From positions 71,082 to 135,081 of the forward strand of contig OZ244742.1 in NCBI GenBank assembly GCA_965219415.1: a stretch of DNA of 64,000 nt, in the 5' to 3' direction. The notes under the pieces were generated by a model. It saw nothing but the letters and a program-made list of their open reading frames with translations, did no database searches and was not told the origin of the DNA. Source of the DNA: Candidatus Marinacidobacterales bacterium. Lineage in GTDB: Bacteria; Acidobacteriota; Vicinamibacteria; Marinacidobacterales; DATDRI01. The position numbers were made by a program, and so were the translations under genes. Below, piece after piece: positions 1-64,000 of the stretch (the first letter of the stretch is position 1; the number at the start of each line of letters is the position of its first letter).

Positions 1-291
1 TTTCTTACCGATCCGCTTGGAGTTTCTCTTCCTGGCTTGCGTTTCTATTTTCTCGACGGCTTGTTGAATAGAGGAATACAGATCATCGGACTCCTCGACC
101 GCCGTTAGATAGGTGTTGCCCCGGCTATGGACGTTTACCTCTGCGCGCTGCCGGTACTTTTGCACCGACAGGGTCACGTGGATATCCGTGATGCCGTCGA
201 TGAATCGGTCCAGTTTGTTTACTTTGGACTCAGCAAACGCCTTCAACGGGCCCGTGATGTCGATCTGCCGCCCGGTGATATGGATGCTCAT
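1..291 (-). CDS. hpf: Ribosome hibernation promoting factor (HPF/YfiA, sigma-54 modulation protein); 3' end runs off the window
   Basis: Not in the ORF track because it is partial. Minus-strand ATG at 291..289 follows an AGGAGG RBS. My translation is MSIHITGRQIDITGPLKAFAESKVNKLDRFIDGITDIHVTLSVQKYRQRAEVNVHSRGNTYLTAVEESDDLYSSIQQAVEKIE..., typical of HPF. It sits in the canonical position just downstream of rpoN. Confidence 0.85.
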   Translation of the reverse strand, partial: MSIHITGRQIDITGPLKAFAESKVNKLDRFIDGITDIHVTLSVQKYRQRAEVNVHSRGNTYLTAVEESDDLYSSIQQAVEKIETQARKRNSKRIGKK

Positions 292-422
292 TCGCTCCTC
301 CTGTGAGGATGCTGGCTTCTTTCCTCTATTCCCTCTCCCTTTGGGAAAGTTCGGCGTCAAGAGTCGGTGTGCCCTTAATCAAGGGCGTCAGACGCCGAGT
401 GAGGGGTCCGCAATAAACACCA

Positions 423-1901
423 CTAATTGGTGAAGGGGCTGCTATAGAGATTCTTCCGCTGGTTGGAGGGAGGGATGCGCAGCTCCTCGCGATACTTGGC
501 GATGGTTCTTCTGGCGAGCCTCAGTCCTTCCCTCTCGAGGATGCTGACGATCTTGGAATCGGAGAGTGGTCGCTTGGTATTTTCCTCCTCGACGATCTTT
601 CTGATTCTCTGCTTGATCGTGACCGAGGAAACGGCCTCGCCGTAGGTACTGGCGATACCGCTGTGAAAGAAGTATTTCATTTCGAAGACACCCTGAACGG
701 TGTGTATGTATTTGTTGCTGACCACCCGCGACACCGTCGATTCGTGCATACCGATGTCGATCGCCACATCCCTGAGAACCAGCGGACGCAAATGCTCCAG
801 CCCGTTATCCAGGAACTCTTTCTGCTGACGTACGATGCTTTGCGATACTTTGTAAATCGTCTTCTGGCGCTGGTCTACAGACTTGATGAGCCACAGGGCG
901 TTTCGCAACTTCTCCTTAACGTACGACCGTGTCGCTTCGTTGTCCGCCGACTTGTTCTCCAGCATTCGCCGATACACAGAGCTTATGCGCAGCTGCGGCA
1001 AGCGATCCTCGTTCAGAACGATCTCATATTTGTCGTCCACCTTGACCACGTAAACGTCTGGAGTAACGTACTGGCTCTTTTTCGGGTTGTGCTTCGAGCC
1101 CGGTTTCGGGTCGAGCCGCCGGATGATCTCGCAACGCTCCAAGACTTCATCCATCGGAATGCCGAGGGCCTTGGCGAGCTCGTTGAACCGGTGGCTCTGC
1201 AGTAGGTCTAAATGGTTGGCGACCATAGACTCTACCACCAGGTCCTCGACATCCAGGTGCTTGAGCTGGATCAAGAGACACTCGCGTAGGTCTCTCGCAG
1301 CGACGCCGATGGGATCGAATTCCTGCACGACCGCGAGTGCCTTCTCGACATCTGCTTGCTTGTAGTTGCCCATGGAGCAGATTTCTTCGACCGAGGCCTG
1401 CAGGTATCCATCATCGTCGACGTTGCCGACAATCGCGTGGCCGATCTCTAGCATGAGAGCCTCTGCGCTCGACATGCGAAGCTGCCAATCCAGGTGATCT
1501 GCTAACGAGGAAGACGTGGCAAGGGTATTCTCGATGGGAGGAAGCTCGGGAACCTCGTACGGCGTTCGCGGCCGGTAACCGTCGTCGAGGTAATCGCTGA
1601 AGAACGACTCATAGTCTATCTCCGAAAACGAGTCGTCGTCCTTGTCTGGCGCCTTCTCTTCAGTCTCGGCGGTCTGTTGGGTTTCGGCAGTCTCCGTTTT
1701 TTCCTCGTTGCTGCTCGCTTCTTCCTTTTGGTTCTCGACCTCGTCTTCGAGGAGTGGATTCTCGGTGAGCTCTTGGTTCAGCATCTCAGCGAGCTCGAGG
1801 GTCGACATGGGTAGCAGCTTGATAGCCTGCTGCAAGGAGGGCGTGAGGATGAGCTTTTGCGAGAGCTTGGCTTGAAGCGCTAGCTTTTGATACATCGCCA
1901 T
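423..1901 (-). CDS. rpoN: RNA polymerase sigma-54 factor
   Basis: ORF 423..1958. Region I reads MYQKLALQAKLSQKLILTPSLQQAIKLLPMSTLEL and is followed by an acidic linker. The C-terminal RpoN box reads LARRTIAKYREELRIPPSNQRK. Start moved to the ATG at 1901, which has a GGGAG RBS; the ATG at 1895 is also possible. Confidence 0.95.
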   Translation of the reverse strand: MAMYQKLALQAKLSQKLILTPSLQQAIKLLPMSTLELAEMLNQELTENPLLEDEVENQKEEASSNEEKTETAETQQTAETEEKAPDKDDDSFSEIDYESFFSDYLDDGYRPRTPYEVPELPPIENTLATSSSLADHLDWQLRMSSAEALMLEIGHAIVGNVDDDGYLQASVEEICSMGNYKQADVEKALAVVQEFDPIGVAARDLRECLLIQLKHLDVEDLVVESMVANHLDLLQSHRFNELAKALGIPMDEVLERCEIIRRLDPKPGSKHNPKKSQYVTPDVYVVKVDDKYEIVLNEDRLPQLRISSVYRRMLENKSADNEATRSYVKEKLRNALWLIKSVDQRQKTIYKVSQSIVRQQKEFLDNGLEHLRPLVLRDVAIDIGMHESTVSRVVSNKYIHTVQGVFEMKYFFHSGIASTYGEAVSSVTIKQRIRKIVEEENTKRPLSDSKIVSILEREGLRLARRTIAKYREELRIPPSNQRKNLYSSPFTN

Positions 1902-1973
1902 GCCTGAGACTCCCGTTTTGCCGAAGAGGGTCCTCGCTAGCTTCTGCCGCGCTCTCACTAACAGCGGGTAGCG

Positions 1974-2702
1974 CTAGTCGAGTCTAAATTCTTCTCCCAA
2001 ATACACCCGGCGTACCTCTTCATCGGTCGCTAGTTCGGCCGGTGATCCGGCGCGGAAGATGCGGCCCTCGTTCATAATGTACGCACGGTCGGTGATTTGG
2101 AGCGTTTCCCTCACGTTGTGGTCCGTTATCAAAATTCCAATCCCGCGTGATTTGAGATGATGAACAATTTTTTGAATGTCCCCTACTGCAATTGGATCGA
2201 TGCCGGCAAATGGTTCGTCGAGAAGCATGAAGGATGGAGAGGTGACGAGGGCGCGCGTAATTTCAGCACGTCGCCGCTCCCCGCCGGATAGGGTATAGGC
2301 CCTAGCTTTGGCCTTGCTGGTGAGGCCCAGCTCACCGAGGAGTGCTCCCAACCGGCGCTGCTTCTCGCCCGGGCGCAGCGGAAGTGTTTCCAAGATGGCG
2401 AGAACGTTTTCTTCGACCGTGAGTTTGCGAAATATAGAGGGCTCTTGGGGGAGGTAGTTGATCCCGCTACGGGCCCGCAGATACATCGGGAGCAGCGTGA
2501 TGTCCTTGTTGTTGAGATAAACATTCCCTTCATCGGGTCGAGTTAGCCCTACCACCATGTGGAAGGTCGTCGTCTTCCCGGCACCGTTCGGCCCCAGGAG
2601 GCCTACAACCTCACCCTCGTGAACCTCTAGGCTTACGTCGTCGACCACTTTTCGTCGACGAAAAGACTTCGCTAGCGACCGTGCCCTCAATATTTGCATC
2701 AA
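1974..2702 (-). CDS. lptB: LPS export ABC transporter ATP-binding protein LptB
   Basis: Walker [13 protein letters not shown] signature LSGGERRR, Walker [13 protein letters not shown]. Lies between the OstA-family gene and rpoN, as in canonical lptCAB-rpoN-hpf loci. Confidence 0.9.
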
Positions 2703-4772
2703 TTAGGGGCGCGATCCGGAATATGTGGTCTTCGTGCGGCGTTGTTCCCTGCCGTCGATAAAAATCTTATCGTCCGACAGAAAGAAAGTCAACTCCTTGC
2801 CTTCTGTGACTTTATCGCCATCTTCGAGGGTCGCTCGTTCGCCGCTCACGTGTACCTCTTCGCGCGCTGGCACGTATGTTGCTGTCTCGCCGCGAGCCTT
2901 CCCGGTGGCCGATTCGATCTCCACGTTCCCCTCCGCATCGATCTGCTTGACCGCCTCGCCCCCCTCTTCGAAGTTCACATCCACCTTTTCCCCACGGAGG
3001 ACGAAGTCCCCCGAGGTCATCACAACCTCCTTGGTGTAGGTCAGCACCTCGTCTTTCGAGCGGTAGAGAAGATGCCCCGCCCGGGTGTAGGTCAACTGCG
3101 GCTTCGCCGGTTCGCCGCCCCCACGCTCTTGGTCGTCTCCGGTCTCGTCACCGACCACACTCGGAGATGCTTTTTGCGGGAGCGTGGTGCGGACGGAGTC
3201 GGTTGCCTCCAGTTCTCCTTTGGCTTGCGACACCGCGATGCGCTCCGCCTCCAAGCGATTGGTCCCCTGGAAGCCTCGTGCCGCTCCGCTGTAAATGGCC
3301 AAGTCTTGCGCCCGGTCGTACACGAGGTGCTCCGCCAAGAAATAGACCAGGTCGTCCTTCTCGCCGGGCAAAAAACCGATACTATCCGACGATGCCGAGG
3401 CCATCGTGGAACGCACCCGACCAATGGCTTCGAGCGCACCGGTGACGACTTGAATCCGCACCTCTTCGGCTTCCAATTCCGCGCCCGCATCCCATAGACG
3501 TGGTGACTCGGTAAGAGTTAGAAGTTCCCGCTGTGAGCGGTAGAGTCCTTCCTCGGCTTCGGCGTGCAAATCGCCATGGGAAAACTTGACCTGATGTGAG
3601 CATTTCGCCATGCGCAGCTCTCCGGTCTCGGGATCAAATCGACTCTCGAGCTCACGCGCCGTGACTCGTCGAACTTCCTCCGGTTTGCCCCCCTCCGGCT
3701 CGAGAGTGAGCACGACGTTGCCACGCCCGTTAAGGAGGTTCAACCGTCCCTCCTCGTCGAACTGGAAGACGAGCGTATTTCCCTCCAGCTGACGTCTCAT
3801 CCCCAGCTTCTTGGCGGACGAAACGGGAGGCTCGAGGGTAAGCTTCGCATCCTTTGTGGCACGCATGCGCCTCATCGTGCTCCCGTCCGGCCGAAACTCC
3901 ACTTCGAGTCTCTGGCTGGTCAAGCGCTTTCGGCCAGGCTGGTCGAGAGGACGGACCGCGTGATCTTGCTCTGCGTCTGTTTCGGTGTTTTCTGTCGCAG
4001 CATCGAGCACCATTCGCACGTCCCGCTCGGCGACGAGTTCCTCGATGCCGCTTTCGTCCTCTGTCATGTGTAGCCGGAGCAAGCCGCTTCTCAAACGATA
4101 TGAGCCTTGGCGGACTCTCACGTCGTCGATGAATCGGACCAGTCTCTCGCGGCGTCGGATCTTGGCCCAGACGCTCTCCACATGAACGGGTTCGCCGCCA
4201 TCATCGGGAGTGAACGTCATGGCGACGCCTTCTCCGAGCTCGAAGGCATTGCCGGCTACTTGGTACACCAGCCCGCCCGCTTCACCCACCAGGCCGCGGT
4301 GGAAATATTTAACGGGATCGTCCGTCCAAACCCGCTTCGGTTTGGGGCGATAGTCCATAGTCGGCGCTTCAATGCGCAAATGCTCCCCGTCTACGATGAC
4401 GACGTTGCCTTCTAAATGGACCTCCGAAGAGGCGACATCGTACTCGCAGACGTCGGCGGTCACCGTAAGGGGAACGGGTTCGGTCTTGCCGGCTTCGAAC
4501 CGGATCTCCACATCACGAAACGTTTGGGTGTCCTCGGATTGCCCGACGCTCTCGGCAGCTCTCAGCTCGAAGACTTTCTCGCCATCGGCATCGAGGCGAG
4601 AGATCTCGACGCCGCGCGCCATCGGGTCGTCTCGATTGGCGGGAAGGACTGTAGATGAAGAACGCTTCGAAGCGTTGTAGGAGGTTAAAAACTGATACGC
4701 CAAAACCGCGCTAAAACATACCAGAACGGCGGCCAGCAGTTGCTTGACCCGGCGAATCTGGTTGAGAGTCAT
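2703..4772 (-). CDS. Membrane-anchored OstA/LptC-LptA family protein (689 aa), apparently LptC plus several LptA-like modules in one polypeptide
   Basis: N-terminal anchor MTLNQIRRVKQLLAAVLVCFSAVLAYQFL. The rest is long, beta-rich and repetitive, with recurring motifs of the type L.G.V....GD..L.A..V. Its stop abuts the lptB start (2703/2702) and its start overlaps the accA stop by 1 nt. Confidence 0.7.
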   Translation of the reverse strand: MTLNQIRRVKQLLAAVLVCFSAVLAYQFLTSYNASKRSSSTVLPANRDDPMARGVEISRLDADGEKVFELRAAESVGQSEDTQTFRDVEIRFEAGKTEPVPLTVTADVCEYDVASSEVHLEGNVVIVDGEHLRIEAPTMDYRPKPKRVWTDDPVKYFHRGLVGEAGGLVYQVAGNAFELGEGVAMTFTPDDGGEPVHVESVWAKIRRRERLVRFIDDVRVRQGSYRLRSGLLRLHMTEDESGIEELVAERDVRMVLDAATENTETDAEQDHAVRPLDQPGRKRLTSQRLEVEFRPDGSTMRRMRATKDAKLTLEPPVSSAKKLGMRRQLEGNTLVFQFDEEGRLNLLNGRGNVVLTLEPEGGKPEEVRRVTARELESRFDPETGELRMAKCSHQVKFSHGDLHAEAEEGLYRSQRELLTLTESPRLWDAGAELEAEEVRIQVVTGALEAIGRVRSTMASASSDSIGFLPGEKDDLVYFLAEHLVYDRAQDLAIYSGAARGFQGTNRLEAERIAVSQAKGELEATDSVRTTLPQKASPSVVGDETGDDQERGGGEPAKPQLTYTRAGHLLYRSKDEVLTYTKEVVMTSGDFVLRGEKVDVNFEEGGEAVKQIDAEGNVEIESATGKARGETATYVPAREEVHVSGERATLEDGDKVTEGKELTFFLSDDKIFIDGREQRRTKTTYSGSRP

Positions 4773-5737
4773 TAGCCGCTTTCTTGTTCGAGGCTCACGC
4801 TGCCCATTTGGCGAAACTTTTGGTAGCGTGCCTCGAGCCGCTCCTCGGAGTTCATCGTTTCAACCCGCGCCAGGCTCCGCACCAGGTAGTCGTCGAGAAT
4901 CTCCGCGGTACGACGATGATCGCTGTGGGCGCCGCCCAGCGGCTCGGGAACGACCTCATCGATCAGTCCGAAAGACAGAAGGTCTTGAGCAGTCAGTCTC
5001 AAACCGTTGGCCGCAGTTTCCGCTTTCCCGGTATGCTTCCACAGAATCGCCGCACACCCTTCGGGGGAAATAACAGAGTAGATGGAATGCTCGAGCATGA
5101 GGATCTCGTCGCCGATGGCGATGGCCAATGCGCCGCCGCTCCCCCCTTCGCCGGTCACCGTCACCACGATGGGCGTATCGAGTCGAGCGATTTCGCGGAT
5201 GTTGTACGCGATCGCTTCCGCCTGTCCACGTTCCTCGGCGTCGAGGCCCGGGTAGGCTCCGGGCGTATCGACGAACGCAAACAGCGGACGTCGGAATTTT
5301 TCCGCCAAACGCATCACGCGCATCGCCTTGCGATAGCCTTCCGGTTTGGGCATCCCGAAGTTGCGAAAAATTTTCTGGTTGGTGTCCCGCCCCTTTTGAT
5401 GGCCGACCACGAAGACCGGGCGGTCGTGATGCCAAGCCATTCCGGCGACGATGGCTGGATCGTCTGCGAAGCGCCGATCACCGTGGAGCTCGATGAAATC
5501 GCGGAAGAGCAGCTGGATGAAATCTCTCAAATAGGGTCGCTGTGGGTGCCGGGCTACCTGCACCTTCTGCCAAGGCGTGAGACGAGAAAAAATGTCCCGC
5601 CGCATCTGCTTCAGTTTTTGCTGGAGACGGGCGACCTCCGGCTCCTTGTTGGCCTCTTTCGGGTAGCCGGTGAGAGACTCGATCTCTTTCTGGAGCGCCA
5701 CCAGAGGGGCTTCGAAGCCCAGTGAGTCCGCTGCCAT
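4772..5737 (-). CDS. accA: Acetyl-CoA carboxylase carboxyltransferase subunit alpha
   Basis: 321 aa. Typical AccA sequence: ...LTPWQKVQVARHPQRPY...FAFVDTPGAYPGLDAEERGQAEAIA.... Confidence 0.93.
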   Translation of the reverse strand: MAADSLGFEAPLVALQKEIESLTGYPKEANKEPEVARLQQKLKQMRRDIFSRLTPWQKVQVARHPQRPYLRDFIQLLFRDFIELHGDRRFADDPAIVAGMAWHHDRPVFVVGHQKGRDTNQKIFRNFGMPKPEGYRKAMRVMRLAEKFRRPLFAFVDTPGAYPGLDAEERGQAEAIAYNIREIARLDTPIVVTVTGEGGSGGALAIAIGDEILMLEHSIYSVISPEGCAAILWKHTGKAETAANGLRLTAQDLLSFGLIDEVVPEPLGGAHSDHRRTAEILDDYLVRSLARVETMNSEERLEARYQKFRQMGSVSLEQESG

Positions 5738-5930
5738 AGCAGACCAGTCTAGCAGGAAACCGCGAGGGACGGGAAGCGCGGGGCCTAACCTGCTTTTCTG
5801 GAAGGTGTTTAGCCGATTGGCGGGGTTTCCGAGACGCTTTCGAGGTCACGCGGTTGCGCGTGATCTGCATTCGCGATATGACAACGCAATGTATTCCTAA
5901 ACGAACGGAGACATAGGCCTGACTCGAAGC

Positions 5931-6896
5931 GTGAAGTTTCTGCTCGCCCTCGTGCTGGCGGTGAGCTGTAGCGACAGTACACCTACTTCGCCGAGCTTCA
6001 GCCTCTCCGAGCTTTGCGAATATCGCTCCCTCGAGCGCGTTTCCGGCGGGGACGGTTCTCCGCATCGTCTCCGGTGCGGCTGGGACACCCGTCGGGGGCG
6101 CCGAGGTTGAGGTCGGCGGTACTTTCTACGAAACCGACGCCACCGGCCGGCTAACCCTATCTACCGGGGTCGAACGGGACACGCGGTTGGACATCGCAGC
6201 CGACGGATTTCTGGATCGTGAGACTCTCCTTCGAACGCCGGACAGCACCCGCCTCACCCTCTGGCCGCGCGAGCATTCGAGCGGGATCACACCGAAGAGT
6301 TCACAAGAAACATCGTGTATGGCGGCCCTGGCGCGCTCCACGGCTTGATACGACTCCCTTTGGGCGAATCGGATGCCTACGTTGTGCCGTCTTAGCAGAT
6401 ACGAAATGACGTCCATGCCATACGAGCGGTAAATACTGCCGCCGCCAACTTCGGGAAGGCCACACGCGGGGAACTCCGGTTCATTGTCACGGAGAGGCCC
6501 CCTTCCGGCGCGGTGGTCTTCGACCTCGAAGTCGACCCCAACCATCCGGATGTGGTGGGTTTCGCTGCGGTCGCCTTGCGGGAATTCCAGGGGTTTTCGA
6601 TCGTGGGAGGATCCGCGATCTTCGATTCCATCGAGAGGGTTCGCACGTCCACGACCCCACATGAGTTGGGGCATCTGTACGGCCTCGGGCATACCAGCGG
6701 CACCAAAGACGTGATGAATACCTTCCGGCGGCGGGGTACCATTGAGCGGTTCCACCCCCGCGAGGAGGTTACGATGCGGCTCATGCTTCAACGACTCCCG
6801 AGAAACGAGTTCCCCGACGGCGATAGGAATGTCCGGACTCCGTCCGCCCTCATGGCCGGAGAAGCGAGGGTTTCCGTCGTCCGTTGCCCATATTGA
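5931..6896 (+). pseudogene. Lipoprotein zinc metalloprotease (metzincin-type HELGHLYGLGH), disrupted by two frameshifts and an in-frame TAG
   Basis: GTG at 5931 gives the lipoprotein signal VKFLLALVLAVSC. The reading then continues in frame +1 (..PAGTVLRIVSGAAGTPVGGAEVEVGGTFYETDATGRLTL..) after a T-run at 6013-6015. It returns to frame 0 near the G-run at 6283-6285 (..EEFTRNIVYGGPGALHG..). There is an in-frame TAG at 6393-6395. ORF 6513..6896 carries HELGHLYGLGH. Confidence 0.6.
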
Positions 6897-6944
6897 CAAC
6901 AGACCCGCTGCGCCGATTGAAGCCTATTGGAAGGGAACGCGCCG

Positions 6945-7774
6945 CTACTCGGTGCCGGTCGAAAGGGCTCTGTAGACGCCTTCTATGTTGAGCTCGAGGT
7001 GCTCGTCGTATCGGCCCCAGTCCGCGTAGGCAGGAAGTTCCAGCGATTCTTGAATCTCTGCCAGAGTCTGCCCTTGATCTACTCGCTCTCGGACCGTCTC
7101 GATCAAGTCGGTGAAGTATTGGACGTATTCGCCTACGTTCGCTTTCGTGCCGATAGCCCCGTGCCCGGGCGCCAGGATCTCGAAATCCAGCCTATCTAAT
7201 TCCTTGAGCGCGGCGAGCCATTCGGAGGGATTCGCGTTCCCGAGGGTGCGCCACGGGAGCCGCCTAGATGCGACCGCGTCCACCATGAACGCGACCTTGC
7301 GTTCGGGGACTAGAACAATAATGTTACTGTCCGTCTCGGACGGGCCGGGGTAGATGAGCTGCACTTCCAGGTCGCCAAGGTGAAACGACATGAGGTCCGA
7401 GAACGTCATGTCGACCGGGACGATGCTGCCCCCGGAATCCCCCGAAAGATGCCCCGGAACGTTCGCGTGTCCGACGACAACGGCCTCGTCGCCGAAAGCC
7501 GATCCGCCAGAGATGTGGTCATCATGGTGGTGGCTATAGACGATATACCGGATGGGCGCCTGACTGATCTTTCGCACCTCCTCGAAATAGCGCAACGCCT
7601 TTCGGGTGATTGAGGGTCGGTGACGAGGATCGCTTTGTCGGTCACGACGAAGAGTGAGCGATGGGCATTGTGTGTGTACAGGCAAACGTTATCCGCCAGC
7701 TTGTCGACGGTGATGGTCGGCTCTGCTTGAGCCGACAAGAAAAGCCAGCTACTGAGAACGAGTGTGATGATCAT
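6945..7774 (-). CDS. Secreted MBL-fold metallo-hydrolase; one frameshift at homopolymer 7615-7617 (pseudogene or sequencing error)
   Basis: ORF 7406..7804 supplies the signal peptide and first strands ([54 protein letters not shown]). ORF 6945..7685 supplies the rest, including the HHHDDH metal motif. The two join if CCC is read as CCCC. Confidence 0.7.
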
Positions 7775-10700
7775 CGGTGCCTCCTGTCCCCCGCGAAGGT
7801 ACATTCTCGGCGACGGCTTCGCCTTCGGTTGCCCCCTTACGGAAAAGCTGAACTGAGTCCGGACCGCACATGGCCTCGAGACTCGAGACGAGCTCCGGGC
7901 TGGGTCGTACTCTCAAAAAAGGATGGGTTTTCATAGCCAAGGAGAACTCCTGGTCGCGAAAGAGCTCGAAGCGGATAGTACATTCGCCTCGGTTAGCCTC
8001 CAGCAACTCCCGTAGATGAGGAACGGTATCTTCCAGGAACGACTCAATGGGAACACGGACCGTCATCGAGGAGGCTTCTCTCTGGCCCATTTCTTCGAGC
8101 GGTATCAGCTCGCTCGCTAAAATTTTGGGCAAGTCTTCCCCGCCCTCCGGCTTTCCCTTCACGAGCAACTCGGTGTCGACGCTCAGCAGGCCATAGTACT
8201 CCTTGTAAGCGTCGGGAAATACCACGACCTCCGCCGCGCCCTCCTGGTCTTCCAGTCGCACGATAGCCATCGGGTCTCCCTTGCGAGTGCGGAGGGTCTT
8301 CACGCTTGCGATAAGACCTCCCACCGCCACTTCCCGCTCTCCGACCTTCTCCATGATCTGGCCCGTAGTGCAACTGGCGTAGCTCTCGAGCTCAGCGCGA
8401 AACCTCTCCAGCGGATGGCCGCTCAAGAAAAAGCCAAGCGTCGCCTTTTCGAAACCCAATCGCTCCCTCTCACTCCATTCGGGAAGGTCGGGTAGCCTCA
8501 TCAGCTCGGGATGTCGCCGCGTGGCCTCGGCGTCACCGAAGAGGTTCGCCTGTCCGCTCTCTCGGTCGCGTTGGACGCGCTGCCCGTGGTCGAGCGCGCG
8601 GTCGATCATCCCGTAGAGTTGGGACCGCTTGCCTCCTAGTGTGTCGAGGCTACTGGACTTGATGAGCGCCTCGAGCACTCTCTTGTTCACCAAACGCAGG
8701 TCCACGTCCTCGCAAAGATCGACCAGTGACTCGAAGCACCCTCCCCGGTTGCGCCGCGCTTCCAGGATCGACTCGATGGCCGATTCTCCGACGTTTTTGA
8801 TAGCAGCCAGACCGAAACGGATCTCTCCCTCGACCACTGTGAAATCCAAGGCGCTCTCGTTGATGTCGGGGGGGAGAATCTTGATGCCCATCTTTCGCCC
8901 CACACTCAAATAGTGAACCACCTTGTCGGTGTTTTGTCTTTCCGAGGTCAAGAGAGCGGCCATGAAGAAGACGGGATAGTTCGCCTTCAGATAGGCGGTT
9001 TGATAGGCCAAGAGCGCATAGGCGGCGGAGTGTGAGCGGTTGAAACCATAACCGCCAAAATGCTCCATCAATTCGAATATCTTCTTTGCTTTCTTCTCCG
9101 GGATTTTGTTAGCGATCGCGCCAGTGATGAACTTCTCTCGCTGTGCCTCCATGACATCGGCCTTTTTCTTGCCCATCGCCTTTCGGAGGAGATCCGCCTG
9201 GCCGAGCGAGAAACCTGCCAGGCGGGAGGCGATCTGCATCACTTGCTCCTGGTAGACCATCACTCCCAACGTGTCCTCGAGGACCTCCTGCAGTGCCGGC
9301 ACTTCGTAACGCACGGGAACCTTGCCGTGCTTCCGCTTGATGAAGTCGTCGATCATTCCGCTCCGGATCGGTCCGGGACGGTAGAGCGCGTTTAGTGCGG
9401 TCAAGTCGTTTAGTTTTTCTGGCTTGAAGCGACGCAGTATGTCCCTCATGCCATCGCTTTCAAACTGGAAGATGCCGAACGTTTGCCCATCGGCGAAGAG
9501 CTGATAGGTCTTGGCATCGTCGAGCGGTAGGCGGTCGAGGTCGATCTTCTCTCCGAGTTGCTTGTCGATGAGCTTCACGCAGTTGTCGAGAAGCGTGAGG
9601 GTGCGAAGTCCCAAGAAGTCCATCTTGAGAAGACCGATGTCTTCGATGTCCTTCATCGCATACTGGGTCGTGATTTCACCTCGGCTCCCGCGATAGAGCG
9701 GGAGGAACTCGGTGAGAGGTTTCGGGGCGATCACCACGCCGGCGGCGTGCGTCGAGGCGTGTCGACTGACGCCTTCCAAGCGTTTGGCTACATCGAGCAG
9801 GCGGCTGATCCTCGGATCGGCTTCGGCGGCGTCTCGTAACTGGGGAACCTCTTCGACCGCCTTGTCGAGCGTTGCATCTAGTGTGGCCGGTATCATCTTC
9901 GCGATGCGATCGACATCTGCGTAAGGCACGTCCAGAACACGACCCACGTCCCGTGTCACCGCGCGGGCCTTCATCGTTCCGAAGGTAATGATCTGTGCGA
10001 CGTTGTCCCGGCCGTAGCGCTCGGTGACGTAGTCGATCACTTCTCCACGACGCGCCTCGCAGAAATCGATGTCGATATCCGGCATGCTGATCCGCTCGGG
10101 GTTCAAGAAACGCTCGAAGATGAGTCCGTGTTCCAGCGGATCGATGTCAGTGATGCGAAGGGAATAGGCGACGAGGCTCCCCGCGGCGGAGCCGCGGCCT
10201 GGCCCAACCGGGATCCCCTGTTCGCGCGCGAAGCGAATGAAATCCCACACGATGAGGAAATAGCCGGGGAAGCCCATTTTCTTGATGATTTCGATCTCTC
10301 GCTTGAGCCGGGGCTCGTATTCGGCCATCGTGGTTCGAAGCTCTCCGGCTTCGTGGCGTTCGACGATCCGCTGCATCCGCTCTCGGAACCCCTCCGAGAC
10401 GATCTTTTCGAAGTAACCTTCGACGGTGTCTCCTTCCGGCACGTCGAATTGCGGGAGGTGGAAGTTATCCCGCTCCAAATCCAAGCTGACCCGTTCTGCA
10501 ATGGCGAGTGTGTTGTCATACGCTTCTTGGTAGCCCTGGAAGACCTCCGCCATCTCTTCGGAGGACTTGAAGTAGAACTCCTCTCCCCGGTACCGCATCC
10601 GGTCGCTGTCGGCGACTTTCTTACCCGTCCCGATGCAAAGTAGGATGTCGTGGGCTAGAGCATCTTCACGGCGTATGTAATGACAGTCGTTGGTAGCAAC

Positions 10701-11327
10701 CGTCGGCAAACCCGTCTTCTGCGCCAGAGCCATCAGTTGGGTATTGACGGTGACTTCCTCTTCGAGCCCTTGGTCTTGGATCTCGAGAAAAAAATTCCCC
10801 TTGCCCAAGATGTCTTCGTAGGTCCCGGCGGCCTTCAGCATCGCAGCTTCGGCGCCTCGAAGCGCCGCGGAGGGCACCTCTCCTTTGAGGCATGCGGACA
10901 GACCGATGAGGCCCTCCGAGTGAGTCGCAAGGAGCTCCTTGTCGATTCGCGGCCTATAGTAAAACCCTTCGAGGTAGCCGGCGGTGACCAACTTCATGAG
11001 GTTGGTGTAGCCTTTGTAACTTTCCGCCAGCAGGACCAAGTGGTTGTTGGTATCGGAAATTCCGCCACCGAGAGAGCGGTCGAAGCGATTACCCGGCGCG
11101 ACGTAGATCTCACAGCCCAGAATCGGCTTGATGCCTTTTTCCTTCGCCGCTTGAAAAAAGGCGATAGCGCCGAACATGTTCCCGTGGTCTGTGAGTGCTA
11201 CGGCGGGCATTTTGAACTGTGCGGCGAGATCGATGATCTCGGGCACACGACTCGCCCCGTCGAGCAGCGAGAAATCGCTGTGGTTGTGAAGGTGAACAAA
11301 AGGTCGCACGCTCTCCCCTACTCCCAT
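7749..11327 (-). CDS. dnaE: DNA polymerase III subunit alpha
   Basis: 1192 aa. N-terminal PHP domain reads [18 protein letters not shown]...[10 protein letters not shown]. Polymerase core and OB-fold regions are typical of DnaE. Confidence 0.95.
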
Positions 11328-12883
11328 TCGATGGTGGCGGGTGGTTTGGACGAAATATCGTATACCACGCGATTGACCCCGCGGACCTCACCGATGATCC
11401 GACTGGACACTCTTTCGAGAAGCTCCGGTGGTAGTTTGGCCCAATCCGCGGTCATACCGTCTACGCTTTCCACCGCGCGGATGGCGATCGCGTTTTCATA
11501 TGTGCGGGCGTCACCCATCACCCCTACACTTTTCACCGGCAGGAGGACCGCGAAGGACTGCCAGAGCTTCTCGTACAGACCTCCGCCCTTGATCTCCGAC
11601 TGGAGGATATCGTCCGCCTCGCGCAGGATGGCGCACCTCTCGGCGGTGACACCACCGAGAATTCGCACCGCCAAGCCGGGGCCGGGGAAGGGTTGCCGCT
11701 GGACGAACGTCTGATCGAGTCCGAGCTCAACACCTAACTGACGCACTTCGTCTTTGAAGAGCTCACGGAGTGGTTCGATGAGCTTGAACTTGAGCCGGCG
11801 TGGGAGGCCACCGACGTTGTGATGACTCTTGATCACGTGAGAAGCTCCGCGCAGCGACACGCTCTCGATCACGTCCGGATACAAGGTCCCTTGGGCCAAG
11901 AAACGAACGTCGGGAATCTTGCGGGCCTCCTCTTCGAAGACCGCGATGAACTCCCGGCCGATGATCTTTCGTTTCTTTTCCGGATCGGCCACGTTCTTGA
12001 GTCGCCGGAGAAAACGCGAAGAGGCATCCGCATGAATAACCTTGAGATGCAGTCTCTCTCCGAATCGCTCCATCACTTGTGCCGCTTCGTTCTTCCGTAG
12101 GAGGCCGTTGTCCACGAAAACCGATGTGAGGCGGTCGCCGATGGCTCGGTGCACCAGAAGCGCGGTAACCGCGGAGTCGACTCCACCGGAAAGCGCGCAT
12201 ACCACCGAGTCCGAACCGACCATTTCGCGAATCCGTTCCACGGACTCGCGGGTGAAGGAGCTCATGCTCCAATCCCCGGTAAGCGCACACACATCGAACG
12301 CGAAGTTTCGCAGGATCGCGGTGCCTTGCTCGGTGTGCGCGACCTCGGGGTGGAATTGCACTCCGAACAGCCCGCGGTCCACCTCTTCGAAGGCCGCGAC
12401 CGGTGCCGACTCGGTGTGGGCAGTGACTTGGAACCCGGGTGGTGCTTTTTCGATGGAGTCCCCGTGGCTCGCCCAGACTCGAAGCGGAGAAGGAATACTT
12501 GCGAACAACCGACTCGAGCCGTTGAAGTGGAGGTTGGCGTACCCGTACTCCCGGCGCTCGGCGGCGCGAACTTCGGAGCCAAGCATCTGACTCATGAGCT
12601 GCATGCCGTAGCAGATCCCAAGGACGGGAACGCCCAGCTCTAGAAGACTCGAGCTGCAGCGCGGTGCGTCGGGCTCATAAACGCTCTGCGGGCCACCGGA
12701 AAGAATCAGGCCTCGGAGGGTACTCTGCGGGCTCCGAAGCCGCCGGTGGATTTCGTCCAGTGGCACGGAAAACGGAAGAATCTCGCAGTAGACCGACACC
12801 TCGCGGAGCCGGCGGGCGATCAACTGCGTATACTGGGAGCCGAAATCGAGTATGAGAACGGTTGCGTGCGCCCTGACTGCCAT
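11318..12883 (-). CDS. guaA: GMP synthase (glutamine-hydrolysing)
   Basis: 521 aa. GATase domain ([10 protein letters not shown]), ATP-PPase motif SGGVDS and C-terminus ...PPATIEWE. Confidence 0.95.
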
Positions 12884-13001
12884 AGAATCTATTGAAGTGA
12901 CGCATTATAAGCATGTAGCCTCCGGAACACAAGAACTAGTTATCCAGGAGGGCAGCCATCTTGTATCTTTAGGAGTGCTTGACTTCCTGCTCCCCACACC
13001 T

Positions 13002-14369
13002 ATGATGTCGAACCTGGTGTCTTCCATCGTTCTGGGTATCCTTTTGGCAGCCTCGGGCGCGTCGGCCTTCGGACATCCCCCTGGCCTCTCCCAAACCCAA
13101 CAACAGCAAGAGCCGGAAAAGACTGAACAGCCTGAAGCGGCCGAACCCCCGGCGGAAAAACAAGCTCAGGAGGCACAGTCCGCCGAGGAGGAGGGTGCTG
13201 AGCAAGTCGATGCGGACGGCGATGAGGAGAAAGGTCCCAAGAGGCAGCCGGGTTTGCTTCCTCTGGTGCCGCTAGCGGAAGTCGATCTGGACGCTCGCCC
13301 GGTGGGACCGGCCCTCGTTTTCGAGGACTCCCTCATCGTCGTCACCGAGGCCGGCACAGCCATGCGTCTCGACGGCAAGACGGGCGAACTACTATGGAAG
13401 CTGGGCCTCCCCGGGAGTGGACTACTGCCGCCTTCCCTCTTTTCCGAGACGCTTCTCCTCGTCGACCGATCGGGTACGTTGTTTTTCATCGATCCACTCA
13501 CGGGAACGATCGTGGACGAGCTGCCGACGCATGTCTCGCCTATCTTGCCCCCGCGCTCGATGGGAGAGACGATCTTCTTGGCAGCCGCCGACTCGGTGGT
13601 CATCGGCTATCACGTTGAGAGGAAACAGGAGGTTTGGCGCGCCGCGGTCGAGGACACGCCGCTGGCGATGGCCGTCGGGGGCGACTTGCTCCTGGTCTCC
13701 GATGGGACCGGCGCTCTTCACGCGCTCGACTCGAAAACCGGTCTCCAGCAATGGCAGTTTCAGGGACGCGGAACCTTCCCTGCGCCGGCCGTATTCGACG
13801 CAAGCAACGAAAGACTCTTCATCGGGGATACCGGAGGCGTCTTTTATTCCCTTTCCGCCCGTAACGGCAAAGTTCACTATCGATGGCCAACGGGCGCGGC
13901 GGTCCCGCTGGCGGCGCTCGTCGAAGAGGACCGTATCTTTGTTGCCACCTACGCCAACACCCTCTTTTGCTATCGTCCCGGGAACGGCCATGAGCTCTGG
14001 AGGGCCAATCTGCCCGGCCGACCCGCGGCGTCCCCCCAACGCGCACGACGGCGCGTCGTGGTGGTGACCTTCGATGGACAGGTCGCCGAGTACGGCTCCG
14101 GCGGAACGAGTGACACCCCCCTTTACACGGCCCCCACGGCCATACTCCCGACGCCTACTCTCATGCCAGGGGGGCTCGCCTTGCCCTTACTTTCGGGACG
14201 CTTGCTCCTTTTACAAACCCAAGCGCCTGTTCCCAAAATCGAGCCCGGTGAAGAGGGAGCCTTGGAGGGCGAGCTCGAGGGAGCGCCGGAGGAAGAGGTG
14301 GAAGGCGAGTCGGAGGGTGAGGCACCGACTGAAAGAACCAATCCGACGGTCCCGCCCACGCCGAAGTAG
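13002..14369 (+). CDS. PQQ-like beta-propeller repeat protein (BamB-like), secreted, with an acidic low-complexity N-terminal linker
   Basis: Start moved to the ATG at 13002 (MMSNLVSSIVLGILLAASGASAFG signal). Repeated motifs of the type G.L.ALD..TG...W are present, e.g. GALHALDSKTGLQQWQF. Confidence 0.7.
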   Translation: MMSNLVSSIVLGILLAASGASAFGHPPGLSQTQQQQEPEKTEQPEAAEPPAEKQAQEAQSAEEEGAEQVDADGDEEKGPKRQPGLLPLVPLAEVDLDARPVGPALVFEDSLIVVTEAGTAMRLDGKTGELLWKLGLPGSGLLPPSLFSETLLLVDRSGTLFFIDPLTGTIVDELPTHVSPILPPRSMGETIFLAAADSVVIGYHVERKQEVWRAAVEDTPLAMAVGGDLLLVSDGTGALHALDSKTGLQQWQFQGRGTFPAPAVFDASNERLFIGDTGGVFYSLSARNGKVHYRWPTGAAVPLAALVEEDRIFVATYANTLFCYRPGNGHELWRANLPGRPAASPQRARRRVVVVTFDGQVAEYGSGGTSDTPLYTAPTAILPTPTLMPGGLALPLLSGRLLLLQTQAPVPKIEPGEEGALEGELEGAPEEEVEGESEGEAPTERTNPTVPPTPK

Positions 14370-14471
14370 GACGGAAGTGTCCTAGAAAAAGACCCTTCCC
14401 AGGCTCTGAATTCACGAAATCCCGCGCCAGACACCGGCCGAGCCTTGGAACAGAACCTGCGGTATGAACGT

Positions 14472-14508
14472 TCCTTTACTCCTTTACTCCTTTACTCCTT
14501 TACTCCCT
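14472..14508. repeat. 8-bp tandem repeat (TCCTTTAC) x4 plus a partial copy, intergenic
   Basis: Read directly: ttcctttactcctttactcctttactcctttactccctc. Confidence 0.9.
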
Positions 14509-14639
14509 CAGGGAGATTTGGCCGTCAAAATGCGCAGTGCCGAGAAACAAGGTGGTCAGACGGCGGGTGAGGGTGGTTTATCAGGAAGCTTTGACAGTCT
14601 ATGTACGGGAAAGCTAAGATGGTGTTGGGTTTCTACAAG

Positions 14640-15164
14640 ATGCGATACTTTCAACACGTAGCCCTATGGGCCGTGCCGGTGATGATTGCCATCCTGGCCG
14701 CTGCCACAAGTGGACTGGTGGCGGCTCAAGAAGCCCCTCGCCAGTTTTACTCCGTCAAGCGCCTGGTATCCGATTCCGAACGGGATCGAGATGAAGGACT
14801 TCAGCAAAGAATCCATCAGGTACGACTTTCGTTCATGGAACGAGAGACCGAGCTCCTGGAAGAGTGCTTCAGCGGCAAGAAGGTGTTCATCTCCTTGAGA
14901 TCGAAAAAGACCGAGCCGGGGTACTACACCCGCAGCCAGCTTCACTTTATTTTCGACAATCTTTTCGAGGATTTGCAGACCCGCACTTTCAAGTACTCGC
15001 CAGCCGACATCAGCATCTCCAAAGACGGAAGGGCCTTCTTCCGTTCCGAGTGGACCTACATGGTGCTGGGATCGGACACGGTCGTGACCGAGCATCTGCA
15101 TTTTTCGTTCGAGAAGGAGAAGGGCGCCTGGCGAATCTTCGAGCTCAAGTCTGTCTCTAAGTAA
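14640..15164 (+). CDS. Hypothetical secreted protein (about 174 aa)
   Basis: Start at the ATG at 14640 gives the signal MRYFQHVALWAVPVMIAILAAATSGLVAAQ. I recognise no motif. The compact alpha+beta composition may indicate an NTF2/SnoaL-like fold, but that is a guess. Confidence 0.55.
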   Translation: MRYFQHVALWAVPVMIAILAAATSGLVAAQEAPRQFYSVKRLVSDSERDRDEGLQQRIHQVRLSFMERETELLEECFSGKKVFISLRSKKTEPGYYTRSQLHFIFDNLFEDLQTRTFKYSPADISISKDGRAFFRSEWTYMVLGSDTVVTEHLHFSFEKEKGAWRIFELKSVSK

Positions 15165-15231
15165 CCTGAGATCTGGCTGGGCCCCTTGGTCTGGCGCCCC
15201 CGTCTGGTAAAGAACTCGCGCCCACGGAAGT

Positions 15232-18200
15232 ATGAAAACCCTCACCCTACCCTCTCCCGGAGGGAGAGGGAATGACGGAAGGAAGCCAACGTCCACTACC
15301 CTGGCCGCCCGCGTTGCTCTCTCCATTGCTTTCCTGGTCTTCCTCACGACGCTGGCGGACGTGGCTTCTGGCCACGCTCTGCTCCCACTCCAGGGAGCCG
15401 TCGTCGTTGTCCTCCTTTCGATCGTCGCACTGGCTACTCTAGCCCGCTCGGTGGATTTCCGTCACCAGCCCGTTCCCTTCGTGCTCTCGGCCAGTGTTCT
15501 GCTAGCGCTCGCCATTCGCTTCGGTGGGTACGAAACCGTCGCCCAACGCTCACCCGAAGAGTGGACGGAGCTCAACCAACAGTATGGCGAATCGCTTGCG
15601 ACACGAGTGTCAGAGCGCTTCGCTGACTTGAGCCACCGTGCGCGCCTCATCGCGAAACGGCTCGCCGGGGAGCCAGACCTTCTCGAGGCGGTCGCCGAAT
15701 CGGAGACGCGCGAGGTCGTCGCGGCCGCGTTCCAAAAACTGGAAAACACGCGTCTCCCCCAGCCACTGGCACAGAACATCGAGGCGACCCCCGGCGCCGT
15801 CCTCTACGACCGATACCTCGACCCTCTGGCCTGGACGGGTAAGACGGTCGACCTCGCGCCCTACTTCGAGACCCTCGAGGGGGAAGCAATTAGTCAGGTT
15901 TTCATTTTCGAGCAAGGTGTCTTCACCCACTTGGTTGTGATCGAACCGCTGGCCAGCGGGAATGGAAGCCTCAGTATCGAGATCCCCCTCGATGCGCGCC
16001 GCCGCATCGACAATCGCTACCTTAGCGACTTCGACGTCGTTAGTAGTTGGTCCGGCAAGAGCGTGTCGACGGATTTCGTCGACGTTCGTGAAACGGCACC
16101 TGAGCTCACTCTCTTCTTCGATAGAAGCGGTGACCGCTACTGGGGGGGTACCGAGCTAGCTCCGGTTTTCTACTTCCCGCTTCGTCCCCCTTCGGGTGAG
16201 TTGCTGGGTGTCGTGTCCCTGGCAGCCGAAGCTCCCGCCGCCGCGCTGCTCGAACGCCGGCGCGCCACCCAACACGTAGCCGGCCTCAGCCTAACCCTGG
16301 CAGCGCTCTTCACCGTCATTTGGTTAGGCATCAAGCTTTGGCGCCGCTACACCGCCATCAACGCGTTGGTTTTCGTGGGTGGTTTGTGGGGACTACGATT
16401 GATCCTCTCGTCGGCCCGGCTGCCCTTGGGCTTCGGCACCGCACTCGACAACCCCGCCCACTATGCGTCCGATCTTTTCTTCGACTTCTTCGGCTCACCC
16501 ATAGACTTCTTCATAAGCGGTCTATTCATCCTCTTGTCGGTGGTCACGCTTTGTTTTCCCGTCCTTGCGAAGCGAGGCGGGCAAGCCCACCGTCCCCGGG
16601 GTTGGCTAAGCACCCTTCTGGCTCACGGGTCGACACGTGTGGCCGCGCTCGCTCTACTGCTCCTGACTTTGGGAATCCTTTCGGACACATGGAGCAATTC
16701 CAACCTGCCCTTGGCGTCGCCGGGCCTCATTCCACCGGCTCTGTCTCGCTTGGCCGTGCAACTGGCGTTGCTCACGCTGTTGTTCACTACGGGGATCTTG
16801 ATCGTCTCGCTCATCGCGCTCGTCGAAAGGATGAGCAAGGGGGGCCACGGCCGTTCGCTCGATAGGCTTGCTCGGTATTGGGCGTTGGACCTCCTGGTTT
16901 TCGCTTTCGCCTATTCCATCGTCGCGCGGGGCGCCGAGTCAGCGACTCTCCCGCTCGCGCTGCCGCTCTTGTTGGCCTTCGAATTCTTGGCTTTCGCTCG
17001 GGCTGGGTTCGTCACCAAACTACAGCAAGGCGGTGTCTATTCCCGGTTTGCGGCGCTCTTTCTCGCCCTTTTCGTGCCGGTTCTCGCGTTTTACCCCGCG
17101 ATCGCCTACTACGAGAACCGCGTCGCCCGAGATTTCATTCAAGGGACGGTGGCTCCGCTCGTACTTCACCAAGGTGATTCCCAGCTCTACGTCATGCGTG
17201 AGACGTTGAGGACGATCGAGCGTATGCAGTCGGCCGGACAACTCGCCGCGGCGGACCGCGACCAGATAGCGTATCGAGTGTGGTCGGAGTCGGATCTCTC
17301 TGTTTTCGCATTGAGCTCGGCGGTCGACGTGTTCGACGAGGAGGGGACGCTGGTTTCCCGTTTCGCGCTCAATTTCCCAGACACCGAGCTCGGTTGGCAC
17401 CAGCCGGAAGGTCCGCCTCCGGAAGAATGGCTTATCGACGAGGAGACCTACCCGGGAGAGCCCAACCGCCCACGAGTGTTCCACGCCCGCCGGGGATTCC
17501 CCACCGAGGACGGGAGCCAATGGGACTTTCAGGTTCGGTTAGTGGCGGACTGGAGCAATTTGGCTTTCATCGCGACTCGGAGCCCGTACGTGGACTTGTT
17601 TCGCTCTCCCGCCGCGGAGACTCCCCTGCCATTCTCGCATCGAGAACTAACACTCTACGTGTTCGATGGAGACGGTAGCCGGATTTTTCCGCACGAGCCG
17701 ACGCTCTCACTCGACTTGATGGACTCGGGAGCGAAAGATTCGGCGGAATCCGAGCCTCGGTGGGTCGAGCAATATCTGGAGGCCAATCGTTATTACACTC
17801 TGATCTTTTCCGATTCCCAGTACGTGTACGCTCTCGCCTTTCCCGCGAAGCCATGGCTGGGATACGGGGCCGATGTTGCGGGCTGGGCGATTCTCGTTGC
17901 ACTCATCACCTTGGCCTTGTTGTCAATCCCCATGTGGATCGGGCTGTTAGGTGGTCCGAAAACCCTCCGCCCGAGTGACGTGTGGGCCGAGGTCGGGACG
18001 AGTTTCTACGGCAAGCTCTTCGTCGCCTTCGTTCTCCTTGCGCTCATCCCCATCGCATCTCTCGCGTTTCTAGTGCGCGGGATCATGGTCCAACAACTCC
18101 AACAAGACGTAGAGCAAGAGGGCATCGCGCGTGCGAGAGTCGTCAGTCGCTTCGTCCGTGACTACCTTTTGCTCGACAGAATCGACGCCAGCGAAAGAGG

Positions 18201-19479
18201 CGTCGCCGCGGTGAGCGACCCTCTATTGGAATGGGTCAGCAGCCTCGTCAAGGCCGACGTCGATCTGTATAGCCGGGGCGAACTGGTAGCGACCAGCGAA
18301 AGAGAGCTCTTCGACAGCGGACTCCTTCCCACCCGCGCTGTCCCCGCGGTCTATCGAGAGGTCGTCTTGGCGCGCGCCAACCACTCCATCCACCACGAGT
18401 CCGTGGGGGCGTTCCAGTATTTAGTGGTGTCGGTTCCCATCGAGCTCGAGCGTTGGCGGGAACCGGGAATCTTGTCCCTTCCATTGACGAGTCGGCAACG
18501 CGAGTCCGACGAACGCGTGGCAGCGCTCAATCAAATGGTCCTGTTGGCCGCATTATGTTTTTTCTTGATCGCGGCGGCGTTGGCCTATTTGTTGGCGCGC
18601 AGGATCGCCGGCCCCATCAACACCCTGACCGCCACCACCCAAAGCGTGGCGCAAGGCGACTTCGACGTGAGCCTGGATACTTCCTCACGGGATGAGATCG
18701 GTGCCCTCTTCCGAAGCTTCAACCAAATGACGACCAACTTGAAACGTCAGCGCGAGCACCTCGAGCGGACTAAGAAGCTCGAAGCTTGGGCGGAGATGGC
18801 CCGCCAAGTCGCACACGAAATCAAAAACCCTCTTACGCCGATTCAGCTCTCTACCGAGCATCTTTTGCGCGTCTATCAGGACCCGGACGTCGATTTCGAT
18901 GAAGTGCTGAAGGGCTGCTCCGATACGATCCTGGCGCAAATACAGACCCTCCGCAGGATCTCGATGGAGTTCTCCTCCTTCGCATCTCCGTTTCCGCTCA
19001 GCCCCGAGCCCACGGACCTGGAGCGGTTGCTCAAAGAGACCCTCGAGCCTTACCGGCAGGCACCTCCGCCAGGAGTGAGCATCGAAATTGACGCATCGCC
19101 TTCCCTTCCGACGATCACCGTGGATCGGCGGATCATCCAGCGCGCGGTGATCAACTTGGTGGAGAACTCGTTGAACGCCTTGAACGGCGGCGGCGGCGTG
19201 TCCGTCTCGTTGCGCCCAAGCCATTCGGACGGACAGGACTGGGTGGAGATGGAGATCTCCGACACCGGAGCGGGGATCGATCGGGAAACGCTCGCGCGCA
19301 TCTTCGAGCCTTACTTTTCGACCCGCGCCGCGGGGACAGGGCTCGGGCTCGCCATCGTGCGCAAGGCAGTGGAAGAGCACGGGGGAGACATTTCCGTGGA
19401 GAGTGAGACCGGAAGGGGCACGCGCGTACTTGTAAAACTTCCCGTGGAGCCTGGGCAAGACAAAACCGACGCCAGTTGA
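15232..19479 (+). CDS. Very large (1415 aa) multi-pass sensor histidine kinase with an NtrY-like HAMP/HisKA/HATPase C-terminus
   Basis: Many hydrophobic segments across the first ~1050 aa. HAMP region ..GPINTLTATTQSVAQGDFDV...DEIGALFRSFNQMT... H-box AHEIKNPLTPIQLS at 18811-18840. N and G boxes ENSLNA, DTGAGI, GTGLGLAIV. Confidence 0.85.
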   Translation: MKTLTLPSPGGRGNDGRKPTSTTLAARVALSIAFLVFLTTLADVASGHALLPLQGAVVVVLLSIVALATLARSVDFRHQPVPFVLSASVLLALAIRFGGYETVAQRSPEEWTELNQQYGESLATRVSERFADLSHRARLIAKRLAGEPDLLEAVAESETREVVAAAFQKLENTRLPQPLAQNIEATPGAVLYDRYLDPLAWTGKTVDLAPYFETLEGEAISQVFIFEQGVFTHLVVIEPLASGNGSLSIEIPLDARRRIDNRYLSDFDVVSSWSGKSVSTDFVDVRETAPELTLFFDRSGDRYWGGTELAPVFYFPLRPPSGELLGVVSLAAEAPAAALLERRRATQHVAGLSLTLAALFTVIWLGIKLWRRYTAINALVFVGGLWGLRLILSSARLPLGFGTALDNPAHYASDLFFDFFGSPIDFFISGLFILLSVVTLCFPVLAKRGGQAHRPRGWLSTLLAHGSTRVAALALLLLTLGILSDTWSNSNLPLASPGLIPPALSRLAVQLALLTLLFTTGILIVSLIALVERMSKGGHGRSLDRLARYWALDLLVFAFAYSIVARGAESATLPLALPLLLAFEFLAFARAGFVTKLQQGGVYSRFAALFLALFVPVLAFYPAIAYYENRVARDFIQGTVAPLVLHQGDSQLYVMRETLRTIERMQSAGQLAAADRDQIAYRVWSESDLSVFALSSAVDVFDEEGTLVSRFALNFPDTELGWHQPEGPPPEEWLIDEETYPGEPNRPRVFHARRGFPTEDGSQWDFQVRLVADWSNLAFIATRSPYVDLFRSPAAETPLPFSHRELTLYVFDGDGSRIFPHEPTLSLDLMDSGAKDSAESEPRWVEQYLEANRYYTLIFSDSQYVYALAFPAKPWLGYGADVAGWAILVALITLALLSIPMWIGLLGGPKTLRPSDVWAEVGTSFYGKLFVAFVLLALIPIASLAFLVRGIMVQQLQQDVEQEGIARARVVSRFVRDYLLLDRIDASERGVAAVSDPLLEWVSSLVKADVDLYSRGELVATSERELFDSGLLPTRAVPAVYREVVLARANHSIHHESVGAFQYLVVSVPIELERWREPGILSLPLTSRQRESDERVAALNQMVLLAALCFFLIAAALAYLLARRIAGPINTLTATTQSVAQGDFDVSLDTSSRDEIGALFRSFNQMTTNLKRQREHLERTKKLEAWAEMARQVAHEIKNPLTPIQLSTEHLLRVYQDPDVDFDEVLKGCSDTILAQIQTLRRISMEFSSFASPFPLSPEPTDLERLLKETLEPYRQAPPPGVSIEIDASPSLPTITVDRRIIQRAVINLVENSLNALNGGGGVSVSLRPSHSDGQDWVEMEISDTGAGIDRETLARIFEPYFSTRAAGTGLGLAIVRKAVEEHGGDISVESETGRGTRVLVKLPVEPGQDKTDAS

Positions 19480-19671
19480 ACTGCGTATCTGGACCGAGTT
19501 GCCTCACTCACCGGCCCCGTTACTTCGCTCCCCACCCAGAGGCCAAGCAAGGACCGGCAGGGAGGGCCGCTTCTGGCCAGAGCTATCTAGTCGGGACCGC
19601 CGACCGCGACCCGGGGGTGTCTCGCACCGACCAGGGGCGCGGGCGGTAGGCCCTGCTTTCTCCAATGCAGA

Positions 19672-20599
19672 CTACGCCGGACAGTTAACGATCGGCGCGA
19701 GTGGCACGTCGGTGTCGTCAGCGATGACGGTATCCTTGCTGATGACCTCGCCGTTGCCGATGCGGACGCGGTCGCCGAGCTGGACATCTTTTTGGATGGT
19801 GGCGTCAGTACCGATCATCGTGTCGTTGCCGATGATTGCGCCCGAGTTGACCGACGTGCCATCACCAATACAGACTCCGTTCCCGATCGTCACATCCTTC
19901 GTGATCACCACGCCCGCACCTAAGATGACATCGTTGCCCACGTTGGCGCCCTTATCGATGATCGCGCCGTCCCCGATGATGACGCCGTCCCCGAGCATGA
20001 CATCGTCTGCGATGACCGCATCCAGCGCCACGCAGGCATCACCAAATCCGTCCATGTTGTCGTCCGTAGGCGATGTTTCCCTGAAGTATGTTCCTGGGCG
20101 AGGAAAGATCTAGGCGAAAACCCTCGCCCAAATGGTTGAAGGCCTGGTTCCTCTGGAGGGTGTTCCCGGACGAATCATTGAGCACGAAACCCCGGCCCGT
20201 GGAGTTACCGAGCCCCCAGGCCGCGTTGTCAGTGAGTGTGTTCCCAGAGGAACCGTTGAGGAAGAAGCCCCTCTGGAAGCGCATAACCAGGCAGTTCTTT
20301 ACTGTGACCCCAGTCCTCCCGGAGATGGTAATGCCGATCCCACTGCCGGGTCCCATGACCAGATGGCCAGCGCAATCCAGGATTACACCATCGGCTGTAA
20401 AGGAGATCGTACCGTTGTGCTGCTCCGTGAGAGTCGTGTCCGCCGCTATAGAAAGGTGGCCGGTAGTTGCGCTCACGGACGACGATATAGTTATCGCCGC
20501 AAGAAGCAGGACCAGAACGGAACAGAGACTTCCAGCGCCACCGTTCGGTACGCCGGGGAAGCCTTGCTTAGTGATTAAGGGGGATATCGGCTCACGCAT
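19672..20599 (-). CDS. Secreted beta-helix protein: signal peptide, right-handed parallel beta-helix (PbH1/NosD-like) repeats, then a hexapeptide-repeat C-terminus. The two ORFs join across a 1-nt indel near 20064-20065.
   Basis: ORF 20039..20806 from the ATG at 20599 has a signal (..SLCSVLVLLLAAITISSSVSA) and repeats (GNTLTDNAAWG.., GNTLQRNQAFN.., NILQGNIAY). ORF 19672..20055 is hexapeptide-like (VMLGDGVIIGDGAIIDKGANVGNDVILGAGVVI...). Removing one G gives the continuous reading ..QGNIAYDDNMDGFGDACVALD... Two separate overlapping genes are not excluded. Confidence 0.55.
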
Positions 20600-20705
20600 C
20601 ACCAAAGTTTGTCGCGCAAAAAGTAGGACTGCGTCCGGACAGAGTGGACTCGCCGGCACCCCGGTTTCGGCGGGTGCCAAGTCGCATCGAGCTCGGTCCG
20701 ACACC

Positions 20706-21120
20706 TTACGGGACGATACAGATGGAATCGCTTCCCTGTATGAGCGTGCCATCGAACAGTTCGCCGGTGACGGTGGCTGTGGTGTCGCCAGGGGAGAAAG
20801 CGCCATCGCTGTCCTCGATCTTCGTCAAACCCGTCTCCATTGACGTCTTCGACGTGGGCCAGGAGCTTATTGCTCTTGCCCACGACCCTGACGGCAATAC
20901 TCTCTAGTTTCACCGTCGCTGCGTCGACCTGCGTTACGTCGAAATCGACGCTTCCCAGGATGGCAACTGGGATAGCCCCATGGCCGTTGTTGTTGAAACA
21001 GTTGGGGTCGCTGCCCGGTTTGATGTCGATGTCGACGGTGATGATGTCCGGAAGAATGCGCCACTCAAACGTTCCCACTAAGTTGGCGTCTCTATTCGAA
21101 ATACCGCCGGTGGAAGTCAA
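20706..21120 (-). pseudogene. 3' fragment of a secreted-protein gene (DVNGDG / C-terminal ..GSDSICIVP domain). Truncated upstream by the IS256-family element and frameshifted at the A-run 20827-20829.
   Basis: ORF 20599..21495 frame reads ..ILPDIITVDIDIKPGSDPNCFNNNGHGAIPVAILGSVDFDVTQVDAATVKL...HVEDVNGDG. It continues in the ORF 20706..20897 frame as LTKIEDSDGAFSPGDTTATVTGELFDGTLIQGSDSICIVP*. There is no signal peptide or credible N-terminus. The upstream limit is approximate. Confidence 0.5.
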
Positions 21121-22605
21121 GCTCGAGTTGTTGGTAATTCTCACTGTGTAAGTGCTGCCTTGGACAACCGGCTTTGTAATTGTCCCGGTCGTTCCGATCG
21201 CCATGGGGGCGGTTTCGGGCAGCGGCATCCCTGGTACGAACCAGTTGAAGTTAAATGGATTGAGTCCGGGAGTAACCTTCCGCGTCACGAAACACGGCGT
21301 GAAGGGGCCAACGGAAGGAGACACCGCCATGAAGGAAAAGACCACAAGACGACGGAGCTCGTCAAGGGTGGCTTGGGAGTCGCTGGAGAAGTGGGCGAGG
21401 CTCGAGATCCAGGATTGGGTGCAGGAGCTGATGGTAGCCGAAGTCACGGAGCTTCTCGGGCGTGAGAAATCGGAGAGACGGAAGCCCGTGGACACAACGG
21501 CGGGCTATCGAAATGGATACGGTAAGCCTCGGAAGCTGACGATGAGCGTGGGCACGGTGACGGTTCGCCGGCCGAGAGTAGGGGACGTGGAGGAGAGGTT
21601 CGAAAGTCGAGTGCTTCCGCTGTTCAAGCGTCGGAGCGAAACGGTGAGCGAGTTGATTCCGGAGCTGTACCTGCATGGACTAGCTCACGGAGATTTCGAT
21701 TTGGCGCTCCGCGGGCTTCTAGGGGAGGACGCTCCACTTTCTTCCAGCACGGTGGCGCGGCTGAAACAGAAATGGCAGGGAGAGTACGAGCAGTGGCTAG
21801 CTCGCCCACTGGACGAACTCGAGCTCGTGTCCCTGTGGGTAGATGGCGTGTACGTGAAGGCCGGCCTTGAGAAGGACAAGGCGGCGGTGCTAGTTGCGGT
21901 TGGTGGCCTGTCCGACGGGACGAAAATCGTCCTGACGCTGGAGGCCGGGCATCGAGAATCCGAAGCGTCATGGTCGTCGCTGCTACGGAGACTGAAGAAG
22001 CGCGGTCTGAGATGTCCCCGTTTGGTGATCGGTGACGGTCATCTCGACATCTGGGCCGCGACCCGAAACGTATTTCCAGAAGCTGAGGAGCAGCGGTGCT
22101 GGAACCACCGAATCCTCAACGTACTGGACCGGATTCCGAAAAGGGACCAGGCGCAGGCCAAGCCGCTGTTGACGGCGACCCCCTACCCCACCAGCCTGCA
22201 GGAGTGCGAGACGAAGAAGGCCAAGTTCCAGGATTGGTGCTTGCGCAAGGGTCTTCCGGGGGCCGCGCACGTGCTCGACGAGGACTGGGAGCGGATGGTC
22301 AGCTTCTATTCCTTTCCCAAGCCTCACTGGCAACACCTTCGCACGAGCAACGTCGTGGAATCACCGTTCGCTGCACTGAGATTGAGAACGGATGCGGCCA
22401 AAAGGTTCAAGAAAATCGAGTCCGCCACTGCGACAATCTTCAAACTGCTTCTGGTTGCGGAGAAGAATTTTCGCCGGCTCAACGCACCGGAGCTGATGCG
22501 AGAGGTTCACCTGGGCGTTCGATTTGAAGATGGAGACAGGGTAACGGAGTCGTCGAAGGTTGCTGCTGCCTGAACTTTTTTACACACCCTATTGACAAGA
22601 GCTCC
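21121..22605 (+). mobile_element. IS256-family insertion sequence (IS-1); ends only approximately placed
   Basis: Contains a Mutator-type transposase gene. The right end has ..CTTGTCAATAGGGTGTGTAAAAAAGT (reverse complement of 22576-22603), resembling IS256-type IRs with a TGTGTAAAA core. A weak partner GTTGGTAATTCTCACTGTGTAAG lies at about 21127-21152. The left boundary could lie anywhere in 21120-21300. Confidence 0.5.
21329..22573 (+). CDS. IS256-family (Mutator-type) transposase
   Basis: ATG at 21329 with a GGAAGGAG RBS. Sequence MKEKTTRRRSSSRVAWESLEKWARLEIQDWVQELM...LVSLWVDGVYVKAG...VIGDGHLDIWAATRNVFPEAEEQRCWNHRILNVLDRIPK... shows the DDE/QRC.H..RN signature of the family. Confidence 0.9.
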   Translation: MKEKTTRRRSSSRVAWESLEKWARLEIQDWVQELMVAEVTELLGREKSERRKPVDTTAGYRNGYGKPRKLTMSVGTVTVRRPRVGDVEERFESRVLPLFKRRSETVSELIPELYLHGLAHGDFDLALRGLLGEDAPLSSSTVARLKQKWQGEYEQWLARPLDELELVSLWVDGVYVKAGLEKDKAAVLVAVGGLSDGTKIVLTLEAGHRESEASWSSLLRRLKKRGLRCPRLVIGDGHLDIWAATRNVFPEAEEQRCWNHRILNVLDRIPKRDQAQAKPLLTATPYPTSLQECETKKAKFQDWCLRKGLPGAAHVLDEDWERMVSFYSFPKPHWQHLRTSNVVESPFAALRLRTDAAKRFKKIESATATIFKLLLVAEKNFRRLNAPELMREVHLGVRFEDGDRVTESSKVAAA

Positions 22606-22871
22606 TGGCGCTAACATCGAAGTCCAACGTGAATTCGCCGTCCTGGTCAGCGTCAAAAGTATACTGCCACCCATCCGGAGAGGTGAGTCCCTGAACAAAG
22701 GCGAGGCTGCCTTCGTCACCCGGTACGTTTTCAGCTACCCAACCGGCACTCCACTGTAGCTGGCCACTGGCGGAGCTCGTCCATGTCGAGGTTGCATTGC
22801 CGGAGGCGATAGTGGAGCCGCCTCCACTTACTGATGAGGCACTTACCGAGACACTCAGCGGGTTGACGGTA
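22589..22871 (-). pseudogene. Orphan gene fragment (about 95 codons, S/G/T-rich, ..GEFTLDFDVSA) trapped between the two IS elements
   Basis: ORF 22589..22987. Its apparent N-terminal signal peptide lies inside the IS-2 terminal sequence, and its stop lies inside the IS-1 right end. It could be the upstream part of the gene at 20706-21120, but that is not proven. Confidence 0.4.
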
Positions 22872-24240
22872 CGGATCCGTCCCGCTTCCGTGGAAATAAG
22901 AATGGCGTAACCTCCGGTTAAGCAAAACGAAACCGCGCCTGGAAAGGCGAGGAGGAGGATTACGCCATGAAGAAGCCTTACCACCATATTGAAGGAGTCT
23001 GTAAGCGAGTACCGGGAGTTCGTCCAACTTCGGCTGCGTATGCGGGTACTGGAGGCGATCGAGGTTGTGCTCGAGGAAGAAGTCGACCAAGCGCTGGGGT
23101 GTTGTAGCTACGAGCGTGCGGAAGACCGCCGTGGATATCGCAACGGAGCCGAAACCCGTCGCGTGACGACGTCGGTGGGAACTCGCGAGCTCCGGGTGCC
23201 ACGAGCCCGCGTGCGAGACGAGGAAACGGGAGAAACGACAGAGTTCAGGAGCGAGCTGTTGCCCCGGTACGCGCGCCGGACTCGTGAGGTCGACGAGGCG
23301 CTCTTGGGGACGTACTTGTCGGGCGCGAATAGCCGCCGGGTCCGCAAAGCGCTGAAACCACTGCTCGGTGAGGAGCACCTATCGAAGAGCGCGGTGTCTC
23401 GCGTGGTTAGCCGGCTGAAGGAGCGCTTCGAGGAATGGCAGAACCGTGCTCTCAGCGAGGAGGTCTACGCGATCGTTTACCTGGACGGCTTCCACCTGAA
23501 AGTGCGGATGGCGAAACGTGTGATCAGCGTACCCGTACGGGTCGCGCTCAGGGTCGCGCCAGACGGGCACAAACGTCTGTTGTCATTGCGTCTGGCGGTG
23601 AGCGAAGCCTCGACGCATCGGGGCTCCGTGCTGGAGGGACTCCAGGCTCGAGGACTCCGGGCTCCCAAGCTAGTGATCAGCGACGGCCACAAGGGGCTGA
23701 CGAAAGCGCTGGAGAAGTGGCCGGGGTGCCGGTTGCAGCGATGTACCGAGCACAAGCGCGCCAACTTGCTCCAACATTGCCCGGCGCACGCACGCCGTGA
23801 GCTCCGGCGTGACTACAACCGGATCGTCTACGCCAAGAACGGGATCGATGCTCGCAAAGCCTATGACGAGCTCGTCGCCAAGTGGACGCCTCTCGCGCCG
23901 GCCGTCGTCCGAAGCCTAGAGGAGGCCGGTAATCAGCTGCTGACCTTCTACGAATTCCCTCGTGCCATGTGGAAATCGATTCGAACGACCAAAGCTCTGG
24001 AGAATCTCAACCGCGAGTTTCGACGCCGGACGAAAACCCAAGCGTCGTTCTCCAGCGAGGAGTCTGCGGTCGCTTTGCTGTTTGGGCTTATCGCCTCTGG
24101 CCAGATTCAACTACGACGCATCGACGGCTACCAACGTCTGAGCGAGGTTCTCGAACACGCAAAGGTCACCGCCTGATATGATACTCTGATGACGGAGTGG
24201 AGGGCACCGTTCTTTTTCCACGGACCTCGGGACACATCCC
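22872..24240 (+). mobile_element. IS256-family insertion sequence (IS-2) with clear imperfect terminal inverted repeats and no detectable target-site duplication
   Basis: Left end GGATCCGTCCCGCTTCCGTGGAAATAAGAATGGCG (22873 onward). Reverse complement of the right end GGATGTGTCCCGAGGTCCGTGGAAAAAGAACGGTG (ending at about 24239). The core TCCGTGGAAA is identical at both ends. Flanks gacggtac and gaaaacga do not match. Length about 1.37 kb. Confidence 0.8.
22989..24176 (+). CDS. IS256-family (Mutator-type) transposase, a different family member from IS-1
   Basis: 395-aa ORF from TTG 22989. Sequence ..YAIVYLDGFHLKVRM...VISDGHKGLTKALEKWPGCRLQRCTEHKRANLLQHCP...SIRTTKALENLNREFRRRTK. A better-looking ATG with a GGAGGAGG RBS at 22967 is in another frame, so the extreme N-terminus may carry a 1-nt indel. 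Confidence 0.9.
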   Translation: MKESVSEYREFVQLRLRMRVLEAIEVVLEEEVDQALGCCSYERAEDRRGYRNGAETRRVTTSVGTRELRVPRARVRDEETGETTEFRSELLPRYARRTREVDEALLGTYLSGANSRRVRKALKPLLGEEHLSKSAVSRVVSRLKERFEEWQNRALSEEVYAIVYLDGFHLKVRMAKRVISVPVRVALRVAPDGHKRLLSLRLAVSEASTHRGSVLEGLQARGLRAPKLVISDGHKGLTKALEKWPGCRLQRCTEHKRANLLQHCPAHARRELRRDYNRIVYAKNGIDARKAYDELVAKWTPLAPAVVRSLEEAGNQLLTFYEFPRAMWKSIRTTKALENLNREFRRRTKTQASFSSEESAVALLFGLIASGQIQLRRIDGYQRLSEVLEHAKVTA

Positions 24241-25079
24241 GAAAACGACCCCGCTGATCCGTTCGCCAACGCCGGGCTCGCGCTCGGCTACGCCATTCTC
24301 GGCCATGGCCCTGGAGAAAACCCGCAAGAGGCCTTCGCACGAGCCAAGGCCGCCGCCGTCAGGGCGTTGGAACTGGATGACACGTTGGCCGAAGCTCACC
24401 TTGCTCTTGGTGACGTCAAGCTCTACTACGAATGGGATTGGCCGGGCGCGGAACGGGACTTGCGGCGTGCTCTGGAGCTCAACCCAAGCTTAGCCGAAGC
24501 TCACTACCACAACGCCTGGTATCTCGACTTGATGGGACGCCGGGACGAAGCCATTTCGGAGTTGAAGAGCGCCCAGGAACGGGATCCGCTTTCGCCACTC
24601 TTCCCAGCGTGGCTCGGGGCGTACTGTATGACGCAAGGGCAATACGATGAGGCGCTCGAGGAAGCCCGCAAATCTCTCGACCTCCATCCGAACTTTCCCG
24701 TTGGTCATCACTCCTTGGGAATGGTGTATGCACGAATGGAGATGTACAAGGAGGCGATCGCCGCGCATCAAAGGGCGGCGGCAATAGCCCCTCCTTTTAG
24801 AGGCTCCCTTGGCATTACCTACGCAGTGGCAGGCATGCCGGATGAGGCGCGGGAGGTCGTGGCAGCGATCGAAGCGGACGGTAACCCGGCGGACGCTTTG
24901 TCTCTAGCCCGTGTCTATGCCGCCCTCGGGAAAAGGATGAGGCCTTCCGGTACCTGGATACGGCCTACGAGCATCGCGTGACCTTTCTCCCTTGGCTCGA
25001 GGTCCTTCCTTTCCTCGACGACCTGCGCGATGACAGCCGCTACGAAGAGTTGCTCCGTCGGTTGAATCTCTCGCAGTGA
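24241..25079 (+). pseudogene. 3' part (TPR region plus tail) of a Ser/Thr kinase/TolB-like/TPR family gene (copy A). 5'-truncated by IS-2 and frameshifted at the A-run 24931-24934.
   Basis: Reads ENDPADPFANAGLALGYAILGHGPG...LELDDTLAEAHLALGDVKLYYEWDWPGAERDLRRALELNPSLAEAHYH...ARVYAALGK, then in the shifted frame KDEAFRYLDTAYEHRVTFLPWLEVLPFLDDLRDDSRYEELLRRLNLSQ*. Homology to copy B starts exactly at the IS-2 end. Confidence 0.75.
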
Positions 25080-25112
25080 TATACCCGAACATGGAGAGGG
25101 GAGTCAGACCCA

Positions 25113-26387
25113 GTGACGCTCGTTGGGCGAACTCTCTCGCATTACAAAATCCTAGCGGAAAAGGGCCGTGGCGGAATGGGGGAAGTGTACCAAGCGAGAG
25201 ACGAGACGCTAGGCCGTGATGTCGCCATCAAAGTCTTGCGGTAGAAGTGGGCTTCCGACCCGGACCGGCTGAGACGCTTCGAGCAGGAAGCGCGCTCCGC
25301 ATCCGCCCTCAACCATCCGAACATCATTACTATTTACGAAATCGGAGAGTACGAAGGTACGCCCTTCATTGCGATGGAGCATGTGGAGGGTGAAACCTTG
25401 AGGGACATTCTGGCCGAGGCTCCCCTGCCCGCCAAGAAGCTGCTACAGATCGCCACCCAGATTGCTGAAGGTTTGGCCAAGGCGCACGCCGCGGGGATCG
25501 TGCACCGAGATCTCAAGCCAGAGAACCTGATGGTTACCGACGATGGGCTTGTGAAAATTCTGGACTTTGGTCTCGCCAAGCTGACCGGTCCGCCGGTGGA
25601 AATCCAATCCGAGACCGAGACGAAGGCCAAGATGGGAACGCAGATAGGCACGATTCTAGGAACCGTGCAGTACATGTCCCCGGAACAAGCGAGCGGCCGT
25701 TCCGTGGATCATCGCTCCGATCAGTTTTCGTTGGGATTGATTCTGTATGAGATGGCGACGGGTGAGGTGGCATTTAAGCGAGACACCGCCGCCGGAACAC
25801 TGGCCGCTATCATCGAGGGCAAAGCCGAACCGATGACGCCACTTGATCCGAGCCTCCCGGGGAGTTTCCGGCGCACGGTCGAGCGGTGCTTGGTGAAAGA
25901 GCCCGAAGGTCGTTACGCCTCGACGGGTGATTTAGCCAAGGAGCTGGAGGAAGCACGGGATGGTCTCGGCGGCCTGCTGACCGGAGTGTGGCTGCGACGG
26001 ACTGCGATGATTGCGATGGTGGGCTTTGTTGCAGCACTTCCCGCCGTGGTGGGTTTGAATCTGGGCGAGATTCGAGACCGACTTCTAGGCGGACCTGGCG
26101 GAATTCAGTCGATCGCGGTTCTCCCTTTAAGGAACGTCTCGGGGGATCCGGAGCAGGAGTACTTTTCCGACGGGATGACTGAGGCACTCATCACCGACCT
26201 GGGCAAGATCGGAGCCCTAAAAGTGATTTCGCGGACTTCCGTGATGCGGTTCAAGGGAGCGGATACGCCCCTGGCGGAAATCGCCCAGCAGCTGAACGTG
26301 GAGGCGATCTTGGAAGGATCGGCCCAGTTGGTTGGGGACCAGGCTGGGATCACGGTGAGGCTGATCGATGCGGCCAGCGGAGAGCAA
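25113..26387 (+). pseudogene. Ser/Thr protein kinase, TM and TolB-N-like domain gene, with an in-frame TAG (25242-25244) and its 3' part replaced by inverted segments
   Basis: GTG at 25113 gives [58 protein letters not shown]... Further motifs: HRDLKPENLMV, DFGLAK, a TM segment (MIAMVGFVAALPAVVGL) and SIAVLPLRNVSGDPEQEYFSDGMTEALITDL...RLIDAASGEQ. Family-like sequence stops at 26387. Confidence 0.75.
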
Positions 26388-26390
26388 GGT

Positions 26391-26537
26391 CTGAGGGTTG
26401 ACCGCCCGTTCGGTCGAAAGGCGGGCCTCTTCTTCGGGCGTCAGGGCTATTTCTATTCTGCGAGCGATCGATCGCGCTACATCGTTTTGAGCTACGAGCA
26501 GATTGCTGAGATTGCGCTGGTAGGCTTGCGACCAGAG
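26391..26537 (-). pseudogene. Inverted linker segment (LWSQAYQRNLSNLLVAQNDVARSIARRIEIALTPEEEARLSTERAVNPQ) of the kinase/TPR family
   Basis: Part of ORF 26217..27038. In family members this segment normally follows ..LIDA..GE. directly on the same strand. Here it is on the opposite strand, 3 nt from the end of the kinase segment. Confidence 0.6.
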
Positions 26538-27348
26538 TTCCAGATGCCGGAACGCCTCATCCTTTTCCTCGAGGGCCGTGTAAACATGAGCTAGAGAGAA
26601 AGCATCCCCTGCGGTCGCGTCCTTCTGCATTTCCGCCAGTATCCTCCGCGCCTCGTTCCCCATACCGGCCTGCGCGTAGGCAACCCCTAGTCCGGTTCGC
26701 AGGGGAGAAAAGATCCCGGTCGCTTTTTTGTGCGCCGTGATAGCCTCTTCATACATTCCCTTTCCTGCAAGGGCCAGCCCCAGAGTGTAGTGTCCTACGG
26801 GAAAATTCGGATTCATCTCTAGCGCCTTGCGGGCTTCCGCGAGGGCCTTATCGTATCGCCCCAGCGCCACATAATATCCTCCCAACCACGCGGTGAAGAG
26901 GGGCGATAGCGGATCGATCTCTTGGGCACGTTTCATTTCGGCGAGGGCGTCATCCCGGCGTCCCATCAGGTCGAGATACCAGGCATAGTGGTAGTGAGCC
27001 TCGGCCAAGCTTGGGTTGAGCACCAGAGCACGCCGCAAGTCCCGTTCCGCGCCTGGCCAGTCCCAATCGTAATAGAGCTTGACGTCACCCTAGAGCGAGG
27101 TGGGCTTCGGCCAGTGTGTCGTCGAGCTCCAACGCTCGGAGGGCAGCCACTTTGGCACGAGGGAACGCCTCTTGGGGGATTGTCCCGGGGCCATGACCGA
27201 GAATGGCGTAACCGAGTGCCAACCCGGCGTAGGCGAACGGGTCTGCCGGGTCGTTTTCGACTGCCTCATGGAGATGACGGAGACCTTTTCGCATTCCTTC
27301 CGGTGTAGATTCGTGCAAGTAAAACATTCCTCTGAGATAAGCCTCGTA
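26538..27348 (-). pseudogene. TPR region of the kinase/TPR family (copy B), inverted relative to the kinase gene and frameshifted at the C-run 27088-27090
   Basis: The last 87 codons of ORF 27085..28071 read YEAYLRGMFYLHESTPEGMRKGLRHLHEAVENDPADPFAYAGLALGYAILGHGPG...AEAHLALG. ORF 26217..27038 follows with ..RRALVLNPSLAEAHYHYAWYLDLMGRRDDA...VYTALEEKDEAFRHLE. It looks similar to copy A at the nucleotide level by eye (not computed). Confidence 0.7.
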
Positions 27349-27353
27349 AGGAT

Positions 27354-27488
27354 GCGTTCGAGTTCCGCTACAGTATGCTTCCCTGGGTCGGGACCGATCC
27401 TTGGTTCCGCCCGTTGCGCGACGACCCCCGTTTGGAAGATCTGCTCCGCCGGATGAACGTTCCGCTGACTCGCCTCCAAGGAAAGTAG
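27354..27488 (+). pseudogene. C-terminal tail segment of the kinase/TPR family, in plus orientation
   Basis: My translation AFEFRYSMLPWVGTDPWFRPLRDDPRLEDLLRRMNVPLTRLQGK* parallels the copy A tail AYEHRVTFLPWLEVLPFLDDLRDDSRYEELLRRLNLSQ*. It starts within 6 nt of the start of the inverted copy B. Confidence 0.6.
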
Positions 27489-27749
27489 ACAGTCGTCTTC
27501 TCCCGTCCTGGAGTGCGCGGCTCTGCAAGAATAGAGATCGCTGAGAAAAATAGTTCATTTTTTTCTTGACAGTCTTTTCGAAGCGATATGAAAAATATGG
27601 CAGGTACGATCTGGAGTGGACCTGTACGTGCGACCAACGAACGACAGGCACGCTCGTTTGCTTGGATAGACTTCGAAAGTGTCTCGATGCGTTTGCGTTC
27701 AACACGCGCGAACACAGAGCGTCGAAAAAATCCATGCTATAAAAAGCGT

Positions 27750-28386
27750 ATGAACAAAAAAGACGAATTGAAATCGCTTTCCCGACTATCGGATGACCAG
27801 CTTCTTGCTCGACTGTCCAGCGTTTTGAAACAGTCGCGGCGTCTCGAGTCGGTTCTCGTTGCGCATATCGCCGAAGTCGATGCACGAAGACTGTATGCCC
27901 GTGAAGCTTCGTCATCGATGTTTCAGTATTGTGTCGACGTGTTGCACCTGTCCGAGGCAGAAGCTTTCCTACGGATAGCCGTCGCGCGTGCGTCGCGCCG
28001 ACACGTCGCCGGGGGTGCGCGGAATTCCCGCTCCGGTGAAGCGCTTCGTGTGGGCGCGGGATCAGGCTCAATGCACGTTTGAGAGCAGCGAGGGTAGACG
28101 ATGTCCCGAGCGTCTAGGGCTGCAGTTTCATCACCACGATCCCTACGGCCTCGGCGGCGATCGAAGCGCCAAAAATGTCAGACTTCTATGTCGTCCGCAC
28201 AATCTCTACATGGCGGAGATGGACTACGGCAAAGGCAAGATGGAGCGGTACCGACGTTCCGCCGACTGGGTCCGTGAACCGAAGCCGTCGTTTCCACCCT
28301 TTCCGGACAGAGTTCAAGAATCACCGCCCCTTCGTGACTTCAGACCGTCTCCTATGACTTCGAGAGCCTTTGCGGTGAGCTCGTAG
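27750..28386 (+). pseudogene. HNH endonuclease (DUF222-like family) with an internal deletion and frame change near 27990-28000
   Basis: N-terminal part MNKKDELKSLSRLSDDQLLARLSSVLKQSRRLESVLVAHIAEVDARRLYAREASSSMFQYCVDVLHLSEAEAFLRIAVARASRR. It is joined out of frame to the C-terminal HNH part ..IPAPVKRFVWARDQAQCTFESSEGRRCPERLGLQFHHHDPYGLGGDRSAKNVRLLCRPHNLYMAE. From memory, full-length relatives carry a long middle region that is absent here. Confidence 0.65.
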
Positions 28387-28753
28387 TCCGCGAGGTCGGC
28401 GGGCGAGACCAATCGCACGTCGGTGACGTCGGAGCCGGCGCAGAGCGTACCCTCTATCCGCTCACAGAAAAAGTCGGCAAGAACGTAGTGGTAGCGGATC
28501 CGAGCGTCCTCGTCTTTCTCGATGAAGTCGAAAAGGGCCAACTGCTTCCCGACGCGAACGGTCCACCCGGTCCCTTCCGAACCTCTCGCCTCAACGCGTC
28601 CTCGAGCGTTTCACCGAGCTCGACCATGCCTCCGGGTAGCGTCCATCGCCCCTCGAGCGGCGGTTGTCCGCGGCGAATGAGGAGTACTTTTCCGTCTTCG
28701 ATAACGACTGCCCCCACTCCGAAGCCGGGTTGCGTCGGGTAGGAGCGGGTCAT
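28314..28753 (-). CDS. NUDIX hydrolase; one frameshift inside the Nudix box at homopolymer ~28577-28579
   Basis: ORF 28454..28753 gives MTRSYPTQPGFGVGAVVIEDGKVLLIRRGQPPLEGRWTLPGGMVELGETLEDALRREVR. ORF 28314..28541 gives the rest. Adding one G restores REVREGTGWTVRVGKQLALFDFIEKDEDARIRYHYVLADFF... Confidence 0.75.
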
Positions 28754-28765
28754 GACTTAGCCGGT

Positions 28766-29776
28766 TTAGCCAGTTTCGAGGCCGCGAGCTTGCAGCAGTT
28801 TTTGCGCGAGCGCCAGAGAGTTGGCGGCAGAATCGACCGCCAGGGAGTCCGCGACGATCCAGAACCGAAAGGCCCCTGCTCGGGCACCGTCCGGGCGAAG
28901 GCGGGCGACGTGCACCTTGTCCGATCCCGAGACGCCTACAGGGGTGGTGTTACTGGCGGAGTGCACCAGAGCTTCGCCCACCTCGATCCCTTCCCGCTCT
29001 CCCATTCCGGCGACGATCCCTTCGGGCGTCGCGTCGTCTGATAATTCCACCCAAAGAGAAAGGGCGTAGCTGTGAAAGACGGGCGCACGCACGAGGGACA
29101 CCGAAACTATGTCCCCTTCCAGTCCGGAGAGCTCCGCGGCTTCCTTCGCCACCGTGGCCTCCGGTGACTCCCCACCAGGCTGTTCGGACGGCGGGAGGAG
29201 ATTGAACGCCAACTGTTCTCCCAAAACCTCTGTGGAAGGCGTTCCGAAATTAAGGATCTGCACCACCTGCTGATGGAGCTCTTGGACTCCCCGATCACCA
29301 AGCTCGGAGGCTGGCAATAGGGCGGTAGCGAATGCCCGCTGTATCTCGAACGTGCCGGCGATGCCATCCAATACTTTGCCGATAAGAATGGACGCCGTGC
29401 TTGGAACTCCCACCAACCGCGCATCGGGAGGAAGAAACTTCTCGTTCAGCCCGTGCGCCGTGAGCGGTGCGGTGAGGCCTTTATCGGCGACGAATGTAAG
29501 GACGCCCTCTCCGGCCGCCGAGGCGACAAGCGCCAGGGCGTCTTTTCCGGTTCCCTCCCCCACGAAAATGACGTCGAGGGAAGACAACAGATCGGCGTCA
29601 AGGGTCTGTGTTACCAATACGTCATCTTGGAACTGTGTGAGCGTCGAACTTGATTCGAGTGTGGGTTCGAAGAGTTTGATCTCGATGGCCGGGAAGTCGC
29701 CGTCTTCGACTAGCCGGCGAACCTGCTGCCCGAAAGGGCTGAGCGGACCTACCACCGCGACGCGGTAGCCCTTCAT
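28766..29776 (-). CDS. Aspartate-semialdehyde dehydrogenase-like protein, probably non-catalytic (active-site Cys position not conserved)
   Basis: Start at the ATG at 29776, in an ATGA overlap with the pssA stop. Sequence MKGYRVAVVGPLSPFGQQV...LVGVPSTASILIGKVL...LAFNLLP...RAPVFHSYALSLWVEL has an Asd-like layout. It reads PSTAS where Asd has NCST, and GPLSPFG where Asd has GATGxVG. Confidence 0.6.
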   Translation of the reverse strand: MKGYRVAVVGPLSPFGQQVRRLVEDGDFPAIEIKLFEPTLESSSTLTQFQDDVLVTQTLDADLLSSLDVIFVGEGTGKDALALVASAAGEGVLTFVADKGLTAPLTAHGLNEKFLPPDARLVGVPSTASILIGKVLDGIAGTFEIQRAFATALLPASELGDRGVQELHQQVVQILNFGTPSTEVLGEQLAFNLLPPSEQPGGESPEATVAKEAAELSGLEGDIVSVSLVRAPVFHSYALSLWVELSDDATPEGIVAGMGEREGIEVGEALVHSASNTTPVGVSGSDKVHVARLRPDGARAGAFRFWIVADSLAVDSAANSLALAQKLLQARGLETG

Positions 29777-30549
29777 GCATCCGGGCCCTTGGGCCCCGAG
29801 GGAAGCGGTTCCTCGTGTGCCGGAGTCAAATTCGTGCGACGTAGGAAGGAGTAAACCTTTAGAGCGATCCCGCTCACCAAGTACGTGACCGACATGCTGA
29901 GCAGCATGACTTGAGGATGAGTCCCGATGGCCACGAAGAGAAGCGCTAGCAGAAGGATAACCAAATAAGGATGGCGCCCTTTGAGGTCGATGTCCTTGAA
30001 ACTGTAGTACCGCAAGGTACTCACCATGAGGAGTGCCAACCCCGCCACCAGGACGGTAATGGGGATCGCTTGTGCCAATGTCTCGAGGGGTCTTGGAAAC
30101 ATAAATACTATCGACGCCATCACACCGGCGGCTGCCGGGATCGGCATGCCCGCGAAGAAGCGCTTGTCGTCCACTGTTCTCTGAATATTGAACCGTGCCA
30201 ACCGCATCGCCCCACAGATGAGGAACAAGAAACAAGCGAGCCATCCCACCCGTGGCCAAAGATTGAGAGCCCAAACATAAGCCAGAACCCCCGGAGCCAC
30301 TCCAAAGGAAACGACATCGGCGAGGGAGTCGAACTCTTTTCCGAACTCGCTTGTGGCATTGGCGAGACGCGCCACGCGACCATCTAAAGTGTCCAACACG
30401 ATCGCCCAACCGATCAGCATCGCCGCGAGCTCGAGGTCTCCCTTCATGCTGCTCACGATCGAGAAGAACCCACAAAAGACATTGCCTACCGTGAGTAGGC
30501 TCGGTAGGAAGTAGATCCCTCGACGTGGTTTCGACTTAGAAGCGCTCAT
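29773..30549 (-). CDS. pssA: CDP-diacylglycerol--serine O-phosphatidyltransferase
   Basis: Start at the ATG at 30549, in an ATGA overlap with the psd stop. CDP-alcohol phosphatidyltransferase motif DTLDGRVARLANATSEFGKEFDSLADVVSFG. Multi-pass membrane protein. Confidence 0.88.
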   Translation of the reverse strand: MSASKSKPRRGIYFLPSLLTVGNVFCGFFSIVSSMKGDLELAAMLIGWAIVLDTLDGRVARLANATSEFGKEFDSLADVVSFGVAPGVLAYVWALNLWPRVGWLACFLFLICGAMRLARFNIQRTVDDKRFFAGMPIPAAAGVMASIVFMFPRPLETLAQAIPITVLVAGLALLMVSTLRYYSFKDIDLKGRHPYLVILLLALLFVAIGTHPQVMLLSMSVTYLVSGIALKVYSFLRRTNLTPAHEEPLPSGPKGPDA

Positions 30550-31169
30550 GGTCTCTCCGCCATTATGGTTTCGCCTCCCTTGACGTGCTGCCCTTCCTCG
30601 AACCGGACTTTGGTTCCCGCCGGCATGAGCACGTCGACGCGCGAGCCGAATTGGATCAAGCCGAATCGTTCGCCTCTCTCTAGATGGTCGCCTTTCTTCT
30701 TCGAAAACACAATTCTGCGAGCCACCAGTCCTGCGATCTGCCGGACCACGATCTTGTAAGACCCCTCGACGGTGAGCTCCATCTCGTTTTGTTCGTTCTG
30801 GGATGACGCCTGCTCCCGGTAGGCGGGCAAGAACTGACCCCGCGTATAGCGCACGTTGGTGATGACGCCGGAAAGCGGCGATCGATTGATATGGACGTTG
30901 AAGATGGACAAAAAAATACTGACCTGCACGCGGTTCCCACTGCTTTCTTTTTCCGGCCCGACGTAAACGATTTTCCCGTCGGCGGGAGAGACCCACAAGC
31001 GAGGATCCTCGGGTGGGATCCGGTGTGGATCACGGAAAAAGTACGTCACGAAGAGTGCTAGGACGAAAAACGGAATGGAAAGCGGGCGCGTGGGCGGGTA
31101 GAGCACCAACGCGAGGGCAACTGCGAAAAGAATACCGATGTATGGAAGCCCTTCTTGTGCGATCCTCAT
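30546..31169 (-). CDS. psd: Phosphatidylserine decarboxylase proenzyme (short type)
   Basis: 207 aa with an N-terminal TM. Sequence ..VSPADGKIVYVG...FLSIFNVHINRSPLSG...LIQFGSRVDVLMP contains the GS self-cleavage motif. Confidence 0.88.
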   Translation of the reverse strand: MRIAQEGLPYIGILFAVALALVLYPPTRPLSIPFFVLALFVTYFFRDPHRIPPEDPRLWVSPADGKIVYVGPEKESSGNRVQVSIFLSIFNVHINRSPLSGVITNVRYTRGQFLPAYREQASSQNEQNEMELTVEGSYKIVVRQIAGLVARRIVFSKKKGDHLERGERFGLIQFGSRVDVLMPAGTKVRFEEGQHVKGGETIMAERP

Positions 31170-31269
31170 TTTACCGGGGGTGGCTCGTGCAGTCCTCAGC
31201 GTGGCAAGAGAGGATCCGACGATCCCCTCTTGTTGGGTACGACTCTAGTTAGACTCCACGGCCGGTTGG

Positions 31270-31542
31270 CTAGGCGGGCGCGGGTGGTGCGTGCCCTGTG
31301 TCTCCATGACCAGCTGTCTCATGGCTTTGGCGTTCACGAATCAAGGAAGCCATCTTATCTTTTAGAGCGAGCTTTTTCTTCTTGAGCGTGACTTCTTCGA
31401 GTTTCTCCTCGTTGCTCAAGAAAATCTTGCCAGACAGAAATGCAATCCGTTCTTCTAGTTCCTGATGCTTCTTGGTCAGTCGCTGAAACTCCTCGTTTTC
31501 CTGTAGCAGGACTTCCTTTACTGCATCGGAGCTCTCCGGCAT
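31270..31542 (-). CDS. DUF465 (YdcH-like) coiled-coil protein
   Basis: 90 aa. Sequence ..LLQENEEFQRLTKKHQELEERIAFLSGKIFLSNEEKLEEVTLKKKKLALKDKMASLI matches the DUF465 pattern as I remember it. Confidence 0.7.
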   Translation of the reverse strand: MPESSDAVKEVLLQENEEFQRLTKKHQELEERIAFLSGKIFLSNEEKLEEVTLKKKKLALKDKMASLIRERQSHETAGHGDTGHAPPAPA

Positions 31543-31714
31543 GAAACACCCCTCCTGTCATAGGTTAAATCGGCTAAGTTGTGGCTGGGAAGAAAGTTAC
31601 GATAGCGCAAGGGCCTATGAGTAAAAATATCATAAAGCCTTCTCTGGGTGCAACCCGTTCGCGCCGCCGAGAACTCATACCTCGACATGTCTCGTCAGAC
31701 CGCGTCGGGCAGGC

Positions 31715-33634
31715 TCATCGGGGCTCACCGGGTCGCACCAGGGACAGGCTCGCGACCCAGGCGCCGGCGCCCACCTCCGGCACGAGGATCAGCTCGTTGA
31801 TGCCTGTGACGATCGCCTCCGCAGGCACAGAAACTTCGGCGCTCCCTCCATCGGTTCCCAGGTCCACGCTTCCCAGCGCGTGCGCCCCGAACGAGAGGGA
31901 GAGTGGTCCTTCGGAACGCCCCTCGAGCTTCAATCGATAGGGAGCCGGTTCTCGTAGGGCCAGATAGATCGAGGCCCCATGCGGCGCCACCGCACGCACG
32001 GTTCGCCCTCTTCTTCGTTGTGGCAGTGACCAGCCCCGCCCCAAATGCAACGCATCAGTGTCCCCCATCCGAATCTCGACGTTATTGGATAGGTATTTCG
32101 CGCCGGCGAGATCGTAAACGGCTATCGGACCACCGCTTCGGTACCGTTCGAGCAGCGCAGCCGGCCAAGAAAACGGGTATCCGATCATCCGGTAAATGAG
32201 CTCGGTAGCGTCACCGGCCGCGGACCGGAACGAAACCGGACCATCCATTGGAATCGCGCCACGCGAATAAGCTCCCATCAGTGCCAGGTTCCAGATCAAG
32301 AACGGGGCAAGGGCTACAGAAACCGCAAGGAGCGCATGTTTCCGTATTCGCGGTACGAGCCATTCGAGCGACATCGCCAGCCCTAATCCGAAGCCCGCCA
32401 ACGCGCCATCGAACCGCCGAGCACCGAAGGAGGCTCCGGCCCACCAATCGTGAACCGCCGCGTTCACGTAAAGCGTCAGCGCGAAGGCGGCGAGCAAGCC
32501 TCCCGCCAAGACGGGCGCCCTCCGCGTCAGACCAACCAACCCTAGCAATCCCAACCACAGCAACGGGGACCAGGAGAGTAATCCGTGGCGCGACGAGAAG
32601 AGGACAGCTTCGAGCTCGGGCGACGCCCAACTCATGTAGCCACCGCCCTGCGGGACGAGAAGAAAATGACCGTAGATCAATTTCCAGAAGATCATTTGCG
32701 GCAAGAACGCCGCGACCGCCGTTCCCACGCCAACCGCAACCTCCTGCCACTTGGGCCACCCACTCTTTCTCCAAACTTCCGTCTTTTTCCAAGCAAAGAC
32801 GAGCCCGACCGGTACGAAGACGATGTTTTGCCAGCGCACCAAAACGACTAGTCCCGCCGCCAGGCCCAGGAAGGCGTAGTCCCAACGGTTTTCGGGTATG
32901 CGATGACACAGCAACAAAAACCCCGTGACCGAAGCCATTCCGAACGCATGAGACATCGAAGGCTCGAATACCATGTACCAAAAATGAAAAGTTCCAATCC
33001 AAATAAGTAGCGACGCGGCGAAGGCAACCGCACTCTCGAAGTGGAGGCGCACCAACCCGTAGAGCCACAGGACTCCGAGAAAACCCCCGAAGGCGGTGAC
33101 CGTGGAGATGGCGGTGAAATACGGATACCCGATTCCGGTCGGCCGGAAAAGGCCAATGTGTCCGAGGCCGTGCACCACTAGATATGTCGGACTCCACAGG
33201 AGTGCCGGGCCGACGCTAAAGTTGTTGGGTAACCGGCCGGTTTCCGTCGGGAGAAAGTACCCTTCCTGGGCGCCGAGAATGCGGTACTCGTTCTCGAAGT
33301 CGAGATCTCCGTCCACGACAATCGACCGTAGAGTCGCGAAATAGTGAACCCCGTCGCTCGCCACACGTTGCGGTTGGATGTACAAAGAGACTAAGGTGAG
33401 TGCGAAGACGGCGCCCAGTACTAGGGGAAAGGGATCTTTCTGACCCTCGCGTCGTCGCTCGCGAGCCTCGATCAGCCGTAGGAGCGCTGCCGTGATCCCC
33501 AACAGAACGATCGAGGCCACCCAATTTGCCTTCAGAACGTCCGGCAGCTGCGGTCGAAAGACGCCGACAAGGATAAGCCCGGCAAGAGCGATGTCCGGCG
33601 CGACTCGTACCAGCACTCGGAGGGGACTCGCCAT
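31715..33634 (-). CDS. Polytopic membrane protein with a C-terminal soluble domain; possibly a GT-C-type glycosyltransferase
   Basis: 639 aa, with at least 10 hydrophobic segments followed by a beta-rich tail of about 170 aa. The early loop motif DGVHYFATLRSIVVDGDLDFENEY is reminiscent of ArnT/PMT-like enzymes. The function is a guess. Confidence 0.5.
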   Translation of the reverse strand: MASPLRVLVRVAPDIALAGLILVGVFRPQLPDVLKANWVASIVLLGITAALLRLIEARERRREGQKDPFPLVLGAVFALTLVSLYIQPQRVASDGVHYFATLRSIVVDGDLDFENEYRILGAQEGYFLPTETGRLPNNFSVGPALLWSPTYLVVHGLGHIGLFRPTGIGYPYFTAISTVTAFGGFLGVLWLYGLVRLHFESAVAFAASLLIWIGTFHFWYMVFEPSMSHAFGMASVTGFLLLCHRIPENRWDYAFLGLAAGLVVLVRWQNIVFVPVGLVFAWKKTEVWRKSGWPKWQEVAVGVGTAVAAFLPQMIFWKLIYGHFLLVPQGGGYMSWASPELEAVLFSSRHGLLSWSPLLWLGLLGLVGLTRRAPVLAGGLLAAFALTLYVNAAVHDWWAGASFGARRFDGALAGFGLGLAMSLEWLVPRIRKHALLAVSVALAPFLIWNLALMGAYSRGAIPMDGPVSFRSAAGDATELIYRMIGYPFSWPAALLERYRSGGPIAVYDLAGAKYLSNNVEIRMGDTDALHLGRGWSLPQRRRGRTVRAVAPHGASIYLALREPAPYRLKLEGRSEGPLSLSFGAHALGSVDLGTDGGSAEVSVPAEAIVTGINELILVPEVGAGAWVASLSLVRPGEPR

Positions 33635-33642
33635 CGACTTGT

Positions 33643-34135
33643 TCAGTCGCTCTGATTGTTTATGAGAGGGGCTTCCTTTCGATACTGGATGGCATGTTGC
33701 CGCGGGCGACTGTAATACCTCTTCCGCTTACCTACCTCGCGGAATCCCATCGAGACGTAGAGTTGGCGCGCGTTGGTGTTCGACTCTCGCACCTCCAAAA
33801 ACGCGCCGAGGCATCTCGCCGCTCGTCCAAGCTCGAGAGCTTCTTCGACCAGAAACCTGCCAAGCCCTCTTCCGCGATGTTGCGGATGGACGGCCACGTT
33901 CTGGACGTGGAGCTCGTTGAAGACTACCCACGTGACGCTTGTAGCCGGCGACGAAATCCGAGCCCCCCGGGCTCGAAGAAACCGGACGGGCGACCACCGG
34001 GTAACTGAAAGCGTTTTTGCCGATCTCATCTTGGAACGCCTCCTCGATCACAGTGATTTGGGGAATGTCTTCCACTCTCATCGGCTCGAGCCGGTAGAAC
34101 GAGCGGGCCTCTTGGCGAGCGCGTTCGACGCTCAT
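33643..34135 (-). CDS. rimI: Ribosomal-protein-alanine N-acetyltransferase; one frameshift at homopolymer 33927-33929
   Basis: ORF 33728..34135 gives the N-terminus MSVERARQEARSFYRLEPMRVEDIPQITVIEEAFQ... ORF 33643..34029 gives the C-terminus ..VFNELHVQNVAVHPQHRGRGLGRFLVEEALE...LEVRESNTNARQLYVSMGFREVGKRKRYY. Lies downstream of tsaB as usual. Confidence 0.8.
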
Positions 34136-34229
34136 GCCCTCACCCGGCGTCTGAGTTCATTGATAGCGGCACGACATGTTTTGACGCCCTCAGTCCCTCC
34201 GAGTGAGAGGGAGTAACGGATGGAAGCCA

Positions 34230-34931
34230 TCATCGTTTCGGTGCCTTTTCCGCATCCGATGGACGCAGGTAGAGAGCCCGTAGTCCCCCTAGTGGAGCCG
34301 CCTCGCCCTGCTCGTGGAGACGCTTTCCGATACGTGCCACCTCCTCACCAAGAAACAAGAAGGGCTCGGTAAGCTCAGCGCGCTCACCCAACGACTCGCG
34401 GATTCGGTCTCCATAGATTTCGAGACCGCTTCCACCGAACAAAATTGGCCGGCCATCTCCCTCGAGATCCCCCACGGGGATCCGAGCCAGGAACGTTTCT
34501 AACGATTCGCACACCGGCTTCCCGACCGCGGTGACGGAGTGCCCATCGCCCCGGAACAACGCGCCGAAGATCTCCCCTCGACGTGCGTCTATTACGGACG
34601 CGATGAGGCCCGCGTGGGACCGGTGTCTGTACGCAGTTGCCTCTAGCGTCGAAACACCGACCACCGGACGGCCGGTCGCGAAGGCGAGCCCCTCGACGCT
34701 GGCGAGCCCGATTCGAAGGCCGGTGAACGAGCCAGGCCCCGCCGCGACCGCGAAGGCCTCGACCGCGTCGAGTGAGGAGTCGATCCGATCGAAGAGGCGG
34801 TCCAATTCCGGGAGAAGCTTCTGCGCGTGGCCTCGACGGGTCATGAAGCCGGCAAACCCGGCGAGCTCGTCGTCATCGAGCAGCGCGATGCTTCCGTTCG
34901 GCCCGGTGCTATCGACCGCCAAGAGCTTCAT
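34230..34931 (-). CDS. tsaB: tRNA threonylcarbamoyladenosine biosynthesis protein TsaB
   Basis: Start at the ATG at 34931. Sequence MKLLAVDSTGPNGSIALLDD...FAVAAGPGSFTGLRIGLASVEGLAFATGRPVVGVSTLEA. Confidence 0.88.
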   Translation of the reverse strand: MKLLAVDSTGPNGSIALLDDDELAGFAGFMTRRGHAQKLLPELDRLFDRIDSSLDAVEAFAVAAGPGSFTGLRIGLASVEGLAFATGRPVVGVSTLEATAYRHRSHAGLIASVIDARRGEIFGALFRGDGHSVTAVGKPVCESLETFLARIPVGDLEGDGRPILFGGSGLEIYGDRIRESLGERAELTEPFLFLGEEVARIGKRLHEQGEAAPLGGLRALYLRPSDAEKAPKR

Positions 34932-35106
34932 CCGGAACATCTTATGCAGCCAAATTGGCGGATTCAAACTGGCGTCTGGCGAGCTTGCATTTTGGCACCC
35001 TCATATTTTGACGCCCGGAAGTGGTAGTCAGACCGTCTGGCTCTGCTCAAAGCGGCAACGGCGTCGACTGACGGCCCGGCTCTGCTTTCAGTGTACAATC
35101 CGCCCG

Positions 35107-37737
35107 ATGGCCGAGAAGAGCACCGTCACGCCCGCGATGCGGCAATTTCACGAAGCCAAGCGACAAGTTGGCGACGCCATCGTGTTCTTCCGCATGGGTG
35201 ACTTCTACGAGATGTTCTATGACGATGCCCTGACCGCATCCCGCGCTCTGGAGCTCACACTGACATCTCGGCAAAAAGACGCCTCCGGTGGAGGCATCCC
35301 CATGTGCGGTATCCCCCACCACGCAGCCGATACCTACATCGGTCGCCTGATCCGTCGGGGTTTCAAGGTCGCGGTGTGCGAACAGGTCGAGGATCCTCGC
35401 CAAGCAAAGGGCATCGTTCGTCGCGAGGTGGTGCGCATCGTCACTCCCTCGACCTACCTCCACCAGGGCTACTTGGATGACAAGGAAGCTAGCTACTTGA
35501 TGGCGGTCGCCCCAGGTAAGGACGGAGTGGGCATGTCACTCGTCGATCTCTCGACCGGAGACTTCTTCACGTCTGAGCATTCCGGTGAAGGACGTTGGCA
35601 AAAACTCAAGGACACGCTCGCCACGTATCGCCCGCGCGAGATCGTTTTCCCCGAAGATTCTACCGTCAGCAGCGAAATCCTTAACGGTGTCGGCGGCGAG
35701 GAACGCCCGGTCGAGACGCCACGAGAACCCTGGCGATTCGAGTACGAGGCGGCACGTGAGTTACTCCTTCGCCAGTTCGGTACCGTTTCGCTCGATGGTT
35801 TCGGCTGCGAGGGGCGGCTGCTCGCCGTGGCGGCGGCGGGAGCGGCGCTGCAATATCTTCAAGAGACACAGCACGCCGGGCTGACCCATATATCGAGCCT
35901 GCGCTACCGCGAAGAGGGCGAACATCTCATCCTCGACCCGGTGACACTCAGGAATCTCGAGCTCACCAACTCCCTCTCCGAAGGCGGCCGACAAGGAACA
36001 CTCCTTTCGATTCTCGACAAGTCCCAAAACCCGATGGGCGCACGGATGCTGAAGCAGTGGCTACTCCGCCCTTTGGTCGATATGGAGGCCATCGGCGGGC
36101 GGCTGGACGCCGTCGAGCAGCTGGCGTTCGACACCGTCACACGAACCAAACTCGCCGGTGCGCTCAAGCCATTGGTGGACATCGAGCGCGTCCTTTCGAG
36201 GATAACGCTGGGAAATGCTAGCCCGCGTGACTTCGTCGGGCTCGGCGAGTCCTTGGCCGTCATTCCCCGTTTGTCGACCCTAATATCAGAGCTGCGCGCA
36301 CCGCTCTTGAAGACGGTGACCGAGGACATGGATCCGCTCGAAGACGTTCGGTCTGACGTCGAGACCACGGTCGTCTCGGAGCCTCCCGCCACGATACGAG
36401 ACGGCGGCGTCATCCGAAAGGGTGTCTCGGCAGAGCTCGACGAGCTCCAGCGTCTTCGCTCGGAAGGCAAACAAACCCTTGCGCACATCGAGGAGCGCGA
36501 GCGCAAGCGCACCGGCATAGGGTCCCTGAAGGTTCGCTTCAACAAGGTGTTCGGTTACTACATCGAGGTCACCAAGTCCAAACTCGATGCCGTCCCCGAT
36601 GACTACATTCGCAAGCAGACATTGGTCGGCGCCGAACGGTACATCACTCCCGAGCTAAAAGAGTATGAAGAGAAGATAACGACCGCCGAAGAACGCATCT
36701 CGGTCATGGAGGCCGAGCTCTTCGAAGCTCTTCGCGGTCGCGTGGCCGACCAAGCCGCTCGCATCCGACGGACCGCGCAGGCCATCGCAACCATCGATGT
36801 GCTCGGCGCCCTCGCCGAAGTCGCCGCGTCTTCCCAGTACACCAAGCCCCGATTCCACGATGGTTTCGATCTGCAAGTCAAGCAAGCGCGCCACCCCGTC
36901 ATCGAAGCCACGCTCGGGGAGCCATTCGTGCCGAATGACATCGACCTTGATCAGGAAAACCACTTGATCGTACTCACCGGACCCAACATGGGCGGCAAGT
37001 CGACCTATCTTCGTGAGGCCGCATTGGCCGTGATCATGGCGCAGATGGGCTCGTTCGTTCCTGCCCTAGAGGCCAAGCTTCCGATCGTGGATCGCATCTT
37101 TACCCGAGTGGGGGCTTCGGACAATCTCTTTCGGGGCCGGTCGACCTTCATGGTGGAAATGCAGGAAACGGCACACATTCTTCATCACGCCACGACCCGC
37201 AGTCTGGTTCTGCTCGACGAGATCGGGCGGGGCACCGCGACCTTCGACGGCCTGTCGCTGGCCTGGGCGGTAGCGGAGTACATCGCGAGCGACAAGAAAC
37301 TTCGCTGCAAGACGGTTTTTGCCACGCATTACCACGAACTCACCGATCTCGCGGCCGAGCTCCCGGGTGTTGTGAACTACCACGTCGCGGCGCGTGAGTG
37401 GAAAGAAGACATCGTGTTTCTCCGCAAGGTTGTGCGCGGTGGTTCCGATCGGAGTTACGGGATCCAGGTCGCCCGTCTAGCGGGTCTCCCCCCCTCCCTC
37501 ATCAGCCGAGCTCAGGAGATTCTCGCCAACCTTGAAAAAAGCGAGTTCGATCTAGAGGGGCGACCGCGTCTCTCCGTCGGCGCCGGTGCACCGTCCGACA
37601 CCTCCGAGAGGCAGCTCGCCTTGTTCGCGGAAGTCGAGGACCGAGTCGCGTCCGAGCTCCGAAAACTGGATCTGGATAAGATGACACCCCTAGAAGCGCT
37701 TCAAACGCTGAGCGATTTGAAGAAGCGCCTCGACTAA
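35107..37737 (+). CDS. mutS: DNA mismatch repair protein MutS
   Basis: Start at the ATG at 35107 (MAEKSTVTPAMRQFHEAKRQVGDAIVFFRMGDFYEMFYDDA). Walker A GPNMGGKST. Also ..STFMVEMQE.. and DEIGRGTATFDG. The upstream part of ORF 34531.. is antisense to tsaB. Confidence 0.95.
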   Translation: MAEKSTVTPAMRQFHEAKRQVGDAIVFFRMGDFYEMFYDDALTASRALELTLTSRQKDASGGGIPMCGIPHHAADTYIGRLIRRGFKVAVCEQVEDPRQAKGIVRREVVRIVTPSTYLHQGYLDDKEASYLMAVAPGKDGVGMSLVDLSTGDFFTSEHSGEGRWQKLKDTLATYRPREIVFPEDSTVSSEILNGVGGEERPVETPREPWRFEYEAARELLLRQFGTVSLDGFGCEGRLLAVAAAGAALQYLQETQHAGLTHISSLRYREEGEHLILDPVTLRNLELTNSLSEGGRQGTLLSILDKSQNPMGARMLKQWLLRPLVDMEAIGGRLDAVEQLAFDTVTRTKLAGALKPLVDIERVLSRITLGNASPRDFVGLGESLAVIPRLSTLISELRAPLLKTVTEDMDPLEDVRSDVETTVVSEPPATIRDGGVIRKGVSAELDELQRLRSEGKQTLAHIEERERKRTGIGSLKVRFNKVFGYYIEVTKSKLDAVPDDYIRKQTLVGAERYITPELKEYEEKITTAEERISVMEAELFEALRGRVADQAARIRRTAQAIATIDVLGALAEVAASSQYTKPRFHDGFDLQVKQARHPVIEATLGEPFVPNDIDLDQENHLIVLTGPNMGGKSTYLREAALAVIMAQMGSFVPALEAKLPIVDRIFTRVGASDNLFRGRSTFMVEMQETAHILHHATTRSLVLLDEIGRGTATFDGLSLAWAVAEYIASDKKLRCKTVFATHYHELTDLAAELPGVVNYHVAAREWKEDIVFLRKVVRGGSDRSYGIQVARLAGLPPSLISRAQEILANLEKSEFDLEGRPRLSVGAGAPSDTSERQLALFAEVEDRVASELRKLDLDKMTPLEALQTLSDLKKRLD

Positions 37738-37826
37738 CACCCGGTACTTCTGCTACATTTCTCGCCCGGAGGCACAAGACCATTACAGCCGGCTACCCAA
37801 GGGCGGAGCCCTTCAATTTCCTAGGA

Positions 37827-38672
37827 GTGGAAGGCGAGGAGCACTCTTACCGTGAGGCGGCCATCGCGATCCTCCCCATCCCCTACGAGGCCACGACGTC
37901 CTACATGGCGGGGACTCGTGACGGCCCGCGAGAGATCATCAACGCCTCGCGCCATCTCGAAAGCTATGACGAGGAGATCGAGGGTGACGTCTCGAGGTTG
38001 GGAATACACACCCTGCCGGAGATCGAGACCTTGACCACGTCGCCTGCCGACATGGTGGAGCGCATCCAGCAAGCAGCAGTGAGCGTTCTGGACGACGGAA
38101 AATTCTTGGTGGCGCTCGGGGGCGAACACACCATCACTCCCCCTCTAGTAAGAGCGGTCGTGGATAAGAATCCGAAGCTCTCTGTTTTGCAGATCGATGC
38201 GCATGGTGACCTGAGAGACACCTACCAAGGAAGTAAGTACAGTCACGCTTGTGCCATGAGGCGGGTGCTGGAGATGGCCAACGGAGTCCAGGTGGGGCTC
38301 CGAAGCCTATCCGAAGAAGAAGTGGAGGTATTGCCTTCGCTTCCGACCAAGGCTTTTTTTGCACACCACATTCAGCGCGCGCCGCACTGGCAGGAGGAAG
38401 TCGTTGAGGCGTTGGGCGATCCGGTCTACGTCACCATCGATCTCGACGGGCTCGACCCCTCGATCATGCCCGCGGTAGGAACACCCGAACCCGGCGGCCT
38501 GGGCTGGTACGAGACTTGCCACTTGCTGAAACGAGTGGCCGAAAACCGCACCGTCGTCGGTTTCGATGTGAACGAGCTGGCCCCCCTGCCTGGGCAGGGC
38601 GCCCCCAACTTTCTGGCCGCGAAGCTGGTCTATAAGTTCTTGGGTTATATCTTCAAAGGCAAGTTGAAGTGA
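37827..38672 (+). CDS. speB: Agmatinase (arginase/ureohydrolase family)
   Basis: Motifs GGEHTITPPL, QIDAHGDLRD, VTIDLDGLDPS, GTPEPGGL and FDVNELAP. The GTG start at 37827 is tentative. Confidence 0.85.
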   Translation: MEGEEHSYREAAIAILPIPYEATTSYMAGTRDGPREIINASRHLESYDEEIEGDVSRLGIHTLPEIETLTTSPADMVERIQQAAVSVLDDGKFLVALGGEHTITPPLVRAVVDKNPKLSVLQIDAHGDLRDTYQGSKYSHACAMRRVLEMANGVQVGLRSLSEEEVEVLPSLPTKAFFAHHIQRAPHWQEEVVEALGDPVYVTIDLDGLDPSIMPAVGTPEPGGLGWYETCHLLKRVAENRTVVGFDVNELAPLPGQGAPNFLAAKLVYKFLGYIFKGKLK

Positions 38673-38682
38673 CGCCTCTAGC

Positions 38683-40428
38683 CTAGCGAATCGTCACGTC
38701 GAAGGGCATGAGTGCCAGTCGGGGTGTCTCCGTCAGGAGGCGCAGCACGGGTGACTCAGCGAGCAACCGCTCAGAAATGAAGTGTCGGACGCCCGTCACC
38801 TCGGGAGCTCCGTAAACCATCTTGTTGAACAACATGTCGAAGAAGGTTCCCCTCTCGGGATAGATTTCCAAACGTATTTCCGCATCTTCGGCGATGTCCG
38901 CTTTTTCCCGGGCCAGAGCCACGGCGCGATCCAAGCCACCCAACTCGTCCACCAGACCGATCTCCCACGCTTGAGCTCCGGTCCACACTCTTCCCTGCGC
39001 GATGGCGTCCACTTCTTCGGGTGTCATGTTTCGTGAAGTCGCCACTCGTTCGAGGAAACGTTGGTAGCCCGACTGGAGAATGTTCCGAAGCCGTTGACGT
39101 TCATCGGCACTAAAAGATCGAGAGCTGCTCCAAAAATCGGCGCTGGCGCCTCGCATGACGCGATCGTGGCTGAAACCAATTTTCTCGTAGAGTCCGTCCA
39201 AATTGAATTTTCCCGCGTAGATCCCGATCGACCCAGTGAGGGTCGATGGCTCGGCGACGATCGCATTCGATGCGGTGGCGATCCAATACCCGCCCGAGGC
39301 GGCCACGTCCGACATGGACACCACCACCGGCTTTTTCTCCATGGTGAGTGCTGCCTCGCGCCAGATCACATCGGACGCGACGTCCGAGCCACCGGGGCTT
39401 TGAATTCGGAAGACCACCGCTTCGATCGAGTCGTCCTCGCGAACCTGCTTGAAAGTAGAGGCCAGCGTGTCCGCCCCCATGATGCGACCGTCCAAAGGAT
39501 CATTGTCGTTTTGACCGCTGACGATTATCCCCACGCCGTAGATCAGCGCAATTCTCGGGCGACCGTCGATCCCCAAACCATCATTGCTGTTCGCTTGATA
39601 GTCGGCGACCGTCAATGGTTCGAAATCCTCGCCGTCTTCTGCGAGGCGTGCCTCGACTTCATCCTTATGCAGAAGCTCGTCAACCAACCCAAGCTCTAGT
39701 GCTTCTGCCGCGCGGAACGGTCCCCGATCGAAAAGGGCGTACACTTCGGCGTTCGTCATGTTGCGCGAGACCGCAATGGAGCCCACCAACCGGTCGTAGA
39801 GATCTTCGACGATCGATGTGAGCACCTCCCGGTGGGGCTCGCTGAGGGATTCCCTTGTGTAAACGTCGGGTGCATTCTTGTATGCGCCGATCTGTTCGAA
39901 CTCCGCCTCGACTCCCAGCTTGCCGAGCGTGGACTTCATGAAGGTGACCTCGGCGTTGAGCCCGCGAAGATCCAAAATGCTTTGAGGATGGATAAAGACC
40001 TCTTCGGCGGCGGAAGCTACGTAATAGTCCAAAGTCCCGCCGTACTCGATGTAGGAAACTAGCTTCTTCCCCGAAGCGACGAAATCTTTGAGCGCGGATC
40101 GGAGCTCGCCCGCCTTTGCCCACCCGATGCCCGTTCCTCGGAAATGGAGCAGAAGGCTTTCGACTCGCGTGTCGCTCTCGGCTCGCCGGACGGAGTCTAA
40201 GACTTCCCTGAAGGTGACGGTGTCGACCTCAAAGAACGGCCCGCTGAGATCGAACAGTCGATCTTCCGGTAGCGGGCCCGTCATATCGAGGGTCAGGGTC
40301 GAGCCACTGACCACGTCGGGCGCCGCCAGGTTAAGCCCCTGAACCAGCATGTAGACGCTCGCTGCCGAGAGCATCACCAATGAGCCCACGATCAGGAAGA
40401 GCCAGAAAATCCAACGCTTAGATCGCAT
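38683..40428 (-). CDS. sppA: Signal peptide peptidase SppA, 67K type
   Basis: 581 aa with an N-terminal TM and two ClpP/crotonase-like halves. Second half carries ..MSDVAASGGYWIA.... Confidence 0.88.
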   Translation of the reverse strand: MRSKRWIFWLFLIVGSLVMLSAASVYMLVQGLNLAAPDVVSGSTLTLDMTGPLPEDRLFDLSGPFFEVDTVTFREVLDSVRRAESDTRVESLLLHFRGTGIGWAKAGELRSALKDFVASGKKLVSYIEYGGTLDYYVASAAEEVFIHPQSILDLRGLNAEVTFMKSTLGKLGVEAEFEQIGAYKNAPDVYTRESLSEPHREVLTSIVEDLYDRLVGSIAVSRNMTNAEVYALFDRGPFRAAEALELGLVDELLHKDEVEARLAEDGEDFEPLTVADYQANSNDGLGIDGRPRIALIYGVGIIVSGQNDNDPLDGRIMGADTLASTFKQVREDDSIEAVVFRIQSPGGSDVASDVIWREAALTMEKKPVVVSMSDVAASGGYWIATASNAIVAEPSTLTGSIGIYAGKFNLDGLYEKIGFSHDRVMRGASADFWSSSRSFSADERQRLRNILQSGYQRFLERVATSRNMTPEEVDAIAQGRVWTGAQAWEIGLVDELGGLDRAVALAREKADIAEDAEIRLEIYPERGTFFDMLFNKMVYGAPEVTGVRHFISERLLAESPVLRLLTETPRLALMPFDVTIR

Positions 40429-40468
40429 TCAATCCCTCTTTACGGACAATCCTATGCAGGAGAGCCTT

Positions 40469-41200
40469 TCAAGCTTTCAGGCGGAACTCCAGAAGCTCGT
40501 TTTTCTCTTGCGCCCGGGTGCGAAGCGGTGATGTCGGGTAGTCTTCGAGAAATTGCCTGTAGGCCTGTCGCGCTTCCTGCAGTTTGCCATCCGCTTCCAG
40601 TTGCTCTGCCATCCGGAACAAGAGCTGGTCTTTTGGAAGTGGCCCTTTCGCGTCGTCCACGAGTGCGCGATACATCTCCGCCGCTGCCGCGTGATCGCCG
40701 CGATCCCCTTTCACCGTCGCCAGAGTCTGAGATGCGAGGTAGTAAAGTAGATCTCCCCGCTTGTCGACGACACGTCCCAGCAGTGATTCGGCCTCTTCGA
40801 GCTCGCCGAGCCCCGCCTTCGATAGTGCCATGTAGTAACGCGCCGCTCGTCCTTGCTTGATGCCGCTGTATTTCTGCTCGACCTCTTCGAGGGCTTCAAG
40901 CGCCGCAACATAGCGCTCCTCCTGGCTGTTGAAAGTCGGTCCCGCGGCCGGACCCGATATGATGCTGTCCTCGCGCACCACCGCGTGGTAGATCTCCAAC
41001 GCGCCGCTGAGCGCGGTATCTGCTGCCTGATCCCGCCCGTGCCGGTAGACGTAGATGCCTCCGACGATAGTGGCGGCGACCACGACCGCGATCCCCCCGG
41101 TCATCAGAGAGTGGCGGTTCTCAGCCGTCCAACCCATGAACCGCTCCAGCGTGTGGAGTAGGGCGTTCTGCTTCAAATGATGCCGTTCCGTGCGCTTCAT
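40469..41200 (-). CDS. Membrane-anchored TPR-like protein (YfgM-like architecture)
   Basis: 243 aa. Short cytoplasmic N-terminus, one TM (GGIAVVVAATIVGGIYVY), then helical repeats (..GRAARYYMALSKAGLGELEEAESLL.., ..GKLQEARQAYRQFLEDYPTSP..). Confidence 0.65.
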   Translation of the reverse strand: MKRTERHHLKQNALLHTLERFMGWTAENRHSLMTGGIAVVVAATIVGGIYVYRHGRDQAADTALSGALEIYHAVVREDSIISGPAAGPTFNSQEERYVAALEALEEVEQKYSGIKQGRAARYYMALSKAGLGELEEAESLLGRVVDKRGDLLYYLASQTLATVKGDRGDHAAAAEMYRALVDDAKGPLPKDQLLFRMAEQLEADGKLQEARQAYRQFLEDYPTSPLRTRAQEKNELLEFRLKA

Positions 41201-41576
41201 GCGTTTTTCTCCTTACCAAAAGGTTAAGAAGTAGTGTCCCCCGTGGCTGATTTTGTGTCAACACCTGCCAGCCTTGGGTTTGCAGTACCGTCACCACGCT
41301 CTCCAGACGTTGATCAAATCTGATCACGGCGGGTTCCTGATTCAACGGGGCCCGTTTCCCTCGAAACGTTCCGACAGATTTCAATAGATCTCTATTTACC
41401 GTTAGTAACCCTAACCGGGCGAATAGGCAGTGTCATCCGGGGTGGACGCCCCGTCCTAGATCCCCGGTGAGGGACGGCTCCAGGTAGGGTATGATCGTGC
41501 GCGAAACGACAGCCTAAGTCACTCCATCAAAATCGATTACGGGTTGAGCTCCTCGCGACCCGCTGGTGCTGTTGGG

Positions 41577-41592
41577 TGGCCTTGAATTTGCA
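41577..41592 (+). promoter_or_regulatory. Candidate sigma-54 (-24/-12) promoter of the nine-gene operon
   Basis: The sequence reads TGGCCT-TGAAT-TTGCA. The invariant GG and GC are separated by exactly 10 nt and the -12 element TTGCA is perfect. It lies 59 nt upstream of the first ATG (41651). rpoN is encoded in the same window. Confidence 0.45.
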
Positions 41593-41650
41593 CTTTGAGA
41601 TACCATGAGGGGTGCTCCGTTGGGGCGTCCACAGTGGAGAGGTACATCTT

Positions 41651-42625
41651 ATGAACGTCACAAAGAGCGTTGAGGGGAACGTGAGACTGGCTGGCTTAGC
41701 CATTCTGCTTACCGTGGTGGTGGGATGCTCGAGTCGTTCGTCGACGCCCTCCGTACCGTCGTTGCCGACGCCACCGTCTCCGCCTTCAGTACCGTTTCTC
41801 CCCTCTCCCCCTTCGACGACGCCACCTTCAAACCCGTCACCGAGTGAGCCTTCGACGTCCCCCTCCCGGGAAGAATCCAGCGAAGGAAAGGGAGCGGAAT
41901 CTGAATCGACGCCTTCCAGTGAAGATGGTGCGAAAGGTGAAGAGAGCGGGGACGGCTCGGCCTCGGGGACCGAAACGAGTGCCGAAGCCGGAGAGCAGCC
42001 TGGTGGCGGTCAGTCCAAAAGGGGTGAGGCGACCGGGTCCACACCGAGCGCCGCCGGGGCGGGCAAACTCGGTCAGGCCGGCTCGATGGGAAAGACTTCC
42101 GCAGGAACACCCCGGGCGGATGCTAAGTCCGGCGGTAGTTCGAAAGGCAGCGGAAGTGGACCCAAGACGACCGAAGAAAAACGCGCCGGCCTCGACAAAG
42201 ACTTGGACTCCTCGCTTAGCGAGTTCGACAAACTGCTCTTGAGCGAACAAGAGCTCTTGGAGCAGCAGCGAGAAGAGGCCGCAGCAGCGAGCGCTGACAG
42301 TGGTGACGGCGGGGACGGAGGAGAATCTGGCGACGGCGGTGCCGATGCTGAACGACGCGCCACCCAGGTCGCAGGTGGCACCGGTGGATCTCCAGATGCG
42401 CCCGCGGGAGAGCCGGCCGACTCATCTCCAGGCGCTCCCGTTGGAGGGGCCGAGGGTGACTCGGACAACGGTCGCGTCCCCCCCGACGTAGGCGACGGGA
42501 GCGGCGACGACATCGTGGCCCGGCAGTTGCGCGAAGCGGCCACACAAGAGGACGATCCGAAACTTCGTGAGAAACTATGGGAAGAGTACCGAGCCTATAA
42601 GCGAGGCACCAAGAAAGGGAGCTAA
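41651..42625 (+). CDS. Operon gene 1: lipoprotein with a long P/S-rich then acidic G/S/E/D-rich disordered region and a conserved-looking helical C-terminus
   Basis: ATG at 41651 with a GGAGAGG RBS. Signal plus lipobox MNVTKSVEGNVRLAGLAILLTVVVGC. C-terminus ..DDIVARQLREAATQEDDPKLREKLWEEYRAYKRG. Confidence 0.8.
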   Translation: MNVTKSVEGNVRLAGLAILLTVVVGCSSRSSTPSVPSLPTPPSPPSVPFLPSPPSTTPPSNPSPSEPSTSPSREESSEGKGAESESTPSSEDGAKGEESGDGSASGTETSAEAGEQPGGGQSKRGEATGSTPSAAGAGKLGQAGSMGKTSAGTPRADAKSGGSSKGSGSGPKTTEEKRAGLDKDLDSSLSEFDKLLLSEQELLEQQREEAAAASADSGDGGDGGESGDGGADAERRATQVAGGTGGSPDAPAGEPADSSPGAPVGGAEGDSDNGRVPPDVGDGSGDDIVARQLREAATQEDDPKLREKLWEEYRAYKRGTKKGS

Positions 42626-42628
42626 AGG

Positions 42629-43876
42629 ATGCCGAGCCAACGTTTCCTACCCCGCATGCTGATGGCGCCTGCTTTTATTGTCGTTCTTGCCGCACTGGGG
42701 TTCCTGACCGCCTCGCCCGCGCAGGCTGGAAAGAAAGATCCGGTTGTGCTCATCCAAGCGCGAACCGAGATTCCCGAGGAAGAGCTTCTCGATGTCGGCA
42801 TCCGGGTGTTCGATCCCGGTCTGCCGGAAGACGATGAGGCCCTCTTTGCCCTGGAAGAAAAAGGTGTCTTTCCGGAGATTCGGGAATCCGAAGCACGATA
42901 CATCCCCTTCCAGCTGATGCAAACCCTCCAGTCCACGGGTTACTGGGGCGCGGTTCGTGTGGTCCCGGCTACAAACGCCGTCGATGTCACGGTCTTCGGG
43001 ACCATCCTGAAATCGAACGGGAAGAGATTAGAAATCGCGATCTCGGTCGTAGATTCACGTGGCAAGCAATGGCTCAACGAGGAATACAAACGCGAAGCTA
43101 GCGTGGGCGCCTACATAAAAAAAAGAGGGGTTGTCGAGCACCCGGATCCTTATCAGTCTCTGTACAACGAAATCGCCAACGACCTTCTCGAGAAGCGGCG
43201 AAAGCTCGATCAAGAAGACATCCAAGAAGTGCGCCTGCTGTCGCAGCTCAAGTTCGCGATGGACCTAGCGCCCACGCCGTTCGAGGACTACCTGAAGATT
43301 GACAAGAAAGGGCGCTACTCGATCCGGAAGCTCCCAGCGGTCGACGATCCGATGATGGTGCGCGTCAACAACATTCGCGAACGGGATTTCATGTTCATCG
43401 ACACGCTCAACGAGTTCTACGCCAACTTCTACGCGACGATGGGCGAGGACTACGACGGTTGGCGGGCCGAAAGCTACAAAGACCAGGATGCGTTGGACAA
43501 GGCGAGAAAAGAGGCGTGGATTAAGACGCTCGCCGGTGTCGCAGGGATTGTCGGAGGCGTAGTATCCAAAGACCCAGCGATTCGGGACGTCGGTCTGATC
43601 GGTGGGTCGGTTCTGATCAAGTCCGGAATGGACAGTTTCGGCGAAGCCAAGATGTACAGTGAGGATCTCAAACAGCTCGCCGCATCTCTGGACGCTGGGA
43701 TGGCACCGCTCCTCATCGATATGGAAGGCGAGGTCACACGACTCACCGGCTCCGTCGAAACTAAATACACGACCTGGCGTAATCTGCTTCGTAAAATCTT
43801 TGCTACCGAAACCGGACTCCCCATAGATCCCAACTCCGAGATACCGCTTGCCGAGCCGGGGCCATCCAATCCCTGA
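42629..43876 (+). CDS. Operon gene 2: secreted 415-aa protein of unknown function with a C-terminal glycine-zipper-like segment
   Basis: Signal ..APAFIVVLAALGFLTASPAQA. Mixed alpha/beta body. Segment ..LAGVAGIVGGVVSKDPAIRDVGLIGGSVLIKSG... Starts 3 nt after the gene 1 stop. Confidence 0.8.
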   Translation: MPSQRFLPRMLMAPAFIVVLAALGFLTASPAQAGKKDPVVLIQARTEIPEEELLDVGIRVFDPGLPEDDEALFALEEKGVFPEIRESEARYIPFQLMQTLQSTGYWGAVRVVPATNAVDVTVFGTILKSNGKRLEIAISVVDSRGKQWLNEEYKREASVGAYIKKRGVVEHPDPYQSLYNEIANDLLEKRRKLDQEDIQEVRLLSQLKFAMDLAPTPFEDYLKIDKKGRYSIRKLPAVDDPMMVRVNNIRERDFMFIDTLNEFYANFYATMGEDYDGWRAESYKDQDALDKARKEAWIKTLAGVAGIVGGVVSKDPAIRDVGLIGGSVLIKSGMDSFGEAKMYSEDLKQLAASLDAGMAPLLIDMEGEVTRLTGSVETKYTTWRNLLRKIFATETGLPIDPNSEIPLAEPGPSNP

Positions 43877-43895
43877 GGCCCGCGACCGGAGCTCC

Positions 43896-46181
43896 ATGGC
43901 GCTGGCCCGTGGTCAATCACTCGGCCGACGCTTTACTCTAATCCGTCCTCTCGGTCAGGGAGGAATGGGCGAAGTCTGGCTAGTCGAGGATCACGCGCTC
44001 GAAGAGCAAGTAGTCGTTAAAGTGCTCCCGCCAGATGATTCGCTAGGCTATTCCGAAGAACGCGTGGCGCTTCTCAAACGCGAGTGCCGGAACGCCCGTC
44101 GACTCGTTCACCCGAACATCGTGCGCGTTTACGACACGCACGAAGAAGAAGGCGTCCGGTTCATCTCCATGGCTTACGTCGAGGGGAAAGACATCGGTCA
44201 GCTTCGAGGCCATCCATTAGAAGACATTTTGGGCGCGGCCCTGCCGATTGCGCACGCTCTCGATTACGCGCACCGGCAAGGCGTCGTGCACCGCGATCTC
44301 AAAGCCGCCAACGTGTTGTTGGATCGGCACGGCGAGCCGCAACTTCTCGACTTCGGCGTGGCGGGGTTGCTCGACTCGCCGTCCGACCCCTCGGAGATTA
44401 CCGGTGGTGGATCGCCCTCCAGCATGAGCCCACAGCAACGTGCCGGCGACGAGCCGATGCGCGCCGACGACATTTATGCCTTCGGCACCCTCCTTTATGA
44501 TCTCTTGAGCGATCACCGGAAGCTGCCGGAGAATCTGACCTCGCTCTTGGCATCTTTGCTCAGCGAGGACGCTGCGGACCGCCCCAACGATATGGGCGAG
44601 GTCAAAGCAACGCTTGCGTCGATCAGGAAGTCGATCGTCGGGACAGCCGCTCAAATCGTCGAACCGAAGGTGCCTCCGAAAGTGAAGGTCACCCCGCCGC
44701 CACGCGTCGAGACCATTGGACCGGTAGCCACCTCTGCGGCTTCGCCGATTCAACCGAGAGTATCCTCGGGCGGCGGCGTCGGATGGCTGACCATCGCCAC
44801 ATTCGGGGTTCTCCTTCTCGCGACTATCGCGGTCTTTGTCTTCCTCCCCCGTTGGGTACCGGACCGGTCACCGCCCAGTCAAACTAAACAGGGTGAGACA
44901 TCGGCGGAGCGTCAAGAGGCTCGGCCTCCGGTTGTTTCCGACTTGCGGCAGGAAGCGGAGCTCAAGACACTCGCCGAACAAGCGCGCGAGACCGCCGTCC
45001 GCTGGCGCGATGAGCTCCAATTCAAGAGCGTCTCGATTTGGGGCGGCGATGAGTACCCCACCGCGATGGCAGCGCTCGAAACGGGTGACGAACAACTCCG
45101 CGCTCGGAAATATGAACGCGCTCTCGAGGGGTACCAAGAGGCGGCCGCGGGTTTCCAGTCCCTGTCCTCTCGAGCCGTCGAGGTTCTAAGTGAAGCCTTG
45201 GCGCAAGGACAGCGGGCACTCGACCGAGGTGACTCGGGCGCCGCCAGGGTCGCGTTCGAACTCGCCGCGAAGGTCGAACCGAACAATCGGGCCGCACTCG
45301 ACGGCCTCAGGCGAGCGGGCGTCTCCAATGAGGTCGTCTCTTTGCTCGCACAGGGTGCGGAGCACGAGAGGAATGGCGATCTGGCTCGAGCGGCCGACAC
45401 TTACAAGAGAGCGCTCTCCTTAGATTCTCGGTCCGAAACGGCCCGGGACGCATTGGGACGCGTCGAGCGAACGATGGTGGAAAGTGCGTTTCGAACAGCC
45501 ATGTCGGAGGGCTTCTCCGCCATCAACCGTCAAGATTACCGAGCCGCGCGCGAAGCCTTCCAAAAGGCGGGCAGCATCAAGTGGGGCGCCGCCCAGGTCG
45601 CAAAAGCCATCGGCGAGGCGGAAGAGGGCCTGCGGCTTCAAGTCATAGCCCTTCATCGCCAGAACGCTGCGGAGCTAGAGTCGAAAGAAGAGTGGCACAA
45701 GGCGGCCGAGCACTATGAGGCCGTGCTCGAGTTGGATGCCACGATTCGTTTCGCTCAAGAGGGCAAGAAAAAGACCGACCGGCGGGCGGCACTTTCGGAT
45801 CAACTAGACTTTCATTTCGAGAATGCGGGCCGCCTGTCCGACATCAAGGTGCTTCAAACCGCGTCGGCCATTCTCGATACCGCCTCGCAAATCGATCCCG
45901 CCGGACCGCGACTCGAACGACAACGAGCGGCGCTCGTCAAGATCATCGACGACGCTTCGACGGTCACTCGCGTTCAACTCCAATCGGACGATAAGACCGA
46001 AGTGGTGGTCTACAAAGTCGGCCGCCTCGGCAGGTTCGAGCAACATAGCCTCGAGCTTCGTCCGGGCACTTACACAGTAGTTGGAAGCCGGCCAGGCTAT
46101 CGCGATGTTCGCTTAAAACTGATCGTCGAAGCGGGAAAATCACCTGCCCCACTCGTCATCCGCTGTAAGGAAGAAATTTGA
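43896..46181 (+). CDS. Operon gene 3: Hanks-type Ser/Thr protein kinase, TM, periplasmic helical (TPR-like) region and C-terminal PEGA-like beta domain
   Basis: Kinase motifs LGQGGMGEVW, VVVKVL, HRDLKAANVLL and DFG. TM WLTIATFGVLLLATIAVFVFL. C-terminus ..LELRPGTYTVVGSRPGYRDVRLKLIVEAGKS... Confidence 0.88.
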   Translation: MALARGQSLGRRFTLIRPLGQGGMGEVWLVEDHALEEQVVVKVLPPDDSLGYSEERVALLKRECRNARRLVHPNIVRVYDTHEEEGVRFISMAYVEGKDIGQLRGHPLEDILGAALPIAHALDYAHRQGVVHRDLKAANVLLDRHGEPQLLDFGVAGLLDSPSDPSEITGGGSPSSMSPQQRAGDEPMRADDIYAFGTLLYDLLSDHRKLPENLTSLLASLLSEDAADRPNDMGEVKATLASIRKSIVGTAAQIVEPKVPPKVKVTPPPRVETIGPVATSAASPIQPRVSSGGGVGWLTIATFGVLLLATIAVFVFLPRWVPDRSPPSQTKQGETSAERQEARPPVVSDLRQEAELKTLAEQARETAVRWRDELQFKSVSIWGGDEYPTAMAALETGDEQLRARKYERALEGYQEAAAGFQSLSSRAVEVLSEALAQGQRALDRGDSGAARVAFELAAKVEPNNRAALDGLRRAGVSNEVVSLLAQGAEHERNGDLARAADTYKRALSLDSRSETARDALGRVERTMVESAFRTAMSEGFSAINRQDYRAAREAFQKAGSIKWGAAQVAKAIGEAEEGLRLQVIALHRQNAAELESKEEWHKAAEHYEAVLELDATIRFAQEGKKKTDRRAALSDQLDFHFENAGRLSDIKVLQTASAILDTASQIDPAGPRLERQRAALVKIIDDASTVTRVQLQSDDKTEVVVYKVGRLGRFEQHSLELRPGTYTVVGSRPGYRDVRLKLIVEAGKSPAPLVIRCKEEI

Positions 46182-53382: not shown

Positions 53383-55494
53383 ATGCGACTTCTGATAATC
53401 GCCGTGCTAGTCTTGCTCTTGGTGCAAGCGAACGACAAATCCACACCGCCCAAGGCCAAGGTAGTTCCCCACCAGCTCGAAAAGCACGGGGACATCAGAA
53501 CCGACAACTACTACTGGCTGAAGGAACGCGAAGATCCAGAAGTCATCGCCTACTTGACCGCCGAGAACGCCTATCTCGACGGCGTCATGAAGCACACCGA
53601 AGGGTTGCAGGCTGCGCTATTCGAAGAGATCAAAGGGCGGATCAAGAAGGACGACGCGTCGGCCCCCTTCCCGTACGATGGCTACTACTACTACCACCGC
53701 TATCAAGGAGACGCGGAATACGCCATTTACAGCCGCAAGGAAGGCTCGCTGGACGCGCCAGAACAGATCTTGGTCGACGGCAACGAGCTCGCTGAGGGAC
53801 ACGACTTCTTCTCGCTCGGCACCCTGTCAGTGAGCTCGGGACGGGACATTCTCGCCTTTAGCATCGATACCGTGGGGCGGCGGTTTTATACACTGCGCTT
53901 CAAGCAACTCACCAACGGCGAGATGTACGACGACGTCCTCGCGGACGTCACCGGCAACGTGGCCTGGGCCAACGACAACAAGACAATCTTCTATACCAAG
54001 CAGGACCCCGAGACACTGAGAGCTTATCGAATCTATCGGCACGTCCTTGGCACCGACCCAGCCAAGGACGTCTTGGTGTACGAAGAGCCCGACGAGGAAT
54101 TCAGCTGCTTTATCTCGAAGAGCAAGTCGCGGAAGTACCTCTTGATCGGCACCTCCCAGACACTCAGCACGGAGTATCGTTACCTAGATGCCGCGAACCC
54201 CATCGGCGAGTTCAAGGTCATCCTGCCGAGAGAACCGAAACACGAGTATTCCGTCGAGCACCTGGCAGACAAGTTCTACATCCGAACCAACTGGCAAGCA
54301 CCTAATTTCCGGCTCATGGAAACACCTATTGCCAACACCGAGAAAGAAAGTTGGCGCGAAGTCATTCCCCACCGCAGCGACATATTCTTGCGGGACTACG
54401 ATCTCTTCCGGGACTTCCTCGTCGTGACCGACCGAGAGGACGGACTCAATCGAATGCGCATCATTCCTTGGGCCAGCTCCGGGGGCGGTAGTGACGAGCA
54501 CTATTTGGATTTCGGAGAGCCGGCCTACTTCGCCTACACCGCCACAAACCGAGAGCTCGAGACACCGATCCTGCGCTACGGCTATTCGTCGATGACCACG
54601 CCTTGGTCGACGTACGAGTACGACATGGTGACGAAGGAGAAGACCTTGCTCAAGCAGGATGAAGTTGTTGGAGACTTCGATCCCGCCGACTATCGCACCG
54701 AACGTCTCCACGCGGTGGCGAGAGACGGCCAAAAGGTACCCATCTCCATCGTATTCCCCAAGGGGATGAAGAAAGACGGGAGTGCGCCGCTACTTCTCTA
54801 CGCCTACGGCTCCTATGGCTTGTCCATGGACGCGACCTTTAGCTCGGCTCGGTTGAGCCTTCTAGAGCGCGGCTTCGGCTACGCCATCGCCCACATTCGC
54901 GGCGGCCAGGAGCTCGGCCGTCGTTGGTACGAAGACGGCAAGCTTCTCGAGAAGAGAAACACGTTCACCGACTTCATCGACTGTGGCGAGTACTTGGTCG
55001 AGGAGGGTTACACGAGTAAGGACCGGCTCTTCGCCATGGGCGGAAGCGCTGGAGGCCTATTGATGGGCGCGGTCGTGAACATGGCACCGGATCTTTTCGA
55101 AGGCGTGGTCGCGGATGTGCCTTTCGTGGACGTGGTGACAACGATGCTCGACCCCGACATTCCGCTCACCACCGGCGAGTATGACGAGTGGGGCGACCCC
55201 AATGAGAAAGAGTACTACGACTACTTGCTCTCCTACTCACCCTACGATCACGTGGAAGCCAAGAAATACCCGCACATGCTGGTTACGGCCGGGCTTCACG
55301 ACTCCCAGGTGCAGTACTGGGAGCCGGCCAAGTGGGTGGCAAAGCTGCGAGCCCTGAAGGCGGATGACAACGTTCTAATATTGAAGACGAATATGGCCGC
55401 CGGTCACGGCGGCCCGTCGGGGCGATTCAAGCGCCACCAAGAAACCGCGCTCGCCTACGCGTTTCTGCTGGATCTGGTTGGGATCGGAGAGTAA
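53383..55494 (+). CDS. ptrB: Oligopeptidase B / protease II (S9A prolyl oligopeptidase family), secreted
   Basis: 703 aa. Sequence ..DNYYWLKEREDPEVIAYLTAENAY... Catalytic Ser motif GGSAGGLLMG. C-terminus ..GHGGPSGRF... Starts 27 nt after operon gene 9, so co-transcription is possible. Confidence 0.88.
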   Translation: MRLLIIAVLVLLLVQANDKSTPPKAKVVPHQLEKHGDIRTDNYYWLKEREDPEVIAYLTAENAYLDGVMKHTEGLQAALFEEIKGRIKKDDASAPFPYDGYYYYHRYQGDAEYAIYSRKEGSLDAPEQILVDGNELAEGHDFFSLGTLSVSSGRDILAFSIDTVGRRFYTLRFKQLTNGEMYDDVLADVTGNVAWANDNKTIFYTKQDPETLRAYRIYRHVLGTDPAKDVLVYEEPDEEFSCFISKSKSRKYLLIGTSQTLSTEYRYLDAANPIGEFKVILPREPKHEYSVEHLADKFYIRTNWQAPNFRLMETPIANTEKESWREVIPHRSDIFLRDYDLFRDFLVVTDREDGLNRMRIIPWASSGGGSDEHYLDFGEPAYFAYTATNRELETPILRYGYSSMTTPWSTYEYDMVTKEKTLLKQDEVVGDFDPADYRTERLHAVARDGQKVPISIVFPKGMKKDGSAPLLLYAYGSYGLSMDATFSSARLSLLERGFGYAIAHIRGGQELGRRWYEDGKLLEKRNTFTDFIDCGEYLVEEGYTSKDRLFAMGGSAGGLLMGAVVNMAPDLFEGVVADVPFVDVVTTMLDPDIPLTTGEYDEWGDPNEKEYYDYLLSYSPYDHVEAKKYPHMLVTAGLHDSQVQYWEPAKWVAKLRALKADDNVLILKTNMAAGHGGPSGRFKRHQETALAYAFLLDLVGIGE

Positions 55495-55512
55495 AGAACG
55501 TTTCCGACTCCG

Positions 55513-58223
55513 CTAGGGACTGGGAGATTCTTGGCGCGCGTTGGCGAAGTCTCCCGCCTGGATGATCGACATCTTGTCCAGATCAATGTGACGCCGCATC
55601 GCCTCCAAGATCTCCTCGGCCGCCAAGGCCTGGACTCGGGCCTCGAGATCGGCCTCCCACTCGAGCGTACGCCCCCGGTGCTGCAGTCCCGTTAAACGGC
55701 CCGCCAGTTCATCTTCTTTCGCTCTCGAGATCTGCCTGGCCTCGAGCCAACCCTTCTTGGCGGACCGGAGCTCTTCTTCGGTGAAGCCGCTCTCCAGGAT
55801 CTTGGCGATCTCCTCTTTGAACGCGGCTTCGACGCGGGATGCGTTTTGCGGCGCACAGATCGCATAGGCGCCGAACCCTGCGTCTTTTTCCCAAGCGCTG
55901 GCGAAAAGAAGGATCCCACCCCGTAGCTCAGGCCATCCACGTTACGGATTCGATTCCCGAGACGGGAACTGAGGAAGCCGCCGCCGGTCATGAAGTTTCC
56001 TAGCACCAACGCCGGGTAGTCCGGATCGTCATCCCGCAGGGCGATGGGATGGCCGGCCACGAAGGCCGCACTTTCCTTGTCGGGCGTCTCGAATTTTCGC
56101 ACGAGGGGAGCCGTCTCTCGATAGGGAGGGCCGAGTCGCTCATAGAGCTTGGGGCTTTCCCAGTTCCCGAAAAGCCCGGCCACTTGCGCCTCGAGCTCCT
56201 TTTGATCGAAGTCGCCGACCGCAGTGAGCTCCGCGACCGAGGCCCCGGAGAGGTCGGCATGGAACCGACGGATTTCATCGAGAGAGGTCTCTCGGGTGCG
56301 CTCGATGGCCTCCTCCGGTGTTTCCACGTAGCGGGGATCATCTTCGGGCCATTCATTGACATGTCGGTCGAAGGCAGTAGAGGCGATTTGAAAAGGATCT
56401 CGCTTGGCGTCCTCGAGCCCGGCCAACTCCTCTTCTTTCAATAGCTCTAGCTCGGAAGCGGGAAACGACGGCTCCCACAGCACCTCGGCCAGGAGTCGGA
56501 GGGCGGCGGAAAGCCCCTCGCGCGGAACCTCGAGGCTCGCTCGGACACCGCTGGCGCCGCCGCCGACGCTAAGCTGGGCCTTCAGGCGATCGAGCTCATC
56601 TTGGATCTCCTGCCGACTCTCGTTCGCCGTTCCCCTTATCAACATCGCCGCCGTCAGTTCACAAATACGCGAGCGCCCGCGCAGACTCTCCAGATCACCG
56701 AAATGGAGCGAAAGCGACAACTGGACGATGTCGCCTCGCGTCTTCTTGGGAACCATCACCAGATGCAGGCAGAAGGAAGCTCGGCCCGTTTGATCTGGGC
56801 TTCGATGGCTAGGGAGATACGGCGAGCGCTTCCCCACCCTCGTAGTCCTTGACCAGTTCGGTCGCATCGGGAGCTTCCGGAATCGCCGCACGCATCGGGT
56901 CCTCGGTTGGAATGTACAGCCCGAGCGTACGATTGATCGGTATGAGATAGGTGGCCGCGACGCGTTGCACGTCCTCCGGCGTGACCTCCCCGATCCAGTC
57001 TCGCTGAAGGAATAGCATCCGCCAATCACCCAAGGCCGCCCACTCGGGAGAGCTGGATGGCGGCCTCCTCGGAGTTTCGCATCGTGGCTTCCCAGTTTTT
57101 TAGACGACTCGCCTGCGCCCGTTGAACCTCTTGCTCAGTCGGGGGCGTCTCGGCAAGTAGCTCGATCTCGTCTACTAGGGTGGCGCGCGCATCGTCGATG
57201 GACTTCTCCTTTCGGACTTCGGCGAAAAACATGAGCATCCCAGGCTCGGCGAGCTGCTCGGCGAACTCGCCAACGCTGGCTGCCTTCTTCGTTTCCACCA
57301 AAGCCTTGTGAAGCCGCCCCGACGGCGTATCGCCAAGGATGAAAGACGTCAAGTCCAGCGCGGCGAAGTCGGGATGCGTTCCGGCCGGGATGTGATACGC
57401 GGCAGCCACCATTTGTACGTCTCTCACTCGGCGCAGGGTCACCGAGCGCTCGCCGTCTTGTGGCGGCTCGACCGTATAGAGTCGCCGCAGCTCCCGTTCT
57501 GGCTTAGGGATGCGACCGAATTTCTCTTCGATGAGCTCGAGCACTTTTCCCTCATCGAAATTGCCGGCAACTACCAAGATGGCATTGTCGGGTTGATACC
57601 ACTTTCGGTAGAAGGCCTGCAGACGATCGATGGGGACGTTCTCAATATCGGAGCGCGCACCGATGGTGGACTTCCCGTAGTTGTGCCATAGGTAGGCGGT
57701 CGCGAAAACGCGCTCCATCAAGACGCTCTGGGGGTAGTTCTCACCCATCTCGAACTCGTTGCGCACCACCGTCGTCTCCGAGTCGAGGTCCTTCTGAGCG
57801 ATGAAGCTGTTGACCATACGATCGGACTCCAGATCGAGCGCCCACGCCAGGTTCTCATCGGCGGCCCGGAAGGTCTCGTAATAGTTGGTCCGTTCGTACC
57901 AAGTCGTGCCGTTGGCCCGCGCGCCGTGCTCGGTCAGCTCCTTGTCGATGTCCGGATGCTTGGAGCTACCTTTGAAGACGAGGTGCTCCAGCAGATGAGC
58001 CATCACTGTCTCGCCGTAGTTCTCGTGCTTCGAACCGACGAGGTAGGTCACGTTTACAGTGATGATTTGTTGAGATGGATCGGGGAATACGGAGAACTCG
58101 GAGTCCGTTATCCAGCACGTACTCCGTGATGCCTTCGACCGAGGTACCCTTCTCGATGCCCTCTGGCGCCCCCACACCCAGCAGGGCAAGCGCGATAACT
58201 GCGAGGACCATTCGCGTGCTCAT
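55513..58223 (-). pseudogene. Large M16 (pitrilysin/PqqL-like) zinc peptidase, about 900 aa, broken by five 1-nt frameshifts
   Basis: The pieces lie in ORFs 57966..58223 (signal, GITEYVLDNGLRVL), 57026..58189 (HLLEH zinc motif), 56809..57033, 56756..57025, 55692..57029 and an unlisted last frame (..SAWEKDAGFGAYAICAPQNASRVEAAFKEEIAKILESGFTEEELRSAKKGWL..). Shifts lie at about 58089-58092, 57046-57048, 56812-56814, 56769-56770 and 55904-55907, all at short homopolymers. Confidence 0.7.
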
Positions 58224-58265
58224 CTTTGTTCCTCCTGGTCCTGGAAGATAACACGAACCCGGCCG

Positions 58266-58706
58266 CTAGCTCAGCAAGCCGAGTCGCATGGCCACCGCGG
58301 TTTCCGGGCAAGCACCTTGCAGCTCTTTGGAAGCCTTGAGCGCAGGGTCGAGCTCTTCGCGAGGCATCCTCTCGAAACCGAAACGAGGGAAGAAGGCCTC
58401 CGCCGTTTCGGTCAGCAGATAGATCGTAGTGACGCCGCTCTCCTTCGCGCGGTCGAGTAGTTCCTTTACCAACCTTCCGCCCAACCCCCGGTCCCGCCCG
58501 CTCGCCGCCACCGCCAGGGAGCGGAGGAGCCCTGCATGACCATAACATTCGAGCCCGATGGTTCCGATCAGTGTTTCATTCTCTCGGGCAACCAGAAAAC
58601 CCTCTACGTTCTCCTCGACGCCGTCGACGGGAAGCTCGCAAGTCGTTAGCAGAGCGAGCATAGCCGTGAGCTCGGTCCGCTCCGCCTCCCGAATCAAAGT
58701 GCTCAC
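58266..58706 (-). CDS. arsN: Arsenic-resistance N-acetyltransferase ArsN2 (GNAT)
   Basis: GTG at 58706 in a GTGA overlap with the arsM stop. Sequence ..FLVARENETLIGTIGLECYGHAGLLRSLAVAASGRDRGLGGRLV...IYLLTETAEAFFPRFGFERMPREE...LQGACPETAVAMRL. Confidence 0.75.
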   Translation of the reverse strand: MSTLIREAERTELTAMLALLTTCELPVDGVEENVEGFLVARENETLIGTIGLECYGHAGLLRSLAVAASGRDRGLGGRLVKELLDRAKESGVTTIYLLTETAEAFFPRFGFERMPREELDPALKASKELQGACPETAVAMRLGLLS

Positions 58707-59607
58707 GCTGCCGCTTGCTCTTTGGTGGGTTTCACCGCCGAGACCTGAATGCTGGCCACTCTTCCCAACAGACGATTGGCGAGCGGTCTCAGAACGAAGG
58801 AACGTGGGCTCGCTGCACGGCGCAAGAAAGCTCCGACCCACCCGTGCTCGCCGAAAAGCGCAGAGAGCTGCTCGGTGTCGTAGACGTGCCTAGCGACGAC
58901 TTCGACACCGGTGAAGCCGGCCTTCTTGATGGCGTCCAAGTAATCCTTTTCCGGTAGGGCGCCGCTCAAGCAAGAAGCATAGAGCGCCGGGGTTCGAAAG
59001 GGACGCGGAATGCGGGCCACGATATCGCTGACCGAAACTCGTCCCCCGGGTCTCAGCACGCGATAGGCCTCGCGAAAGACCTTCTCCTTGTCGGGTGCGA
59101 GATTGATGACACAGTTCGAAACGATCCAGTCCGCGTCGTCGTCGTCGATGGGCATGGTCTCCGCATCTCCTTTTAAGCGGAACTCGACGTTGTCCGCCCG
59201 CGCTTTGCGGGCGTTGGCGCGGGCCCTTTCGATCATGACCGGCGTCATATCGAGACCGATGACACGACCTTCTGAGCCCACTCGCTCCGCCGCGAGAAGA
59301 CAGTCGATCCCCGCCCCGGAGCCGATATCCACGACGGTCTGCCCTTCTTGGACGCCCACGAAGGCAACGGGGTTCCCACAACCGAACGAGCTCTGGACGG
59401 CATCCTCCGGCAAGCTCGCAAGCTCATCCTTTTTGTACCCGGACAGCTCGACCAATTCGGTTCCGCCGCCGCAACAGCCACTCTTCGTCGAAGCCGGTTC
59501 CTGCTTCACCTCGCTCGATGCCGGGCTGCAACATCCGGGCCCCGTCCCTCGACGGCCCGTGTGTAATGCTCTCTTACCCGTTCCTTGATCTTGACCGCAT
59601 CCGTCAT
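58703..59607 (-). CDS. arsM: Arsenite S-adenosylmethionine methyltransferase; one frameshift at homopolymer 59537-59539
   Basis: ATG at 59607 with a GGAGAAGAGA RBS gives MTDAVKIKERVREHYTRAVEGRGP. The ORF 58703..60154 frame continues with GCCSPASS...SGCCGGG...SSFGCGNPVAFVGVQEGQTVVDIGSGAGIDCLLAA...NVEFRLKGDAE...VSNCVINLAPDKEKVFREAYRVLRPGGR. Confidence 0.8.
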
Positions 59608-59658
59608 TCTCTTCTCCTTTTATTTGTATACTGCAAATATCATCCCAAAAAAGGGGGT

Positions 59659-60147
59659 TCAAACACAGCACTCCCCGCTCCCCGGACTCACTTTCCGGAC
59701 GAGAGTGCAGATGGCCCGAACGACTTCCTCCCGGACATTTTCCGGCATCGAGAGAAGAATCTGCTCTTGGGTGGCCAGGAGATCGTCGGTGATCTTTTCG
59801 TGGGTCCTCTGGCCCGCCTCGGTGAGCTCGACGCGCACGATGCGACGATCGTCGCTGTCCTTTTGCCGCCGCACAAGCTTCTTCTTCACCAGGCCATCGA
59901 CGAGCCTCGTCACCGTGCTGATCTGGAGGCGTAGGTGGCTCGCCAGCTCCTGCATGGAAAGCGGGCCTCGGGTGGCCAGCGCGTCTAGCAAATAACACTG
60001 AGACACGGTGATGCCGTAGCAGCAGATCTCGTTCTTGTTCCGAAACTGGTATTGGCGTACGAACTCGGTAAGGGCGCGGTGAAGCGTCATCGCCGAGCGC
60101 TTGAGCTCGAGGGTGGCCTCCCGGATGGCCGCGTCCGTTACTTGCAT
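59659..60147 (-). CDS. MarR-family transcriptional regulator with vicinal cysteine pairs
   Basis: 162 aa. Winged-helix region ..ITVSQCYLLDALATRGPLSMQELASHLRLQISTVTRLVDGLVKKKLVRRQKDSDDRRIVRVELTEAG... Cys pairs at ..NEICCYG.. and at the C-terminus ..GSGECCV*. Confidence 0.8.
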   Translation of the reverse strand: MQVTDAAIREATLELKRSAMTLHRALTEFVRQYQFRNKNEICCYGITVSQCYLLDALATRGPLSMQELASHLRLQISTVTRLVDGLVKKKLVRRQKDSDDRRIVRVELTEAGQRTHEKITDDLLATQEQILLSMPENVREEVVRAICTLVRKVSPGSGECCV

Positions 60148-60196
60148 GACACAAATATATGCTCAGAGGTTCGTCTTGTCAAGCCAAAAAACGGAG

Positions 60197-61492
60197 CTAG
60201 AAACGCCAGCCGCGGAACTGCAGCCCAGAGAGTTTCCCCTGGAGCCCTCTTCCCAGCCCCAGAACGAGTGGAAAAGCTAGGTAGATGAAGACTAGCAGCC
60301 CGTAGCCGAGTAGCACCATTTCCTTTCCTTCCGGTCGGTCCGCCACCACGAAGGGCCGCCAGAGGACGCTAAACTCGGGTACGTACCAGCAAAGGAACTC
60401 GTACTCCGCCGCACGGCAATCCTCAAGATGGTCGAGACCGTAAACGGCCCCACTCGCTCCCACCAAGAAGGAAACCGCGAGGAGTCCCAAAAGTAGGAGG
60501 TTCCTCCCCACGGCTGGCTTCGGCCGAAACAAGCTCACCGCAAGCACGAAAGACGCGGGAATCGATGCAAAGAGGAGAAACCTCGGCCCCCACACCCAGC
60601 CCCCGTACCAAGCCCACCATCTCGAGTAAACGAGCACCAAGCCAACGAGGAACCAAATCCATAGATGGTAGCTACGTCTGAGCCCTTCTTCTAGAGTGCG
60701 CATGGCGGCGGTAAAGGAGAGCAATAGCCCCGGTGCAAAGAACACCAGACCCTTGCCGAAAGAAAAAAGGAGTGACAGGACGCCAAAAAAGATCGGGTAA
60801 CTGAATCCCGGCTGCCCCGAGTACGTCAGTATGGTTTCCGCCCCTGCGTTTCCTTCGTACCCTGTGAGCCACGGTGAGCCGCGCCTTACCCAAGACTCGA
60901 AGAGGACCAGTCCGGCTGCCGCGACCGGCACGAGAAGATACCGAAAGCGTTTTTTGTGGAGTGCCTCCGACCCCGTTACACCTCCCAATCCCACCATCGA
61001 TGCCGGCGTGTTGACGGCACCGATGATCATCGCGCTCCATCCCCATCCGGCCCATCGAGGATGACCAACTTGCGTTGCGAGAACGGCAGCGCCTACCACC
61101 ATCGTCGTAAACACTTCGCCGTAGAAATCCTTTAGATGGTTCGGGAACATGGATCCGATCAAGAGAATTAGCAGAAATGTGCGGACGACACTTGGATCGA
61201 GCTTGTCTTTGAGGAGGCGGTAGAAAACGAACAGTCCTCCGGCAAAAACGAAGAAATTGAACCTCGCAATCCACCACTCAGCCGACTGGTACAGCTTGCC
61301 CAGCGGCCATAGAACGAGGGCAAACAGAGGACCCACCATGGAGTATCCGGTGGAAACAATCTTGTCGGCGTTCATCAAGCGCCGGAGCGACCGGAAACGA
61401 ACGTATCCATCGCCGGAAACATCATGGGGCAAGCAGAAGAAGAGAAGAACCAGACCCGTCAGGATGAGAGCTAACTCAATTCTTCTGGACAT
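60197..61492 (-). CDS. Polytopic integral membrane protein of unknown function (possibly a GT-C-like glycosyltransferase)
   Basis: 431 aa with about 11 hydrophobic segments. I recognise no soluble domain and no motif. Confidence 0.6.
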   Translation of the reverse strand: MSRRIELALILTGLVLLFFCLPHDVSGDGYVRFRSLRRLMNADKIVSTGYSMVGPLFALVLWPLGKLYQSAEWWIARFNFFVFAGGLFVFYRLLKDKLDPSVVRTFLLILLIGSMFPNHLKDFYGEVFTTMVVGAAVLATQVGHPRWAGWGWSAMIIGAVNTPASMVGLGGVTGSEALHKKRFRYLLVPVAAAGLVLFESWVRRGSPWLTGYEGNAGAETILTYSGQPGFSYPIFFGVLSLLFSFGKGLVFFAPGLLLSFTAAMRTLEEGLRRSYHLWIWFLVGLVLVYSRWWAWYGGWVWGPRFLLFASIPASFVLAVSLFRPKPAVGRNLLLLGLLAVSFLVGASGAVYGLDHLEDCRAAEYEFLCWYVPEFSVLWRPFVVADRPEGKEMVLLGYGLLVFIYLAFPLVLGLGRGLQGKLSGLQFRGWRF

Positions 61493-61734
61493 GGAGCTTC
61501 TCGTCTTGCGCCAAATAGACCTCTCCCATCTCGCCCTCGCCGATCTTCTCGAGGACTTTGCAACAAGAGACTGTCTTTCCGATCAAGTTCCCTTCCTGGC
61601 GTCACCGGCCTAGTTGCCACTATCGAACTAGTCAGACGCCGGGAGAATAGTCGGTTTTGTATTGTCAATCTACTTCCACCCGGAGAATCCACGGCTTGGC
61701 TATGATAGGGGCGGGTTTTTGGAGGCCTAACCAA

Positions 61735-63492
61735 ATGAAGAAACTCTTTGTTGTAATGCTGGTGTTTATTGGACTTCTCACTATTCTCGGCGTCGCGGTA
61801 GGCCTCGGAGTTGGTTTCGTTCAGCGCATGGTCAAGGGCAGCGTTCCAGAAAGGACGATCCTCCAGGCGAACTTCGAGAGGCCGCTCATTGAGTACATCC
61901 CCGACGATCCGGTGGGGGCCCTCGTTAAGCAGGAGTCCCCCACCGTACTCGGCGTGGTCGAAACCCTCGACAAAGCCGCCGCCGACGACCGGGTCATGGC
62001 ATTAGTGGCGCGCGTCGGGGCTTCGAGTCTTGGCTTGGCGCAGATTCAAGAGATCCGGGACGCCGTCCTACGCTTCCGTCAGAGCGGCAAGCCCGCCATC
62101 GCGTACGCGGAGACCTTCGGCGAGTTCAGACCGGGAAACGGAGTCTACTACCTGGCCACTGCATTCGATGAGATCTATATGCAGCCCTCCGGCGATCTCG
62201 GGCTCACTGGACTCATGGCCGAGAGCCCGTTCCTTCGAGGGCTGCTCGACAAACTCGGGCTCGTGCCTCGCGGGGACCACCGCTACGAGTACAAGAACGC
62301 CCTCAATGTTTTCACCGAACGCGCGTACACCGATCCCCACCGCGAAGCCACCCAGGCATTGCTCGATTCCATGTTCGAGCAAATCGTGAACGGCATCGCC
62401 GAAGCGCGATCTCTCTCGCAAGATCAGGTGCGTGCCATCGTCGACCGAGGCCCATTGTTTGGGCAAGAAACCGTGGATGCCAAGCTCGTGGACGGCCTCG
62501 CTTACCGTGACGAGGTTCGTGAGCGGGTCAAGGAGAGTGCGGGCGAAGACGCCGAGTTTCTTGATCTGTCGAAGTACCTTGACCTTGCCGGCCGTTTGTA
62601 CGGCGACGGTGAGTCCATCGCTCTCATATATGGCGTGGGAAGCGCCACGCGAGGGAAGAGCAAGTACGATCCCTTCTCCGAGTCCGTCAACATGGGCTCC
62701 GAAACCGTTGCACGGGGGATACGCGATGCCATCGACGATGACGACGTCAAGGCAATCCTCTTCCGGGTAGATAGCCCCGGAGGATCGTACGTGGCATCCG
62801 ACACCATCTGGCGGGAGACCATCCGCGCCCGGGAAGCGGGAAAACCCGTCATCGTGAGCATGGGTGAGCTTGCGGCGTCGGGAGGCTATTTCGTGAGCAT
62901 GGCCGCCGACAAGATCGTGGCTCAGCCGGGCACGATCACCGGTTCGATCGGCGTTCTTGCCGTGAAGTTGTTGACACCGGGGTTTTGGGAAAAGACCGGT
63001 ATCTCTTGGGACGAAGTCCATACTAGCGAGAACGCGAGCTACTGGTCCAGCCTGCAAGACTACACGCCCGAAGAATGGTCTCGGTTTCAGGCCTGGCTCG
63101 ACCGCATCTACGAAGACTTCACCGCCAAGGTCGCGGATGGACGGAACATTCCGAAGGAGAGGGTTTTGGAGATCGCGAAGGGTCGTGTCTGGAGTGGAGA
63201 GGATGCCAAAGGGCTCGGTCTCGTCGACGAGCTAGGAGGATTCTCTGAGGCGATCGCACTCGCCCGTGAAGCAGCCGGCATCGACGCCGACGCCGCGATC
63301 CATCTGAAACGTTTTCCTCCGAGGAAGTCCCCTTGGGAACTTTTCTTGGAACAGAGATCAGGAAACCAGGAGACCAGAGCGATGATCGCCGTCGCGGCCC
63401 GCGCCGGTGAGTTGGTCGAGCCTTTGACGCGGCTCGGGCTCACGAAGGCGCGTGGCGTTTTAGAGATAGAGGAGCTGGAGCAAAACTGGTAG
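61735..63492 (+). CDS. sppA: Signal peptide peptidase SppA, 67K type (second paralog in the window)
   Basis: ATG at 61735 with a GGAGG RBS. N-terminus MKKLFVVMLVFIGLLTILGVAVGLGV. Two-domain SppA layout with ..MGELAASGGYFVSMAADKIVAQPGTITGSIGV... Confidence 0.85.
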   Translation: MKKLFVVMLVFIGLLTILGVAVGLGVGFVQRMVKGSVPERTILQANFERPLIEYIPDDPVGALVKQESPTVLGVVETLDKAAADDRVMALVARVGASSLGLAQIQEIRDAVLRFRQSGKPAIAYAETFGEFRPGNGVYYLATAFDEIYMQPSGDLGLTGLMAESPFLRGLLDKLGLVPRGDHRYEYKNALNVFTERAYTDPHREATQALLDSMFEQIVNGIAEARSLSQDQVRAIVDRGPLFGQETVDAKLVDGLAYRDEVRERVKESAGEDAEFLDLSKYLDLAGRLYGDGESIALIYGVGSATRGKSKYDPFSESVNMGSETVARGIRDAIDDDDVKAILFRVDSPGGSYVASDTIWRETIRAREAGKPVIVSMGELAASGGYFVSMAADKIVAQPGTITGSIGVLAVKLLTPGFWEKTGISWDEVHTSENASYWSSLQDYTPEEWSRFQAWLDRIYEDFTAKVADGRNIPKERVLEIAKGRVWSGEDAKGLGLVDELGGFSEAIALAREAAGIDADAAIHLKRFPPRKSPWELFLEQRSGNQETRAMIAVAARAGELVEPLTRLGLTKARGVLEIEELEQNW

Positions 63493-63497
63493 GGCTG

Positions 63498-63986
63498 CTA
63501 ACCGTCTTGCTCGTAAGCAGCCTTCAACCACTTCTTGACCTCGGCATTGAAGTCGCCGACCTCGGTAAGGGCGATGCAGTGAGTGACGCGCCCGCCTCCA
63601 ACGCGATCGGTCTGCTCGAGTCGCCCCTTCGCCTTGACCCCGGGAAGCACCAACCCCAGGTCCACCCGCGTGCGCGTGCTCGGCTGGATGGCCGCAAATT
63701 GACGTTTGCGCGTGAAGGTTACGTACGTCTTGCGAGGTGAAACGACGACGTCTCTTCCAAGTGCTTGAGCGGTTTTCACCGCGGCTTCGTATATTGGTTT
63801 GAGCTCCGTCTTCGCTCCCGAAAACATGGCCTCGACGAGCTCGTCTCCTGCCTCATAGGGCGCGGCAAGATCCTGTCCCTCCGCCTTGGCAACGATGACC
63901 GCTGCGGTGGGACCACCCAGACTGTGGTGCATCCGCAGCCAGGCAACGCGCTCCCTTGTGGTCTTGGGGCCTTTCGTTTTGACCAT
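63498..63986 (-). CDS. Hypothetical protein, DUF5655-like
   Basis: 162 aa. Sequence ..SPRKTYVTFTRKRQFAAIQPSTRTRVDLGLVLPG...RVTHCIALTEVGDFNAEVKKWLKAAY fits my memory of the DUF5655 pattern. Confidence 0.5.
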   Translation of the reverse strand: MVKTKGPKTTRERVAWLRMHHSLGGPTAAVIVAKAEGQDLAAPYEAGDELVEAMFSGAKTELKPIYEAAVKTAQALGRDVVVSPRKTYVTFTRKRQFAAIQPSTRTRVDLGLVLPGVKAKGRLEQTDRVGGGRVTHCIALTEVGDFNAEVKKWLKAAYEQDG

Positions 63987-64000
63987 GCGGGCCCATTGCT

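Follow-up and report, generated by a model that had tools for sequence, protein, structure and literature searches.

The window, a 64,000-nucleotide stretch of contig OZ244742.1 from a Candidatus Marinacidobacterales bacterium, carries a nine-gene operon that is conserved in Acidobacteriota and Gammaproteobacteria. The operon encodes a lipoprotein (gene 1, with a VVVGC lipobox), a secreted protein, gene 3, gene 4, a small protein, a TolQ-like proton channel, an Hsp70-like/FHA protein (gene 7), and two vWA proteins; genes 6, 8, and 9 are the TolQ-like channel and the vWA pair (MotA_ExbB E-value 7.1e-14, VWA_2 E-value 3.2e-7). We concentrate on genes 3 and 4, which have the following features.

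43896..46181 (+): gene 3, 761 aa; Hanks-type Ser/Thr kinase, TM helix, periplasmic helical/TPR region, C-terminal PEGA-like domain
43935..44528 (+): gene 3 kinase domain, aa 14-211 (Pfam PF00069, E-value 2.8e-29)
44691..44705 (+): gene 3 juxtamembrane TPPPR, aa 266-270, family pattern [PA]PP[RK] (motif comparison across loci)
44784..44846 (+): gene 3 TM helix, aa 297-317 (Kyte-Doolittle 19-residue window, maximum 2.53)
45342..45428 (+): gene 3 TPR_2 repeat, aa 483-511, in the helical periplasmic region (Pfam E-value 7e-8, 32.5 bits, cut-off 27)
45972..46163 (+): gene 3 PEGA-like C-terminal beta domain, about aa 693-756 (hhalign)
46178..46181 (+): TTGA junction, in which the gene 4 TTG (46178-46180) overlaps the gene 3 TGA (46179-46181)
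46178..48586 (+): gene 4, 802 aa, TTG start; FHA-like N-domain, linker, TM helix, 5 PEGA, cysteine-less FGE-fold domain
46178..46462 (+): degenerate FHA-like cytoplasmic domain of gene 4, aa 1-95 (remote homology)
46484..46495 (+): gene 4 TxPP motif, Thr103-Asp-Pro-Pro, in the cytoplasmic linker; candidate phospho-acceptor or kinase-coupled site (covariation)
46556..46576 (+): gene 4 second linker motif KPITFEP (P..F.P), aa 127-133; kinase-independent
46628..46687 (+): gene 4 TM helix, aa 151-170, after an Arg-rich stretch (hydrophobicity)
46691..47737 (+): five tandem PEGA domains of gene 4, aa 172-520 (Pfam PF08308, E-value 3.3e-55)
47801..48574 (+): gene 4 FGE-sulfatase-fold domain, aa 542-799, without the catalytic Cys pair (Pfam PF03781, E-value 1.6e-37)
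47825..47866 (+): family signature MGASRREPGRRANE, aa 550-563, where the FGE fold begins; invariant in 16/16 close orthologues
48473..48526 (+): segment RGSSWMDGSVTELRLSYR, aligned to the FGE catalytic motif (profile alignment; D772 at the first-Cys position)

The open reading frame of gene 3 extends over 43848..46181 (+), and the ATG at 43896 gives the 761-residue protein. Its match to Pfam Pkinase (102.8 bits, cut-off 31.7) covers residues 14-211, and every element of a Hanks-type kinase is found there: the Gly-rich loop (GQGGMG, 20-25), the VxK lysine (VVVKVL, 39-44), the alpha-C Glu, HRDLKxxN (HRDLKAAN, 132-139), and DFG (152-154). The activation segment (170-181) has a family-specific GGGS..SPQQ. 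Among kinase-bearing orthologues the catalytic motifs are conserved, with exceptions at L099 (HGD, DFA), L040 (GFG), and L027 (DFS). The TM helix is the top hydrophobic window of the protein. At the C-terminal end, hhalign aligns the final ~65 residues with the gene 4 PEGA repeats over 62 columns (95.8% probability, E-value 6.6e-9), and the only Pfam match of that domain is to CarboxypepD_reg at E-value 0.057. A preliminary description of this DNA had proposed a kinase with intact catalytic motifs and a periplasmic helical region with a PEGA-like end, and the Pfam and hhalign results agree with it on both counts.

Gene 4 was also proposed to start within the gene 3 stop codon, which the reading frames confirm, and AAGGAAG is present ahead of its TTG, at 46167-46173. 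The 4-nt stop/start overlap recurs in 12 of 15 close loci, and in 44 of the 80 loci of the wider comparison. The HMM check of the remaining layout proposed earlier, a TM helix followed by PEGA and FGE-family domains, gives 184.3 bits in five stretches for PF08308 (cut-off 20.8) and 130 bits for PF03781 (cut-off 23.3). This domain architecture is directly supported.

A search of 185,579 species genomes gave 550 confirmed gene 4 relatives, and we compared 80 loci, the sequences coming nearly all from metagenome-assembled genomes. With relatives in both Acidobacteriota and Gammaproteobacteria, the operon is widespread. The Arg-rich signature MGASRREPGRRANE, whose initial nine residues were the search pattern for the relatives, is letter-exact in 54/80 of them. 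Synteny is directly observed: 77/80 loci have a TolQ-like gene near gene 4 and 72/80 have the first vWA gene, the misses being mostly at contig ends.

Is the C-terminal domain of gene 4 an enzyme? The best PDB matches of the gene 4 profile are FGEs (human 1y1e at E-value 5.5e-25, and up to 3.8e-21 for 6muj, 2q17, and 6s07), with which it shares the fold, the RG(G/S)S motif, and the YC(T/N)W Cys. Unlike FGE, the domain terminates a membrane-anchored multi-domain protein, and both catalytic cysteines are replaced in 80/80 family members. In the alignment of human FGE (1y1e, wild-type) to the profile of 16 orthologues, GGSYMCHRsyCYRYR falls on GsswldgS..vtelr, which places D772 at the first catalytic Cys, and V775 (or E777, if ungapped) at the second. 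The three cysteines of gene 4 are at 57, 232, and 622, and just C622 (YCNW) is in the FGE domain; among the 80 relatives no FGE domain has more than one Cys, and the segment 755-795 is free of Cys in all of them. The loss of the catalytic cysteines, as first suspected, is thus directly observed. Because 0/80 relatives have a Cys in the catalytic segment, it is very unlikely that gene 4 is a formylglycine-generating enzyme. In the 12 ORFs scanned around genes 3 and 4, we found no sulfatase.

The FGE domain is also the best-conserved region of gene 4. Mean identity to the window protein across the 80 relatives is highest there (0.59 vs. 0.36-0.51 for the PEGA repeats), and mean column identity across 16 orthologues is 77% for the domain, 66% for full gene 4, and 47% for the N-terminal 140 residues. 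Such high conservation would fit a binding or scaffold module, and with the missing cysteines it supports the earlier suggestion of a binder or scaffold rather than an enzyme. On the other hand, strong conservation that includes the Arg-rich signature could also belong to an enzyme of different chemistry, one in which His/Asp772 and Glu777 would bind a metal, in the role that the copper-binding cysteines have in FGE. PvdO and EgtB, other members of the FGE superfamily, perform other reactions. Of the 80 relatives, 53 have H and 23 have D at position 772 (76/80 for either one), 62 have E at position 777, and NCBIfam gives two weak matches, PvdO at 40.8 bits and EgtB at 15.7 bits. These matches are however far under the curated cut-offs of 500 and 360, gene 4 has neither a DinB nor any other catalytic partner domain in Pfam, and the profile alignment places the second Cys at V775, not at E777. 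Moreover, the cysteine-less FGE folds of PorK, TagR, and the DGR variable proteins commonly act as binders, and we find a different chemistry improbable.

The closest precedents for genes 3 and 4 are PorK and the TagR-PpkA-Fha1 system. PorK presumably lacks the FGE cysteines, and is paired with the PorLM motor. The gene 4 profile matches PorK at E-value 1e-18 over profile positions 76-270 (PDB 9mzu, 9ots), and the best NCBIfam match of gene 4 is GldK (TIGR03525; 94.3 bits vs. a cut-off of 350, profile positions 218-404). As with PorK/GldK in type IX secretion and gliding, a structural periplasmic FGE-sulfatase fold would stand beside a proton-driven motor of the MotA/ExbB/TolQ kind. Unlike PorK/GldK, gene 4 has no lipoprotein signal, and starts instead with a cytoplasmic region of ~150 residues and then a TM helix; there are no GldL/M/N (PorL/M/N) genes among the operon neighbours. 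We rejected the identification of gene 4 as a GldK/PorK ring lipoprotein of the T9SS on these grounds: the score under cut-off, the missing lipoprotein signal, and the missing gldL/M/N.

For Pseudomonas aeruginosa, PMC13713981 (which lists Hsu et al. 2009 among its references) presents a model of the TagQ/TagR/PpkA/Fha1 pathway in which PpkA, a Hanks kinase, is bound and dimerised by periplasmic TagR, of the FGE-sulfatase superfamily, with lipoprotein TagQ; the target that PpkA phosphorylates is Fha1, an FHA protein. The likeness of genes 3 and 4 to PpkA and TagR is one of architecture and locus content. As in the H1-T6SS, an FGE-superfamily periplasmic protein, a single-pass Hanks kinase, and an FHA protein at the cytoplasmic end share a locus (genes 4, 3, and 7), with a lipoprotein encoded alongside (gene 1); and as in TagR, the FGE fold of gene 4 would serve protein binding and not catalysis. 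Gene 4 differs from soluble TagR in being anchored in the inner membrane, with five PEGA domains and its own cytoplasmic tail with a candidate phospho-site. The periplasmic part of the gene 3 kinase is TPR/PEGA-like, and its partners are a TolQ-like channel and vWA proteins; in the nine operon genes we found no PP2C, TagS/T-like ABC pair, or T6SS structural gene. Gene 4 would be the third case, after PorK and TagR, of a non-catalytic FGE fold acting as a periplasmic binding module beside a motor or a kinase.

The N-terminal domain of gene 4 is weakly FHA-like. Against Pfam FHA (PF00498) it scores 15.5 bits (E-value 0.024), under the gathering score of 20.7, and all 16 orthologue N-termini are sub-threshold, with 6/16 matching at E <= 10 and a best of 0.0026. 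A 49-sequence profile of the domain has the Ki-67 FHA domain as its best PDB match (E-value 0.0062), we take 16 of its 23 PDB matches at E <= 10 to be FHA-domain proteins, and hhalign relates it to the gene 7 FHA domain at 72% (E-value 3.4e-5). The earlier FHA assignment stands as a weak remote similarity, and is not supported as a binding domain, since the phosphothreonine-binding positions are not conserved: the FHA GR reads GG or is deleted, and SxxH reads x-P-L-A. When aligned to Rv1747 and Ki-67, the family has Gly in place of the GR Arg, and non-conserved residues or Leu where FHA domains have the SxxH Ser and His, which leaves only the later VNG Asn (N58) of the FHA binding residues. 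In the genus of the window, a 12-column deletion removes the GG..DI segment. This situation resembles that of YscD/PrgH-type T3SS ring proteins, in which a cytoplasmic FHA-like domain without phosphopeptide-binding residues precedes a TM helix and tandem periplasmic beta domains, and PF16697 (Yop-YscD_cpl) has matches to 4/16 orthologue N-termini at E <= 10 (best 0.0061, sub-threshold). Unlike YscD/PrgH, the periplasmic domains of gene 4 are PEGA and FGE-fold, not ring-building motifs, and there is no T3SS context.

The preliminary description expected kinase and gene 4 to be co-conserved. This is true of the gene 3 homologue, directly upstream of gene 4 in 80/80 loci, and not true of the kinase domain itself (called by phmmer with a threshold of 1e-10), which is present in 23/76 scorable loci. 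On the gene 4 tree (a quick IQ-TREE, LG+G4), the state of the kinase changes 12 times, and the starred branches force at least 9 changes. Decayed remnants of the kinase N-lobe persist in L041, L074, and L083, so that kinase loss has occurred. The core of the pair is periplasmic and made of gene 3 and gene 4; the kinase domain is an extra that a locus may have or lack, and not the centre of the pair.

An optional kinase allows us to ask which other elements come and go with it. The N-domain of gene 4 does not: it is kept in 23/23 kinase-bearing and in 23/53 kinase-less loci, and in 9 independent pairs that differ in the kinase, it changes the same way in 1-2 and shows no difference in 7-8. Its presence at every kinase-bearing locus, together with the similarity to FHA domains, is what one would expect if it were a functional FHA domain recognising the phosphothreonine that the gene 3 kinase produces. 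But with the SxxH/GR positions lost, a segment deleted in the window's own genus, Pfam FHA under threshold in every member, and persistence where there is no kinase, we regard a reading function of this domain as quite improbable, below even a different chemistry for the FGE fold.

The TxPP motif behaves differently. It is found in 23/23 kinase-bearing vs. 1/53 kinase-less rows, and out of 9 independent pairs, 8 change the same way, 0 the opposite way, and 1 is unchanged (p 0.0078). Among the 46 rows with an N-domain, the counts are 23/23 vs. 1/23, with 7 of 8 pairs the same way, 0 opposite, and 1 unchanged (p 0.0156); counted alignment-free, they are 23/23 vs. 3/23. The one kinase-less locus with TDPP, L051, belongs to a genome in which another copy of the operon does carry the kinase. 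As a control in the same linker, P..F.P is present in 21/23 rows with kinase and in 21/23 without, that is, zero covariation. Gene 4 had been proposed as a direct substrate or reader of the kinase. Since the N-domain has neither the binding residues nor the tracking, and TxPP does track, gene 4 is probably a substrate via Thr103 rather than a reader.

Covariation reports coupling, not phosphorylation, and TxPP could be a docking motif. It would then give the kinase domain, or else a shared adaptor, a place to bind on gene 4, and the true substrate would lie elsewhere; that substrate could be gene 7, as Fha1 is for PpkA, or the kinase's own GGGS..SPQQ segment. In the parts of PMC13713981 devoted to the TagR/PpkA system, the FHA protein is the sole PpkA target found. 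Gene 3 also has a proline motif of its own: [PA]PP[RK] is present in 35/44 loci having the gene 4 N-domain vs. 0/30 without it (3 independent pairs), the juxtamembrane TPPPR of the window is a possible docking site, and proline-rich docking would therefore be a theme of these linkers. Covariation cannot tell docking from phospho-acceptance. Purely proline-based docking, however, would need no Thr, and the TxPP Thr is invariant in all 23 kinase-bearing rows despite a variable +1 residue (D, E, A, V, L), and occurs at that column in just 5/23 kinase-less rows. We consider docking a minority reading, perhaps one to be held with one part in five of our belief, and prefer Thr103 as the phospho-acceptor.

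If Thr103 is phosphorylated, what would read it? The FHA domain of gene 7 has the phosphothreonine-binding signature SRxH in 21/22 kinase-bearing vs. 4/46 kinase-less rows, and SRxH covaries with the kinase in 7 pairs, of which about 5.8 change the same way and 0 the opposite way (median p 0.031). The four kinase-less loci that retain SRxH are L033, L036, L044, and L046. The three-way covariation of kinase, TxPP, and SRxH is directly observed, and makes the canonical FHA domain of gene 7 the likely reader of Thr103 phosphorylation. The usual FHA ligand pattern is pT-x-x-hydrophobic or acidic, from which the prolines of TxPP at +2 and +3 depart. We searched the genome for a PP2C phosphatase; there is none in the operon, and the 4 PP2C_2 matches are all outside the window. 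What a bacterial Hanks kinase phosphorylates is usually difficult to establish, and for that reason it helps to have a site predicted from its repeated co-loss. Here covariation singles out one threonine of gene 4 as coupled to the kinase and suggests that the gene 7 FHA domain reads it, a proposal drawn from sequence.

We propose a two-partner envelope model, with a core, a regulatory layer, and a phospho-independent N-domain, to which we give jointly a probability of about 0.5. Genes 3 and 4 would be single-pass inner-membrane partners, co-produced from overlapping frames. In the core, gene 4 would contribute a cysteine-less FGE-fold head atop a five-PEGA stalk, and gene 3 a helical/TPR arm with one terminal PEGA-like domain; the head would bind a conserved partner or envelope ligand, with no formylglycine formation. 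The regulatory layer would exist only in a subset that includes the window, where gene 3 would have an active Hanks-type kinase facing the cytoplasm. The kinase would phosphorylate Thr103 (TxPP) in the cytoplasmic linker of gene 4, the canonical FHA domain of gene 7 would read that phosphothreonine, and the state of the periplasmic assembly would thereby be coupled to the TolQ-like/vWA motor; the physical contacts and the motor output we infer. The FHA-like N-domain of gene 4 would be a phospho-independent adaptor. The recurrence of the kinase/FGE-fold combination as single-chain fusions in 28/53 longer, distant relatives also speaks for the model.

The motor side of the operon has a published counterpart. 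In the main text of PMC12204202 (Mol Biol Evol 2025), a TolQ-like channel with paired transpore-helix vWA proteins is described, an arrangement that genes 6, 8, and 9 fit, with genes 3 and 4 as fixed neighbours. The words kinase, FGE, PEGA, and sulfatase do not occur in that main text, and therefore the gene 3/4 pair and the phospho-relay are outside the description given there. A literature search on the operon parts outside the TolQ-like/vWA set found no paper.

A more ambitious reading, which we hold tentatively and think rather unlikely to be right in all its parts, is that genes 3, 4, and 7 form the trans-envelope phospho-switch of a previously undescribed machine, gating a TolQ-type motor. 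The five PEGA domains and the cysteine-less FGE fold would make a periplasm-spanning pillar that signals its binding or mechanical state via the attached kinase; the kinase would write a single phosphothreonine (Thr103) on the cytoplasmic tail of the pillar; and the Hsp70-like FHA protein would read this mark and gate a TolQ-type 5:2 rotary motor, with the vWA proteins as rotor subunits. If true, such a switch would independently re-invent the T9SS logic (a 5:2 motor with an FGE-fold periplasmic partner) with threonine-phosphorylation control in the style of the T6SS, and its regulatory layer would have been shed repeatedly in evolution.

Finally, the operon might be a conflict or anti-phage system, in which the FGE-fold (FGS) domain senses an invader and the kinase signals, on the model of kinase-NACHT-FGS proteins and vWA ternary systems. 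Among PADLOC kinase models, PD-T4-6 (6.9e-52) and mad6 match the gene 3 kinase domain, and 28/53 longer, distant relatives fuse kinase and FGE-fold domains in one chain, many with NACHT-like domains. FGS domains have been discussed as non-enzymatic binders of invaders (PMC7159879). This is the least probable of the alternatives, and we think it very unlikely indeed: the PADLOC matches span the generic kinase fold only and gene 4 has none, neither a DGR nor an effector domain is seen in the operon ORFs, the FGE head is highly conserved and not diversifying, and operon order and content are kept across two phyla. The distant relatives of gene 4 carry FGE/SUMF1-type names in the sources, and for the gene 4 family, annotations such as "formylglycine-generating enzyme" or "SUMF1/EgtB/PvdO family nonheme iron enzyme" would mislead.

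The interval is filled by two + strand open reading frames, 43848..46181 and 46178..48586. From its ATG at 43896, gene 3 encodes a 761-aa protein (N-terminus MALARGQ) with a Pfam Pkinase match at residues 14-211 (E 2.8e-29, 102.8 bits for a cut-off of 31.7), and the kinase motifs GQGGMG, the lysine of VVVKVL, HRDLKAAN and DFG are all present. Its top hydrophobic window is at residues 297-317, there is a Pfam TPR_2 match at residues 483-511, and hhalign matches the C-terminal ~65 residues to the gene 4 PEGA repeats (95.8%, E 6.6e-9, 62 columns). Gene 4 has a single hydrophobic helix (151-170) with an Arg-rich stretch just before it, five PEGA stretches (Pfam, E 3.3e-55), and an FGE-sulfatase domain at residues 542-799 (Pfam, E 1.6e-37). 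Given these domain matches, the architecture proposed in the preliminary description, a kinase with intact catalytic motifs and a PEGA-like end, next to a protein with a TM helix, five PEGA domains and an FGE-family domain, is correct. So is the start of gene 4 inside the gene 3 stop: the TTG start codon shares its final two bases with the beginning of the gene 3 TGA (TTGA, 46178-46181), with AAGGAAG upstream at 46167-46173.

The two genes are part of a run of nine genes on the + strand.

Features of the nine-gene run, in the gene order of the window
41651-41730, +, N-terminus of gene 1: signal-like stretch ending VVVGC then Ser (lipobox), lipoprotein-like
gene 2, +, protein without family assignment, adjoining gene 3 upstream
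43896-46181, +, gene 3: Hanks-type kinase
44691-44705, +, TPPPR of gene 3 (aa 266-270), a juxtamembrane [PA]PP[RK] motif
46178-48586, +, gene 4: PEGA/FGE-fold protein, 802 aa
gene 5, +, small protein, after gene 4
gene 6, +, MotA/ExbB/TolQ-like channel, E 7.1e-14
gene 7, +, FHA protein, E 4.5e-10, FHA domain at residues ~380-480
gene 8, +, vWA protein, E 3.2e-7
gene 9, +, last of the run, with no family assignment in that domain scan

A survey of 41 genomes (the window's own and 40 relatives) finds a full-length gene 4 in 5 of the 8 genomes of the window's family and in 14 of the 17 of a second family, where a further copy lies in two adjacent pieces and another is fragmentary; none of the 16 small genomes of a third family has it. 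At G010:C12:215996-218309 (locus L026), the gene 4 match falls in two adjacent pieces (query 25-422 and 414-801), and a frameshift, pseudogenization or an assembly error could explain the split. Synteny of all nine genes is seen in 16 close loci. A wider scan with one genome per species gave 576 pattern matches, 550 of them confirmed, and we analyzed the best 80 of the 550. These come from Acidobacteriota (Candidatus Marinacidobacterales, Holophagae, Thermoanaerobaculia, Vicinamibacteria) and from Gammaproteobacteria, the gammaproteobacterial carriers being Pseudohongiella species, with the kinase-less form, and Lentisalinibacter salinarum X77 (locus L099), with the kinase form. Among these 80, a TolQ-like gene is present in 77 loci and the first vWA gene in 72. 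At one locus, L047 (18.4 kb, on a contig that runs on both sides), genes 1-6 are present, and after the TolQ-like gene there is no match to genes 7, 8 or 9. A reading of the region as a defense system was dropped, the PADLOC matches being only to the generic kinase fold.

The FGE domain is the best conserved part of gene 4. Across the 80 members it averages 0.59 identity to the window, compared with 0.36-0.51 for each of the five PEGA repeats, and across 16 close orthologues its columns average 77% identity and those of the N-terminal 140 residues 47%. One 14-residue stretch, MGASRREPGRRANE, is invariant in all 16 close orthologues and letter-exact in 54 of the 80. When a profile of the 16 orthologous FGE domains (A4) is searched against PDB sequences, human FGE ranks first among the solved relatives (E 5.5e-25), followed by bacterial FGEs and, after them, PorK (E 1e-18). 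The wild-type human enzyme (1y1e) aligns its GGSYMCHRsyCYRYR over GsswldgS..vtelr of the gene 4 family, such that the first catalytic Cys position is D772 in gene 4, and the second is V775 by the profile or E777 in an ungapped single-sequence alignment. Gene 4 has three cysteines in total (57, 232, 622), and the FGE domain holds only C622, in YCNW. In the best 80 of the 550 relatives, the FGE domain has one Cys in 77 and none in 3, and segment 755-795 has a Cys in none of the 80. The absence of the catalytic cysteines, noticed at the outset from the window alone, holds for all 80 of these family members.

Among these 80 relatives, 53 have His and 23 have Asp at position 772 (H or D in 76), and 62 have Glu at position 777. 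The conserved D772-E777 region (window 48491-48508) stands where FGE has its catalytic cysteines, and the conserved His/Asp772 and Glu777 could form a substitute metal or ligand site. Conservation of the domain together with loss of the cysteines is the pattern of a constrained function other than that of FGE. Because of the analogy with PorK, TagR, and the variable proteins of DGRs, that function would most simply be binding. A candidate role for Glu802 as a family-wide vWA MIDAS ligand was rejected: this residue is invariant in the 16 close orthologues, yet only 57 of the 80 proteins end in Glu. A PDB search with a 63-residue C-terminal query returned a single match, a chance one to a fluorescent protein (E 0.14).

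The preliminary description expected the kinase and gene 4 to be conserved together. The genes are, a gene 3 homologue immediately preceding gene 4 in every one of the best 80 of 550 loci, but the kinase domain itself often is not. Calling a kinase by phmmer (E < 1e-10) upstream of gene 4, and leaving unscored five loci where a contig end cuts the upstream region (L045, L050, L060, L067, L080), we find the domain in 22 of 75 scorable loci, or 23 of 76 with the window added. The kinase domain is optional in the gene 3 family. A kinase-less gene 3 has a short tail on the cytoplasmic side, followed by a TM helix and the periplasmic region. Loci L041, L074, and L083 keep a decayed kinase N-lobe of ~100-150 residues, whose resemblance to the kinase is still measurable in L041 and L074 (phmmer E 3e-5 and 5e-5), and therefore at least some of the absences are losses by decay in place. 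On a tree built from the core residues 176-802 of gene 4 (which exclude the N-terminal traits; IQ-TREE, LG+G4, 80 rows, omitting L080 with its empty core sequence), there are 12 changes of kinase state, at least 9 of them forced by starred branches, numbers limited by a quick tree search and by sequences mostly from metagenome bins.

The kinase-bearing orthologues retain the catalytic motifs, with the exceptions of L099 (HGD, DFA), L040 (GFG), and L027 (DFS). All 23 kinase-bearing sequences have an unusual GGGS..SPQQ activation segment instead of the usual APE region, and a C-lobe block of ~23 residues (of type PPFWPD...) is missing in 11 of the 23, the window included (44400-44560). The operon encodes no phosphatase; four PP2C_2 matches occur in the genome (on its contigs C1 and C2), none of them in the window. 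If the gene 3 kinase has a phosphatase, its gene lies elsewhere.

What goes with the kinase? In a MAFFT alignment of the gene 4 N-terminal regions, the Thr103 column in the cytoplasmic linker is a Thr followed by x-P-P (TDPP, TEPP, TAPP, TVPP, TLPP) in all 23 kinase-bearing sequences, and in 1 of 53 without a kinase. Over 9 independent pairs, 8 change in the same direction, none in the opposite one, and 1 shows no difference (sign test p 0.0078). The result holds for the 46 rows that keep the N-terminal domain (23/23 vs. 1/23; 8 pairs with 7 same, 0 opposite, 1 no difference; p 0.0156), and also when TxPP is searched anywhere in the linker free of the alignment (23/23 vs. 3/23). A control motif 25 residues downstream, P..[FLY].P, does not covary (21/23 vs. 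21/23, not significant). The phosphothreonine-binding signature SRxH of the gene 7 FHA domain behaves similarly, present in 21 of 22 kinase-bearing and 4 of 46 kinase-less rows. Seven pairs give about 5.8 same, 0 opposite and about 1.2 without difference (median p 0.031, range 0.031-0.0625). In several kinase-less loci, with a gene 7 of 342-366 aa, the FHA domain is absent altogether.

The sole kinase-less row with TxPP in the alignment, L051, is the second operon copy of a genome whose other copy bears the kinase. That genome, G016, carries L017 (= L051) on contig C11 and L022 (= L034) on C5. The kinase-less copy is without the kinase domain, gene 7, and gene 5, and its gene 4 still reads TDPP; phosphorylation in trans is a possibility.

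The architecture, the loss of the cysteines, the synteny and the covariation are observed; contacts between the gene 3 and gene 4 products, a phospho-site at Thr103, and an output on the motor are what we infer. Genes 3 and 4, presumably made in fixed proportion, would form the stable periplasmic core, probably as a complex, with the FGE-fold head on its PEGA stalk binding a conserved partner. That partner could be the product of gene 1, 2, or 5, a vWA head, or an envelope polymer. Where the kinase is present, the assembly state would set the activity of the gene 3 kinase, and Thr103 on the gene 4 tail would be the coupled site, most simply the phospho-acceptor, which the canonical FHA domain of gene 7 would read and link to the TolQ-like/vWA motor. 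Alternatively, TxPP could be a docking motif and not a phospho-acceptor. The covariation does not tell the two apart. Against the model, FHA ligands do not usually carry Pro at +2 and +3, four kinase-less loci retain SRxH, and the operon is without a phosphatase. The nearest worked precedent for the proposed mechanism is the TagQ/TagR/PpkA/Fha1 pathway of P. aeruginosa. As described in PMC13713981, TagR is periplasmic, its FGE-superfamily region is modeled to bind the periplasmic domain of PpkA and dimerize the kinase, and the one target identified is the FHA protein. The lipoprotein-like N-terminus of gene 1 would parallel TagQ.

Non-catalytic FGE-fold proteins are already known as partners of Hanks kinases or 5:2 motors. 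Added here are the optional kinase and its repeated co-loss with the gene 4 Thr motif and the gene 7 FHA binding signature. A 2025 paper (PMC12204202) describes TolQ-like genes with paired transpore-helix vWA proteins, and kinase, FGE, PEGA, and sulfatase do not occur in its main text. In the literature, we found no paper that pairs PEGA with FGE-sulfatase or a sulfatase-modifying factor, and none on one operon that unites TolQ, von Willebrand, FHA domain, and kinase.

The N-terminus of gene 4 had been proposed as a direct substrate or FHA reader of the kinase. The Pfam FHA match is below threshold (15.5 bits vs. 20.7); among 16 orthologue N-termini, Pfam FHA matches 6 at E <= 10 (best 0.0026), and the T3SS YscD-type FHA-like family matches 4. 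The 16-sequence profile has 17 matches to PDB sequences at E <= 10, the top two being titin Ig modules (E 0.012), and 13 of the 17 we take to be chains of FHA-domain proteins (Rv1747, GarA, TB39.8, Ki-67, KIF13B). With a 49-sequence profile the Ki-67 FHA domain ranks first (E 0.0062, profile positions 16-93), and 16 of the 23 matches are FHA-domain proteins, including EssC and EmbR. Aligned by hhalign to the gene 7 FHA domain, the N-terminus scores 72% (E 3.4e-5), with the match confined to the C-terminal 43 columns. The gene 7 FHA alignment (A3) leaves out L012 and L014. The profile and hhalign matches make an FHA-like fold probable. In each of the two printed alignments, the Ser of SxxH falls on a variable column and the His on a Leu, and the arginine of GR is a Gly. 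The family consensus is FPLxVGG...DI...EPLAHLG, and in the window's genus a 12-column deletion takes out the GG...DI segment entirely. By its sequence, this is a degenerate, phospho-independent FHA-like domain. It occurs in 23/23 kinase-bearing and 23/53 kinase-less rows, and differs with the kinase state in only 1-2 of 9 independent pairs. A reader role for it is not supported, with the binding residues missing and the domain not tracking the kinase.

The juxtamembrane TPPPR of gene 3 was considered as a second phospho-site and rejected. Because its Thr is variable (T, A, R, I, V, H, Q, S) and the motif persists in kinase-less genes, it is better read as a putative proline docking motif. [PA]PP[RK] occurs in 35 of the 44 loci where gene 4 carries the N-terminal domain and in 0 of 30 without it, and may be a ligand of that domain; with just 3 phylogenetically independent pairs the association is not significant, and is thus a lead only.

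The 4-nt overlap between the gene 3 stop and the gene 4 start is retained in 12 of 15 close loci, and an NTGA overlap is found in 44 of the 80 wider loci (28 TTGA, 11 GTGA, 5 ATGA). Among longer relatives, we found no fusion of genes 3 and 4 in one chain (Rosetta-stone); kinase plus FGE-fold fusions make up 28 of 53 longer proteins, and are distant (24-34% identity), mostly with NACHT-like domains. In L032, L040, L048, L052, and L061, the four bases at the stop of gene 3 read CTGA and are in frame with gene 4, which suggests a CTG start overlapping the gene 3 stop.
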